DNA from: Malacoraja senta
Taxonomy: Eukaryota
DNA: 64,000 nt
NCBI GenBank assembly: GCA_038087875.1
Contig: CM075992.1
Location: 9,674,001 to 9,738,000, forward strand
Direction: 5' to 3'
In this document: piece by piece, positions 1 through 64,000 of the stretch
Layout of the letters: each line of letters starts with the position of its first letter
How positions within the stretch are numbered: the first letter of the stretch is position 1
Position numbers and translations under genes: made by a program
The notes under the pieces: generated by a model
Told to the model about the DNA's origin: nothing
The model's database searches: none
The model's input: only the letters and a program-made list of their open reading frames with translations

Positions 1-3000
1 TGTCCGTCAGTTTTCACTGAGTAGTTCTTAATTCCCATGAACTTCAACTCTTCTTTCAACATCTCATCAGATTCCTTGCTGGTACTTTCATTGAAGTCAT
101 GATTGTATTGCTTCATCACCGGCCTTTCTAATACATCAGTAGATATTTGATTAACAGCAATGGCAGGACAGTTCTTCTGATTTCCGATTTCGTGGTTCCT
201 TTTCAAGGAGCCACAGATAACACGTCCAAGTCGGGTTTTCGTAGCATACGGTCCATCGCCTTGGCTCCTAACAATCTGTATAGGTTCCAACGCCTTCAAA
301 ACATTCATTCCAATAAGTAGATCAACATTAGAATTTATTTCAGATATCATGACATCCTTCAGGTAAGGCCATTGCTTCAAGTCTTCATGTCTTGGTATAT
401 TTTGACGACCAACAGGCATAGTTCCATGCGTAAACACCAGACATTGGTATGAAATTATCTTCATCCAAACTGGATATCTCCATACTTGTAATACAATGAC
501 TCATGCTCTCTTTATCTTTAGTCATGGTACGTAATCTAAACTTAGTCTCTTCTCCTGTGATATTCAGCCTTCTTGTCAGGTTTTCTGTGCAAAAGGTAGT
601 CGAACTTCCATGATCCAGAAAAGCATATGTTTGCAACACTGTATTCGTCTTATTATTCCTTACCTGTACTGGTAAGATAGAAAAATTACAAGCTTCTACC
701 CTGGCCCCAATATGAGCAGTTACTTGAGACAAGGTGATAGCATTTCTAGTAGTTGGCTTCTCGCCCTGTTCTGTTTGCTCCGGTTCATCTTCTTCTATTT
801 GCTCTGGTATTTCATCATCCGTTTGTTCCAGTTCTTCTTCTTCCCAGTGCTCTGGTAGCTCTTCTTTAATGTGAAGTGCTTCAGGATGATATTGCTTGCA
901 CTCATAACAAATTATAGGACACTTACAGTCTCTCACCATATGCCCTTTTTTCAAACATCCAAAACAGATTCCCTTCTTTTTCAAGAAATCCATCTTATCT
1001 TCATATTCTTTCATCTTGAATCTTCAACACCATCTTATGGTGCGACCAACTTCATCACATAACAAACAAAATACTATTTGCTTGCTAGTAGACACATTAC
1101 TTTTTATTCCATCTGTCGTTTCCACAGGTATGGTTGTGATAGCCAAATTACTTCTCTCAGATATTTCTTCAGTTTTGGAAAAGGTAGAACCTTTGTTAGT
1201 TGCAATCGGTTTGTAATCTTCAATAGTCCAGTGTGGTTCTAACATGTTTTCTACTTCCCTGTCCCAAAATTTCTCCAGGTCTGGTAGTCTGGCTCCTTGC
1301 TTCTTTTCATCTCTAATTTTGCCTGTTTCTCCACTTTTCTCTCAGTCTTGTGGGCAACTTGTTCAAGATGATTCTAGTATTACTCGGAAGATTCATTTCT
1401 TCCATGCGGCCGAGATTTATCATCGAGCTGCAACAATTTCTCATAAATATTGCATAATCGCTCAATGCTTTCCCATCTTCCGGCTTGATTCCTTTCCAAG
1501 CATGGGCCTTCTCCATGTGTGCGTTAGCAATCCTGTGTTCTTCACCAAAATGTTCTTTAAGTAATCTTCTCGCCTTTTTATAGCCATGGCTGCCTGGCTC
1601 TTTCTGACAACTTTCCACAAGCTCTTTCACACTTCCACTTGTTTACTTCACCAGAAATCGTAAGCGCTCTTTTTCATCCATAACTTTCGTTTCTAATATT
1701 TCTTCTAATGCTTTTACGAAAGCTTCATACTGCAAAGGACCTCCACCATACGTAGGAATTTCTGCCGGTGGCAGAATGAGAGGTATTTTGTCGAGCTATA
1801 AATTCAGTTTGATTTTTCACCAATGCCAATAACCCATCCTGGTATCCTTGGCTTGGATCTACTGGTTGATAAACAGGCCTTTGTGATTCAAACTGAATTG
1901 CTCGAGCCTGTGCACCAGGCCTCGAAAAAGCGTGGTCCGCTATTGGTTTGTCTCGAGCATCCACAGACGCTCCAAGTGTAATTTGTTTCAATCTAGCACT
2001 CATTTGCTAAGATGAAGTTTCACCCATCTTCCTTGTTCAAATAGGTTTTCAAAGCCTAGAAATCCAGTGGGCCTAGATTGTGGAATTGATCCAACTGCTG
2101 ATTCACTTCGAGCAATTTTTCTTCTTGGTCTAGAGCTCATCGTCCTTGACGATCTAGAGCTGCATCTTGACCCCTCACTTTCCAGTATCTCCTTCTTTGC
2201 TTTGGCCACCGCCATCATTGTGTCTAATTCCAGTTGTTCCTTACATCGCCTCATCTCATCTTGCTGTCGCGTCATCTCTTCTTGTCTATGTCGTCTCATG
2301 GCTTCTTGATCCCGCTCGATCTCATGTTTTTTCTCCATGGCATCAGCTTCTATTGAGAGTGCAGCTAGCTCAGCTTTAGCTCCCATTTGAGCAGAAGCCC
2401 TCGAAACCGAACTGGCTGAAGAACCAGATTTATGTCTTGATCCTCGTGAAGATATATTGGAGATATTATCTCGTTGTCTAATTTCATCTTCCATTCTGGC
2501 TCCTTGTTGCTTCGCACTTCCAGCTACTAAGTTCGTAACGTGACATAATTTCAGATAACCACTTCTCTGCCTTTTTCATGAAACCATTGAATATCTTCTT
2601 CTTGTCTTCAACCCACTGGGTATGCCTTCTGCGTTCTTCCCAAGACAGCACTGAACACACTAGTACATCTTGTTTCTTGCCAACCTCCTGGTAGAGGTTC
2701 CATAGTTGGCTTATATTAGATTTCACCTTGATCACGTTCTGTTCTGATTCCATTAGTTTCTTCTGTGTATCAATTAATCTGTTAACCTGTAACCGTAATT
2801 CGTTTCTCTCTCTCTCAGTTTCTCTCAAGCAGGCAGTTAGTGTATTATATGTTTCTTCTCGATACACGAGTTCTCTGTAGCTATCAATGGATTTGTTAAC
2901 TTCTTCCCATATTGAGCTCCTTTCTTTGGGTTTCTTTGTTGTCTGGGTCTTTCTTCACCACCACGTGGTTCATCTGGCACAGCTCTTTCTTCCATGATTT

Positions 3001-4098
3001 TAAAGAGGTCTTGGCAGATTGCCAAGTCTTTAAATTGATCAAACAAAAGTCTCTGCGAGTAGCTTTGGCTTTGTTTTGTCAACATTTCCTTCAAAACCAT
3101 AACATATTGATAATGTAGAGAACATCTCAAACCCCAGGTGCATAAAGATGATGCTAATTCAAATGGAGTGCGCTTATCAAGAGATTCAAAACATTCCAAG
3201 ATCGGTCTGCTTTCCCCAGACAAGCTGGAGAAAAACACCTTCTGGTAGCTCTGTTACAGAAGTCTTTTAAAACTAAAGCTTGCTGTACAAATTCAAAGAA
3301 ATACAATCGATTTGTAATCACAAATCCTGCGATATGTCTTCAGATAAGTCTCGATGCTGTCGATAGACCTCAAGGCCTCCTCTGGACGAGATCTATTATC
3401 TTCAGTTCCTCCTGGAACCACTTTCTTCTGGCTAAAACATCTCCGAGAATCTTAGCCAATCTTCTGTCCCAATCTCTGGGACTTGTATCACTCCTGTGAC
3501 GGAGGTCTCCTTCGATCGAATGTTCTGTCCCTCTCTCTGGGACTGGTATTTAACCTCCCTGCTGGAGGTTCCCTTCGACTTAATGTAGCGGCAGAGTTTC
3601 ATATCTTTCAGGAAATTAGCACCCTAGCTGCTAAATGGATGAGCATGGTTGAAGGGGGTGTCTTCGAAACGCATGCGAGCTCACTCACAGAGACCTTCAG
3701 AGCTTCTTCACAGATAAGTCTTTGAAAACACAGTCTTTAGATGAATAAACGCTTTATTGTTGATAGAAAACGGTAAGATACATCCAAATTTCTTCCGACG
3801 TTACTGCAATCTTCATCGAACTCCAGCTTATTACTTTAAACATTATAAAACTCCTCGTGTCTCCGTTACACATGAATGATCTCCTTTAGATCTGGCATGG
3901 ACCCTGCATGGTCGAAGGGTTAACCTTCCCCATCGTCTCTCCAAACTAATCTAAAAACTAAACTTCTGCGCAAGCATCTAAGCTTCAAACACGCCCAAAA
4001 ACACGTCATAAATCCCACCTTCAATATAACGGGCAGTCTAAAATTTAAAGGCGCATGCCATCATCAATGACGTGCAAAACAGGCTAAATGGCCACTAC
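1..4098 (-). mobile_element. BEL/Pao LTR retrotransposon, 5' part (LTR/UTR, gag, protease), frameshifted; continues past window start
   Basis: Minus-strand ORF pieces 2484-2867, 2000-2494, 1313-1630 and 385-1014 give a coiled-coil gag, the BEL-type gag core (GYKKARRLLKEHFG), double zinc knuckles CFGCLKKGHMVRDC/CYECKQYHPEALH and an aspartic protease (TYAFLDHGSSTTFC). 1-385 continues with the BEL-typical DLLIG...GPYATKTRLG. The 5' boundary is placed where a (CTATTGT)n CR1-type tail starts (~4099). Confidence 0.9.
385..1014 (-). pseudogene. BEL/Pao gag zinc-knuckle + aspartic protease fragment
   Basis: CCHC knuckles and LDHGS protease motif; reading frame broken on both sides. Confidence 0.85.
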
Positions 4099-4189
4099 GT
4101 TGTCTATTGTCTATTGTCTATTGTTATCTCTGGAGAAAAGGAATAGGTGACGTTTCGGGTCAAGACCAAACGCCACCTATTCCTTTTCA

Positions 4190-4491
4190 GGTCACGGTGC
4201 CGCAGTGGTAGAGTTGCTGCCTTGCAATGCTTACAGCACCAGTGACCCGGGTTCGATCCTGACTACGGGTGCTGTTTGTACAGGGTTTGTATGTTCTCCC
4301 CGTGACCGCGTGGGTTTTCTTTGGTTTCCTCCAACACTCCAAAGACATACAGGTTTGTAGGTTAATTGGCTTGGTGTATGTGTGAATTGCCCCGAGAGTG
4401 TGTAGGATACTGTTGGTGTGCGGACATCGCTGGTCAGTGCGGGCCAAAGGGCCTGTTTCCGCGCTGTATCTCTGAACTAAACTAAACTAAA
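4190..4491 (+). mobile_element. HE1 (V-SINE superfamily) tRNA-derived SINE
   Basis: tRNA-like head with B box GGTTCGATCC, V-domain GTTCTCCCCGTG...GGTTTCCTCC, CR1-like 3' end GGGCC(G)AAGGGCCTGTTTCC, (AAACT)n tail. Confidence 0.9.
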
Positions 4492-4824
4492 GGTCAGTCT
4501 GAAGAAGGGGCTCGACTCAAAACATCACCTAAACCTTTTCTGCAGAGATGCTGCCTGACCCACTGAGTTACTCCAGCATTTTGTGTCTATCCCCTTTTCC
4601 TTTTGTTTGTTATGTTATCTATGAGTACTGTGTTTAGAAACCTTGAGTGCTGCTGTAAGTAAGAATTTAATTGTTCTGTTTTGCTACATATGACAATTAA
4701 ACGCTCTTGACTCTTAATTCACAATCTTGTACATCTTCATAACATCACCTCTGCCTCCTATGTTCCAAAGTTTGAAGTCCAGGCCTATCTAACCTCTCCC
4801 TATAACTCAAGCCTGCAAGCCTAA

Positions 4825-5142
4825 AACCCCTGTCCCACGGTACGAGTTCATTCCAAGAGCTCTCCCGAGTTTGACCTGATTCGAACTCGGAGATTTACGG
4901 TAATGGCCACTCGTCGGTACTCAGAGATCTCGTGGACATTTTTCATCGTTGAAAAATCTTCACGAGTCTTCCCATGCTTACCTGCCGTTAGCGAGTCTTC
5001 CCGAGTACCTGCCGTTGGTGCTAAGAGACGTTCCCGAGCTCCGACGTACCCGCTACGTACATTCTCCGTGCTTACCACGAGTTTGATTTTTTTTAAACTC
5101 GGGAGAGCTCATGGAATGAACTCGTACCGTGGGACAGGGCTA
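4825..5142. mobile_element. PIF/Harbinger-type MITE
   Basis: ~45-bp terminal inverted repeats (CCCTGTCCCACGGTACGAGTTCATTCC...) with TAA duplicated at 4822-4824 and 5143-5145; no coding capacity. Confidence 0.85.
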
Positions 5143-5535
5143 TAACTGGTGAATGTCAGGCACCCTTTCCAGCTTAGTGACATCATTCCTTCAGACACAA
5201 GGACGGAGCCGGCGGGCTGCAGTTAATGAAGACCCTCCAGGCCACCCTCTGCCACGTATAACGGGAGGCCTAGTCTGCTGTTCCGAAGAAGGACCTGGTG
5301 GGCCGAGCCTGTAGGGGGAAGCTCGGAAGCCGCCGAGCTCGGCCCCGAAGACCAGAGAACTGATGACGTGGGAGTCGCTAACAACGACAGATGCGAGGAG
5401 GGGTCTGGTAGGAGAGGGACCGGGTTAATGCCTTCAGCGCCTCCAAGATCATGTGATAGGAGCAGTATTGAGCCATTTGGCCCAGCTAGTCTGTTACACC
5501 ATTCAATCATGGCTGATCTATCTCTCAGCCCCATT

Positions 5536-6095
5536 CTACCTTAGAAGGCTTCAGAAGTTCGGCATGTCCCCAACAACTCTCACCAACTTCTACAGATGCA
5601 CCGTAGAAAGCATTTTATCGGGATGCATCACAGCTTGGTTTGGGAACGGCTCCACCCAAGACCGCAAGGAATTGCAGCGAATTGTGGACGCAGCCCAGAC
5701 CATCACACAAACCAACCTCCCTTCCATTGACCAGCAGCATAATCAAGGACCAGTCCCTCTTCTCCCCTCTCCCATCTGGCAAGAGGTACAGAAGTGTAAA
5801 AACGCACACCTCCAGATTCAGGGACAGTTTCTTCCCAGCTGTTATCAGGAACTGAATCATCCTACCACAACCAGGGAGCAGTGCTGAACTACTATCTATC
5901 TCTTTGGAGACCCTCGGACTATCCTTGATCGGACTTTGCTAGCTTTTTAGTACCTTGCACTAAAATGTATTCCTTTATCATGTATCTATCCACTGCAAAT
6001 GGATCGATTGTAATCATGTATTGTCTTTCCGTTGACTGGTTAGCATGCAACAAAAGCTTTACACTGTACCTTGTTACACGTGACAATAAACTAAA
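5536..6095 (+). mobile_element. Rex1/Babar LINE 3' fragment
   Basis: LRRLQKFGMSPTTLTNFYRCTVESILSGCITAWFGN and LPSGKRYRS motifs; 3' UTR ending GTGACAATAAACTAAAC. Confidence 0.85.
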
Positions 6096-6554
6096 CAGAA
6101 CTGCCCTCTCCCCATAACCCCAGATGTCCGTCAGCTGCAGGAGGTGCCACCGGGGCACAGAGGTGGTCTGGCAGGCGAGGAGAGGGACGGGGTTGGGGGG
6201 CCGAGCATGACGGAGCAGGCCCTTTAGCTGGGCGACTGAATTACGCACAGTGCTCCTGGTGAGGTCTTGTACAGTTACACCATGATTTCAGAACTTTTGA
6301 ACTCAGTATTCTTCTCGATGAACCCAAGCGTGCTACACTCCCTTCTCCAGCCCACGGTTCACCTGACTCCCCAACTGACCACAACACATCCATGTCCACA
6401 CACTTCTAGGCCACAGTTATGGACTGAAAGCTTCAACATTAATTGCAGCTCGAAATTGAAATGTTGTGCAAGAGAAAGGTGTGAAAGGGCATCAGGGCAG
6501 TTGGAGTTGGGACGAGAGAGAGGGTGAGACAGTGATAGTGCTTCTGCTACAACA

Positions 6555-6990
6555 GGGCGGCACGGTGGCGCAGCGGTAGAGTTGCTGCCTCACAGCGGCA
6601 CAGACCAGGGTTTGATCCTGACTACGGGTGCTGTCTGTACCTTCTCCCCGTGACCGTGTGCTTTTTCTCCGGGTGCTCCGGTTCCCTCCCACACTCCAAA
6701 GACGTACAGGTTTGTATGTTAATTGGCTTCGGTAAAGATTTTAATTCGTCCGTGGTGTGTATTCCTGAACTAGTCGCTGGCTAGGCATATGTTTGCTATT
6801 GATAATGTTTAAATAAAGTGTCGCCCAATGTAGGGCTCGAACCCTCGTCCCTGAGATTAAGAGTCTCATGCTCTACCGACTGAGCTGGCCAGGCATGTAG
6901 GATATTGCTAGTGTACGGGGATCGCTGGTCAGCACAGACTCAGTGGGCTGAAGGGCCTGTTTCTGCGTTGTGTCTCTAAAAACTAAAACT
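6555..6990 (+). mobile_element. HE1 SINE interrupted by a tRNA-Lys-containing insertion
   Basis: SINE consensus breaks at ~6761 and resumes at ~6896 (TGTAGGATA). Confidence 0.85.
6822..6894 (-). tRNA. tRNA-Lys(CTT), probably a pseudogene
   Basis: 73 nt, GCCTGGCCAGCTCAGTCGGTAGAGCATGAGACTCTTAATCTCAGGGACGAGGGTTCGAGCCCTACATTGGGCG. About 6 differences from the canonical vertebrate Lys-CTT (recalled), including invariant U8->C and T-stem mismatches. Confidence 0.85.
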
Positions 6991-7169
6991 TATGGACCCT
7001 AACCTGAAAAATCACCTATCCATGTTCTCCAGAGATGCTGCCTGACCTACTGATACAGTATACTCCTGTACTTTGTGTCTCATTTAATATTGTGTACAGG
7101 TCTTACATATTGTTTAGACTGAGTGCCCTGTGATCACCTTATTGACATGCCTTGCTTCTTTTGAAACAT

Positions 7170-7468
7170 GTTAAGAGATACAGTGCGGAAGCAGGTCCTT
7201 CAGCCCACCAAGTCTGCCGGCCATGCGATCGCCAGAGACTAACAATATCCTACACATACTAGGGACAATTTATAATTTTACCAAGCCAATTAACCTACAA
7301 ACCTGTATATCTTTGGAGTGTGGGAGGAAGCCAAGCTCCTGGAGAAAACCCACGCAGGACACGGGGAGAACGTACAAACTCCATACAGACAGCAGCCGTA
7401 GTCAGGATCAAATCCCAGGTCTCTGGCGCTGTGAGGCAGCAGCTCTACCCGCTGCGCCACCGTGCCAC
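7170..7468 (-). mobile_element. HE1 SINE
   Basis: Reverse-complement match to the SINE head, V-domain and tail. Confidence 0.85.
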
Positions 7469-7807
7469 CCACCGTTCAGCCGCCACATGTTAACCAGCTT
7501 TGTTGCAGTGTCAACCGCCTGCCGCACTCTGACCACGCTGGCTCTTTCTCCCATCGCTAAGCTGCCTCAGACAGAGCAGGCAACATGTGTGGGAAGGTGG
7601 TGAATCTGTGGAATTCTTTGCCACAGAAGGCTGTGGAGGCCCTCTGGATCAATGGATATTTTTAAGGCTGAGATAGATTTATTCTTGCTTAGTACAGGTG
7701 TCGAGAGTTATGGGGAGAAGGCAGGAGAATGGCAGAGTAGACTTGATGGGCCGAATGGCCTAATTCTGCTCCTTTCACCTATGGCCTTATGAACTAAGAA
7801 ACTGCAG

Positions 7808-8370
7808 TTTCGCTGAACACCTCCGCTCAGTCCGCCTAAACCTACCTGATCTGCCGGTTGCCAAACACTTTAGCTCCCCCTCCCATTCCCACACTGACCT
7901 TTCTGTCATGCGCCTCCTCCACTGTCAGAGTGAGGCCCACCGCCTCATATTTCGCTTGGGCAGCTTACACCCCATTGGTATGAACATTGACTTCTCTAAC
8001 TTCCAAGTGACCCTTGCATCCCCTCTCTCTCTCTCCGTTCCACCCCTATCCTAGTTCTCTGACAAGTTCTACTGTTCTGATTAAACATTACTGATTATAT
8101 GCCTCATTGTCACCTTATACATCTCGACCCGAAACGTCACCTTTCCTTCGCTCCATAGATGCTGCCTCACCCGCTGAGTTGCTCCAGCATTTTTGTCTGC
8201 ACTCTACATTTCTTAATCATCATCTGCTTTGATCGTCCTTTGCACTCCTTATCCTTCCATATCTCTATGTCGCCCTCTCCCCTGACTCTCAGTTTGAAGA
8301 AGGGTCTTGACCCAAAACGTCACCCATTCCTTCTCTCCAGAGATGCTGCCTGAGTTACTCCAGCATCTTA
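7808..8370 (+). mobile_element. Penelope-like element 3' end (GIY-YIG C-terminus + terminal repeats)
   Basis: FAEHLRSVRLNLPDLPVAKHF...HSHTDLSV, followed by two degenerate hammerhead-bearing repeats (~8122, ~8292). Confidence 0.8.
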
Positions 8371-9099
8371 TGTGTATCTTCAGACAGAGCAGGGACAGAT
8401 CCCAGAATCCTGTCAAATGCTGGCAGTTGTTTCCGGTTCACGGTGGTCTGAAGATGTGTTGCGGGAGAATTTAATTCAGTTAGTGAGAAGGAGCGTGATT
8501 ATTGTCCAGCATGTGGCATCCATGTGTGTGGGAGGATGTTTTGGTGGGGGGTGGTATCGGTGGGTGGAGCGATCAGAACATCGGCTGCGAACATCAAAAA
8601 TCACCTCCTCACTTGAGTCTCTGAGAAACCTCGGTCACACTGAGTCCCGGCTCCACTAACCACCTGCAAATTAGAAGCAGAACAAGCATTCAGTTTAGAG
8701 ATGCAGCGCGGAAACAGGCCCTTCGGCCCACCGAGTCCGCTCTGACCAGCGATCCCCGTACAGACAGCAACCGTAGTCAGCATTGAACCCAGGTCTCTGG
8801 CGCTGTGAAGCAGCAACTCTACCCTGTGCCACTGTGCTGCCCCGACCTATTGTATCTAACAAATGATATCCTTCAATACATTGATCAAAGGTTAATGACA
8901 ACAGATAGGAACGGTTTAGACAGATATGGACCAAACAAAGGTGAGAGGGACTGGTTTAGATAGGATATCTTGGTTGTCATGGACAAGGTGGGCCGAATGG
9001 CCTGTTTCTGTGCTGTGGGACTCTCTGACTCTAGAATAGGCTGTTTCTGGTCATGTGTACTGTTGGTGCGCACACGTATGTCCACGTGTGCAGTAACAT

Positions 9100-9420
9100 G
9101 TGTGTTTACTGTACGTATGCACGATCGTGTGTGTCAGTGTATGTGTTGGTACGACTTGTTCCCCCGTGTCCAAGTGTATCCGTGTGCCTGTACGTGTGTC
9201 AGTATGTGTGTGCATACTTGCATGTGTACGTGTGTGTGTGTACTTGCATGTGTGTGTGTGTGTATGCATTCGTATGTGCATTTGTGTGTATGTCTGTGTG
9301 TGTGTGTATGCATGTGTGTGAGTGTATATGTGTGCATGTGTGTGTGTGTGTGCATATGTGCATGTGTCTGTGTGCGTGCATGTGTGCACACGTGTGTGTA
9401 CATGTGCATGTGTATGTGTT
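9100..9420. repeat. Degenerate (TG)n low-complexity tract
   Basis: TG/TATG/TGCA-rich sequence seen directly. Confidence 0.9.
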
Positions 9421-9711
9421 TAGTTTAGTTTAGTTTATTGTCATGCATACCGAGGTACAGTGAAAAGCTTTTCTTGCTATTCAGTCAGCGGATAGACAAT
9501 ACATGATTACAATTGATCCATTTACAGTGTGTGGATACATGATAAGGGAATAACGTTCAGTGCAAGGTAATGCCAGCAAAGTCTGATCAAGGATAGTCTG
9601 AGGGTCATCAAAGAGGTATGCATTGTGTGTGTGAGTATGTGGTCGGTTTGTGTGGTGGTCTTTGCTACGTCCACAACTCTGCAACTTCTTGCTGTTTTGG
9701 ATGGAGCTGTT

Positions 9712-10265
9712 TGTGTGTGTGTGTGTGTGTATATCCGTGTGAATGTGTGTGTGTGTGTGTGTGTGTATCCGTGTGAATGTGTGTGTGTGTGTGTGTTTGT
9801 ATATCCGTGTGAATTTGTGTGTGTGTGTGTGTATATCCGTGTGAATGTGTGTGTGTGTGTATATCCGTGTGAATGTGTGTGTGTATGTGTGTGTGTGTGT
9901 GTGTATATCCGTGTGAATGTGTGTGAGTGTGTGTGTTTGTATATCCGTGTGAATGTGTGTGTGTGTGTGTATATCCGTGTGAATGTGTGCGTGTGTGTGT
10001 GTATATCCGTGTGAATGTGTGTGTGTGTGTGTATATCCGCGTGAATGTGTGTGTGTATGTGTGTGGGTGTGTGTGTATATCCGTGTGAATGTGTGTGAGT
10101 GTGTGTGTGTGTATATCCGTGTGAATGTGTGTGTGTGTGTATATCCGTGTGAATGTGTGTGTGTGTGTGAGTGTGTGTATATCCGTGTGAATGTGTGTGT
10201 GTATCCGTGTGAATGTGTGTCTGTGTGTGTGTCTGTGTGTGTGTGCGTGTGTGTGAGTGTGTGCA
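9712..10265. repeat. Compound minisatellite: (GT)n + ATATCCGTGTGAAT, ~15 units
   Basis: Fixed ATCCGTGTGAA core recurring every ~22-44 bp, separated by variable (GT)n. Confidence 0.95.
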
Positions 10266-10414
10266 CTCTGTTTCTCTGCTTGTGTGTTTCTGTGCCTTTG
10301 CATCCATGAATATGTGCACGTGTGTGTGTGTCCGCCTCATGGACTCTGTCTGCTTGAGTCTCAGTTTGTTCAGACAAACATAATTCAGCACATCCTCTCA
10401 GAATGCTCTCCTTT

Positions 10415-10690
10415 GGGCGGCACGGTGGCGCAGCGGTAGAGTTGCTGCCTCACAGCGCCAGAGACCCGGGTTCCATCCCGACTACGGGTGCTGTCTGTAC
10501 GGAGTTTGTACGTTCTCCCTGTGACCGCGTGGGTTTTCTCCAAGATCTTTGGTTTCCTCCCACACTCGACTTGGTAAAAATGTAAATTGTCCCTAGTGTG
10601 TGTAGGATGGTGTTAGTGTGCGGGGATCGCTGGTCGATGCGGACTTGGTGGGCTAAAGGGCCTGTTTCCATGCTGTATCTCTAAACTAAA
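10415..10690 (+). mobile_element. HE1 SINE
   Basis: GGGCGGCACGGTGGCGCAGCGG head to CTAAACTAAA tail. Confidence 0.9.
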
Positions 10691-11105
10691 GATTGCGATG
10701 GTTTCAGCTGCAGTGAACGATTGCTCATCCATTAAGTGCTTCATGCAAATTCTGACCGAGCAAAGAGAGAACTCGTGCACTTGGTGGGCCGAAGGGCCTG
10801 TTTCAGAGTTGTATCTGAACTAAACTAAACTACACTAAACTAAATTAAAAAAGCATGAATGGCTCCATTAAAGTAAAGGCCTTGGTCACCCCAACACACA
10901 GCACACCGCTTGGTGTGATCTTATCACGGAGGAGGAAGTGTGTTTCAGTAGGAAGGAACTACAGTTGCTTGCTTAAACTGGATAGACACAAAATGCTGAA
11001 CTCAGCGAGACAGGCAGCATCTCTGGAGAGAAGAAATGGATGACGTCTGGACCCGGAATGTCACCCAAAAAATACAAGTCCATAGTAGTGCAGGAAGTCC
11101 ATAGT

Positions 11106-11133
11106 CTGAAGAAGGGCCTCGACCCGAAACGTC
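11106..11133 (+). ncRNA. Minimal type-I hammerhead ribozyme motif (Penelope terminal repeat)
   Basis: CTGAAGA-A-GGGCCTCGACCC-GAAAC-GTC with GT/AC flanks able to start helix I. Confidence 0.65.
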
Positions 11134-12689
11134 ACCCATTCCTTCTCTCCAGAGATGCTGCCTGTCCCGCTGAGTTACTCCAGCATTTTGTGTCTAAGTG
11201 TGTTTCAGTGATTGGGACCAAGACACTTTGTTACTCTGGGGGTGATTATAGAGCTGGCTCATCACTCTTGGTGGTCAGTCATTGATCAATTGATTGCTTG
11301 AAAGATACAGCACGGAAACAGGCCCTTCGGCCCACAGTCCATGCTGACCAATGATCACCCATTCACACGAGTCCTATGTTATCCCACTTTCATATCCACT
11401 CCCAACACATGAGGGACTGATTAACCTGTCTTTGGGATGTGGGAGGAAACCGGAGCACCCGGAGGAAACCCATGCGGTAACAAGGAGAACGTGCAAAGTC
11501 CACACAGACAGCACCTGAGGTCAGGATCGAACCCGGGTCTCTGGTGCTCTGAGGCAGCAGCTCTACCATCCGCATACTTAGCCCTCTAGATGAACTCTGG
11601 GACCCTGCAAGGCTTCCCAGGAGCCTGACTGCTTCAAGTGCCAACCTTCCCACTCCTATTGTAAAGACTTTACCAACCAGATGGAGGCCATTTGGCCCAT
11701 CATGACTGTTCTCTATGTGGTAAGGGTGGCACGGTGACTCAGTGGTAGGGTTGCTGCTGCCTTTTACAGCGCTTACAGTGCCAGAGACCTGGGTCCGATC
11801 CTGGCTATGAGTGCTTGTCTGTACGGAGTTTGTACGTTCTCCCCATGACATGCGTCAGTTTTCGCTAATATGTAGGGAGTGAATGAGAAAGTGGGATAGC
11901 AAAGAACTAATGTGAACAGGTGATCGATGGTCGACGTGGACTCAGTGGGATGAAGGGCCTGTTTCCGTGCTATAGCTCTAAACTCAGCGGGTCGGGCAGC
12001 CTCTGTGAGGGGAAAGGGCAGACACCCGACTTCAGACTGATGAAGGGTCCCGACATGAAATCAAACCTGGGTCCCTGGCGATGCAAGGTAGCAACTCTGG
12101 GCCGCACGGTGGTGCCAGAGACCCGGGGTCTCGGTGCCAGAGACTAAGGGTCTTGACCCGAAACGTCACCTATTCCTTCACTCCATAGATGCTGTCTCAT
12201 TCGCTGAGTTCCTCCAGCATTTTTGTCCACCTTCGATTTTTCCAACATCTGCCGTTCTTTCTTAAACAGTTATAATTATACAATAATGACACCAAACCAA
12301 TTAGCCTACCAACCTGTACGTCCTTTGGAGTGTGGGAAGAAACCGGAGAAAACCCATGCGGTCACGGGGAGAACGGACAAACTCCGTACAGACAGCACCC
12401 GTAGTCAGGATGGAACCAGGGTCTCCGGTGCTGTGAGGCAGCAACTCTACCGCTGCGCCACCCTAATAGCTGCTTCCCGCAGCAACGCCACTATCCATAT
12501 TTGAGGAGCAACATGTAAAGATGGAATTATTGGGGCAAGGAACATGTGACACAATGTTCAGCCTCACAGGGAACACTCCCCACTCCACAGAAACATTTCC
12601 ACAGTCTCCACAGAAGCATTGCCACAGTTCAATATAACACAATGAATCTGCTGGCATAAGTGTGGCTTGTGATTCAACAGGGAACATAG

Positions 12690-13365
12690 AACATAGAACA
12701 GTACAGTACAGGAGCGGGCCCATTGGACAACATTGTCTGCACCGAACATGATGCCAGGACCAACTCTTATGAGCCTGCACGTGATCCATATCCTTCCATT
12801 CCCTGCATGTCCCTTTTTGTAACCATGGTATATAGGTGGCTTGTCCCAGTGGAGCTCTGCCTAATGGTGGCCGCGAGGATATTGCTGCCAGACGACTTGG
12901 TAATGGGAATGCCACAGCCCAGGAACAGGCCATTCGGCCCACAATGACTGTGCCGAGCATGATGGCAGATTACACTAAACCCCTCTGCCTGCACATGATA
13001 TCTTACCATTCTCTGCATGTCCATGTGCCTATCCAAAAGCTCCTAAATGCCACTATTGCATCTGCCTCCACCACCACCCCAGGCAGTGCGTTCCAGGCAC
13101 GGTAGGCACCCACCACCCTCTGTGTAAAGAACTTGCCCTGCACATCACCTTTAAACTTTACTCCTCTCAACTTAAAGCTGTGGCCTCTCCTGTTTGATAT
13201 TTCTATTCTGGGAAAAAGGATCTGACTGTCTAACCTATCTATGCCTCTAAGTATCTATAATACCATTAAGTATTTTATCTACCTCCATCAGGTCTCCCCA
13301 CCTTCCAGACAGAACAATCCAAGTCTGGCCAACCTCTCCTTGTAACTAACACGCACTAATCCAGG
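12690..13365 (-). mobile_element. CR1/HER1 LINE 3' fragments (degenerate)
   Basis: Reverse complement of the CR1 RT C-terminus (FTQRVV..WN.LP) and ACATAGA-type tails. Confidence 0.7.
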
Positions 13366-14244
13366 CATCAAGTATGCAGATGATACAACGGTGATTGGCC
13401 TCATCAGCAACAACGATGAGTCGGCCTATAGGGAGGTGGTCCAGCTCCTAGCAGCATGGTGCGCTGACAACAACCTGGCCCTTAACTCCAAGAAGACCAA
13501 GGAGCTCATTGTAGACTTCAGGAAGTCTAGGGGCGGCATGCACAACCCCATCCACATTAACGGGAGGGAGGTGGAACGTGTTTCCAGCTTCAGGTTCCTG
13601 GGGGTCAACATCTCCGATGACCTCTCTTGGACCAACAATACCTCAACTCTGGTCAAGAAGGCTCACCAGCGTCTCTTCTTCCTGAGGAGACTAAAGAAGG
13701 TCCATCTGTCTCCTCGGATTCTGGTGAACTTCTACCGCTGCACCATCGAGAGCATCCTTACCAACTGCATCACAGTATGGTATGGCAACTGCTCTGTCTC
13801 CGACCGGAAAGCACTGCAGAGGGTGGTGAAAATTGCCCAACGCATCACCGGTTCCTCACTCCCCACCATTGAGTCTGTCCAAAGCAAGCGTTGTCTGCGA
13901 AGGGCGCTCAGCATCGCCAAGGACTGCTCTCACCCCAACCACAGACTGTTTACCCTCCTACCATCCGGGAGGCGCTACAGGTCTCTCCGTTGCCGGACCA
14001 GCAGGTCCAGGAACAGCTTCTTCCCTGCGGCGGTTACACTACTCAACACTGTACCTCGGTGACTGCCAATCACACCCCCCCCCCCCCCGGACACTCCTCC
14101 CACCAGGATTTATTAGATTTATTTATTTACTGCTCATATTTATGTCGCTCTTCTAGGGAGATGCTAACTGCATTTCGTTGTCTCTGTACTGTACACTGCA
14201 CTATGACAATAAAGTTGAATCTGAATGTGAATCTGAATCTGAAT
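13366..14244 (+). mobile_element. Rex1/Babar LINE, 5'-truncated, with uninterrupted RT C-terminal ORF (13391-14062)
   Basis: IKYADDTTVIGLISNNDESAYR...KTKELIVDFRK...FLGVNISDDLSW...QRLFFLRRLKK...LPSGRRYRS; (CTGAAT)n tail. Confidence 0.92.
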
Positions 14245-14478
14245 CATAGTCATAGAGTGATACTGTGTGGAAACAGACCCTTCGGCCCAACTTGCCCACA
14301 CCGGCCAACATGTCCCAGCTACACGAGTCCCACCTGCCCGCATTTGTCCCATATCCCTCCAAACCTGTCCTATCCATGTACTTGTCTAACTGTTTCTTAA
14401 ACGCTGGGATAGTCCCAGCCTCAACTACCTCCTCTGGCAGCTTGTTCCATACACCCACCACCCTTTGTGTGAAAAATC
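14245..14478 (-). mobile_element. CR1/HER1 LINE 3' end
   Basis: VVGVWNKLPEEVVEAGTI..FKKQLDKYM; CTATGA tail. Confidence 0.85.
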
Positions 14479-15594
14479 ATTCTCGTAAGCCTCCTCTCTA
14501 TCCTTCCAAAGTCTTCAAGGGTAATTGTTTTCCACCAGCATGAAGTCAAAGAAAGGACAAGAAAGGGGCCCAGCGGTGGAGATGCTGCCTTGCAAATAAT
14601 CCTGGTTTGATCCTGATTACGGGTGCTGTCTCTATGGAGTTTGTTGGTTCTACCTGTGACCGCATGGGTTTTCTCCGGGTGCTCCGGTTTCCTCCCACAC
14701 TCCAAAGATACGCAGGTTTGTATGTTAATTGGCTTCCCTCATGTGGAAGATGGAACAAGTGTACGGACAATCGATGGTCGGCGCAGACTCGATGGACCGA
14801 AGGGCCTGTTTCCATGCTATATCTCTGGAGCTAAAACTAAACAACGAAAGATCCACGACTTTTCAGTGCTCTCACGTCCCAAAGACGTGTGGGTTTGTAG
14901 GTTAATTGGATTCTATAAATTGTTCATAGTATGTAGGCTGTAACTAGTATGCAGATGATCAAGGGTGAGCATGGACTCGGTGGGCTGAAGGGCCTGTTTC
15001 AATGTTGTAACACTGAACTAAACTAAGCTAAACTAAAGATACTCTTGGACAGCCAGCAACAGTAAGCCTGCCTGAGAGCATCTGCTCTCCAGATAGTTTG
15101 TAATCATTACATTGTCCCAGCCACCCACAGCTTCTGAATGGGAACACCGGATTTTGGGACCTGGGACTTGTTTGTGTCAAATTGTGGCAGGGTTTGCACA
15201 AACACCATGTGTGCAAACTGTGTCGGGTGGGGGGCAGAGGGGGAGGGGGGACAGAGTATTCTCCTCAGACTGCAGTAGACGGGCTGTACATGTGTGGTCT
15301 TGTCGCCCCATGCGATGCTGAGGGGAACGCAGACTCTATGGACCGAGGTGGTTGCCACACACACCACGCAGATACAATCCACTGTTTATAGAACTTCCTG
15401 CCTTGTGGTATAGAGTGGGAGAATCGATAAGCTACTGTACCTCCCACGCTAGTCTGCTGCTCCGATAAGCACTCCCACCAGCTAACATAAGGCATGCAGT
15501 GTTCAGTGGGGAGAGAGCAAGTCTATATCAAGCATACACATGCTTTCCCTCTCAACCCCATTTTCCTGTCTTCTCTCCATAACCCCTGACAACC

Positions 15595-15975
15595 CTGAAA
15601 CATACAGAATAGTGAAAGGCCTGGATAGAGTGGACGTGAAGAGGATATTTCCACTAGTGGGAGAGTCTAGGACCAGAGGTCACAGCCTCAGGATTAAAGG
15701 ACGTTCTTCTAGGAAGGAGATGAGGAGAAATTTCTTTAGTCAGAGGGTGGTGAATCTGTGGAATTCTTTGCCACAGAAGGCTGTGGAGGCCAAGTCATTG
15801 GATATTTTTAAGGCAGAGATAGATAGATTATTGATTAGTACGGGTGTCAGGTGTTATGGAGAGAAGGCAGGAGAATGGGGTTTGAAGGAAGAGATCGATC
15901 AGCCATGATTGAATGGCAGAGTAGACTTGATGGGCCAAATGGCTTAATTCTACTCCTATCACTTATGACCTTATG
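15595..15975 (+). mobile_element. CR1/HER1 LINE 3' fragment
   Basis: ETYRIVKGLDRVD...RTRGHSLRIKG...FFSQRVVNLWNSLP. Confidence 0.9.
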
Positions 15976-16004
15976 ATACCCGTACTAATCAAGAATCTCT
16001 CTCT

Positions 16005-16248
16005 CTCTCCCTCCCCCGCCCAAGTTGCACCAACTTCTCTTTTCACCCAACAGACAGCTAACAATGACCTGTTTCCTTTATCATCGTAACTTTTTGCACA
16101 TCTGTCATTCAATGATCTTTATCTCCCCGCATCACTGTCTGTATCTCTCCTTTCCCTTTCCCGTGACTTTCAGTCTGAAGAAGGGTCTCGACCCGAAAGG
16201 TCACCCATTCCTTCTCTCCAGAGATGCTGCCTGTCCATCTGAGTTACT
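16005..16248 (+). mobile_element. Penelope terminal repeat with near-intact hammerhead motif (16175)
   Basis: CTGAAGAAGGGTCTCGACCCGAAAGGTC followed by CAGAGATGCTGCCTG. Confidence 0.7.
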
Positions 16249-17362
16249 ATAATAATTGGGATGGGAATACCATCAAAGTTTGCAAATGGAAGAAGTGTAA
16301 TGCACAAGGTTGGTGAGCTGCAGGTGCCTTGAACCACCAAGCATCATACACAATCTTAAAGAAATAATTGCAAGCTGCTAAAATAGCGAAGAACAGGTTC
16401 AAATTATTCTTGGAAATAGCGTAGTGGCCATATGGAACACGCTGCCATAGGAAGTGGTTGAGGCTGGTACAATAATAACATTTAAAAGTCAATTGGACAG
16501 TGTATAAAATCATGAGAAATAGATTGTGTAGATGCACAGAGTCTCTTGCCCAGAAAAGGTGAATCGAGGACCAGAGGGCATGGGTTTAAGGTGAAGGGGA
16601 AAAGATTTAATAGGAATCTGAAGGGTAACTTCTTCACACAAAGGGCAGTATGGAACAAGCTGCCAGAGGAGGTCATTGAGGCTGGGACTATCCCATCGCT
16701 TAAGAAACAGTTAGACAGGTCCATGGATAGGACAGGTTTGGAGGGATATGGACCAAGTGCAGGCAGGTGAGACTAGTATAGCTGGGCAAGTTGGGCCAAA
16801 GGGCCTGTTTCCACAGTGTATCACTCTATGACTCTGTGTATGGATAGGAAAGGTTTAGAGGGTTGTGGGCCAAACACAGACAAATAGGACTAGTTTAGAT
16901 AGGATGTTTTGGTCAGAATGGATTAGTTGGGCAGTGGGGCCACTTCATTGGTGTATGACTCTAACAAGCTCCACATCAACCACCCATTTACACTAATGCT
17001 AAGTGAATGTCCCTTTTCCTCTCCTTCCTATATTCTCCTCAGCTCTGTCTGAATCCTACCACTCACTATCACGCCAGGGACAATTTATAACTTCCGTTTA
17101 CCCTACCAATACCTTGGAATGTGGGAGGAAACCGGAGCACCCGGGGAAAACCCAGGGAGATCACAGGGAGAACGTACAAACTCCGTATGGACAGCAACCT
17201 TAGTCAGGATTGAACCTGGGTCTCTGGCGCTGTGAGGCAGCAACTTTACCGCTGCGTCACCGTGCTAGCCCGCTTCTTTACCACTTTTTCCGGCGATTGG
17301 GCCAGAGGATAATATAGTCATACAGCACGGAAACAGGCCCTTCGGCCCAAGTTGCCCATGCT

Positions 17363-17745
17363 TGAATTGAATTGAATTGAATTTCCTTTACTGTCATTCA
17401 AACAATAGTTTGAACAAAATTGCGTACCTGGCAGTCATGACAGAAAAAAAGCAACGAAACGCACAATGAACACAATTTAACACAAACATCACAGTGAATC
17501 TCCAGGCACCTCCTCACTGTGATGGAAGGCAAAAAGTCTTCTCTCATCCTTGCTTGTTCTCCCGCTGCGTCGAGGCGATCGAGGCTCTCGATGTTGAAGC
17601 CCCCGCCGGGTGATGGTAAATCCCGCGGCCGATTCCGATTCCAAGCTCCGCGAACGGGCCGATTCAAACTCTGCAACTCGGGGCGGACGAAGCTGCTACC
17701 CTCCAGTCCAACGCACGAAGCTGCCGTTGCGGGAGCTCCCGAAAA
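17363..17745 (-). mobile_element. CpG-rich non-autonomous retroelement fragment with (ATTCA)n tail
   Basis: Tail GAATTGAATTG on the plus strand; shares sequence with 19724-19780 and 25500-25600. Confidence 0.55.
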
Positions 17746-18654
17746 TGCTGACCAAGATGCCCCATCTACACTAGTCCCATTTGGCCCATATCCCTCTAAA
17801 TCCTTCCAATCCATGTACCTGTCCAAATGCCATCTAAATGCTGTTATAGTACCTGCATGAGCTACCTCCTCTGGCAGCTCGTTCCTTATACTCAACACCT
17901 TCTGTGAATATGAATTATCATAGAATCAGACATGCAGTGGGTATGGTAAGCAGATATGGAAAACAGGCTGGAGTCGGGCCATTCACTTCCATGAATCTTC
18001 TCCAAAACGCAACGGGCAAGCATCATACTTACAATGAAGGAGTGAAGAAGGGCTCCGACTCTAAACGTCACCTATCCATTTTCTCCAGAGATGCTGCCTG
18101 ACCCGCTGAGTTACTCCAGCAGTGTGCTCTTTAAAAGTGCATCCGCACTCACATATTCACAGACGCACATACTAGTGCATCCACACTCAAATCTGCGCAC
18201 ACACGCACACTTCAGTGTTACTCCAGCATTTGTGTCTATCATTGGTATAAACTGGGATCTGCACTTCATAAGGTCATAAGTGATAGGAATGTCAGTGGAC
18301 AGTGTGGAATGTGGGATGATGTGATAAGGTAATAAGGTCAAGGTCATGTCAAAGGAGCAGAATAAGGCCATTCGAACCATCTAGTATACTCCGCCATTCA
18401 ATCATGGCTGATCTATCTCTCCCACTGAACCCGTTCTCCTGCCTTCTCCCCATAACCCCTGATTAAGAATCAAGTCCTAATCAAGAATCTATCTATTTCT
18501 GCCTTAAAAATAGCCATTGACAGCATCCACAGCCTTCTGTGGCAAAGAATTCCACAGATTCACCACCCACGGACTAAATATATTCCTAGAGGAACATCCT
18601 TTAGTTCTGAGACTATGACCTCCAATCCTGAACTCTCCCACTTTCACAAGTTAT

Positions 18655-19523
18655 AGCAGTAGAATTAGGCCATTCTGCCCATCGGGTCTACTCCATTGTT
18701 CAACCAAGGCTGATTTTTCTCTCCCTCCAAACCCCATTCTCCTCCTTTCTCCCCATAATCCTTGACACCAGTTCTAATCAAGAATTTGTCTATCTCTGCC
18801 TTAGAAATATCCACTGACTTGGCCTCCACAGCCCTCTGTGGCAGTGAGTTCCACAGATTAACTACCCTCTGACAAAAGAAGTTCCTCCTCACCCCCTTTC
18901 TAAAAGAGCGCCCTTTAATTCTGAGGCTGTGACATCCGGTCCTAGACTCTCCCACCAGTGGAAACATCCTCTCCACATCCACTCTATCTATGCCTTTCGT
19001 TATTCTGTAAGATTCAATGAGGTCCGCCCTCAATCTTCTAAACTCCAATGAGTACAGGCCCAATGCTGTCAAACACTCATCATATGCTCACCCACTCATT
19101 CCTGGCATCTTTCCAGTAATCCTCCTCTGGACCCTCTCCAGAGCCAACACACCCTTCCTCAGATATGGGGCCCAAATTTGGTCACAGTTCTCCAAATGCA
19201 CCCTGACCAGCGCCTTGTAGAGCCTCAGCATTACATCTCTGTTTCTGTATTCCAGTCCTCTTGATATAAATGCTAGCATTGAATTTGCCTTCCTAACTAC
19301 CGATTCGACTTGCAAATTAACTTTTTGGCAGTCCTGTACCTGCACTCCCAAGTCCCTTTACAGTTCAAATTTCTGTATTCGCTCTCCATTTAGAAAATAA
19401 TCTACGCCTTTATTCTTATTACCAAAATGCATGACTCCACACTTTGCTAGACTGAATTTCATCTGCCACTCCTCTGCCCACTCTCCTAGCCAGTCCAAGT
19501 CCTTCTGCAGAGTCCTTGCATTT
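18655..19523 (-). mobile_element. CR1/HER1 LINE RT 3' portion, runs into gap
   Basis: ORFs 19088-19351 and 18665-19072: LQKDLD.L..WA..WQM.F...KC, LYKALVR.HLE.C.Q.W.P, LGLYSLEFRR. Confidence 0.92.
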
Positions 19524-19723
19524 NNNNNNNNNNNNNNNNNNNNNNNNNNNNNNNNNNNNNNNNNNNNNNNNNNNNNNNNNNNNNNNNNNNNNNNNNNNNN
19601 NNNNNNNNNNNNNNNNNNNNNNNNNNNNNNNNNNNNNNNNNNNNNNNNNNNNNNNNNNNNNNNNNNNNNNNNNNNNNNNNNNNNNNNNNNNNNNNNNNNN
19701 NNNNNNNNNNNNNNNNNNNNNNN
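19524..19723. other. Assembly gap (200 N)
   Basis: Run of N; unrelated elements on either side. Confidence 1.
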
Positions 19724-20432
19724 CAATTTACACATACATCCATCACAGCGCTGTGGTGGAAGGCAAAAAAACGTATCTCTCCACTGCACTCCCCCCCCCC
19801 CCCCGATGTCAGTCAAAGTCAAAGCCCCCGGTGGGCGATGGTGATTATCCCGCGGCCATTAAAGCCACGCCGGGTCTTGGTGTTAGAGCCCCGGCGCGCG
19901 CTCGCAAAGGACCGCGGCCACTCCAAGTCGCGCGGGGCGACGATGTGAAGCCCCGCTCCAGGTGCTCTTCAACCCCGCAACTCGGGCGGGAGAAGTCGCA
20001 GCTGCGGTCTCCCCCCAGGGACGCGGGCTTCCGGTGTTGCCGTCCGCCAGACCCGCGGTTGTAGCCTCCGAATCTCCGGGGGTCGGGTAGCAGCACCGAT
20101 TGTCTCCACTACAGCTCCACCCGCTCAGGACTCGGCCAGCCCCGTGACGGTGAGTAGTCCGCAGCTCCGCAACTGGAGCCCCAGGTCGTTCCTGCTGGAG
20201 GCCGCTCCACGTTGCCGAGCCCCAACGACAACGGAGACCCGACAAAGAAAAGGTCGGGTCTCCCGTGCAGGGGAAAGATTTTAAAGTTTCCCCCCCCCAC
20301 CCCCACCCCCACACCCCCACACACATACCCCGACAAAAAAAATAATAAAAACTACATAAAAACGAGACAAAAATAATAAAAAGACAGACGGACTGCAGAG
20401 GCCGCTGCTGACGAGAGTCGCGCCGCCCACCA
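19724..20432 (-). mobile_element. CpG-rich non-autonomous repeat (same group as 17363 and 28584)
   Basis: High CpG, poly-C runs, similarity to 17470-17540. Confidence 0.5.
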
Positions 20433-21139
20433 AGTCGCAGGTTAATCGGCTTGGTATAATTGTAAACTTTCCCTAGTGTGTGTGTGTAGGATAGTGTTAA
20501 TGTGCGGGGATCGCTGGTTGGCGCGAACTCGGTGGGCCGAAGGGCCTGTTTCCGCGCTGTATCTCTAACCTAAACTAAACTAAAGAAATTCCTCCTCGCC
20601 TCCTTTCTAAAAGAGCGGCCTTTAATTCTGATGCTATGACCTCTGGCCCTAGACTTCCACCAGTGGAAACATCCTTTCCACATCCACTCTATCTACAGTA
20701 TGTCTTTCATTATTCTGTAAGTTTCAATGCGGTCTCCCCTCAGCCTTCTAAACTCCAGCGAGTAGAAGCTGAGTGCTGTCAAACGCTCATCAAATGCGGT
20801 CACTGGGAGAGCGTACAAACTCCATACAGACAGCACCCGTAGTCAGGATGGAACCCGGGTCTCTTGCGCTGTGAGTCAGCAACTCTACCGCTGCGCCACC
20901 GTGCCGCATAACTTGCCTGACGAAGTGGCAATAAAATGATTCAGGGACCCTCAAAGCCTCAGAGCCAGATATCTGCCCTGTTAAACATCTAACACCAGGC
21001 AAGAGGGAGAGTTACAAACAGCTGTGTTCATTTAAGTTGTGTTTTATGGCCCTAACTCCGCACCTCCCATCCTCACTCTGCTCTCAACCAGCCATCAACA
21101 TTATTTTTTTATACTTTGAGATAAGGCCACAAAAAAACG

Positions 21140-21447
21140 TTTTGTAACCCTTGCATCCCCTCTCTCTCCGTCCCTCCCCCACCCAAGTCTCAAAGTCGTC
21201 TTGTTGCGTCTCATTAGATGTAACTCCTAGCCCACAATGTGTAGGAAGGAACTGCAGATGCTGGTTTAAACCGAGGATAGACACATAAAGCTGGAGTAAC
21301 TCAGCGGGACAGGCAGCATCTCTGGGGAGAAGGAATGGGTGACATTTTGGGTCGAGATCTTTCTTCAAACTCGAAACATCACCCATTCCTTCTCTCCAGA
21401 GATGCTGCCTGACCTGCTAAATTACTCCAGCACTTTGTGTCTATCTT
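21140..21447. mobile_element. Penelope terminal repeats in head-to-head fold-back arrangement
   Basis: GCTGGAGTAACTCAGC...GCAGCATCTCTGG.GAGAAGGAATGGGTGA and its reverse complement around ~21360. Confidence 0.75.
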
Positions 21448-22074
21448 CCATTAAAGACAAGACTTCAAGACAGCTGGGATACTCTGCCAGACTGAATCCA
21501 CTGTGTCTTTTGCTTGCAAAAGCATGTTGATTTTACTGCAGAATAAATGTTGGTGAATTTATGGGGCCGTGGAGGCGAATATATTGCACGATCCAGGCTA
21601 TGATTCATAATCTGTTATAAAAAACATTTAAATGTTGGGATGCTGATCCTGATGTTGTTTTTCTGGAGCAGGAACTTGACTCTGTTTTATGAATTGCACA
21701 TGTGGCCGACTGATCCCCTGACACCGAGCTTAAAAAATGCATGTGTTATTATTGTTTTCACTGGGACTTGGTTACGGATTCCTCAAAGTTGGTTCCAGTG
21801 AAAGTCAGGAAGGAAAGTCGATGTGGAACTCACTGTTACAACTTGCGAATACTGCGCCAACAACTCCCCCTCTTCAACAAGCTACCACCAACAGCGAGGG
21901 CATGGGTTCGATCCTGACTACGGGTGCTGTCTGTACAGAGTTTGCACGTTCTCCTCGTGACCGCATGGGTTTTTTCCGGGTGCTCCAGTTTTCTCCCACA
22001 CTCCAAAGACGTGCAGGTTTGAAGGTTAATTGGCTTTGGTACAATGGTAAATTGTCCCTTGTGCGTATGTAGTT

Positions 22075-22260
22075 TAGTATAGTTTAATTAGTTTAATTAG
22101 TTTAGTTAGTTTAGTTTAGTTTAGTTTAGTTTAGTTTAGTTCAGTTCAGTTCCGTTCAGAGAGACAGCATTGAAACAGGCCCTTCGGCCCACCAAGTTTA
22201 GTTTAGTTTCGTTTAGTTTGGGTTAGTTTCGTTCAGTTTAGGGTAGTTTAGTTTAGTTTA
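22075..22260. repeat. (TTTAG)n SINE-tail expansions; (ACTAG)n at 22603-22648
   Basis: Seen directly. Confidence 0.9.
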
Positions 22261-23124
22261 GAGATCCAGTGCAGTAATAGGGCTCTTCGGCCCACAGAGT
22301 CCACGCCGACCACCAATCACCCCGTATACTAACTGCCCTACACACACAATGGACAATTTACAATTCTTCCAAGCCAATTATCCTACAAACCTGTACGTCT
22401 TTGGAGTGTTGGAGGAAACTGGAGAAAACCCACATAGGTCACGGGGAGAACGTTCAAAGTCCATACAGACAGCACCCGAGTCTCTGGCTCTTTGAGGCAG
22501 CAACTCTACCACTGCAACACCGTGCTGCTGTGTAGGATAGTGTTCGTATGCGGGGATCACTGGTCAGTACGGACCTGGTGGGTAAAATGGTCTGTTACCC
22601 ACTAGACTAGACTAGACTAGACTAAACTAGACTAGACTAGACTAGACTAATGGAAGCCCACCAGCTCTCATGTCCAGTTAACCATGTCCACTGTTAACCC
22701 ACACCCATAAGGCCCTTCATTCATCGGCTCTGGTTCTAGGTGTCGGAACCAGCCGCTAAGAGCCCCTTTAACCACCAAGTACAGAGGTATGAAGACCATT
22801 CCAGACGAAGGTCATGAGAATGATCCCAGGGATAGAAACATGGACAATGGGTGCAGGAGTAGGCCATTCAGCCCTTCAAGCCTGCACTGCCATTCAATAT
22901 GATCATGGCTGATCATCCAAAATCAGTACCCCGTTCCTGCTTTTTCCCTATATCCCTTGATTTCTTTAGCCCTAAGAGCTAAGAGCTAAATCTAACTCAA
23001 TGTACAAACTCCGTACATACAGCATCCGTAGTTGGGATCGAACCCGGGTCTCTGTAAGGCAGTGGATGATTAGGTTAATGCATAATGAGCCTTTGATTGT
23101 TCTGGGTCTGTACATGAGTTTTGG

Positions 23125-23500
23125 AGGACAAGGGGGCATCCTCATGGAAACCTATTGAATAATAAAAGGCCTGGATAGAGTGGATGTGGAGAGCATATTT
23201 CCAGTAGAGGGAGAGTCTAGGACCAGAGGTCACAGCTTCAGAATAAACTGACTTACATTTAGAATGGAGACGAGGAGGAATTTCTTTAGTCAGAGGGTGG
23301 TGAATCTGTGGAATTCTTTGCCACAGGCAACCGTGTTCGGCCAAGTTATATTTAAAGCAGAGATAGATAGATTCTTGATTAGTAAGGGTGTCAGGGGTTA
23401 TGGGTAGGGGGCAGGAGAATGGGGTTAGGATGGAGAGATAGATCAGCCGTGATTGAATGTTGGGCCGAATGGCCTAATTCTGCTAGTCCTGTGATCTCAT
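23125..23500 (+). mobile_element. CR1/HER1 LINE 3' fragment
   Basis: Same nucleotide consensus as 15595-15975. Confidence 0.85.
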
Positions 23501-23598
23501 GATTCACCAACCCTTCTCAAGGGGAACTCGTATTGGGCAACTCCACTGTTCTTGCTGAGGAGAATAGAACAGAGTACAGAATACTGAACTGAGAGTTC

Positions 23599-23928
23599 AG
23601 GGTGGCACAGTGATGCAGCGGTAGAGTTGCTGCCTTACAGCGCTTGCAGCGCCAGAGACCCAGCTTCGATCCTGACTGTGGGTGCTGTCTGTACCGAGTT
23701 GGTATGATCTCCCCGTGTCCTGCGTGGGTTTTCTCCGAGATCTTCGGTTTCCTCCCATACAGCAAAGACGTGCAGGTTTGGAGGTTAATTGGCTTGGTGT
23801 ATGTGCAAATTGTCCCTAGTGAGTGTAGGAGAGTATTAATGTGCGGGGATCGCTGGTTGGTGAAGACTCGGTGGACCGAAGGGCTTGTTTCTGCGCTGTA
23901 TTTCTAAACTAAACTAAACTAAACTAAA
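23599..23928 (+). mobile_element. HE1 SINE
   Basis: Head, V-domain and (AAACT)n tail. Confidence 0.88.
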
Positions 23929-24879
23929 GTTACAAAGGCTTCGGGAGCTGCTCACGGGTCAGGGCTGGACATCAGAACTCTCAGACGCCATTCCACTGCA
24001 CGGGAATTGCAAAGACTGAAAAGCAAACACTGCTCCGGTTTCCTCCCACATCCCAAAGACGTACAGGTTTGTAGGTTAATTGGTTTGGTATAAGTGTAAA
24101 TTGCCCCTAGTGTGTGTAGGATAGTGTAAGTGCACAGGGATCGCTGGTCGGTGCCGACTCGGTGGGCCGAATGGCCTGATTTCACATTGTATCTCAAAAC
24201 TAAGCTAAACTAAACTAAATGGATCAATGGAATTCTCACTTTCAAACTCAAGGGGAAACACCATTCACTAAATGCCCCTAGGGTGTACGGAGTGGATGGG
24301 TAAGTGGGATAACACAGAACAGGTGAGCGATGGTCGGCGTGGACTCAGTGGGTTGAAGGGCCTGTTTCCATGCTGTATCTCTAAACTAAACTAAACCTGG
24401 GTTCAGCATTGCGAGATAACTGCCTGAACCATTTTGTGTCCAGTAAAATGGAAAAGGCAATCTGAAAAATCTGTATCAACTGTGTGGCAAAACGTTCTCA
24501 TGCCTGGTGCTGTGTAGGAAACACTGCACAGCCCCTTCTGCAGGTCAGAGTTAGGGTTACCTAGTGTAGTTTCCTTAGACTGCTCCGTGGATCAGAGAAC
24601 TGCGACCAAAATAGTAACGTACACTGGAATGAATGATACTGTGCCGTCATGTGTACCTAGGTATAGTACACAACCTGGGCAGTAGACAAGTGTTGCCACG
24701 TCTCGGCACCGACAGGGTTACAACAGTTCACCGAATGGTCCTATCTAGTGCCTGCCGCAGCACATGACAGCAAGGCCCCCCACCCTCCCCCCACCTTCCT
24801 TCTCGGCGACCCCCTCCCCCCCACCGGGTCATCCTTACTTCCACTCCTTCTCAGCGGCACCCCCTCATTCATTGTTCTT

Positions 24880-25152
24880 GGCGCTTCACCTCCCTCTCAG
24901 CCCCTCCTCCCTCTCAGCCCCGCCTCCTTCCCAGGCCCGCCTCCTTCTCAGCCCCGCCTCCATCTCAGCCCCTCCTCCCTCTCAGCCCCTCCTCCCTCCC
25001 GGCCCCTCCTTCTCAGCCCCACCTCCTTCTCAGCCCCTCCTCCCTCTTAGTCCCTCCTCTTGCTCCCTCTCTCTCACAGCCCCTTCTTGGCCCCTCCTCC
25101 CCCTCAGACCCTCCTCCCTCTCGGCCTCTCCTCTGTCTCGGCCCCTCCTCTC
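24880..25152. repeat. ~17-bp polypyrimidine minisatellite (CTCAGCCCCTCCTCCCT)n
   Basis: Repeated unit seen directly, inside a GC-rich repeat at 24640-25600. Confidence 0.85.
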
Positions 25153-25816
25153 TCGCGGCAGTGTAGGTCCCGTCCACGCCAGTTTGTGCCGTCGGTCAGC
25201 ACCCGGTGATCCCGTGTCCTCTGTCCGCGGTGAGCATCGGTCCATGGTGGGTGAGCCGGGACCACCGGTGGGCAGGTACAGAAATCGCTATCAAAACATG
25301 GGGTGACACAATTTCTTCGCGGCCGCACGCACATGCATGTGCACACATGCGAGGCTTCAGCCGTGGGCCCTGTGGACGGTACACATCGGGAGCTGACCTG
25401 GTTGGTGACCGACTCTGAACTCCAGCAATAGCAGCTTCATCCGCCCCGAATCGTGGGGCTTGAATCGGCCTGTTCACGGGGTCTTTCATCGGCCGGTGGT
25501 GGCTTCAACATTGGGAGCCTCGATCGCCTCGATGCAGCAGTCTGATTTTAAGCCGCGCCGGGCGATGAAAGGCCCCGCGAACGGGCCGATTCACCCCTTA
25601 AAAAGCGTCTGATAAAGTCTGGATTACAAAACATGGATTTCTGCCCGTGCTGGTGGGTCCTCCACCGTCGGTCGGTGCCGGGCAATCCCCGGTTCTCTGA
25701 CTGCGGCAAGCGATCCTCGGTGCACTGCGGGCGTCTGGGACCTCCCTCCTCAGTAGGCACCAAATGCTGGAGTAACTCAGCAGGACAGGCAGCATCTCTG
25801 GAGAGAAGGAACGGGT

Positions 25817-25844
25817 GACGTTTCGGATCGAGACCCTTCTTCAG
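25817..25844 (-). ncRNA. Minimal hammerhead ribozyme motif
   Basis: Reverse complement CTGAAGAAGGGTCTCGATCCGAAACGTC (G-U wobble in helix II). Confidence 0.6.
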
Positions 25845-26384
25845 ACACATTTTGTCTCCTCCATCGTTGGTCCATGGTGGCGAGCTGAGCCTTGCCATGT
25901 AGTCCATTGATGAACGAAGTCAGAAGATAATTACATACATCGATGGGCCAGGACAGTTCTTGTTGCCAGCAAAATGCCTGACAGTACAACTGTTGGAAGG
26001 ATGCTCTATTTACTCATGTGGAAAGAATTTGTTGGGGAACCACCATTTTTCAGAATTAATCTCATCAGCAGTCAAGTTTTTTTCTGCAAATGTGAACATG
26101 AAAGTGAATGTAAAATTATTTGGCATTGTCCTAGAAGCAGATCAGAATATCATAATTGTGCAAAGTGAGTTCCAAAAGCATTTAAAGTATTTTATTCAAT
26201 CTATTGTTTATATTTTCAATTACTACCGAACAGCCAGTGCTGGCAAGATCCGCTGCTTGTCATCATCTTGACTCAAACTAATTCAACTTAATTTAATTCA
26301 ACACAACCCAGAAAAATCCAACACAAGTCAGACCAACCCTGCCCTGCAGCCGCAGTGGCCATCTTATTCATGCGTTGTGTAGTT

Positions 26385-26668
26385 TACTTTAGTTTAGAGA
26401 TACAGCGCGGAAACAGGACCTCTTCCACTGATTCCGCACCGACCAGTGATTCCTATTCACTAGCACTTTCCTACACACACTGGGGACAATTTATAATCTT
26501 TACCGAAACCGATTAACCTACAAACCTGTACATCTTTGGAGAGTGGGAGGAAACTCATGCAGGTCACGGGGATAATGTACAAACTCCGCACAGACAGTAC
26601 CCGTAGTCAGGATGGAACCCTGGTCTCTGGCGCTGTGAGGCAGCGACTCTACCGCTGCGCCACCGTGC
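26385..26668 (-). mobile_element. HE1 SINE
   Basis: Reverse-complement consensus match. Confidence 0.85.
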
Positions 26669-27165
26669 AAGGAACGGCAGGTTCTTTGATGATGCTAATA
26701 CTTTATTGTCACCGACAAAGTACACAAAAGAGTCGCAACAAAGGCGGCGACAAATTACAAAAAGTACTCATCCCCTCTTCAAACCCCCCACCACCACCAC
26801 CACCACCACGCTGGGTCCCCCTTTGTTCTGGGTGACGCAGCCCTTCAACCTCGGCCCGATCACCGGATCTCCGACGTCGCACAGCGCCGGCTTCTCCAGA
26901 TCATCGGAAGAAGGATGGCAACCCGAACCGTCACCTATCTGTGTTCTCCAGAGATGCCGCCTGACCCGTTGAGTTACTCCAACACTTTGTGTCTTTTGAC
27001 TACGCGAAGAATGTTTGACTGCGAACAATGTAAGAAGATTAATTGGGATTTAATTTGCATTTATTGAAAACTCATTTGGAGAATCTACTTCCCTTGTTTC
27101 CTTCTCCGCTTCAATAAAAGCAAATCTTCATGAAGATTGGAAATACGGAGAAGGTAGAATTTGTG

Positions 27166-28480
27166 CGGCACAGTGGCGCAGCGGTAGAGTTGCTGCCTCA
27201 CAGCGCCAGAGACCCGGGTATGATCCTGACTTCGGGTGCTGTTTGTACGGAGTTTGTACGTTCTCCCCATGACTGCGTGGGTTTTCTCCGGGTGCTCCAG
27301 TTTCCTCCCACATTCCAAAACGCTGCAGTTCTGTCACTGCCCGTGTGCGCGACTTTGGCGCCTTTGAGAGGGGGGCGGGTTTAAAATGCGGTATTTCGGC
27401 AGCCTGTTCTAAACGATCTTGAACAGGCTAAATAGTTGATGAAGAAAAATCGCTTCGACTGACGTTTTATTAAGTTTATTAAAATTAGCGCTGGATAATT
27501 AAATTGTTGGAGTAAAATTAAAATCATCTTCAAATGCCATCAACGCCGACAACGGGACGGATTTCATGCACGGGACAAGGCAAGGTACGCCGTTTATTTT
27601 TTCATATAAACTTGCTTCTTAGGATGCCTTTAATAAAAATTTCAAGTTGCGAAAATGTGATTATTTAAATATACCAACCGGCAGTATTTTTCCTGCCGAT
27701 ATTGGGGTTTAACTCAGTGCAACCGCAGCGTTCCAAACCAGCGCGTTCCACAAAAACCCACTCGCAAGATGATTTAAATGGCCATTAATTTACAGGAATT
27801 AAACACTAAATTCCTTCCATTTGGCCTATAAATTAATGACAATGAGATTTAAAAGTAATGTTATATTGTGAATTCTTGTGTGAATGTTATTTGGACACTT
27901 AGGCTTTTTAAAAATGTTAACTTTTTCTTAAGAAATGGATAGATATTTAGATCTAGCAATTGAATTTTGTAATTAGCTACAATTGGGTAACTAACTAATT
28001 ATATGCTTTAATTTCAGGTCATCCAAGTAAGATTGTTTCATATTTGTTTCAGAATGCTTCATTCTATAATAACTGAAAATTTCATTGTTCTCTTAATTTT
28101 TAAGAATGTTATGGGCTTTTGACTGTCCTTGATCACAGCTTTTGTGTTAAGTCAATGGAAAAGCAATAGGGAACAAGGTGCTAATTTCCGAGTATGAAAA
28201 TGGCCATAACCTTTTTAATACTGAAGATATGAAAGTGAATTAGGTGTCAAATTAAACTTATTTTTATGCTTTATCTGATGGGATAAATTGCAGACTTGAT
28301 TTCTAAAATGTCAAAATTTTGTAACATTGCTACGTACAGGTTTGTAGGTTAATTGGCTTTGGTAAAAATTGTACATTGTCCCTAATGTGTAGGATATTGC
28401 TAGTGTATTGGGATCGCTGGGCAGCACGGACTTGATGGGCCGAAGGGCCTGTTTCTGTCCTGTGTCTTTAGATGAACTAA
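27166..28480 (+). mobile_element. HE1 SINE split by a ~1-kb AT-rich insertion (~27323-28331)
   Basis: SINE stops at CCCACATTCCAAAACG and resumes at CGTACAGGTTTGTAGG. Confidence 0.8.
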
Positions 28481-28583
28481 ATTGGAGGAATGAAGAGGCT
28501 TCAGATGGTGAGGTGGGCTGGAGGACACTCAGAAGAGAGTAGTCCGTGGAGGGATTGAAAACAAAGATAAGAATTGCATGGTC

Positions 28584-29509
28584 AATAATAATAATAATAA
28601 TAATAATCATTTTATTTACTGGCGCCTTTTTAAAACCCAAGGACACCTTACAATGCATAGAATCACAAAAAAAAAATACAAAACACATAATCGGAATAAA
28701 TTAAATATAAAAACACCACAGTACACAAATCAAGGACAGAATTCAATTTCAAGAGCACCAAAAGAAAATAAGAAACACAATTTGAGGAGAGAGCAGCGGC
28801 GACCAATTCGCGCCAGCGTCCACTCTCCCCTCCGACCGCCATCTTGCACACGGACTGACAGGCACAGCACACAAAATCATCCCCCCACAATGACCACCAC
28901 TGTGGGGGAAGGCACAATGTCCAGTCCCCAACCCAGTTCTCCCCAGAGTCAGGCCCATCGAGGCCACCACAGTTGCCTCTACGGAGGCCCGATGTTCCTG
29001 GCCATCGGGAGAGTCCTCGGAGCGGCTGGAACGGCCGGTTTCCCGACGGAGTCGATGGCACCTGAAGCCGACAGGGCCGCGCCGATTTGGAGCCACGAGG
29101 CTCACAATGTTGGAGTCGGCGCCGCCGCCCGCAGCTGGTCGCTCCGCAGTCCCGCAGCCCGGAGGTGTTGGTGTCAGCGGTCAGCTCCAGCGCGTCGATC
29201 CAGCGCGGCGACCCAGGCAAGGCATCGCCCGCTCCGCTCCACGATAGCGCTCCAGCGCTGTGCCACCACCGAAGCTGAAGGTGCTGGGCGGTCCCCGTCA
29301 GGAAACGGTAGGCCACGAGGACGGGTCGACGAGGCAGCCCGGAGAAAAAGCTGCCTCACCGACCAGGTAGGGACCTAGGAATAGTTTCCCCCTTACCCCC
29401 CCACATTAAAAGTCAAAATCCCCCAAACAAACAAAGAAATAAAAAACACCAAAACAAAAGAAAGAGTGAATTTGACGGACGGCTGCTGTTTAGCAGCCCT
29501 TCCTCCAAG
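28584..29509 (-). mobile_element. Non-autonomous CpG-rich retroelement with L2-like 3' end and (ATT)n tail
   Basis: Minus strand ends TGTAAGGTGTCCTTGGGTTTTAAAAAGGCGCCAGTAAATAAAATG(ATT)n; ATGGTC duplicated at 28578-28583 and 29510-29515. Confidence 0.65.
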
Positions 29510-30489
29510 ATGGTCCAGGAATGTGTGTGTGTGCGAAGGACGATGTAGTGAGGTATGATGTAGCCGGAGAACTTTGGAGCTTAGGGTATAAGATTGCAGA
29601 AAAAGTCCGTTCAGCCCAACTCTTTTTGGAGGCCTTCCGTGAACGCTGGTCGCCGCGGGGGGGTCGAGTGTTTTGTTGATAAAGTTCGCGTTATTTTTAA
29701 TTTGATGATCGTTTGTTTGTAAAACTGTCAACATAGGCAGTCTTTGATTGTGTTAATTTGTATATATATATATTTTTGAATGAAAGTATCTGTACAATAA
29801 AAAAATAATAAAATATTTTTTTCCCCATCAAACGTAAGCCCGCCCGTACTCCATATCCGGCCCATATCTTTCCAAGCCTTACATAGACACAAAAAGCTGG
29901 AGTAACTCAGCGGGTTGGGCAGCGTCTCTGGAGAAAAGGATTAGGTGCCATTTTGGGCCAAGGCCCTTCTTCAGACTGAGAGTCAGGGGAATGGGAACCG
30001 AGGGATATAGAAGGTACATAGGACAAATGAAAGTAAAATATGCATAGAGCAATGACGATCAAGGTAAGGTGGAGCCCACAATGGTCCATTGTTCAGTTTT
30101 CCAAGCCGTGCCTGTTTAAGTGTCTGAATAAATATAGTGATTATATCTGATTCTCCACCTCCTCTGACAGAGTTTGAAATAGAGTCATAGATTTCTAGAG
30201 TCATGGAATTATAGTAAGTAAGTAAGTAAGTTTATTGGCCAAGTATTCACATACAAGGAATTTGCCTTGGTGCTCTGCCCACAAGTAACAACATGACCAT
30301 ACAGTGACAGTTACGAATCTCAGAAAACACTAAACATTAATAATAATAACAAAACATTAATGATAAAACACCATTGATCATGCATGTGAAGCAACAAAAT
30401 ACCAGATCAATGCGAGGCTACAGATTTTTGGCTAAGTAGAGCAACTACTCGTGGATAAATACTGTCTTTATGTATGAGTCACACAGCAC

Positions 30490-31018
30490 GGACGCAGGCC
30501 CAGTGCTCCATCTCATTGGGGACGCCTCCCAGCAGGTCATGGCGGAACCGAAGCCAGAGCCTCGTGGGTCGGAGCCTGCGGCCGACGGAGATAACGGAGC
30601 CTGGGTCGACAGAGTCAGTGGGTGGGGCCTTGGTCGGCGCTACGGAGGCGTCCGGAGAGGACCCGGCAGCGACAGTGGAGAAGTCGGCGTGGCGGTTGAT
30701 GATGGTGCCGACCGACGGACACGTGGAAGTGAGGACGCCGCTGCCGAGAGAAGGAACAAAGGGGGGAGAACAATGGACACAATGGACAATGGGGGACCTG
30801 GTGTGTGTGTGTGTGGGGGGGGGGGGGGTGGCCACCGTGAGGAGGAGGGAGGGGACAAAGGGGGACCTGGTGCAGATAATTTGTAACTTTGTAAGCGCCC
30901 CTTATGTGGCGACTATTTGCATACCTTGGGTGAGCAAGCAAAGGATTATACTGTGACTTGTCACTTGTCACTTGTGACAATAAAGTATTTATTCATTCAT
31001 TCATCCATTCATTCATCC
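30490..31018 (+). mobile_element. CpG-rich non-autonomous element with Rex1-like tail
   Basis: Ends TGTGACAATAAAGTATTT(ATTC)n, resembling the Rex1 3' ends at 6080 and 14205. Confidence 0.5.
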
Positions 31019-33445
31019 ATGCCAAACAAGATGCCTCATCAAAGCTAGTCCCATTTGCACGCATTCAGCCCAAATCCCTCTAAACCTTTCTTATCCATGT
31101 CCCTGTTCGAATGTATTTTAAATGTTGTGTTATTACCTGCCTCAACTACCTCCTCTGGCAGCTCGTTCCATACACCCACCACCCTCTGTTGGACAAGTTG
31201 CTCCTCTAGTTCCCATTACATTTTCCCCTCTCACTTTAAACCCATGTCCTCTTGTTCTTGATTCCCTCTCCGAGGTAAAAGATTCTACTTTATACCCCTC
31301 GATAAGATCACCCCTCAGCCCTCCTGTGATCCAAGGAATAAAGTTTCAGCCTGGCTGGACCTGTCCAAATAGCTCTGGATTTATTTACAATTCAGAGATA
31401 CAGGATGGAAGCAGGCCCACTGAGTCCACGTCTATTAGGAACGGGGTACCGATTGTGGATGATCAGGCATGATCACATTGAATGGCACTGCTGGCTTGAA
31501 GGGCCAAATGGCCTACTCCTGCACCTATTGTCTATTGTCCATTGTCTATCCACCAATCACCCATTCACATGCGTCCTCTCACACTCCCTGCACACTAGGG
31601 ACAGTTTATGGAAGTGACTAAACTACAAACCTGCATGTCTTTGGGATATGGGAGGAAACGAGGTGTTGCCCGACCTACTGAGTGCTTCCAGCAAACTTCT
31701 CTTTCATCGTTTTTTATTTCAGATTTCCAGCATCAGCAGGTTTTTTATAATTGTCACTCTTTTGGGAGCTGACATGGACCTGATGAACTGAGTGGTCTCA
31801 AAAGTTTGATGTGATTGAACAGTATGGATGGTTTGCAAAGTGCCAAAATACGATCACTAACATTGATTTTATCTCAGATTCTGCAGATCTTATCTTTAAG
31901 GTGCTGTCGGTACGGAGTTTGTACGTTCCCAGTGACCTGTGTGGGATTTCGCCGAGTACTCCGGTGTCCTCCCACACTCCAGAGATGTGCGGGTTTGTAG
32001 GTTAATTGGCTTCAGTAAAATTGTAAATTGTCCCTAGGGTGTGCAGGATAGTGTTAGTGTGTGGGGATTGCTAGTCAGCACCGGCTCGGTGGGCCGAAGG
32101 GCCTGTTTCCGTGCTGTATCTCTAAACTAAACAAAAAATTCCAAAACATAGCTGTAGATGAGAAACAAAGTCTTATTAACAAGAGTGCATCAACGTGCAC
32201 CAATCACCGTAGGGATTAGAACAGTACAGTACAGGGACAGGCTCTTTGGCCCCAATGTCTGAACCAAACATTATGCCTAGACCCACACTTATCTGCCTGC
32301 ATATCCAAAGATGTACAGAGGGCCAATGCAGAGCCCGTGGCTGGTACGACCAAGTCACTGTTCATCCCTTGCATTTAAACTACGGGATCAGCCTAGCTTG
32401 AGGGACTCTGCCAAATGCCTTATGAAAATCCATGTAGACAACATTGCCCGCCATATCCCTGCGATTTGTCGGTGATGTTTGGTTGTGCTATGTACCCTTT
32501 TGTTGCTGGCCTATTTGATTAACAGAGAGATGCAACCCTTGAGTCTGAGATATTGGTGTAGGTTTATTATTGTCATGTGTACCGAGATCCAGCGAAGTGC
32601 TTTGTTTATGTGCCATCCAGTCAAGCAGTGCTGAACTACTATCTACCTCATCGGGGACCCTCAATAGTTTATTTGTCACATATACAACTGCATTGTGAAA
32701 TTATTTTTGTGTATATTACACATGAGGGGGCCGCCATTTTTTGGTGCCATTATTCGAAGTCCGGTCGGCCCACACGCTCGATGTACTGGAGCAGTTCCCG
32801 TGAACCGACGTCTCTCTCCTCTCCTCGCCCAGCCATCTTTGTGTCTCGGGGGCGCCTCCTGCAGCTGACCCTGAAGGCTCTGGAGGCATCACCCCGGTTC
32901 ACCCACCCACCAGCCCTCGCTCCTCGTATCCGACGTCTCCAGCTCCCTCCTGGTCACGCCGACCGACGTGCTTTTGGGCGGACAACGCATCCGTGGGACC
33001 TTGGGAGACGGCAGGAGACTGGGTTTAGGAGGGAGAGATAGATCAGCCATCATTGAATGGCGGGGTAGACTTGTGGGGCTGAATGGCCTAATTCTGCTCC
33101 TATCACTTATGATCTTATGACCTGTCACCTGATAACAGCGGATAAGAACTGTTCCAGAATCTGGAGGTATGTGCTTTCCAACTTTCCTACCTACTTCCCA
33201 ATGGGAAACGGGAGAAGAGAGAACGATAAAGGTCCATGATTAAGTTGGCTGCCTTCCCGAGGCAGCGCAAAATGTAGTTAAAGTCAATGGAGGCGAGTCT
33301 CGTCTGTGTGATGGGCTGGGCTGCATCCACGTCTATGACTCGTTTGAACGTCTTGGCGTCTTGGGCAGAGCTGTTGCCAAACAAAGCTGTGAAGCATCCC
33401 GATGCGATGCTTTCTACCGTGCATCTGTAGACATTGACAAGCAGT

Positions 33446-33762
33446 CATCACGGTGGCGCAGCGGTAGAGTTGCTGCTTTACAGCTCTTGCAGCGCCGGAG
33501 ACCCGGGTTCGATCACGACTACGGGTGCTGTCTGTACGGAATTTGTACGTTCTCCCCGTGACTGCATGCGTTTTCTCCGAGAACTTTGGTTTCCTCCCAC
33601 ACTACAAAGACGTACAGGTTTGAAGGTTAATTGGCTTGGTGTATGTGTAAATTGCCCCTGATGTGTAAGATAGTGTTAATGTGCGGGGATCGCTGGTCGG
33701 TGCGGACAGTGTGGGCTGAAGGGCCTGTTTCCGCGCTGTATCTCTAAACTAAACTAAACTAA
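33446..33762 (+). mobile_element. HE1 SINE (inserted in a degenerate minus-strand Rex1 fragment, ~33130-33900)
   Basis: SINE consensus; flanking ORF FGNSSAQDAK..RV..AAQPITQTRL. Confidence 0.85.
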
Positions 33763-34496
33763 GTTGTTGGAGACACGTTGAACTCTCTTAGTCTTCTGAG
33801 AGAGTGGAGGCGTTGGTGTGCTTTCTCAGCTGCAGCTTTGGTGAGGCTGGTCCAGGACAAATTGTTGGGATTTTTACAAGGTCAGTCAGGATACTGAAGG
33901 AGAGGAGTGGTGGAGCAAACGTTATTGAGCCTGTTGAACTCTATGTCCTCAACTCACCCTTGGAGGGTGACTCTCTGCGGACGTGGCCGGTTCCCAATCA
34001 ATGCAGCTTGGACACGAACACTGATCCTGGGTGTGCTTGATCCACACACTCCCCTGGTCGCTCCGGCCACTACAGGGGGGGCCTGCAAGCTGCAGGCTGT
34101 CTCCCGACATTGGCAGTATAACCCACCCAGGGAATGAGAAGCGGAGACTTCCATTCAGGGAGGCTGCAATAAGCATTTTAAATTACAGTGCTTGGGAGTT
34201 TCGCTTTCTAATTGGAAACATCCACTCATTTGCACCTGACCATATTCCATGGCTTATCACCCCGGCCCTCCCATGGAGCTGCTCAAAGCCCCTTTGTTTC
34301 GACATGCATCAATGTACAATACAGATGCTGGCTGCAGATGTTCTGCGTGTGTGTGTGTGTCCATGAGCCAAGAGCGTTATATTGTCATATGTCCCAAACT
34401 ACTGAGAATGAAATTCCCACTTGCAGCAGCACAACAGAATATGTCAACATAGTACACTGTAGCTAATATAATAAATAAAAATACATTTGGTATATG

Positions 34497-34498
<2 letters not shown>

Positions 34499-34573
<75 letters not shown>

Positions 34574-34594
34574 ACGCACACACAAACACACACA
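34499..34594. repeat. (CA)n microsatellite
   Basis: More than 30 perfect CA units. Confidence 1.
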
Positions 34595-34894
34595 AAACAA
34601 AACAAACAATAATTCCTACAAAAAGACAAAACCAATGCTCCCAGGTTGACGTAGTTCAGAGCTTATTTGAGGTTGTAGGGTTACAGTTATTATGGTTCCA
34701 ATATCTTTGCATGTGTGTGTGTTGTTGGCATGTGTGTTTGCATGTGTTTGCATGTGTCTACATGCGTGTGTGTGTGTGTGTGTGTTTGTATGAGTGTTTG
34801 CATGTGTGTTTCCATATGTGTATGTGTTGATGTATGTTTGAGTGCGTATATGTGTTTGCATGTGTGTGTGTGCAGTCTGTGTTAGGGTAATTGA

Positions 34895-35260
34895 TCTTAT
34901 TGAGGTGGATAAAATCATGAGAGGAATAGATCGGGTAGATGCACAGGCTCTTGCCCAGAGTAGGGGAATCGAGGACCAGAGGGAATAGGTTTAAGGTGAA
35001 GGGGAAAAGATTTAATAGGAATCCGAGGAGTAACTTTTTCACACAAAAGGTGGTGGGTGTATGGAACAAGCTGCCAGAGTAGGTAGTTGAGGCTGGGACT
35101 ATTCAAACATTTAAGAAACAGTTAGACAGGTACATGGATAGGAGAGGTTTGGAGGGATATGGTCCAAATGTGGGCAGGTGGGACTCGTTTAGCTGGGACA
35201 TGTTGGCCGGTGTGGCCAGGTTGGGCCAAAGGGCCAGTTTCCGCACTGTATCACTTTATG
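34895..35260 (+). mobile_element. CR1/HER1 LINE 3' fragment
   Basis: Same subfamily as 14245 and 16500. Confidence 0.85.
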
Positions 35261-36258
35261 AGTACATGCATGTGCATGTGTGTGTGTGCATGCACGTATA
35301 TGCTTGCACTTTGCATGTGGGTGTGTGTGTGCGCACATTTGAATGTGCATTTGTGTGCTTATGTGTAGTTGTATGTGTGTGTGTGTGTGTGTGGGTGTGG
35401 GTGTGATGTGAGTATTTGTAGATGTTAGCTGTTTTGTGTGTGTGCCTGTGCATATGTGTGGGTGGATGCACTTTTAAAGGATCCAAAGTTGGAGTAACTG
35501 GTCGGGTCAGGCAGCATCTCTGGAGAGTCTAGATAAATGACATTGCAGATCACCTGTCCATGTTCTCCAGAGATGCTGCCTGACCCATTGAGTTACTCCA
35601 GCACTTTGTATTCTATGCAAGACTCGTTAGACTAACACTTCAGGCTACACTCTCGACTACATGCCGTCATGGGGAATGAGGTGCCAGTGATATGAGAATT
35701 GCTGAAAAACACTGGGTAGCCCACAAACCCATGGTATGAACATTGAAGTCTCCAATTTCAATTAAAACCCCTTCCTCTTCACCACCATCCTGATGTGCAC
35801 AGATTTCTCCCACCACCCAGTCATCCTGCTCTGATCTGATTTAGGACGGAGATGAGAAAAACATTCACACAGAGAGTGGTGAATCTGTGGAATTCTCTGC
35901 CACAGAAAGTAGTTGAGGCCAGTTCATTGGCTATATTTAAGAGGGAGTTAGATGTGGCCCTTGTGGCTAAAGGGATCAGGGGGTATGGAGAGAAGGCAGG
36001 TACAGGATACTGAGTTGGATGATCAGCCATGATTTTACTTTGGAGTCACGTGAGTGACTACATGAAGAGCCCGCCAGCCCGCATGCGCGTCATTACGTCT
36101 AACGCATGGCGCACGACTGGCTGGCAGGCGCATCGCTCCTCCAGCGGTAAGTTTCAAAACCTGAAAGTAAGTTTCAAACTTATTTTTCAGGTTTTTCTTG
36201 CAGGAAGCTCTTTTACAGAGTTCCTGCTGGATGTCATTCCGGTAAATCCTGTCCCCGT

Positions 36259-36510
36259 GGGGGGAAACCCGGCTCGGGGAAACCCGGCTGCGGAGACCGC
36301 GGGGAAGCCCGGCTCCGCGTGGGGAACCCCTACTCGGGGAAACCCGGCTGCGGAGACCGCGGGGAATCCCGGCTACACGTGGGAAGCCCTGCTCGGGGAA
36401 AACCCGGCTGCGGAGACCGCGGGGAATCCCGGCTCCGCGTGGGGAATCCCTGCTCGGGGAAACCCGGCTGCGAAGACCGCGGGAAATCCCAGCTCCGTGG
36501 GGAGACCCGG
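36259..36510 (+). repeat. 60-bp GC-rich tandem repeat x4 in the DIRS 5' region
   Basis: AACCCGGCTGCGGAGACCGC recurs at 36281, 36341, 36401 and 36461. Confidence 0.95.
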
Positions 36511-39239
36511 CTCGGCAGGCCGGTTGACTCGGATGAGTCTGGCCATCAGGGTTCGCCTCCTGCAGGGGGGAGCATCCTCGGAACTCTTTCCCGGATAGAG
36601 CATCTCATGGATAAGATGCTCCACCATGATATACTCCAAGGAATGGAGTCATATCAGCGCGGGTCTCGGGGGCCTGCGGCAGCGCCTGGTGCAGGACTGC
36701 ATTATATCTCCCTCTCTGAGGAGGGAAGCGTAGGCAGTCAGTTTTGAGCTGACTCGCAGTTCGGTGGTGTGGGGGGAACATTCCATGACACATCAGCTGC
36801 GTGAAGAAAAAGGAGGGTTCCCCTCCATGGGTACGTCCTCGGACGGTTACCCAGGTGGAGCATGGATGCGTCCGCAGGGCGTTCATCCCACTGAGGAGAT
36901 GCTCCATCCTGATATGGTCCGTGGACGGGGCCATTTCATCCCAGGTCTTGTCGGGGACCTGCAGCAGCGCCTGTTGCAGGGCTGCATTATATCTCCCTCT
37001 CTGAGGAGGGGGGAGCGTAGGCAGTATGTCCGTGAAACATACGGGAGTGCATGCGTGGGGACCTCATGTCACATCATTACAGGAACAAAGTGCCGGCAGT
37101 GAACAGCCCTATCTGGGGAGACATTGGATGGCGCAATGTCCAGCCGCCGAATCTTCTCCTTGGAGAAGACCTAGCCAAACAGGGCAAAAAACCTGGATGA
37201 GGAAGTAAAGCTGTCGGACTAATCAAGGTACCTACGATGAGCAAAAAGCCTCACCGTTTCGGCGACAACACCCCTACGCCTCCAGTAAGTGGTTCACTGA
37301 AGCTGGTGGCAGCTTGAAAGTGATTCTCTGGGCAGAGGTCTTTCGGGGCCAATGCCCAAGCCGGCCCTGAGGGAAAATGTGCAATCCACGCACCCCAGCA
37401 GTCCTATCCTCCAAATCAAGGATGGAATTAGAACCTGAGGACGGAAACAGAACCCGCATCAGGGGCCTTTGGGCTTACCATAAGACCACCGGTAACCATC
37501 GAGGTAGGTGGGTCTGGTTCTTTCCGAAACACGGGGTGTGTGGACTAGTGACGAGTAGGTAATAGATTACACTTGTTTTACACAAATGTCGACAAATACA
37601 TCAGATCAGTTTATGCTGCACAGTATACAAGGATTCCAAATTGAATTTCCTTTAACTCATTGCCACCCATACAATATACACCAAATTGGACATCTAATTA
37701 TTCCAAACAAAAAGGTTTGGGTATACAAGCAGATATCCAAACAAGCAAAAGATGGATGATGTCGGATCACCCTTGATTAACTCACATTCACATGTGCAGT
37801 ATAGACTTTTTAGAATGGGAAACTTCATTACTGTCTAACAAACGGATTTCCATAGGATACTTTATGGCATGTATCAATCTCAAAGATGCATACCATTCAG
37901 TTCCCATTCACAGGGTTCACCAGAGATATTTGAAATTTAGCTGGATGGGCAATGATAGCAGTTAAAGCATTGCGAAATGGGCTAACTTCAGCTCACAGGT
38001 TGTTTACTAAATTACCAAGCCAGTGCTTGGGTTGCTCAAAGCTCGAAAATACATATTTATGGCCAACTGGATGATATTCTAAAACGCTGAATCTTGCTAA
38101 ATTAGCTGTTTCAGCCGCAAAACTAATATTTGAGAAATTGGGGTTTCTCATCCATCCAGTTAAATTTAAGTTGATATCAACTAGAGTTATAAATGGGATT
38201 TACCTTTAACTCTATTAATTGTCTGTGACTCCGCCCTGCGGCAAGAGATTAGAATTAATGGAAGTTTGTAACAATCTTGTTGTTTATTCATCAAGTGGCC
38301 AGTGTAATTGGCAATTTAGTGGCTGTTTTTCAGCTGCGTATTAGGGCCTTTGCATTATCAGAACTTACATCGTGCAAAGGAGCAAGCTCTCAAGTACCAT
38401 ATAGGTCATTGTTAACAGATCTATGCTATTACCAGCTGAAGCTATAAAGTCGCAATGATGGACAAACAGTATTCAGCATTGCTCCAGTACTTTTGGTCAT
38501 TTAACCTTCAGTTATATTACAAACTGATGCTCGTGCTCAAAGATGGGAAATTACTATCCCATCTCTAGTCACAGAGGCGGATGGGATGTGCATGATTTAC
38601 CAATCCCTCAGTTATATGGTATCAACCACCTAAAATCACTAGGTGCGTTCTAGGGGTTAAAGGCTAATTGTACGAATATGCATATCTGCATGCTCAACTA
38701 CAAGTTGACACACTACGGTGGTGGCATATATTAATCACATGGGTGCAATCAAGTCTATATCCTGTGATAGTTTACCTAACCTCATTTGGCGCTGGTGTAT
38801 CATCACGTAAATCAATGACAACACAGAATGGATGTTGGATCACAAAGTATTTAATGACATATTGGCTTGATGGAACACCAAATATCGATCTGTTTGCATC
38901 TAGTCTCAATCACCAGTTGCAAAAATATCTGGCATGGCGGCCATTCTCAGGGGCAGTGGCGATGGATGCATTCTCGCTACACTGGGGAGGAATGTTCTTT
39001 ATGTCTTTCCTTCATTTTGCCTCATCAGTCGGTGCTTGCTTAAAATCCAGCAAGACTCCGCCTCAGGCTTTTGATAGAGCCTGACTGGCCTGCACAGCCA
39101 TGGGTCCACTCATACTGGGAACGATAACAGAGCCTTTTACGGCTGTCCCCAAACGTTAAAAAATAAATTAAAAAAATCTGCTGGTTTACCCCGTGACTGG
39201 GGAGAACCATCCTCTGCATGAGCGAATCAAATTGTTGGT

Positions 39240-40200
39240 TTGCAGACTATGAGAAGACCTTTCCTGGGGTACGGACTGTCAGGTTGTACAGTGGATGTAA
39301 TCACTGCAGCCTGGAGAGATAGTACCAAGAAACAGTACATATCCTATATCAAGGAATGGGAAGTGTTCTGTTTACAGTCCAATATATCGTATGACACGGC
39401 ACGTATAACAGATGTCTTGGAATTCCTCTCAAAGCTATATTTCACGAGAGATGGAGTTATAGTGCTATAAATTGTGCCAGAAGTACCTTGTCATCATACA
39501 TCGTGCTGGGGTCGGGACACCACGCTGTCGGGTCTCGACCTCTGATATCCAGATTTATGAAGGGTATCTTCAACTCAAATTCCCCCAGGCCCAGGTACTC
39601 GGAGATATGGGATGTTAATGTCCTGCTGACGCTGCGCTGCGGTCGGCCATTGGGCTCCAGCTACATCCCTGTCCTCGGTCAAATCACTTACCAAAGTGGT
39701 CATCCTCATGTCACTGGGTTCAGCGCAACGGGTCCAGTTGCTGCATAGCTATGACTGGACAGGATGGTTACATCTGCAAAGAATATGATACTTTAGGTTC
39801 ATGACTTAGTCTTGCCGAGTAGACCGGGGCGTCAGGTCTCGAACTAGTTCATGGCATACCCCATGGACCTTTGGTTGTGTGTGTGGTCACACATCTACAA
39901 CAGTCATTATCTCACCTAGAGCCTTAGAGGCTCTGAACTAGCAATGTTTGCTAGTTACAAAAAACCTCATACGTAGGTATCAGTATTAGAGCCATCCCCA
40001 GGTGATTAAAGCGGGTTTCTGGCTTGTGCAGGAGTGACCATTGATGTTTCAAAACTCACTTCACCAGGGCTGCAACAACATCAGCAGCGAGGGTTATGGA
40101 TGTTTCGCTGGACCACATCCTAGCAGCTTCAGGATGATCAAACAAGCAAATTTCCAAATGTGTTAAAACAAACCCATAGCCAGACCGGGGTATTGCCAAC
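39240..40200 (+). pseudogene. DIRS tyrosine recombinase, frameshifted
   Basis: Integrase N-terminal and catalytic H-x-x-R-like remnants spread across frames. Confidence 0.85.
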
Positions 40201-42108
40201 TCTATTTTAGGTTCTGTTTTATAATTCCTCCTGGATGAGTGGGATTACTATGATTATCACTTTCGTCATTAAAAAGCATCAGCATGTTTACATTTATGTC
40301 ATGCTTTATTTAATTTCACTCATCCCTGGTCAATTGATGACGCATGGACTCGTGTCCACAGCATGAAATCACAGAGCTTAGAATCTTCACGTAGTCACTC
40401 ACGTGACTCCGACGTAAAATAGTAAGATTAAACGAGAACTTACCAGTTTGAAGTTTGATCTTTATTTTATGAGGAGTTACGATGAGGGATACGTGCCCTC
40501 CGCTCCCAACCCTCTCTCATAAAGGTAGCTGGTAGTTCTAGTTTCTCGAATCTTACTATATTCAGTTCAACAACTGTTATCTGTGATTTCACACCGCTGC
40601 TTTGAAGATTGACGCGCATGCGGGCTGGCTGGCTCTTCACGTAATCCCTCATCGTAACTCCTCATAAATAAAAGATCAAACCTCAAACTGGTAAGTTCTC
40701 GTTTAATCTTACTATCATATTGAATGGCGGTGCAGGCTCGAAGGGCCAAATGGCCTACTCCTGCACCTATTTTCTATGTTTCGATGTTTCTATGATGCAG
40801 CGGTAGAGTTGCTGCCTCACAGCGCCAGAGGCCCAGGTTCAATCTGGCTACGGGTGCTGTCTGTACGGAGTTTGCACGTTCTCCCTGTGACTGCGTGGGT
40901 TCTCTCCGGTTTCCACCCACACTACAAAGACGCGCAGGTTTGTAGATTATTTGGCTTCTGTAAATTGTATATTGTCCCTTGTGTGCAGGGCAATCGCTGG
41001 TCGGCGCGGACTCGGTGGGACGGATGGACTGTTTCCCTGCTGTATCTCTACAGACTAAAGTCTAAGCTCCCACCCCTCTGATCTCCTAGTCCGCCTGGTC
41101 CCCTTTATCCCCTGTTACCCCTCCCCCCTGTCCTCTTCCAATCATCTCCCTCCCCCCGGCTTTACATTTCACTCAACTTCTCTCACTCCCAACCACTCTT
41201 TTGCAATCCATTTTCATCCCTACCCTTTGTCATTGACTCCATCCATCTGCCAATGACCCCCTCACCTGTATCACCTATCACTAGCCAATCTTTGCCCCAC
41301 CCCCAACTTTCTCTTCAGTTTCCTCCCCCTCCCACCCCACACCATCACCCGACCTGAACATCACCTGCACTTCCCGCCACAGAGGCTGCCGGACCTGTTG
41401 GGTTCTTCCAGCAATTAGCTCAAGATTCCAGCATCTGCGGTCTCATTTGTGATTCAATTGATGAGCTACATGGCATCCTCTTCACCCTTTTACATTACAT
41501 TTTACACTGCAATTCTCTATTTTAGACAATACAGTATTAATGCCACAGAGAGCACAAAGTACGTGGCAATCTTTAAAGACATGTTGCCAACTTTAGATAT
41601 AGGCATTATGCTTTAGAGATACGATGCTGAAACAGGCATGACGGCCCACCGGTCAGCACCGACCTGCGATCCCCCGCACACGAACGCTATCGTACACACA
41701 CTAGGGACAATTTATACTATTCCCAAAGCCAATTAACCTTCAAACCTGTACATCTTTGGAGTGTGGGAGGAAACCCACATGTCACAGGAGAACAGTACAA
41801 ACTCTGTACATACAGACACCCATAGTCGGGATGGAACCCGGGTCTCTGCGTTGTAATGCAGGAACTCCACCGCTGAGCCACCGTGCCGCCCTGCCAACAA
41901 CTATTAACAACTGCTCTGCCCTATGTCAAAATGTACATAGACGTTGCAGGTCGAGACCCTTCTTCAGACTGAGTTACTCCTGCATTTGTTTCTATCTTTG
42001 TCGTAAACCAGCACCTGCAGTTCCTTCCAACACATTTTGTCTGTTCAATTGCATGATCTCCTCAAGCTATGCCTACTTTAACGAAGTTCTCCTCCTCTCT
42101 CCCACAGT

Positions 42109-42136
42109 CTGAAGAAGGGCCTCGACCCGAAACGTC
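42109..42136 (+). ncRNA. Minimal hammerhead ribozyme motif
   Basis: gt-CTGAAGA-A-GGGCCTCGACCC-GAAAC-GTC-ac. Confidence 0.65.
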
Positions 42137-42327
42137 ACCCATTCCTTCTCTCCAGAGATGCTGCCTGTCCCGCTGAGTTACTCCAGCATTTTGTGTCGAT
42201 CTTAATCACAGAAACTTGACTAACAACAAAATGAGGTCTTATACAGGATGGAGCTCAGAAAGACTTAATTTGGTGACAAACAGAATTAAATGATTATCCA
42301 CGAGTCTAACTTCATTAACAGTCTGAA

Positions 42328-42687
42328 GGGTGCCACGATGGTGCAGCGGTAGAGTTGCTGCCTTACAGCGCTAGCAGAGCCAGAGACACGGGTTCGATCC
42401 CGACTACGGGTGCTGTCTGTACAGAGTTTGTACGTTCTCCCCGTGACCTGATGGGTTTTCTTCGAGATCTTCGATTTCCTCCCACACTCTAAAGATTTAC
42501 AGGTTTGTAGTTTCATTGGCTTGGTAGTAATGGAAATTGTCCCTAGTGTGTGTAGGATGGTGGTAATGTGCGGGGATCGCTGGTCGGCACAGACTCGGTG
42601 GCCGAAGGGCCTGTGTCCACACTGTATCTCTAAACTAAACTAAACTAAACTAAACTAAACTAAACTAAACTAAACTAAACTGAACTA
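42328..42687 (+). mobile_element. HE1 SINE with long (AAACT)n tail
   Basis: Consensus match; a second copy follows at ~42882-43168. Confidence 0.9.
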
Positions 42688-43396
42688 ATGCGATCCAATT
42701 TTCTGTTACAACGTTATAACATAATCAATGAAATTCCAGAAACGTGGGTGTCGTCAATGCTGCATTCCATGTCTCTACTTTTAGTCTTTGTCTGCGGTTC
42801 CCCGTCACCACTTTAGCACAATCCACATCCCTGTTTACTAGTTATAGCTCTAACTTATTAGCCCTATAACGGTGGAGTGTGGTGGTGGCGCAGCGGTAGA
42901 GCTACGGCCTGACAGCGCCAGAGACCCAGGTTCGATTCTGACTACGGGCGCTGTCTGTATCCGGAGTTAGTACATGCACCCATGTGATCTGCGTGGGTTT
43001 TTCCGAGAACTTCAATTTCCTCCAAAGACATACAGGTTTGTAATTTAATTGTCTTGGTATCAAATGTAAAATTATCCCTAGGGTAGTGTTAATGTGCGTG
43101 GATAGCTGGTCAGAGTGGACTTGGTGGACCAAAGGGTCTGTTTCCACGTTGTATCTCTAAACTAAACTAGCTACTCTTTAGCTTACAACACCCAGGTTTG
43201 ATCCTCACCTGTCGGTGTGGAGTTAGCACGTTCTCCCTGTGACCGCGTGGGTTTCCTATCACAACAGCGCAGTAGTGAGGGTGAGGGATCTCCATTCTGA
43301 TGTCTGAGCCCACACGTGATGGTGGGGAAAGGCTCGAGATCTGGCAGTGTCTAACACACCACAACACCAGAGTGACTCACTCCATGTCAGACAGAT

Positions 43397-44369
43397 TATT
43401 TATTTATTTAGCGAATGCAAAGTCCTTTAGCCAAGCAGTTGCCTCTTGATCTGCTGTATGAAGGATGACAAGTCCTCCTTTAAGTCTTTTTTGTGGGCAT
43501 GCTTCAATGATGTGTTGCATTGTTTGCTGCTCTCCGCAAGCACACCGTGGGGTTGGGCTGCTGCCCCATTTGTGAAGGCTGGCCAAGCGGGGGCCATGTC
43601 CAGTCCTGAATCTATTCAGCGTCATCCACTGCTTCCTTGGGAGATTGGTGCCAGGGACCGGTAGGGTTGGGTCTGACACCAGATGTTTATTTGGGACGTC
43701 CTTGGGCTCCCATTCCTTTTTCCAAGCTGATTGGGTGGTGAAATCAGCTGGTGGTGGGTTCTTCCAAATTGGTCGTCTAGATGGAAGTCGAGCAGTGGGT
43801 GGGTTGAAGATGTCCATGTGAATTGGCAGATGAGGGGAGTTTTTGGTCTTTTGGAGCATCCTTTGAGTGAGGGCTGCTCGCCGGATGTGTGGAGGGGCTA
43901 TATTGGATAGGACAGCGAGCCAGGGGAGTGGTGTTGAGCGGATTGTTCCTGTGATGATCCTCATTGTTGAGTTCAATTGGGTGTCCACATGGTGTGTGTG
44001 GGATGACCTGGACCAAACAGGGGCGCAATATTCGGCTGAAGAAAATGCAAGGGCTAGTGCTGAAATGCGCAGTGTGGGGGTTGCTGCCCCCCACTTTGAG
44101 CCAACAAGCTTACTGAGGAGATTGCTTCTGGACTTCACCTTAGCTGCTGTTCTTTTGAGATGTTCCTTGAAGGATAGGGTCCTGTCAAAGGTCACTCCGA
44201 GGTAGGTTGGAGTGGGGGCATACTTCAGTTTGGTCCTGCTCAGATAGATGTTTGGTTCTCTTGTGGCTTCTGCATTATGGAGGTGGAACACACTGGAGAC
44301 CGTTTTTTCTGGGCTTGGTTTTAGGTGCCAGGTTTTGCAGTACTCGTCTAGTTTAACAAGGTGTTCATT
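43397..44369 (-). mobile_element. Vingi-like (Ingi/I group) LINE, 5'-truncated, open ORF of >320 codons
   Basis: YLGVTFDRTLSF, SSAEYCAPVWSRSSHT, LNRFRTGHG, CACGEQQTMQHIIEAC zinc finger; stop codon runs directly into (TAAA)n; GACAGAT duplicated at 43390-43396 and 44370-44376. Confidence 0.8.
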
Positions 44370-44609
44370 GACAGATGTAGGCAAGGCACAGAAAACAAGA
44401 TAATTGGATCAATAGCCTGAAACAATCCTCAGTGTACACTGAAGAGGAAGTACAGAAAATGGTCACTAGTCTGAAATAACTCCTTCTGCAGATGGGCAAT
44501 GGATTTACATTTGACTTTATGAATTGGATTTGTTTAGGAAGGAACTGCATATGCTGGTTGAAACCGAAAATAGATACAAAATGCTGGAGTAACAAGCAGC
44601 ATCTCTGTA

Positions 44610-47600
44610 GATCATAAGATTTTAAGTGATAGGAGCAGAATTATGCCATTTGGCCCATCAAGTATACTCTGACATTCAATCATGGCTGATCTATCTCTCC
44701 CTCAAAACCCCATTCTCCTGCCTTCTCTCCATAACCTCTGACAGCCATACTAATCAAGAATGTATTTATCTTTGCCTTAAATATATCCACCAACGGCCTA
44801 CACAGATTCACCGCCCTCTGACTAAAGAAATTCCTCCTCATCTCTTTCCTAAAAGAATGTCCTTTCATTCTGAGGCTATGACCTCTAGTCTGAGACTCTC
44901 CCATTAGTAGAAACATCCTCTCCACATCTACTCTATCCAAGCCTTTCGCTATTCTGTACGTTTCAATGAGGTCCCCACTCATCCTTCTAAACTCCAGCGA
45001 GTACAGGCCCAGTGCTGTCAAACACTCATCATTAACCTACTCATTCCTGGGATCATGCTTGTAGACCTCCTCTGGACCCTCCTCAGAGCCAAAACATCCT
45101 TCCTCAGATATGGTGCCCAAAATTGCTCACAATATTCCAAATGCGACCTTACCAGCGCCTTATAGAGCCTCAGCATTACATCCCTGTCTTTGTACACACG
45201 CCCTCTCGAAATAAATGCTAGCATTCCATTTGCTTTCTTTACTACCGATTTGACTTGCAGATTAACTTTTTGGGAATCCTGCACCAGCACTCCCAAGTCC
45301 CTTTACACCTCCGATTTCTGGATTCTCTTCCCATTTAGAAAATAATGTACATCATTATTCCTACTAGCAAAATGCATGACTCCACACTTTGCTACACTAT
45401 ATTCCATCTGCCACTTCTCTGCCCAATCTATCCAAGTCCTTCTGAAAAGTCCCTGCTTTCTCTACACTAACTGCCCCTCCACCTATTTTCATATTATCCA
45501 CAAACCTGGCCACAAAGCCTTCAATCCCCTCGTCCAAATCATTAATATACAACGTGCAGCGGCCCCAGCACCGACCCCTGCGGAACTCCGCTAGTCACTG
45601 GCAGCCAACCAGAAAAAGACCCACTCTTTACCTTCTGCCATCCAGCCCATCTACTATCCATGCTAGTATCTGCCCTTTGATACAATGGACTCTCATAATC
45701 CTTGGCAGCATCACATGTGGCACTTTATAAAAGGCTTTGTGAAAATCTAGGTAAACAACATCTACTGACTCTTCTTTGTCTGTCCTGCTATTTACTTCTT
45801 GAAAGAATTCCAGCAGATTCGTCAGGCAAGATCTCCCCTTCACAAAACCATGCTGACTTTGGCCTATTTTATCGTGAACTTCTAAGTACTCCATAACCTC
45901 ATCCTTTATAATGGACTCTAAAATCTTACTAACCACCAAAGTCAGACTAACCGGCCTATAGTTCCCACTATTCTGCTTTGCTCCCTTCTTGTGCAGCGGG
46001 GTAATATTTGCAATTTGCCAATCATCTGGAACCACTCCTGACTCTTGAAATATCTCGATCAATGCCTCCACAATCTCTAAAGCCATCTCTTTCAGAACCT
46101 TAGGGTGCAGTCCATCTGGTCCAGGTGACTTATCCACCTTCAACCCTTTCAGCTTCCCAAGCACCTTCTCCCTAGTAAAAGCCACTCCGCTGACTTCCAC
46201 CCCCTGACTCTCTTGAATTCCAGGCACGTTGCTGGTGTCTTCCATTGTGAAGATGGATGCAAAAAAGTTATTCAACTCCTCTGCCATTTCTTTATTCCCC
46301 ATTATCACTTCTCCTGCATCATTCTCCAGCGGTCCAACGTCCACTCTTGCCTCTTTCTTACGCTTTATATAATTGAAGAAACTCTTGCTATCCTCTTTTA
46401 TATTATTGGCTGGCTTACCTTCGTATATCATCTTTTCTCCCCATATTTCCTTTTTAGTCACCTTCTGTTGTTCTTTAAAAGCTTCACAATCCTCTGGCTT
46501 CCCACTAATCTTTGCAATGTTATATGCCTTCTCTTTTAGTTTGACATTGTCCTTGACTTTTCTTGTCAGCCACGGTCGCCTCTTTCTCCCCCTAGAATCG
46601 TTCTTCTTCTTTGGAATGAAAAGATTCAGCATCTTCCGAATTATTCCCAGGAATTCCTGCCATTGCTGCTGTTCCACTGTCAATCCTGCTTGGGTCCCGT
46701 TCCAGCTCCTCCCTCATGCATCTGTAATCCCCTTTGCTCAGCTGTAATACTCACAAATCCAATTTCATCTTCTCTCTCTCTCTCAAACTTATCATATTGT
46801 GGTCACTACCTCCTAATGGTTCCTTTACCTTGAGTTCCCTTATCAATAGACAATAGACAATAGGTGCAGGAGTAGGCCATTTGGCCCTTCGAGACAGCAC
46901 CGCCATTCAATGTGATCATGGCTGATCATCCCCAATCAGTACCCCGTTCCTGCCTTCTCCCCACATCCCCTGACTACGCTATTTTTAAGAGCCCTATCTA
47001 GCTCTCTCTTGAAAGCATCCAGAGAACCGGCCTCCACCGCCCTCTGAGGCAGAGAATTCCACAGACTCACAACACTCTGTGAGAAAAAGTGTTTCCTTGT
47101 CTCCGTTCTAAACGGCTTACTCCTTATTCGTAAACTGTGGACCCTGGTTCTGGACTCCCCCAACATCGGGAACATGTTTCCTGCCTCTAGTGTGTCCAAC
47201 CCCTTAACAATCTTATATGTTTCAATGAGATACCCTCTCATCCTTCTAAACTCCAGAGTGTACAAGCCCAGCTGATCCATTCTCTCAGCATATGACAGTC
47301 CCGCCATCCCGGGAATTAACCTTGTAAACCTACGTTGCACTCCCTCAATAGCAAGAATGTCCTTCCTCAAATTAGGGGACCAAAACTGCATACAACCACT
47401 CAAATCCGGTTCATTACAAAACATTAAATCCAGAATTGCCTTTTCCCTGGTAGGCTCCACTACAAGTTGCTCTAAGAATCCATCTCGGAACCACACTACT
47501 AATTTCCTTTCTTGGGGTCCAGTGCCAACCTGATTTTCCCAATCTACCTGCATATTGAACTATCCCATGACCACCGCAGCATTGCCTTTCTTACATGGCA

Positions 47601-48030
47601 ATTGTATCTTCTGATGTAACTTGTACCGTCTATTCTGGCTACAGTTTGGGGCCCTGTAAATAACTCTCATTAGGGTCTTACTCAGCTCTATCCACAATGA
47701 CTCTACATCTTCTGATCCTATGTCACCCCTTGCTAAGGGCAGAATTTAATTCCTTACCAACAGTGCTACCCCACCCCCTCTGCGCACCTGTTGGTAGGAC
47801 GTGTAACCTTGAACTCCTAGCTCCCAGCTCCGATCCTCTTGCAGCCACGTCTCTGTAATTCGCACAACATCATACCTACCAATTTCTAACTGTGCTACAA
47901 GCTCATCCACTTTGTTTCTTATACTGCGCGCATTCAAATACAACACCTTTCATTCGGTATTCACCTCCCCTCTCACACCGGTCCCAATTTTACCCGAACT
48001 TACTCTCTTATCCCTTCTTAAACTTTCCGT
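44610..48030 (-). mobile_element. CR1/HER1 LINE, near-complete ORF2 (endonuclease + RT), disrupted
   Basis: LYLNARSIRNK...ITETWL (EN start, 47746-47946); KSPGPDGLHP, NYRPVSLT, QHGFVKGRSCLTNL, VYLDFHKAF (45628-46683); C-terminal pieces at 44680-45296. Confidence 0.93.
46847..47399 (-). mobile_element. Second CR1 subfamily 3' fragment nested in the long CR1
   Basis: Host reading NEPDL|IRELKV is interrupted; the insert has its own (CTATTGT)n tail. Confidence 0.85.
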
Positions 48031-49287
48031 CCCATTAGGACTGAGATGAGGAAAAACTTTTTCACCCAGAGAGTTGTGAATCTGTGGAATTCTCTGCCAC
48101 AGAAGGCAGTGGAGGCTGATTCACTGGATATTTTCAAGAGAGGGTTAGATTTAGCTCTTCGGGCTAATGGAATCAAGGGATATGGGGAGAAAGCAGGAAC
48201 GGGGTACTGATTTTGGATTATCAGCCATGATCATATTGAATGGTGGTGCCGGCTCGAAGGGCCAAATGGCCTACTCCTGCACCTACTTTCTATGTTTCTA
48301 TGTTTCTAATTCTGGAGAGTTCTGTAACAGTTCCTGCACTCTCTTTCACTTTAACTCCACCCTAACACATCCAATTTGTTGATCCAACCCCCTCACTATT
48401 TCGTTTAAAGCTCTATCTACAGCCCTGGTTATACGGTTTGCCAGGAGTCTGGGCCCAGCCGGGTTCAAGTGGAGTCCATCACATCGGAAAAGAGCCCTCC
48501 TTCCCTAATCCTGGTGCCAAAGTCCCACAAATTCAAACCCATTTCTTGCACACCTGTCTTTGATCCAAGCATTCAACTCTCTAATCTGCTCGAGATAGGT
48601 GACGTTTCAGGTCTGAAGAAGGGTCACAACTCGAAACATCACCCATTTCTTCTCTCCAGAGATGCTGCCTGAGTTACTCCAGCATTTTGTGTCTAGCATT
48701 GGATTTATGTCTAAAATCTCATTTTATTTCATTCGTGGAAAAAATTCACTTGGACAACCTAGAAAAGGTGGGAAGACACAAAGTATTGGAGGAACTCAGC
48801 TGGTCTGGCAGCATCTGTGGAGGGAATGGATGGACAATGTTTCAGGTCGGGACCCTTCTTCAATCTGTTCTGATAGGGGGAATGGGGGACTCAGGGATGG
48901 GAGATAGGGTACGGAGGAAGGGAAAGGAGCTGACTGCGGGTTGAGAGATGGTGGGAGAAATGTGTGGGGGCCACAGAAAGAGAGAGGAGTTGGGCAGAAT
49001 GAACTAATATTGGAGAATTCAATGTTGTTACCTTTGGGTTGCAATCATCCCATGCAGAATAGGAGGTGCTGCATGAATATACCCTTGGAGTGGGTTATTT
49101 TGGAGAACACAGTGGTGCAGCGGGTAGAGCTGCTGCCTCATAGCTGTGGAGAGCCTGCTGTGTGGAACTTGCATATTCTCCCTGTGAAAGCGAATTGTGG
49201 ATGCAGTCCAGACCATCACACAAACCTATCCATCACATATCAGATTCTGTAGACAAAATGATGTGTAGATGCTGGAGGTTTGAGCCG

Positions 49288-49458
49288 AAAACATGGCGTG
49301 CTGGAGTAACTCAGCGGGTCAAGCAGCATCTCTGCAGGACATGGACAGGCAACATTTTGGTTCGGGTCTGAAGAACGGTGCCAACCCGGAACATTGCCTA
49401 ACCTTGTCCTCCAGAGATGCTGTCTGACCTGCTGAGTTACTCCAGCACGCCACATTTT
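49288..49458. mobile_element. Fold-back (MITE-like) Penelope terminal-repeat derivative
   Basis: ~45-bp inverted arms TGGCGTGCTGGAGTAACTCAGC.. around a degenerate hammerhead core. Confidence 0.75.
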
Positions 49459-49571
49459 TTGCCTGGAAGCCTACTGCAGTTGGATTTATTGCAGTAATGT
49501 GGACACAGCGATGATGCAGGTCTCAAATGTTTATGCTGTCTCACTCTTAGTGCCATTGTTGGGGCTGAGGC

Positions 49572-49960
49572 TGATGGTGCCCATCTGTCAATGGTTTCCA
49601 TCCATCAATGGCTAATGCCCATCAATGAAGCCCATCCACCAATAGCGCCCATCCATCAATAGTGCCCATCCATCAATGGCACCCATTCATCAATGATGCC
49701 ATCCATTGATGGTGCCCAACCATCAATAGTACCCATACATTAATGATGCCCATCAATTATTGGTACCCATCTATTCATGGTGCCGATCCATAAATGGTGC
49801 CCATTCATCATCGGTGACCATTCATCAATTGTGACCATCCTACAATGGTGCCCATCCATCAATAATCCCATCCATTGATGGTTCCCCTCTGTCAATGGTA
49901 CCCATCCATCAATGGTGACCATCCAACAATGATGGCCATCAATCAAGAGTGCCCATCTAA
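49572..49960. repeat. ~17-bp minisatellite (GGTGCCCATCCATCAAT)n, ~20 diverged units
   Basis: Recurrent CCCATCCATCAATGG motif. Confidence 0.9.
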
Positions 49961-50697
49961 AGATGGTTGAGTGGTCAGTGGGAGCATGGCAGGACAGATT
50001 CCAGGATGGATCCACCTCTTTCACTCATCAATGCATCTGTTGGAACCCCCTGAACCACCCACCTGTAGGCTCAGGGTTTATGCTAGCTGGGGTGCTGCTA
50101 ATATCCTATGTCCAGGCCAGACTGGTGTGATTCAGGTGTGACTTTTTGCTGGACAAATGAACCTCCAGCCACTCACCAAATTGAAAACCACCAACACACT
50201 CGGCACAATCCCAGCCTAAGGAAAGGCCGTTCCCAGCTCAAGAGATCCTGACCTGTCTCCAACTCTGGGCCAGACCAGACAATGACCCCTGCCTTGGGCA
50301 AGGAGAACTGTAATTGGGATGGGCTGGGGTTGGATTTCAAATTTAACTGTGAACAGGCCTTTATCCACCAAACATGGCTGCTTACTGAGGGAGGATGGCT
50401 GGGAATGTCCTGAAGCACACAGAACCTCATCAATAAAAAGAACGTATCATTTTAAGATGAATTTCTTTATAACATAGAACAAGGACAGTACCGAACGGGA
50501 ATAGGCCCTTCAGCCCACAGTGCTGGTCATGATGCAAATATAAACGAATCCCCCTCAGCCTGCACGTGATCCATATCCCTCCATTCCTTGCATATCCATG
50601 CGCCTATCGAACACCATCAAACATCACTATCACATCTGCCTCCACTACCACACCTGGCAACACGTTCCAGGCACACACCACACTCTGTGTAAAAAAA

Positions 50698-51062
50698 TCG
50701 AGCCAGCACCGCCATTCAATGTGATCATGGCTGATCATCCCCAATCAGTACCCCGTTCCTGCCTTCTCCCCATATCCCCTGACTCCGCTATTTTTAAGAG
50801 CCCTATCTAGCTCTCTCTTGAAAGTATCCAGAGAACCTGCCTCCACCGCCCTCTGAGGCAGAGAATTCCACAGACTCACCACTCTCTGTGAGAAAAAGTG
50901 TTTCCTCGTCTCCATTCTAAATGGCTTACTCCTTATTCTTAAACTGTGGCCCCTGGTTCTGGACTCCCCCAACATCGGGAACATGTTTCCTGCCTCTAGC
51001 GTGTCCAAGCCCTTAACAATCTTATATGTTTCAATGAGATGCCCTCTCATCCTTCTAAACAT
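50698..51062 (-). mobile_element. CR1 3' fragment (same subfamily as 46847 and 52083)
   Basis: ETYKIVKGLDTLEAGNMFPMLGESRTRGH. Confidence 0.9.
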
Positions 51063-52679
51063 CCTTTCCTCCGAGATCTTCGGTTTTCTCCCACACTCCA
51101 AATATGTACAGGTTTGCAGGGTAATTGACGAAGTAAATGTATGATGTAAAAAATTGTCCCCATTGTGCGCGGATCGCTGGTCGGTGCTGGCTCGGTGGGA
51201 CAGAGGGCCTGTTTCCATGCTGTATCTATAAACTAAACTAAACTACACTAAACGTTAAACCTATGTCCTCTCGTTCTTGATTCCTCTACATGTGCGTTCA
51301 CCCTATCTATTCTTCTCATGATTTATACACCTCAAAAATACATCGCACATCAGCCTTCTGTGCTCCAAGTAATAAAGCCCAACCTCTCCCCATAGGTCAG
51401 GCCCTCGACTCCTGGCAACATCCTCGTTAATAGAATTGCAAACAGGTTGCTATTTGTCTCAAGGGCTTGAGAGAAATATCATTGATAGAGAATGAATAGA
51501 AGTCTCATCCTGTGAGGAGCGGTGAAGTGTCCCTGCCAGTAGTGCCCAGAAACTGTGGTCAGTTGGAAGCCACTGGCTTGTCTATTCAGGACAGAGATCA
51601 GAAGAAACCTGTTCACCCAAAGTATCACAAAGCCATGGAAACTGACCATTTGTCCCAACTTGCGCACACCGACCAACATGTCCCAGCTGCACTAGTCCCA
51701 CCTGCCTGTGTTTAGCCCATATCCCTCTAAACCTGAACTATCCGTATGTTTCTTTTCTGCCTCAGATAGTCCCTGGCTCAACTATCTCCTCCAGCAGCTT
51801 GTTCCATATACCCACCACCCTTTGTGTGAAAAAGGTCCCCTCAGTCTCCCAGTAAAGCTTTCCCCCCCTCACCTTAAGCCTATGTCCTCTGGTTCTTGAT
51901 TCCCCTGCTCTGGGCAAGAGACGCTGTGCATCTACCCGATCTATTCCATGCATGATTTTGTACACAGTCAAATAGTCATATAGCATGGAGACAGGCCCTT
52001 CAACACAACACATCCATGGTGACCAAGATGCCCCTTCTAAGCTAGACTCATTTACCTGTACTTCGCCAATATATCCCTCTAAAACCAGGGGCCACGGTTT
52101 AAGAATAAGGGGTAAGCCATTTAGAACAGAGATGAGGAAACACTTTTTTTCACAGAGAGTTGTGAGTCTGTGGAATTCTCTGCCTCAGAGGGCGGTGGAG
52201 GCCGGTTCTCTGGATTCTTTCAAAAGAGAGCTAGATAGGGTTCTTGAAGATAGCAGAGTCAGGGGATATGGGGAGAAGGCAGGAACGGGGTACTGATTGT
52301 GGATGATCAGCCATGATCACATTGAATGGCAGCGCTGGCTCAAAGGGCCGAATGGCCTACTCCTGCACCTATTGTCCATTGTCTAATGTCCTGTCCATGT
52401 ACCTGTCCCAATGTCTTAGGACGGTGAAACTCAGTGGCTGGGTATCTTTGGCAGAGAGAACGATTGATTTTGGATGCCAAATGAATGAAGGGATGTGGGG
52501 GTCAGTGTAGGGGTGCCTCTGAGGTGAAAGAGCAGCCACGATCTAAAAGAATGAGTGGAGGCAGAGGCTGAGTGGCCTCCCCTGCTGCTGTTTCTTGTGT
52601 CCTGACGTGTATGGGAGGAGTACAGTCTGGATATTGCAGGATGTGCAAGTGGTGTGTGATCTGCTTCAATTACTTTTGA

Positions 52680-52968
52680 CTTTAGAGATACAGCACGGAA
52701 ACAGGCCCTTCGGCCCATCAAGTCTGCTCCGACCACCGATCACCCCGTGCACTAGCACTATCCTACACACACCATGGACAATTTACAATTTTACTGAAGC
52801 CAATTAACCTACAAACCAGCACATCTTTGTAGTGTGGGAGGAAACCGGAGCACCCGGAAAAATCCCACGGGGTCACAGGGAGAACGTGCAAACTCCGTAC
52901 AGACAGTACCTGTAGTCGAGATTGAACCTGGGTCTCTAGCAACTCTACCGCTGCGCCACCGTGCCGCC
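52680..52968 (-). mobile_element. HE1 SINE
   Basis: Reverse-complement consensus match. Confidence 0.85.
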
Positions 52969-54411
52969 CAATGGATTATTGGTTCTTTTATTATCACGTG
53001 AACCAAGGTACAGTGAAATTATTTTTTGCAGATCAGTAGGATTGTTGCCATATATGTACGATCCCCATTTAAATAGAGAATGCATAGAAACAGAGCACAG
53101 CGTCCACATGCAAAAGATGCCAGGTCTTGCCGCCATTTTCGCAGTACCAACTACAGTTGGCCATAAAGGCCTGTTGCAGCCATGGCCTCCATCCGCATCC
53201 TCCCGTGAACCCTTGTCCCTCTCCTCGCCTGGCCCAGCTTCAGATCTGTACCATGGCAGAAACCATTGCTGTGTTCCTTGGAAAGCAAGAGGTTTGCTTT
53301 AGGGATTAACACAGAGTGCTGGAGTAACTCAACGGGTCAGGCAGCATCTCTGGAGAAAAAGGGTAGGCGATGTTTCAGGTCCGGACCCTTCTACATGGTT
53401 TGGTGATGTGCAAACAGGAGGGCTGGAGTTGTTAGGAGAGGCTGTATCAGCTGGGGCTTTTGTTCCCTGGAACGTAGGAGGTTGAAGGGTGACTTCACAA
53501 GCTATTTACCACATGAGGGGCATAGACAAGGTGTATTGTCACAGTCTTGGGGAGTCTAAAACTAGAGGGCATAAATTTATGGTGAGATGGGCAGGTTTTT
53601 CACATACGTAACCTCGGTACACGTCACAATAAACTAAACTAAACTAGTACGGAGGATAGTATTTGGAACAAGCTGCTACAGGAAGTGGCCAGAAAAATGA
53701 CAACATTTAAATGACATTCACATGGATAGAAAATGTTTAGGGGGATATGGGCCAAACACGGGCAACTGTTGACTAGTTTATTGTCATATATAGACTGGGG
53801 AGCAATGAAATTCCTTGTTCACATGAAGCTCACAAAGTAAATAGTCCTCAAGCAGTAATGATAAATACAACAATAAATACAATGATGAGTGTGAAACAGC
53901 AGAATGGTGCAAGATTGTGATGCAATCTGCAATGGTGCCAAACAGTAAGGTCATTGGATTGAGTTAGAGTTCAGAGTAAGAGTATGTGGCAGCACCTCTG
54001 GGAAGGGGTGTGAAAGAGGGTCAGGAGTCAGATATCTGTGGGGAAGAAGCTGGTCTTAAGTCTGGACGTCGGAGTTTTTAAGCCCCGGAATCTTCTCCCA
54101 GACGGTAGAAAAGAGCAAGGGGACTGGCATCCTTGATGATACTTCGAACCTTCCTGTTGTCCTGTACTGTGAAGATGCATTGGATGGAAGGCAGTGCCGA
54201 GCCTGTGATGGACTGGGCTGTGTTCACCACTCGCTGTGGATCCAGGCGATTAGAAGCGGGATCAGTCCCCATTACTATCCAGGCTGAGATGGGATAAGCA
54301 ACTTTGTCGGTATGGACACGTTGGGCCGAAAGGCTTGTTTCCATATTGTATGATGCCATGACTGTGAGGAAACTCTTCCCCCACTTCAGGAGAATTAGAC
54401 GAGAAGACAGA

Positions 54412-54746
54412 GTTTAGTTTAGTTTAGTTTAGAGATACAGTGTGGATACAGGCCCTTTGGCCCTCTGAGTCCACACTGACCAACAATCCCCGCACACTGA
54501 CACTATCCTACACACATTAGGAACAATTTACATTTATACCAAGCCAATTAGCCTACAAACCTGCACGTCTTTGGACGATAACCTGGCGACAACCTACGAC
54601 AACCTACGACAGGCCAATTTGTCGCCACTGTCGCTGAAAATGTTTCAACATGTTGAAAGTTTTTCGGCAGTCGGCTGTAGTCACCTAATAAAATCGCCTA
54701 AGTGGGACAGGCCCATAAGGCAGCAACTCTACCGCTGTGCCACCAT
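54412..54746 (-). mobile_element. HE1 SINE containing a one-ended Harbinger MITE fragment (~54575-54715)
   Basis: MITE end AAGTGGGACAGGCCCA followed by TAA; internal similarity to 58275-58531. Confidence 0.7.
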
Positions 54747-56097
54747 GCTACAGAGGGCCTGAGCTATAGGGAGAGGATGGGCAGCCTTGGAGTGCAGGAG
54801 GCTGAGGGGTGATCTCATAGAGGTGTATAAATAAGGTCATGAGCGGAATAAATAGGGTGACTAAAGAGAGTCTTCAGGCGAGGGAGTGTAAAGTTACATT
54901 GAGTGGATGGGAACAGAGCTGAGGTTCGAGTCACATCAGCCATGGTCACTGTACGTTGGAGCAGGAATGAGACTGCATCCTGCTCCTACTTTGTCTGTTT
55001 GTATATTCTGGCTTTGCCAGGTTGGGACACACCCTGAGCATGGGTTGATTAATCTTCCATAAAAACGGAGTGTAGGAAAATCAGGGAATGATTCACTTGG
55101 ATCCATTGCAAACAGCCCACTCCAGATTGGCATTAACCTAGGCTTGGCAATGGGTCACCTGCAGTCCAGAAACAACCTTCTCCCATGTCTGACGAAGAGT
55201 CTCGACCCAAAATGTCACCCATTCCTTCTCTCCAGAGATGCTACCTGTCCAGCTGAATTACTCCAGCATTTTGTTTCTAGCTTCCTCGACCACCGTCTGC
55301 ACCCCACCATCAAGCCTGTCCCAGTTAACAGCTTGGATGTCAGCCCTTCCATATGTTACATATCCCGATGGTGTTGGGTTCCATTGATTTCGAGGTCAGG
55401 GCAGGAGATACACCAGGGGCAGCATGGACAGGGATGGGAAGCAGGGTTACTCTGGGATAGTAGGGCAGGCAGAGTTCCCGGGCTGCTCCCTGTGGCAGAA
55501 GGAGCAGAGGACAGGGAGCAGACTGGAGCACCTCAAACACATCGCTCAGCATCTGTGTGGGACTGAGTCCACCACACCACCCCAGCCAAAGTCCACATAT
55601 ACATAGAAGATAGATACAAAATGCTGGAGTAACTCAGCGGGACAGGCAGCATCTCTGGAGAGAAGGAATGGGTGATGTTTCGGGTCGAGACCCTTCTTCA
55701 GACTGAGAGTCAGCGGAGAGGGAAACGAGAGATATAGATGGAACGTAGAACAAATGAATGAAAGATATGCAAAAAGCAACAAAAGCATAACAGCCCCACT
55801 CAACACATACTCATGTTTGCAAATGCACACTCTTACATGCACACACTCACTTACACGCACACTCGCATATACACACAGACACTCATACACAGACATACAC
55901 AAACCCACACGTATCTACACACACTCATACAGACGCACACAAACACACACTCATATATACACACTCTCATTTACACACATACTTACACATACACACACTC
56001 ACACATGCATGTAATCTCACACATTCTTACATTTTAATAAGGGGTAGGCTATTTAGGACTGAGATGAGGACAAACTTCATCCAGAGAGTTGTGAATA

Positions 56098-56416
56098 TTT
56101 AGTTTAGTTTAGTTTAGAGATACAGCATGGAAACAGGCCCTTCGGCCCACCGGGTCTGCGCCGACTAGCGATCTCCGCACACTAACACTATCCTACACAC
56201 ACTAGGGATAATTTTTACATTTACCAAGCCAATTAACCTACAAACCTGTACGTCTTTGGAATGTGGGAGGAAACGGAAGATCTCAGAAAAAACACACGCA
56301 GGTCACGGGGAGAACGTACAAACTCCGTACAGACAGCACCCATAATCGGGATCGAACCTTGGTCTCCGGCGCTGCATTCGCTGTAAGGCAGCAACTCTAC
56401 CGCTGCGCCACGGTGA
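56098..56416 (-). mobile_element. HE1 SINE
   Basis: Reverse-complement consensus match. Confidence 0.9.
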
Positions 56417-56446
56417 CTGCCTTCTGTGGAATTCTCTATCTTGCAT

Positions 56447-57051
56447 CCACACACACACACAAACATGCCTTGCGCACATACACATGCGTACATACACACA
56501 TGCAAGTGGTGCACAAGTATATTCTACACGAATATGCCAAACATGTCAACAAACACACACTAAAATATATTCTCCCTTTCTCTCTCATGCACGCACACAA
56601 TGCACACACTCACACATACACCCCTACACCCACTCACACACACATCTGTGCACACATTCACAAGCACCCACACACTCACACATTCACGCACACACACATG
56701 TGCATGCACGCATACACACACTCATGCATGCACTCACTTGTGCACACTCACACATACACCCCTACACCCACTCACACACACATATGTGCACACATTCACA
56801 AGCACCCACACACTCACACATTCACGCATACACATGTGCATGCACGCATACACACACACAAGCACATACTCGCTTGTGCACACACTCGCCCATTCACACT
56901 CTCATTCACTCACTCCCTCCCCTCTTCCTCCCCCTCTCACTACTTCCTCCCTTCCTCTCCCCCTCTTCCTCACTCATTCACTCCCTCACACACTCACACT
57001 CACTCACCCACTCACACACACTGGCACTCACTCACACACTCACTCACCCAC

Positions 57052-57086
<35 letters not shown>

Positions 57087-57411
57087 CACTCACACACACT
57101 CGCTTACTCACTTACACTGACTCACACTCACCCACTCACACACACTGACACTCACTCACACACTCACTCACACACACTCACACTCATTCACACACACTCA
57201 CTCACACATTCACACACACACACTCACTCACACACTCACACGCACTGACACTCACTCACACACTCACACGCACTGACACTCACTCACCCACTCACTCACA
57301 CACACACACACACTCACACTCATTCACACACACTCACTCACACACACACACACACTCACTCACACACACACACACACTCACCCACTCACACACTCACTCA
57401 CTCACTCACTC
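56447..57411. repeat. CA/CACT low-complexity array with an internal ~138-bp-period duplication (56601/56741)
   Basis: Seen directly. Confidence 0.9.
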
Positions 57412-57439
57412 TGCAGAATAGATCACGGTGAGCTAGAGG

Positions 57440-57770
57440 ACGGTAACAATGAAGCATACAAAGATAAAAATATAATCAGGGGGGCCGTCGAACTGGTGGG
57501 AGAACGAGCAAGGGGGAGGGATGGAGAGGGGGTTACTTGAAGTTAGAGAAGTCAATGTTCATACCACTGGGGTGTAAGCTGCCCAAGCCGAATATGAGGT
57601 GCTGTTCCTCCAATTTGCGCTGGGCCTCACTCTGACAATGGAGGAGGCCCAGGACAGAGCGGTCAGTGTGGGAATGGGAGGGGGAGTTAAAGTGTTGAGC
57701 AACTGGGAGATCAGGCAGGTCCAGGCGGAGGTGTTCAGTGAAACGTTTGCCGAGCCTGTGCTTGGTCTCG
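57440..57770 (-). mobile_element. Penelope GIY-YIG endonuclease C-terminal fragment
   Basis: ETKHRLGKRFTEHL..DLPVAQHFNSPSH...RKLEEQHLIFGLGSLHPSGMNIDF. Confidence 0.88.
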
Positions 57771-58274
57771 CTGCTCTGTCGGAGTCCACGCCTTGAACTG
57801 GGGCCGGCTTGTATCTCAGTCTGTGCCCTGCCCAGCCCAGCCCACTCTGCCTCCGCTGGCGAGGAGACAGGTCGCAGGGTGCCAGGAGCCGGAGTGGAAA
57901 GACTTTGGGGAGAGAGTGTGGGCAACGATTCATGCGGGAAGAAGGTCTCTCTGGGCAGCGCTCACATCTGCAACCAATGTACCAGCAGTAGATAGAATTA
58001 TTTCTGTGTTGGGGGAAGGGGTCATTTGTAGATGTTTCCTCCTATTTCTTTACTTAACCTCATTTGCCCCGAGTCTTCAATATGCCGCAGGCAGCGGGGT
58101 CTATCTGTCACCTCCGATGAGGCACACTCTGCCAAAGCTCACACACACACAAAGCTGCAACTTTGACACTTCAGCCCATTAAAGTGCCAAAGGCGCACTA
58201 AAAAGCCAGAAGTGCACCTCTGGAGAAGGGTCTCGACCCGAAACGCCACCTATTCTGCCTGACCCGCTGAGTTA

Positions 58275-58531
58275 AGGGCCTGTCCCACTTACGCAACCTT
58301 TACAGGTGACTGATGGGTCATACAGGTGACCCCTGGCGACATGTCGTGGGAGACCTCTCACGACCATAGTAGACCTCTCGCAACCATACAGCCTGCATGG
58401 TCGTGAGATGTCTCCAAAGAGTCGTAGAGTCTTTCTGGTCGCCGCTGAATTTTCAACATGTTGAAAATTTTGGCGACCTATGACGGGTGCCAGCAGTCGC
58501 CTGTAAAGGTCGCGTAAGTGGGACAGGCCCT
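58275..58531. mobile_element. PIF/Harbinger MITE
   Basis: TIR AGGGCCTGTCCCACTTACGC..CCTTTACAGG; TTA duplicated at 58272-58274 and 58532-58534, splitting GAGTTA|CTCCAGC of a Penelope repeat. Confidence 0.92.
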
Positions 58532-58779
58532 TTACTCCAGCTTTTCGTGTCTATATTATTTTTATTACCTCACTGGTTTGGTCCCCGGTTTAGTGAGTGT
58601 ACAGCGAAGGGGCTTACTTATAACACGGGTATCTCCAACGAGACAGTGCTAGAAAGGCACCTTGTTTGCACTGGAATTCCCACCGCCCCACCTCTCTCCC
58701 TCTCCCCCTCCCTCCCTCTTCCCCACTCTCTCCCCCTCTCTATCCCTCCCTACCCCCACCTTTTCTCCCTCCCCCCTCC

Positions 58780-59305
58780 TTCCATCAATGTAACGGAGGT
58801 AGAGTTCGGGGATAGGCCCAGTGTACGCCTGGAACAGTGATTGTTCGACGTACCCTACAAAGAGGCAGGCATAGCTGGGCCCCATGCAAGTGCCCATAGC
58901 TTTGGATTTGGAGGATATGGAAGGAGTCGAAGGAGAAGTTGTTGAGGATGAGGACCAGCTCTGCTAGGCGGAGGAGAGTATTAGTGGACGGAAAGTGGAT
59001 GGTTCTGCGGCTGAGGAAGAAATGGAGGGGTTTAAGACATTCCTGGTGGGGGATGGAGGTGTAGAGTGACTGGACATCCATGGTAAAGATGATGTAGTGG
59101 GGGCCTGGAAAATGGAAGTCATTGAAGAGACGAAGAGCGTGTGAGGTGTCTTGGACACAGGTAGAGAGGGATTGGACCAGGGGGGATAGGAAGGAGTCGA
59201 AGTATGTGGAAATAAGTTCGGTGGGACATGAACAAGCAGAAACAATGGGTCTGCCAGGACAGTTCTGTTTGTGGATTTGGGAGAAGATAAAATCGGGTAG
59301 TACGT
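58780..59305 (-). mobile_element. Penelope reverse transcriptase fragment
   Basis: IHKQNCPGRPIVS...FTMDVQSLYTSIPH...MGTCMGPSYACLF...YLRYID, with one frameshift. Confidence 0.9.
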
Positions 59306-59514
59306 GGCCCTCTCTTGAAAACATCCAGTGAATTGGCCTCCATTGCCTTCTGTGGCAGAGATCTCCACAGATACACACTCACTGGGTGAAATACGTCTTT
59401 CTTCATCTCAGTCCTAAATGGATTAGCAAAAGGTCTCATCTAAAGGTCTCACCACATTCACCAAAGTAACCAAGGGAAAATACAAATAATTGCCTTCACA
59501 ATGTACATGCAATC

Positions 59515-60200
59515 GTAGGTAGACACAAAAAGCTGGAGTAACTCAGCGGGCAGGCATCATCTCTGGAGTGTGATGTTTTGGGTCGAGACCCTTCTTCAGA
59601 TTGGTTAGAGATAAGGGAAATTAGAGAAATAAACAGTGATGTGGAGAGATAAATGAATGAAAGATATGCAAAAAAGTAACGTTGATAAAGGAATCAGGCC
59701 ATTGTTTGCTGTGTGCTAGGTGATCTTGACCTAATCTCCCGGTTTCAAAACACTTTAACTCCCTCTCCCATTCCCACGCAGACCTTTCAGTCCTGGGCCT
59801 CCTCCACTGTCAGAGTGCGGCCAAAAGCAAATTGGAGGCACAGCATCTCATATTTTGCTTGGGCAGCTTACAACACAGCGGTATGATATTGATTTCTCTA
59901 ACTTCAAGTGACTCTTGCACTCCATCTCTCTCCACCCCTCCCCCACCCAAGTCATACCAGCCTCAAAGTCGTCTTGCTGAGTCTCATTGTCTGTAACTCA
60001 TTTTCACCTAACCTTTGGCCGACAATGGCCTATTTCGTTTGTCATTGTTACTCTTTTGCATATCTTTCATTCATTTGTTCTATATCTCTCTCTATCACCG
60101 TCCATATCGCTAATTTCCCTTTCCCCTGACTCTCAGTCCGAAGAAGGGTCTCAACCCAAAATGCCACCTATTCATATTACTCCAGCTTTTTGTGTCTATC
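59515..60200 (+). mobile_element. Penelope 3' end preceded by an inverted terminal repeat
   Basis: Inverted repeat at 59517-59720, GIY-YIG remnant at 59740-59906, direct terminal repeat to 60200. Confidence 0.8.
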
Positions 60201-60674
60201 CATGTGCCTCTTAGCCTGGTGGATCTTTGCCTGAAATGGCCACTTGAGTCAGTTCAGGGCAGTCAATGATCACCAATTGCCAAAGGGTCTCATCTGTGAT
60301 CCTCACAGTCACCAAAGTAACCAAGGGAAATTAAAATAATCTCCCGCTCAAAGTACATGTTATAGTGCTTTAAGATCTTGCGCTGGACCAACACATGGCT
60401 CAAGTTCCCCAGTGTAATACGGCAAGACATTCAATGTGTGTATGCACATGTGAGTGTCTGTGTGCATCTACATATATGTATGTGTATGCATCTGTGTGTA
60501 TGTCTGCAAATATGTGTGCAGGGTTCTACACATATGTGTGTGTCTGCACTCTGTGTATGTTCACATGTGAGTGTATGATGTATTTGCACATGTGTGAGTG
60601 CATATGTGTGGGTTGATTTGTATGAGTCTACATGTTTCCATGTGTGTGCCCAAGCGTGCATGTGCGTATGTAGC

Positions 60675-62415
60675 AGGGGCTATGGACTATAACTAATTAC
60701 CGGAGCAGCCCCCCCTCAACCGGGAGTGCCGGCGCCTCCTCAGATAATGACTTGAACTCTTTCTATGCACGATTTGAGGCAGGCAACATCACCTCTAGCT
60801 CACCGGCTAACAACAACACTGCCAGCGTGCTGGCTAGCGAGGCTGGAGGGAGGCACACCGCTGGGGATGTGCACACATTCTCGGTGTCCGAGCACGACGT
60901 GAGGAGGGCTCTGACGCATGTGAACACGAGGAAAGCTGAAGGCCCAGATGGTATATCTAGGCCAGTACTAAAGTCCTGTGCTACTCAGCTAGCTCCAGTG
61001 TTCACCACAATATTCAACCTCTCCCTGACCAAGTCCATGGTCCCTGCCTGCTTCAAGAGATCCACCATTGTACCAGGGCCTAAGAATGCCTCTCCAGCCT
61101 GCTTGAATGACTACCGACCAGTGCTCCTCACCTAAGTGGTCATGAAATGCTTCGAGAGGCTGATCAAGAACCTCATCTGCGCCTTCCTCCCTCACACCAT
61201 GGACCCGCTGCAGTTCGCATACCGTCAAAACAGATCCACGGATGATGCGGTCTCCCAGGTTCTGCACACCGCTCTCTCTCACCTTGACAGCCAGAAGGGG
61301 GGCTGTGTGAGGATGCTCTTCATAGACTTCAGTTTGGCCTTCAATACCATAGTCCCCACCAGACTTGCTGAGAAGCTGCTGGAATTGGGGCTGAACACTC
61401 CCCTGTGTGCCTGGGTCCTGGACTTTCTCACCGCCAGGCCCCAGGTGGTCAAGATGGGGAGACATACCTCCAACCCCCTCACCCTGAACACAGGATCCCC
61501 CCAGGGTTGAGTCCTCAGCCCCCTACTGTACTCCCTGTACACACATGACTGTGTGGCCAGGTTCAGCTCCAAATCCATCATCAAGTTTGCTGATGACACT
61601 GTGGTGGTGGGGCTGATCTCAGATAACAATGAGAAGGCCTACCAGGAGGAGGTGGCTGATCTGGCACTCTAGTGTCAGAATAACAGCCTCCTCTTGAATG
61701 CCACAAAAACTAAGGATTGTGGACTTTTAGAAGGGCACAACAACCGAGGACGTACACGCCACTGGAGATTAATGGGGCTACTGTGGATAGGGTGAGCAGC
61801 TTTAAATACCTGGGAGTCCACATCACCGACCATCACCGAGGATCTGACATGGACATCACACGCTGCCGCACTGGTGAGTAAGGCAAGGCAGCGCCTTTAC
61901 CACCTCAGGCAGCTGAGGAAATCCAGAGTCTCTCTGAGGACCCTTCTACTTTGGTGCTGTAGAAAGTATCCTGTCCGGAAACATCTCGATCTGGTTTGGA
62001 AACTGTTCTGCCCAGGACAAGAAGGCTCTGCAGAGAGTAGTGCGTTCAGCCAAACACACTATGGGAACTACACTCACCCCCCTGCAGGATCTATACACCA
62101 GGGGGTGCAGATCCAGAGCCAGCAAGATAAGGAAGGACCCCTACCACCCCAGCAACGGACTGTTCCAGCTGCTACGGTCAGGCAATCGCCTCCGCTGTCA
62201 CGCTGTGAAAACAGAGAGGGTGAGACAGAGTTTCTTCCCACAGGCCGTCAGGACTGTAAACTCTAATCTCACCAGGGACTAATTTACTGTTGTGTCTTTT
62301 TTTTAAATGTAAATACTCATTCTGTTCTGTTCTGTTGTTTCGCACAATCCCGCAGGCATTGCCACTTTCATTTTTCTGTATATCTTGTATGTGTATGTGA
62401 CAAATACAGTTGACT
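60675..62415 (+). mobile_element. Rex1/Babar LINE RT region, with stops and frameshifts
   Basis: [60 protein letters not shown]. Confidence 0.93.
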
Positions 62416-62743
62416 AGATGTGACTTTTGTGTGTCCATGTGGGTGCGCATGTGTGTGTGTATTTAAATGTGGGTATGTTGCAGTACACAGACAATACTTG
62501 AATTTGAGCAAAAACCAGAAGTGCTGGAGGAACTGAGCGGGCCAGGCAGCATCTATGGTGGGATTAGACAGCTGGGACAATACTTGCATTCACATGGGCT
62601 GAAAGGTCACGTTCCGAGCCATTTTTGACGTGTTTGCTGAAGCAGACGAGGGGAAGATTAGCTACAATCCACGGCTGCAAGGCCAAGGCCAAGGCCCTGC
62701 ATAGCCGGCCTCTGTCCCAGCACACAGGCCTGCCAACAAAAGG

Positions 62744-63010
62744 AGTGCTGTCTGTACGGAGTTTGTACATTCTCCCTGTGACCACGTGGGTTTTCTCCGA
62801 GATCTTTGGTTTTCTCCCCACTCCAAAGACGTACCGGTTTGAAGGTTAATTGCTTGGTGTAAAGTGTAAAATTGTCCCTATTGTGTGTAGGATAGTGTTA
62901 ATGTGCGGGGCTCGCTGTTCGGCGCGGACTCGGTGGGCCGAAGGGCCTGTTTCTGCGCTGAATCTCTAAACTAAGGCTAAGCTAAACTAAACTAAACTAA
63001 ACTAAACTAA
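62744..63010 (+). mobile_element. HE1 SINE, 5'-truncated
   Basis: V-domain and tail. Confidence 0.85.
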
Positions 63011-63252
63011 TTTAAACGGTGTGTGACCAAACCCTGGATACTGGCGATTACTCCCCAGATCATGTCAGCCACTGAGCAATGAAGGCTGGCATTGGTGCTG
63101 AAATACAAGTACCCCCTCTCTGGCCATCACGGCCTATGGTCAGTTGAGCAAAATATCTCAGAACTGGCAAAAAACGTCATGATCTTCCAGCGGCAGTAAT
63201 CCTGTCCTCTGAGATGCGTCTGGATTACCAGAAGAACAAGGCAGTGAACAAG

Positions 63253-63280
63253 CTGAAGAAGGGTCTCGACCCGAAACGTC
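63253..63280 (+). ncRNA. Minimal hammerhead ribozyme motif, copy 1 of tandem pair
   Basis: CTGAAGA-A-GGGTC-TC-GACCC-GAAAC-GTC. Confidence 0.65.
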
Positions 63281-63715
63281 ACCCATTCCTTCTCTCCAGA
63301 GATGCTGCCTGTCCCGCTGAGTTTACTCCAGCGTTTTGTGTCTATCTTCGGTTTAAACCAGCATCTGCAGTTCCTTCCTACACAATACCATTAAAGCACC
63401 CCCACAAAAACCTTAAAAACGTGCTGGAAGGAGTTGAACCAACATCAGAGGAAACAGCATCTCATATTTCATTTGGGCAGCTTACAGCCCAGTGGTATGA
63501 ATATTGATTTCTCTCACTTCATGTAGCCCCGGCATTCCCTCAATCTCTATCCCCCCCCCACCCAAGTCACACCAGCTTCTCATTTTCACACTACAAACGG
63601 CTTACAACGGCCTGTTTCCTTTATCTTCGTTACTCTTTTGCATATCTTTCATTCTTTGTTCTTTATCTCTCCTCATCACCGTCTATATCTCTCGTTTCCC
63701 TTATCCCTAACCATT

Positions 63716-63743
63716 CTGAAGAAGGGTCTCGACCCGAAACGTC
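63716..63743 (+). ncRNA. Minimal hammerhead ribozyme motif, copy 2 of tandem pair
   Basis: Identical 28-nt core 463 bp downstream, after a GIY-YIG remnant (~63447-63520). Confidence 0.65.
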
Positions 63744-63786
63744 ACCCATTCCTTTTCTCCAATGATGCTGCCTGTCCCGTTGAGTT

Positions 63787-64000
63787 AGACATAGAAAATA
63801 GGTGCAGGAGGAGGCCATTCGGCCCTTCGAGCCAGCACCGCCATTCATTGTGATCATGGCTGATCGTCCCCTATCAATAACCCGTGCCTGCCATCTCCCC
63901 ATATCCCTTGATTCCACTAGCCCCTAGAGCTCTCTTAAATCCATCCAGTGACTTGGCCTCCACTGCCCTCTGTGGCAGGGAATTCCATAAATTCACAACT
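63787..64000 (-). mobile_element. CR1 3' end
   Basis: Reverse complement of the CR1 tail and RVVNLWNSLPQRAV. Confidence 0.85.

Follow-up and report, generated by a model that had tools for sequence, protein, structure and literature searches.

Two decayed Penelope-like minimal hammerheads side by side in the genome of Malacoraja senta

Results

Anatomy of the locus

The window, that is, the whole stretch of 64,000 nt that we analysed (Malacoraja senta, assembly GCA_038087875.1, contig CM075992.1, positions 9,674,001 to 9,738,000 of the forward strand), contains near its end two fragments of a Penelope-like element (PLE), each with a minimal type-I hammerhead core. Features lie on the + strand unless stated otherwise. 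The first fragment is preceded by a single-copy host flank (63010-63252) that has no other match within the window. Copy 1 (63253-63385) is a short PLE-derived unit of 133 nt which runs from the hammerhead core to the end of what we call the tail; it was delimited by comparison within the window and by the loose ends of reads, which accumulate before 63253 and behind 63384 in the mapping of reads and contigs. Its core (63253-63280) consists of CUGAAGA, a bulged A and GAAA, with a predicted cut after 63280. The tail (63350-63385) is an optional stretch of about 36 nt between the two 3' end points of the family, as defined by the 3' ends of the window fragments. Copy 1 is close to the family majority, from which it differs by one substitution and one extra base.

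Behind copy 1 lies a spacer of 62 nt (63386-63447) that, judged by similarity searches and read depth, is neither PLE-derived nor amplified. No other part of the window resembles it significantly (lowest E value 0.038, across 22 nt). In three other copies the GIY-YIG end is preceded by PLE sequence, to which the spacer bears no resemblance either (P 0.19-0.93). According to the original prediction, the two cores enclose only a Penelope GIY-YIG remnant and a 3' repeat; this is not the case for 63386-63447, which is non-PLE sequence with a depth at or below single-copy.

Copy 2 is truncated at its 5' side. It begins with a C-terminal remnant of the PLE GIY-YIG endonuclease (63448-63526, identified by DNA identity and BLASTP) that ends at the stop codon, and continues with the PLE 3' untranslated region or pseudo-LTR (63527-63715; window matches at 16002-16246, 55783-55630, 59705-59539 and 59840-60184). 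Core 2 (63716-63743, predicted cut after 63743) begins 190 nt past the stop of the remnant, in the terminal repeat. The remainder of copy 2 (63744-63786) stops short of the first family end point, as the comparison of copies shows. Across the 71 nt that copies 1 and 2 share there are four differences. From 63787 to 64000, on the - strand, the 3' end of another repeated LINE, which we take to be CR1-like, interrupts or abuts copy 2 and continues beyond the window; ten further copies of it are found in the window.

The surroundings are rich in repeats. A SINE-like repeat with a (CTAAA)n tail occupies 62740-63010 (+), immediately upstream of the unique flank, and further upstream (60660-62280, +) there is a decayed LINE reverse-transcriptase remnant, presumably L2/Rex-like when judged by eye. 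A tRNA-like match of 40 bits at 6822-6894 (-) is probably a SINE head. A stop-free frame of 119 codons (63148-63507, +) runs through flank, copy 1 and spacer; it is probably due to chance and has no significant match in Pfam or PDB. By eye, flank and spacer could be taken for the start of a retroelement reverse transcriptase, in which case copy 1 would have split an older sequence. Searches of the natural frames in Pfam and PDB gave nothing significant, and this reading was dropped.

Read support for the locus

We mapped four of the 21 listed runs (X1, X2, X15 and X21) onto 63010-63760 at 85% likeness; X21 consists of raw DNA reads (1,938 Mb). At 63123 and 63200, the X1 and X2 contigs have a single extra C compared with the window, which could be alleles or assembly slips.

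An assembly error in this repeat-rich DNA might have joined two pieces that are not neighbours in the animal. Such an error would fit with the spacer, which no listed record spans and which in X1 has a depth of 3.9 as opposed to 31 in the flank, and with the single bases of X1 and X2 that the window lacks in the flank. However, an X1 contig of depth 31 covers 63010-63276 with no substitutions and three gaps, so the junction between flank and copy 1, the one side that is confirmed, is seen in independent data. Furthermore, the spacer is an ordinary, unique-looking sequence and not a repeat that would invite misjoins, and with 88% of X1 read and X2 and X21 at low depth, a hole in the coverage proves nothing. 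We therefore regard a misassembly as very unlikely.

Assignment of the endonuclease remnant

The remnant at 63448-63526 shares 82-88% DNA identity with three longer remnants in the window, and in BLASTP 18 of 33 residues are identical to the protein P0002 (E 1e-10), which in turn has a Pfam GIY-YIG match below threshold (E 0.0013). For the longer remnant at 57536-57769, 12 of 59 candidate proteins matched; the best three come from skates (up to 74% identity), and two of the homologues have sub-threshold Pfam GIY-YIG matches. Since Pfam finds nothing in the window's own short GIY-YIG pieces, the assignment rests on the homologues.

Several features of endonuclease-bearing PLEs are present: the C-terminal GIY-YIG domain, the 5' truncation, inverted terminal pieces and an optional tail of 30-40 bp, as described in the available sections of PMC8557442 and PMC11167929. 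Several homologues of the family's endonuclease, and only the homologues, show a CX4CX2C linker. In the accessible text of PMC8557442 such a linker is tied to Neptune and Nematis and not to Poseidon; the linker feature of the Neptune clade (CX2-5CxxC), likewise seen here only in homologues, is common to Nematis too. In this respect the homologues differ from the Poseidon element PAc of Anolis carolinensis (Frangieh et al. 2024, PMC11167929), with which the family shares the hammerhead in the terminal repeat.

Other clusters of the family are found in the window. A second same-strand cluster (7800-8381, +) consists of a GIY-YIG remnant and two cores, partial at 8122 and full at 8294, and its junctions differ from those of the pair at 63253-63743. 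Inverted, head-to-head pieces lie at 21238-21451, 41940-42203, 48611-48870 and 59511-60200. At 49366, an inverted junction places GGGT before a core, which would lengthen helix I; that core is decayed.

The hammerhead cores

As originally predicted, the 28-mers at 63253-63280 and 63716-63743 are identical and in direct orientation, with predicted cuts 463 nt apart. Helix II (63261-63272 in core 1, 63724-63735 in core 2) is closed by a G-C pair, the base between positions 9 and 10.1 is bulged (63260 and 63723), and the palindrome ACGU (63276-63279 and 63739-63742) forms a helix III without a loop. Both cores pass a descriptor of the minimal hammerhead (CUGANGA, GAAA, NUH and a helix II with G10.1-C11.1). 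This descriptor has five intact matches in the window, compared with a mean of 0.03 over 100 Markov simulations. On the other hand, the Rfam covariance models report no hammerhead at gathering scores in the window, nor at E values up to 10 in 62800-64000. 

Helix I is the weak part of both copies, and the reservation made about it beforehand was correct: it is missing altogether (0 bp) in copy 1 and amounts to 1 bp in copy 2, compared with 2 bp (GT/AC) in the family, so that the helix I of several base pairs known from minimal hammerheads is absent from both. The GT that precedes the core in the family is seen in the X21 reads, of which 2471 of 3088 have T at 63252 and 6272 of 7005 have G at 63714. 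Core 2 is limited to 1 bp because 63714 differs from the family G.

The closest known system is the minimal hammerhead of PLE terminal repeats (Cervera and de la Pena 2014, PMC4209133). In the sections of that paper that were available, the motif is described as having a type-I core like ours, a helix III without a loop, palindromic positions 15.2-16.2, an unpaired base between 9 and 10.1, the pair G10.1-C11.1 and a location in the terminal repeat, downstream of the GIY-YIG ORF. There, too, most copies are single and truncated, nearby pairs are often on opposite strands, and a dimer model is proposed. The hammerhead core, its PLE terminal-repeat context, the helix III without a loop and the pairing of two copies through the palindrome were thus rightly recognised in the prediction, and are already published. 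There are two differences: helix I has 4-5 bp in the S. mansoni families of that study, and the density in our case (one core region per about 7 kb of reads, see below) greatly exceeds the range of 2,000-9,000 motifs per genome given there, although the latter are descriptor counts. We found no skates or sharks in the searched parts of the paper and its supplements.

Our search of the literature on PLE hammerheads in sharks, skates and cartilaginous fish found no paper on this PLE family. Lunse et al. reportedly treated dimeric PLE hammerheads in 2017, and their set may or may not include this family.

Related loci

A pattern scan of metagenome contigs gave at least 124 loci with at least 129 matches, which reduce to 94 distinct variants after collapsing identical sequences of helix II with its 6-nt flanks. 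At positions that the pattern leaves free, pairs 3 and 4 of helix II are Watson-Crick in 86 and 88% of the 94 listed variants, and pairs 1 to 3 of helix I in 85, 85 and 77%. The permutation control gives 32-43%, and none of 2000 permutations was as high, with relatedness among the loci left uncorrected. Three or four types of pairs occur at each tested helix position in these variants, and helix I reaches at least 3 bp in 62 of the 94. A PLE GIY-YIG match was found at 19 of the 124 listed loci; in 17 cases it lies upstream on the same strand, and in 15 within 90-240 nt. Judged by this comparison of sequences, we consider the motif to be a real, conserved hammerhead class.

In blastn, none of the 124 listed loci matches the window element at E 1e-8, so the related loci represent separate families. 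The viral contig collection contains no match to the core pattern. Among the 22 cores of the window itself, 85% of the cells are paired, with no excess over shuffles (124-209 of 500 were as high), which is expected for neutrally decaying copies of a few masters.

The 463-nt interval as a retrozyme

The original prediction proposed that the two ribozymes excise a 463-nt, retrozyme-like RNA mobilised by the Penelope reverse transcriptase. Animal non-LTR retrozymes (PMC7229834; Li et al. 2026, preprint), as far as they are covered in the sections available, likewise have two direct type-I cores a few hundred bases apart, which flank non-coding sequence related to a PLE terminal repeat. Their repeats are described as 150-450 nt long, tandem and self-paired (PMC7229834).

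If the interval belonged to an amplified retrozyme family of this kind, its size close to the animal range and the type-I cores at both ends would be as expected. However, a mobilised unit would multiply the spacer, and at 63400-63425 the spacer has a depth of 3.9 in X1, 0.9 in X2, 0 in the 1,938 Mb of X21 and 0 in X15, while the flank has 31, 4.3, about 1-2 and 0, respectively. The spacer is therefore at or below single-copy in all four runs, and nothing points to an amplification of the 463-nt unit. Within the interval, no more than 71 nt are repeated. TRF reports two microsatellites in 62500-64000 and no array of full units, and no second copy of either internal junction was found in the window. 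The linear fold of the monomer (-76.2 kcal/mol) does not differ from that of shuffled sequences (-76.0 kcal/mol, z -0.04), so the RNA is not highly self-paired. In one contig set, guessed to be RNA and carrying another organism code, depth is absent from the unique parts.

In summary, the middle part is not amplified, there is no tandem repeat, and the RNA is not self-paired; by these three tested features the 463-nt interval is not a retrozyme, and we give next to no credence to its membership in an amplified family. Unlike the known non-LTR retrozymes, for which we rely on the accessible text of the two studies, it also lacks a canonical helix I. The check by circular RNA reads that came with the prediction is confounded, because a back-junction reads like ordinary read-through of any intact copy of the family.

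Could the pair cut?

A weaker version of the proposal is that the interval is a retrozyme at its birth, not amplified so far. In this case a transcript of the + strand, perhaps together with the PLE protein, would form a double hammerhead joined through the ACGU palindromes and would free a 463-nt RNA that could be circularised. All core nucleotides are intact in both copies, and low in vitro cleavage of minimal hammerheads as dimers or trimers, though not as monomers, is reported in the available part of PMC4209133. The preprint bioRxiv 2026.07.22.740005, in the portion available, proposes that animal retrozymes arise from PLE terminal repeats and gives a mean length of 363 bp for the one cartilaginous fish that was sampled.

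The pairing argues against such a start. In the register of the double hammerhead, helix I has 1 bp for the cut at 63280 and 0 bp for the cut at 63743, the latter because host DNA precedes copy 1. For a transcript with two copies, the predicted pairing probability is 0.02 and 0.08 for the two helices II and 0.00 for the palindromes of the two copies. In 40-nt windows a competing hairpin is preferred, in which the GGGU of helix II pairs with the ACCC after the cut site; it is preferred in all three window copies with GGGU, whereas the hammerhead fold is taken by the two related loci that were folded for comparison. The monomer is not unusually folded either (see above), and in the same preprint eight of nine predicted Xenopus retrozyme dimers were not cleaved in vitro. 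Fold predictions on naked RNA are weak evidence, as they ignore tertiary contacts and the help of proteins, and PLE hammerheads can be protein-assisted: in the sections of PMC11167929 at hand, the anole PLE hammerhead cut only in the presence of its protein. Cleavage of both copies is probably weak or absent, and a retrozyme at birth appears to us very improbable.

Two ways of restoring helix I were considered and rejected. The flank of copy 1 could form a duplex with the sequence after core 2 (-8.5 kcal/mol), which leaves five or six bases unpaired beside the core and does not restore the helix. A splice-gated helix I, noted for D. virilis in the available part of PMC4209133, seemed worth considering in view of the pyrimidine tract and the AG that immediately precede the core in the family; a common first exon is not supported, as solo copies share only 1-5 upstream bases.

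Density, chance and relative age of the two copies

The family is very abundant. The X21 depth just after the core is 279,086, or one core region per 6.9 kb of reads, and that of the tail is at least 125,882, a lower bound since the extra base of copy 1 breaks alignments. Lower depths are seen at the GIY-YIG end (18,205) and in the 3'UTR of copy 2 (8,657). In the window there are 22 cores within six mismatches. If 22 cores are placed at random, 1.4 same-strand pairs 100-500 nt apart are expected per window, and the probability of at least one is 0.76; a tandem pair as such is not unusual at the density of the window. With the five intact cores alone, the chance of a same-strand pair drops to 0.053, which mildly favours the original prediction: the two cores, two of these five, are the only pair in the window in which both match the 28-mer exactly. 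Of the seven core pairs closer than 1.1 kb in the window, five are on opposite strands, and two cores occur in seven of the 124 listed metagenome loci, inverted in six of them.

We consider it probable that the locus consists of two fragments of one very abundant endonuclease-bearing PLE family, which arrived by insertions at different times and lie 62 nt from each other. Of the two, copy 2 would be the older one, a 5'-truncated 3' end with GIY-YIG remnant, 3'UTR and hammerhead that was later cut off by the LINE, and copy 1 the younger, a short core-to-tail unit of the kind most often found. The 463 nt between the cuts would then be a by-product of neighbouring insertions and not a mobile unit. 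Directly observed are the arrangement of the pieces, the uniqueness of the spacer, the density of the family, its two end points and the degeneration of helix I. We count against it that no target-site duplication longer than 4 nt was seen at the locus and that no empty allele was found among 15 of 3438 joints listed.

Copy 1 departs from the majority of reads at 1-2 of 133 positions. Copy 2 does so at 18 of 339, namely at 14 sites where about 80% or more of the reads differ and at the four differences from copy 1; at all four of these, copy 1 has the family letter. The difference in divergence (Fisher P 0.02-0.08, from the best 40 of 242 variant rows) makes a difference in age borderline, and it could also reflect subfamily structure.

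The main alternative is that a single complex PLE insertion made both pieces, by a template jump or by capture of the 62 nt, leaving a dead, single-copy structure that is likewise not a retrozyme. According to the available sections of PMC3846280, PMC8557442 and PMC6765202, partial tandems of PLEs occur, and PLEs insert close to existing copies and pick up unrelated DNA between their terminal repeats. Moreover, both cores are perfectly intact, and direct joints from tail to core (63384 to 63715) occur in all four runs (78, 62 and 4 contigs, and 40 reads). On the other hand, the unequal divergence of the copies favours separate insertions over one complex event, while leaving some room for the latter; a canonical partial tandem has no foreign spacer; and for copy 1 a flanking duplication was looked for and not found, the far end of copy 2 being under or beyond the LINE. 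We therefore think of a single complex event as possible but rather unlikely.

The joints from 63384 to 63715 represent head-to-tail units of 132 nt, from core to tail, elsewhere in those genomes. As true tandems of whole units, these are better candidates for retrozymes than 63253-63743. In X21, 2107 reads show a further joint (63323 to 63273), that is, a tandem of about 66 nt from the part after helix II, without CUGANGA; this joint was not seen in X1, X2 and X15.

End points of the family and its probable mode of movement

The 5' ends of 41 window fragments fall into three groups: 15 lie at -9 to +3 of the core, eight fragments carry 3'UTR, and 18 start further in. None of the 41 starts around the cut site (+26 to +31), so there is no enrichment there, yet the depletion is not significant. 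Of 39 3' ends, 19 lie at +85 to +101 and seven at +120 to +133, with none in between, and 13 fragments are shorter. The reads agree with this: loose ends immediately ahead of 63253 are found in 101,938 reads of X21, and in the same run the depth stays level at the cut site (276,100 before and 279,086 after it). The ends of the family, with a start at the 5' edge of the core, two tail sites and no pile-up at the cut site, fit an uncleaved RNA template.

The short copies (for example at 4494, 11103, 25846, 26904, 48611, 55187 and 58219) mostly have their start within the 0-5 nt ahead of the core, at a TCAGT that resembles an initiator, none of them at the predicted cut site, and behave like a SINE of 95 or 132 nt derived from the PLE. 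The initiator consensus is YYANWYY, and the family sequence just before the core fits it. One copy (41940-41973, -) ends exactly at the GUC triplet (+28), like a copied 5' product of cleavage; it is one of 39, and its core is mutated.

The simplest model that we infer from these ends is that copying begins at the tail and runs off at an RNA start immediately ahead of the core. The short units would be reverse transcripts begun inside the RNA at the tail sites, and reverse transcription, on uncleaved RNA, would run off at the RNA 5' end. There are precedents for both ends. For the anole PLE, the accessible sections of PMC11167929 describe internal initiation of reverse transcription at the tail in vitro, with unprocessed RNA as template, and the tail marks two internal start sites; the D. 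virilis Penelope has an internal promoter with an initiator and a downstream element (PMC2377424, in the part available). As in PAc, the family has two genomic 3' end points, one tail length apart and downstream of the hammerhead, and there is no sign of cleaved RNA as a template. The start sites and the protein-assisted cleavage were measured for PAc, whereas we infer them for this family.

Discussion

What lies at 63253-63743 are two decayed PLE minimal hammerheads side by side; the motif has already been described, and there is no new mobile RNA circle. The locus itself matters little, as fragments of this known kind of element are very numerous.

If a retrozyme at birth were nevertheless true, the two intact cores, once transcribed and bound by the Penelope protein, would pair through no more than their 4-nt ACGU palindromes, cut in spite of a helix I of 0-1 bp and set free a 463-nt circle with captured host DNA. 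A chance neighbourhood of PLE fragments would then seed a new non-LTR retrozyme, and the minimum for a working hammerhead would be lowered. A real double cut would support the proposed PLE origin of animal retrozymes.

The family is modestly useful as test material, as its copies are sharply delimited and occur about once per 7 kb. In the available text of PMC8557442, the function of the hammerheads in PLEs is described as still unclear. On a genome-wide scale, the family could show which RNA, cleaved or uncleaved, gives rise to PLE copies, and at what point this RNA begins.
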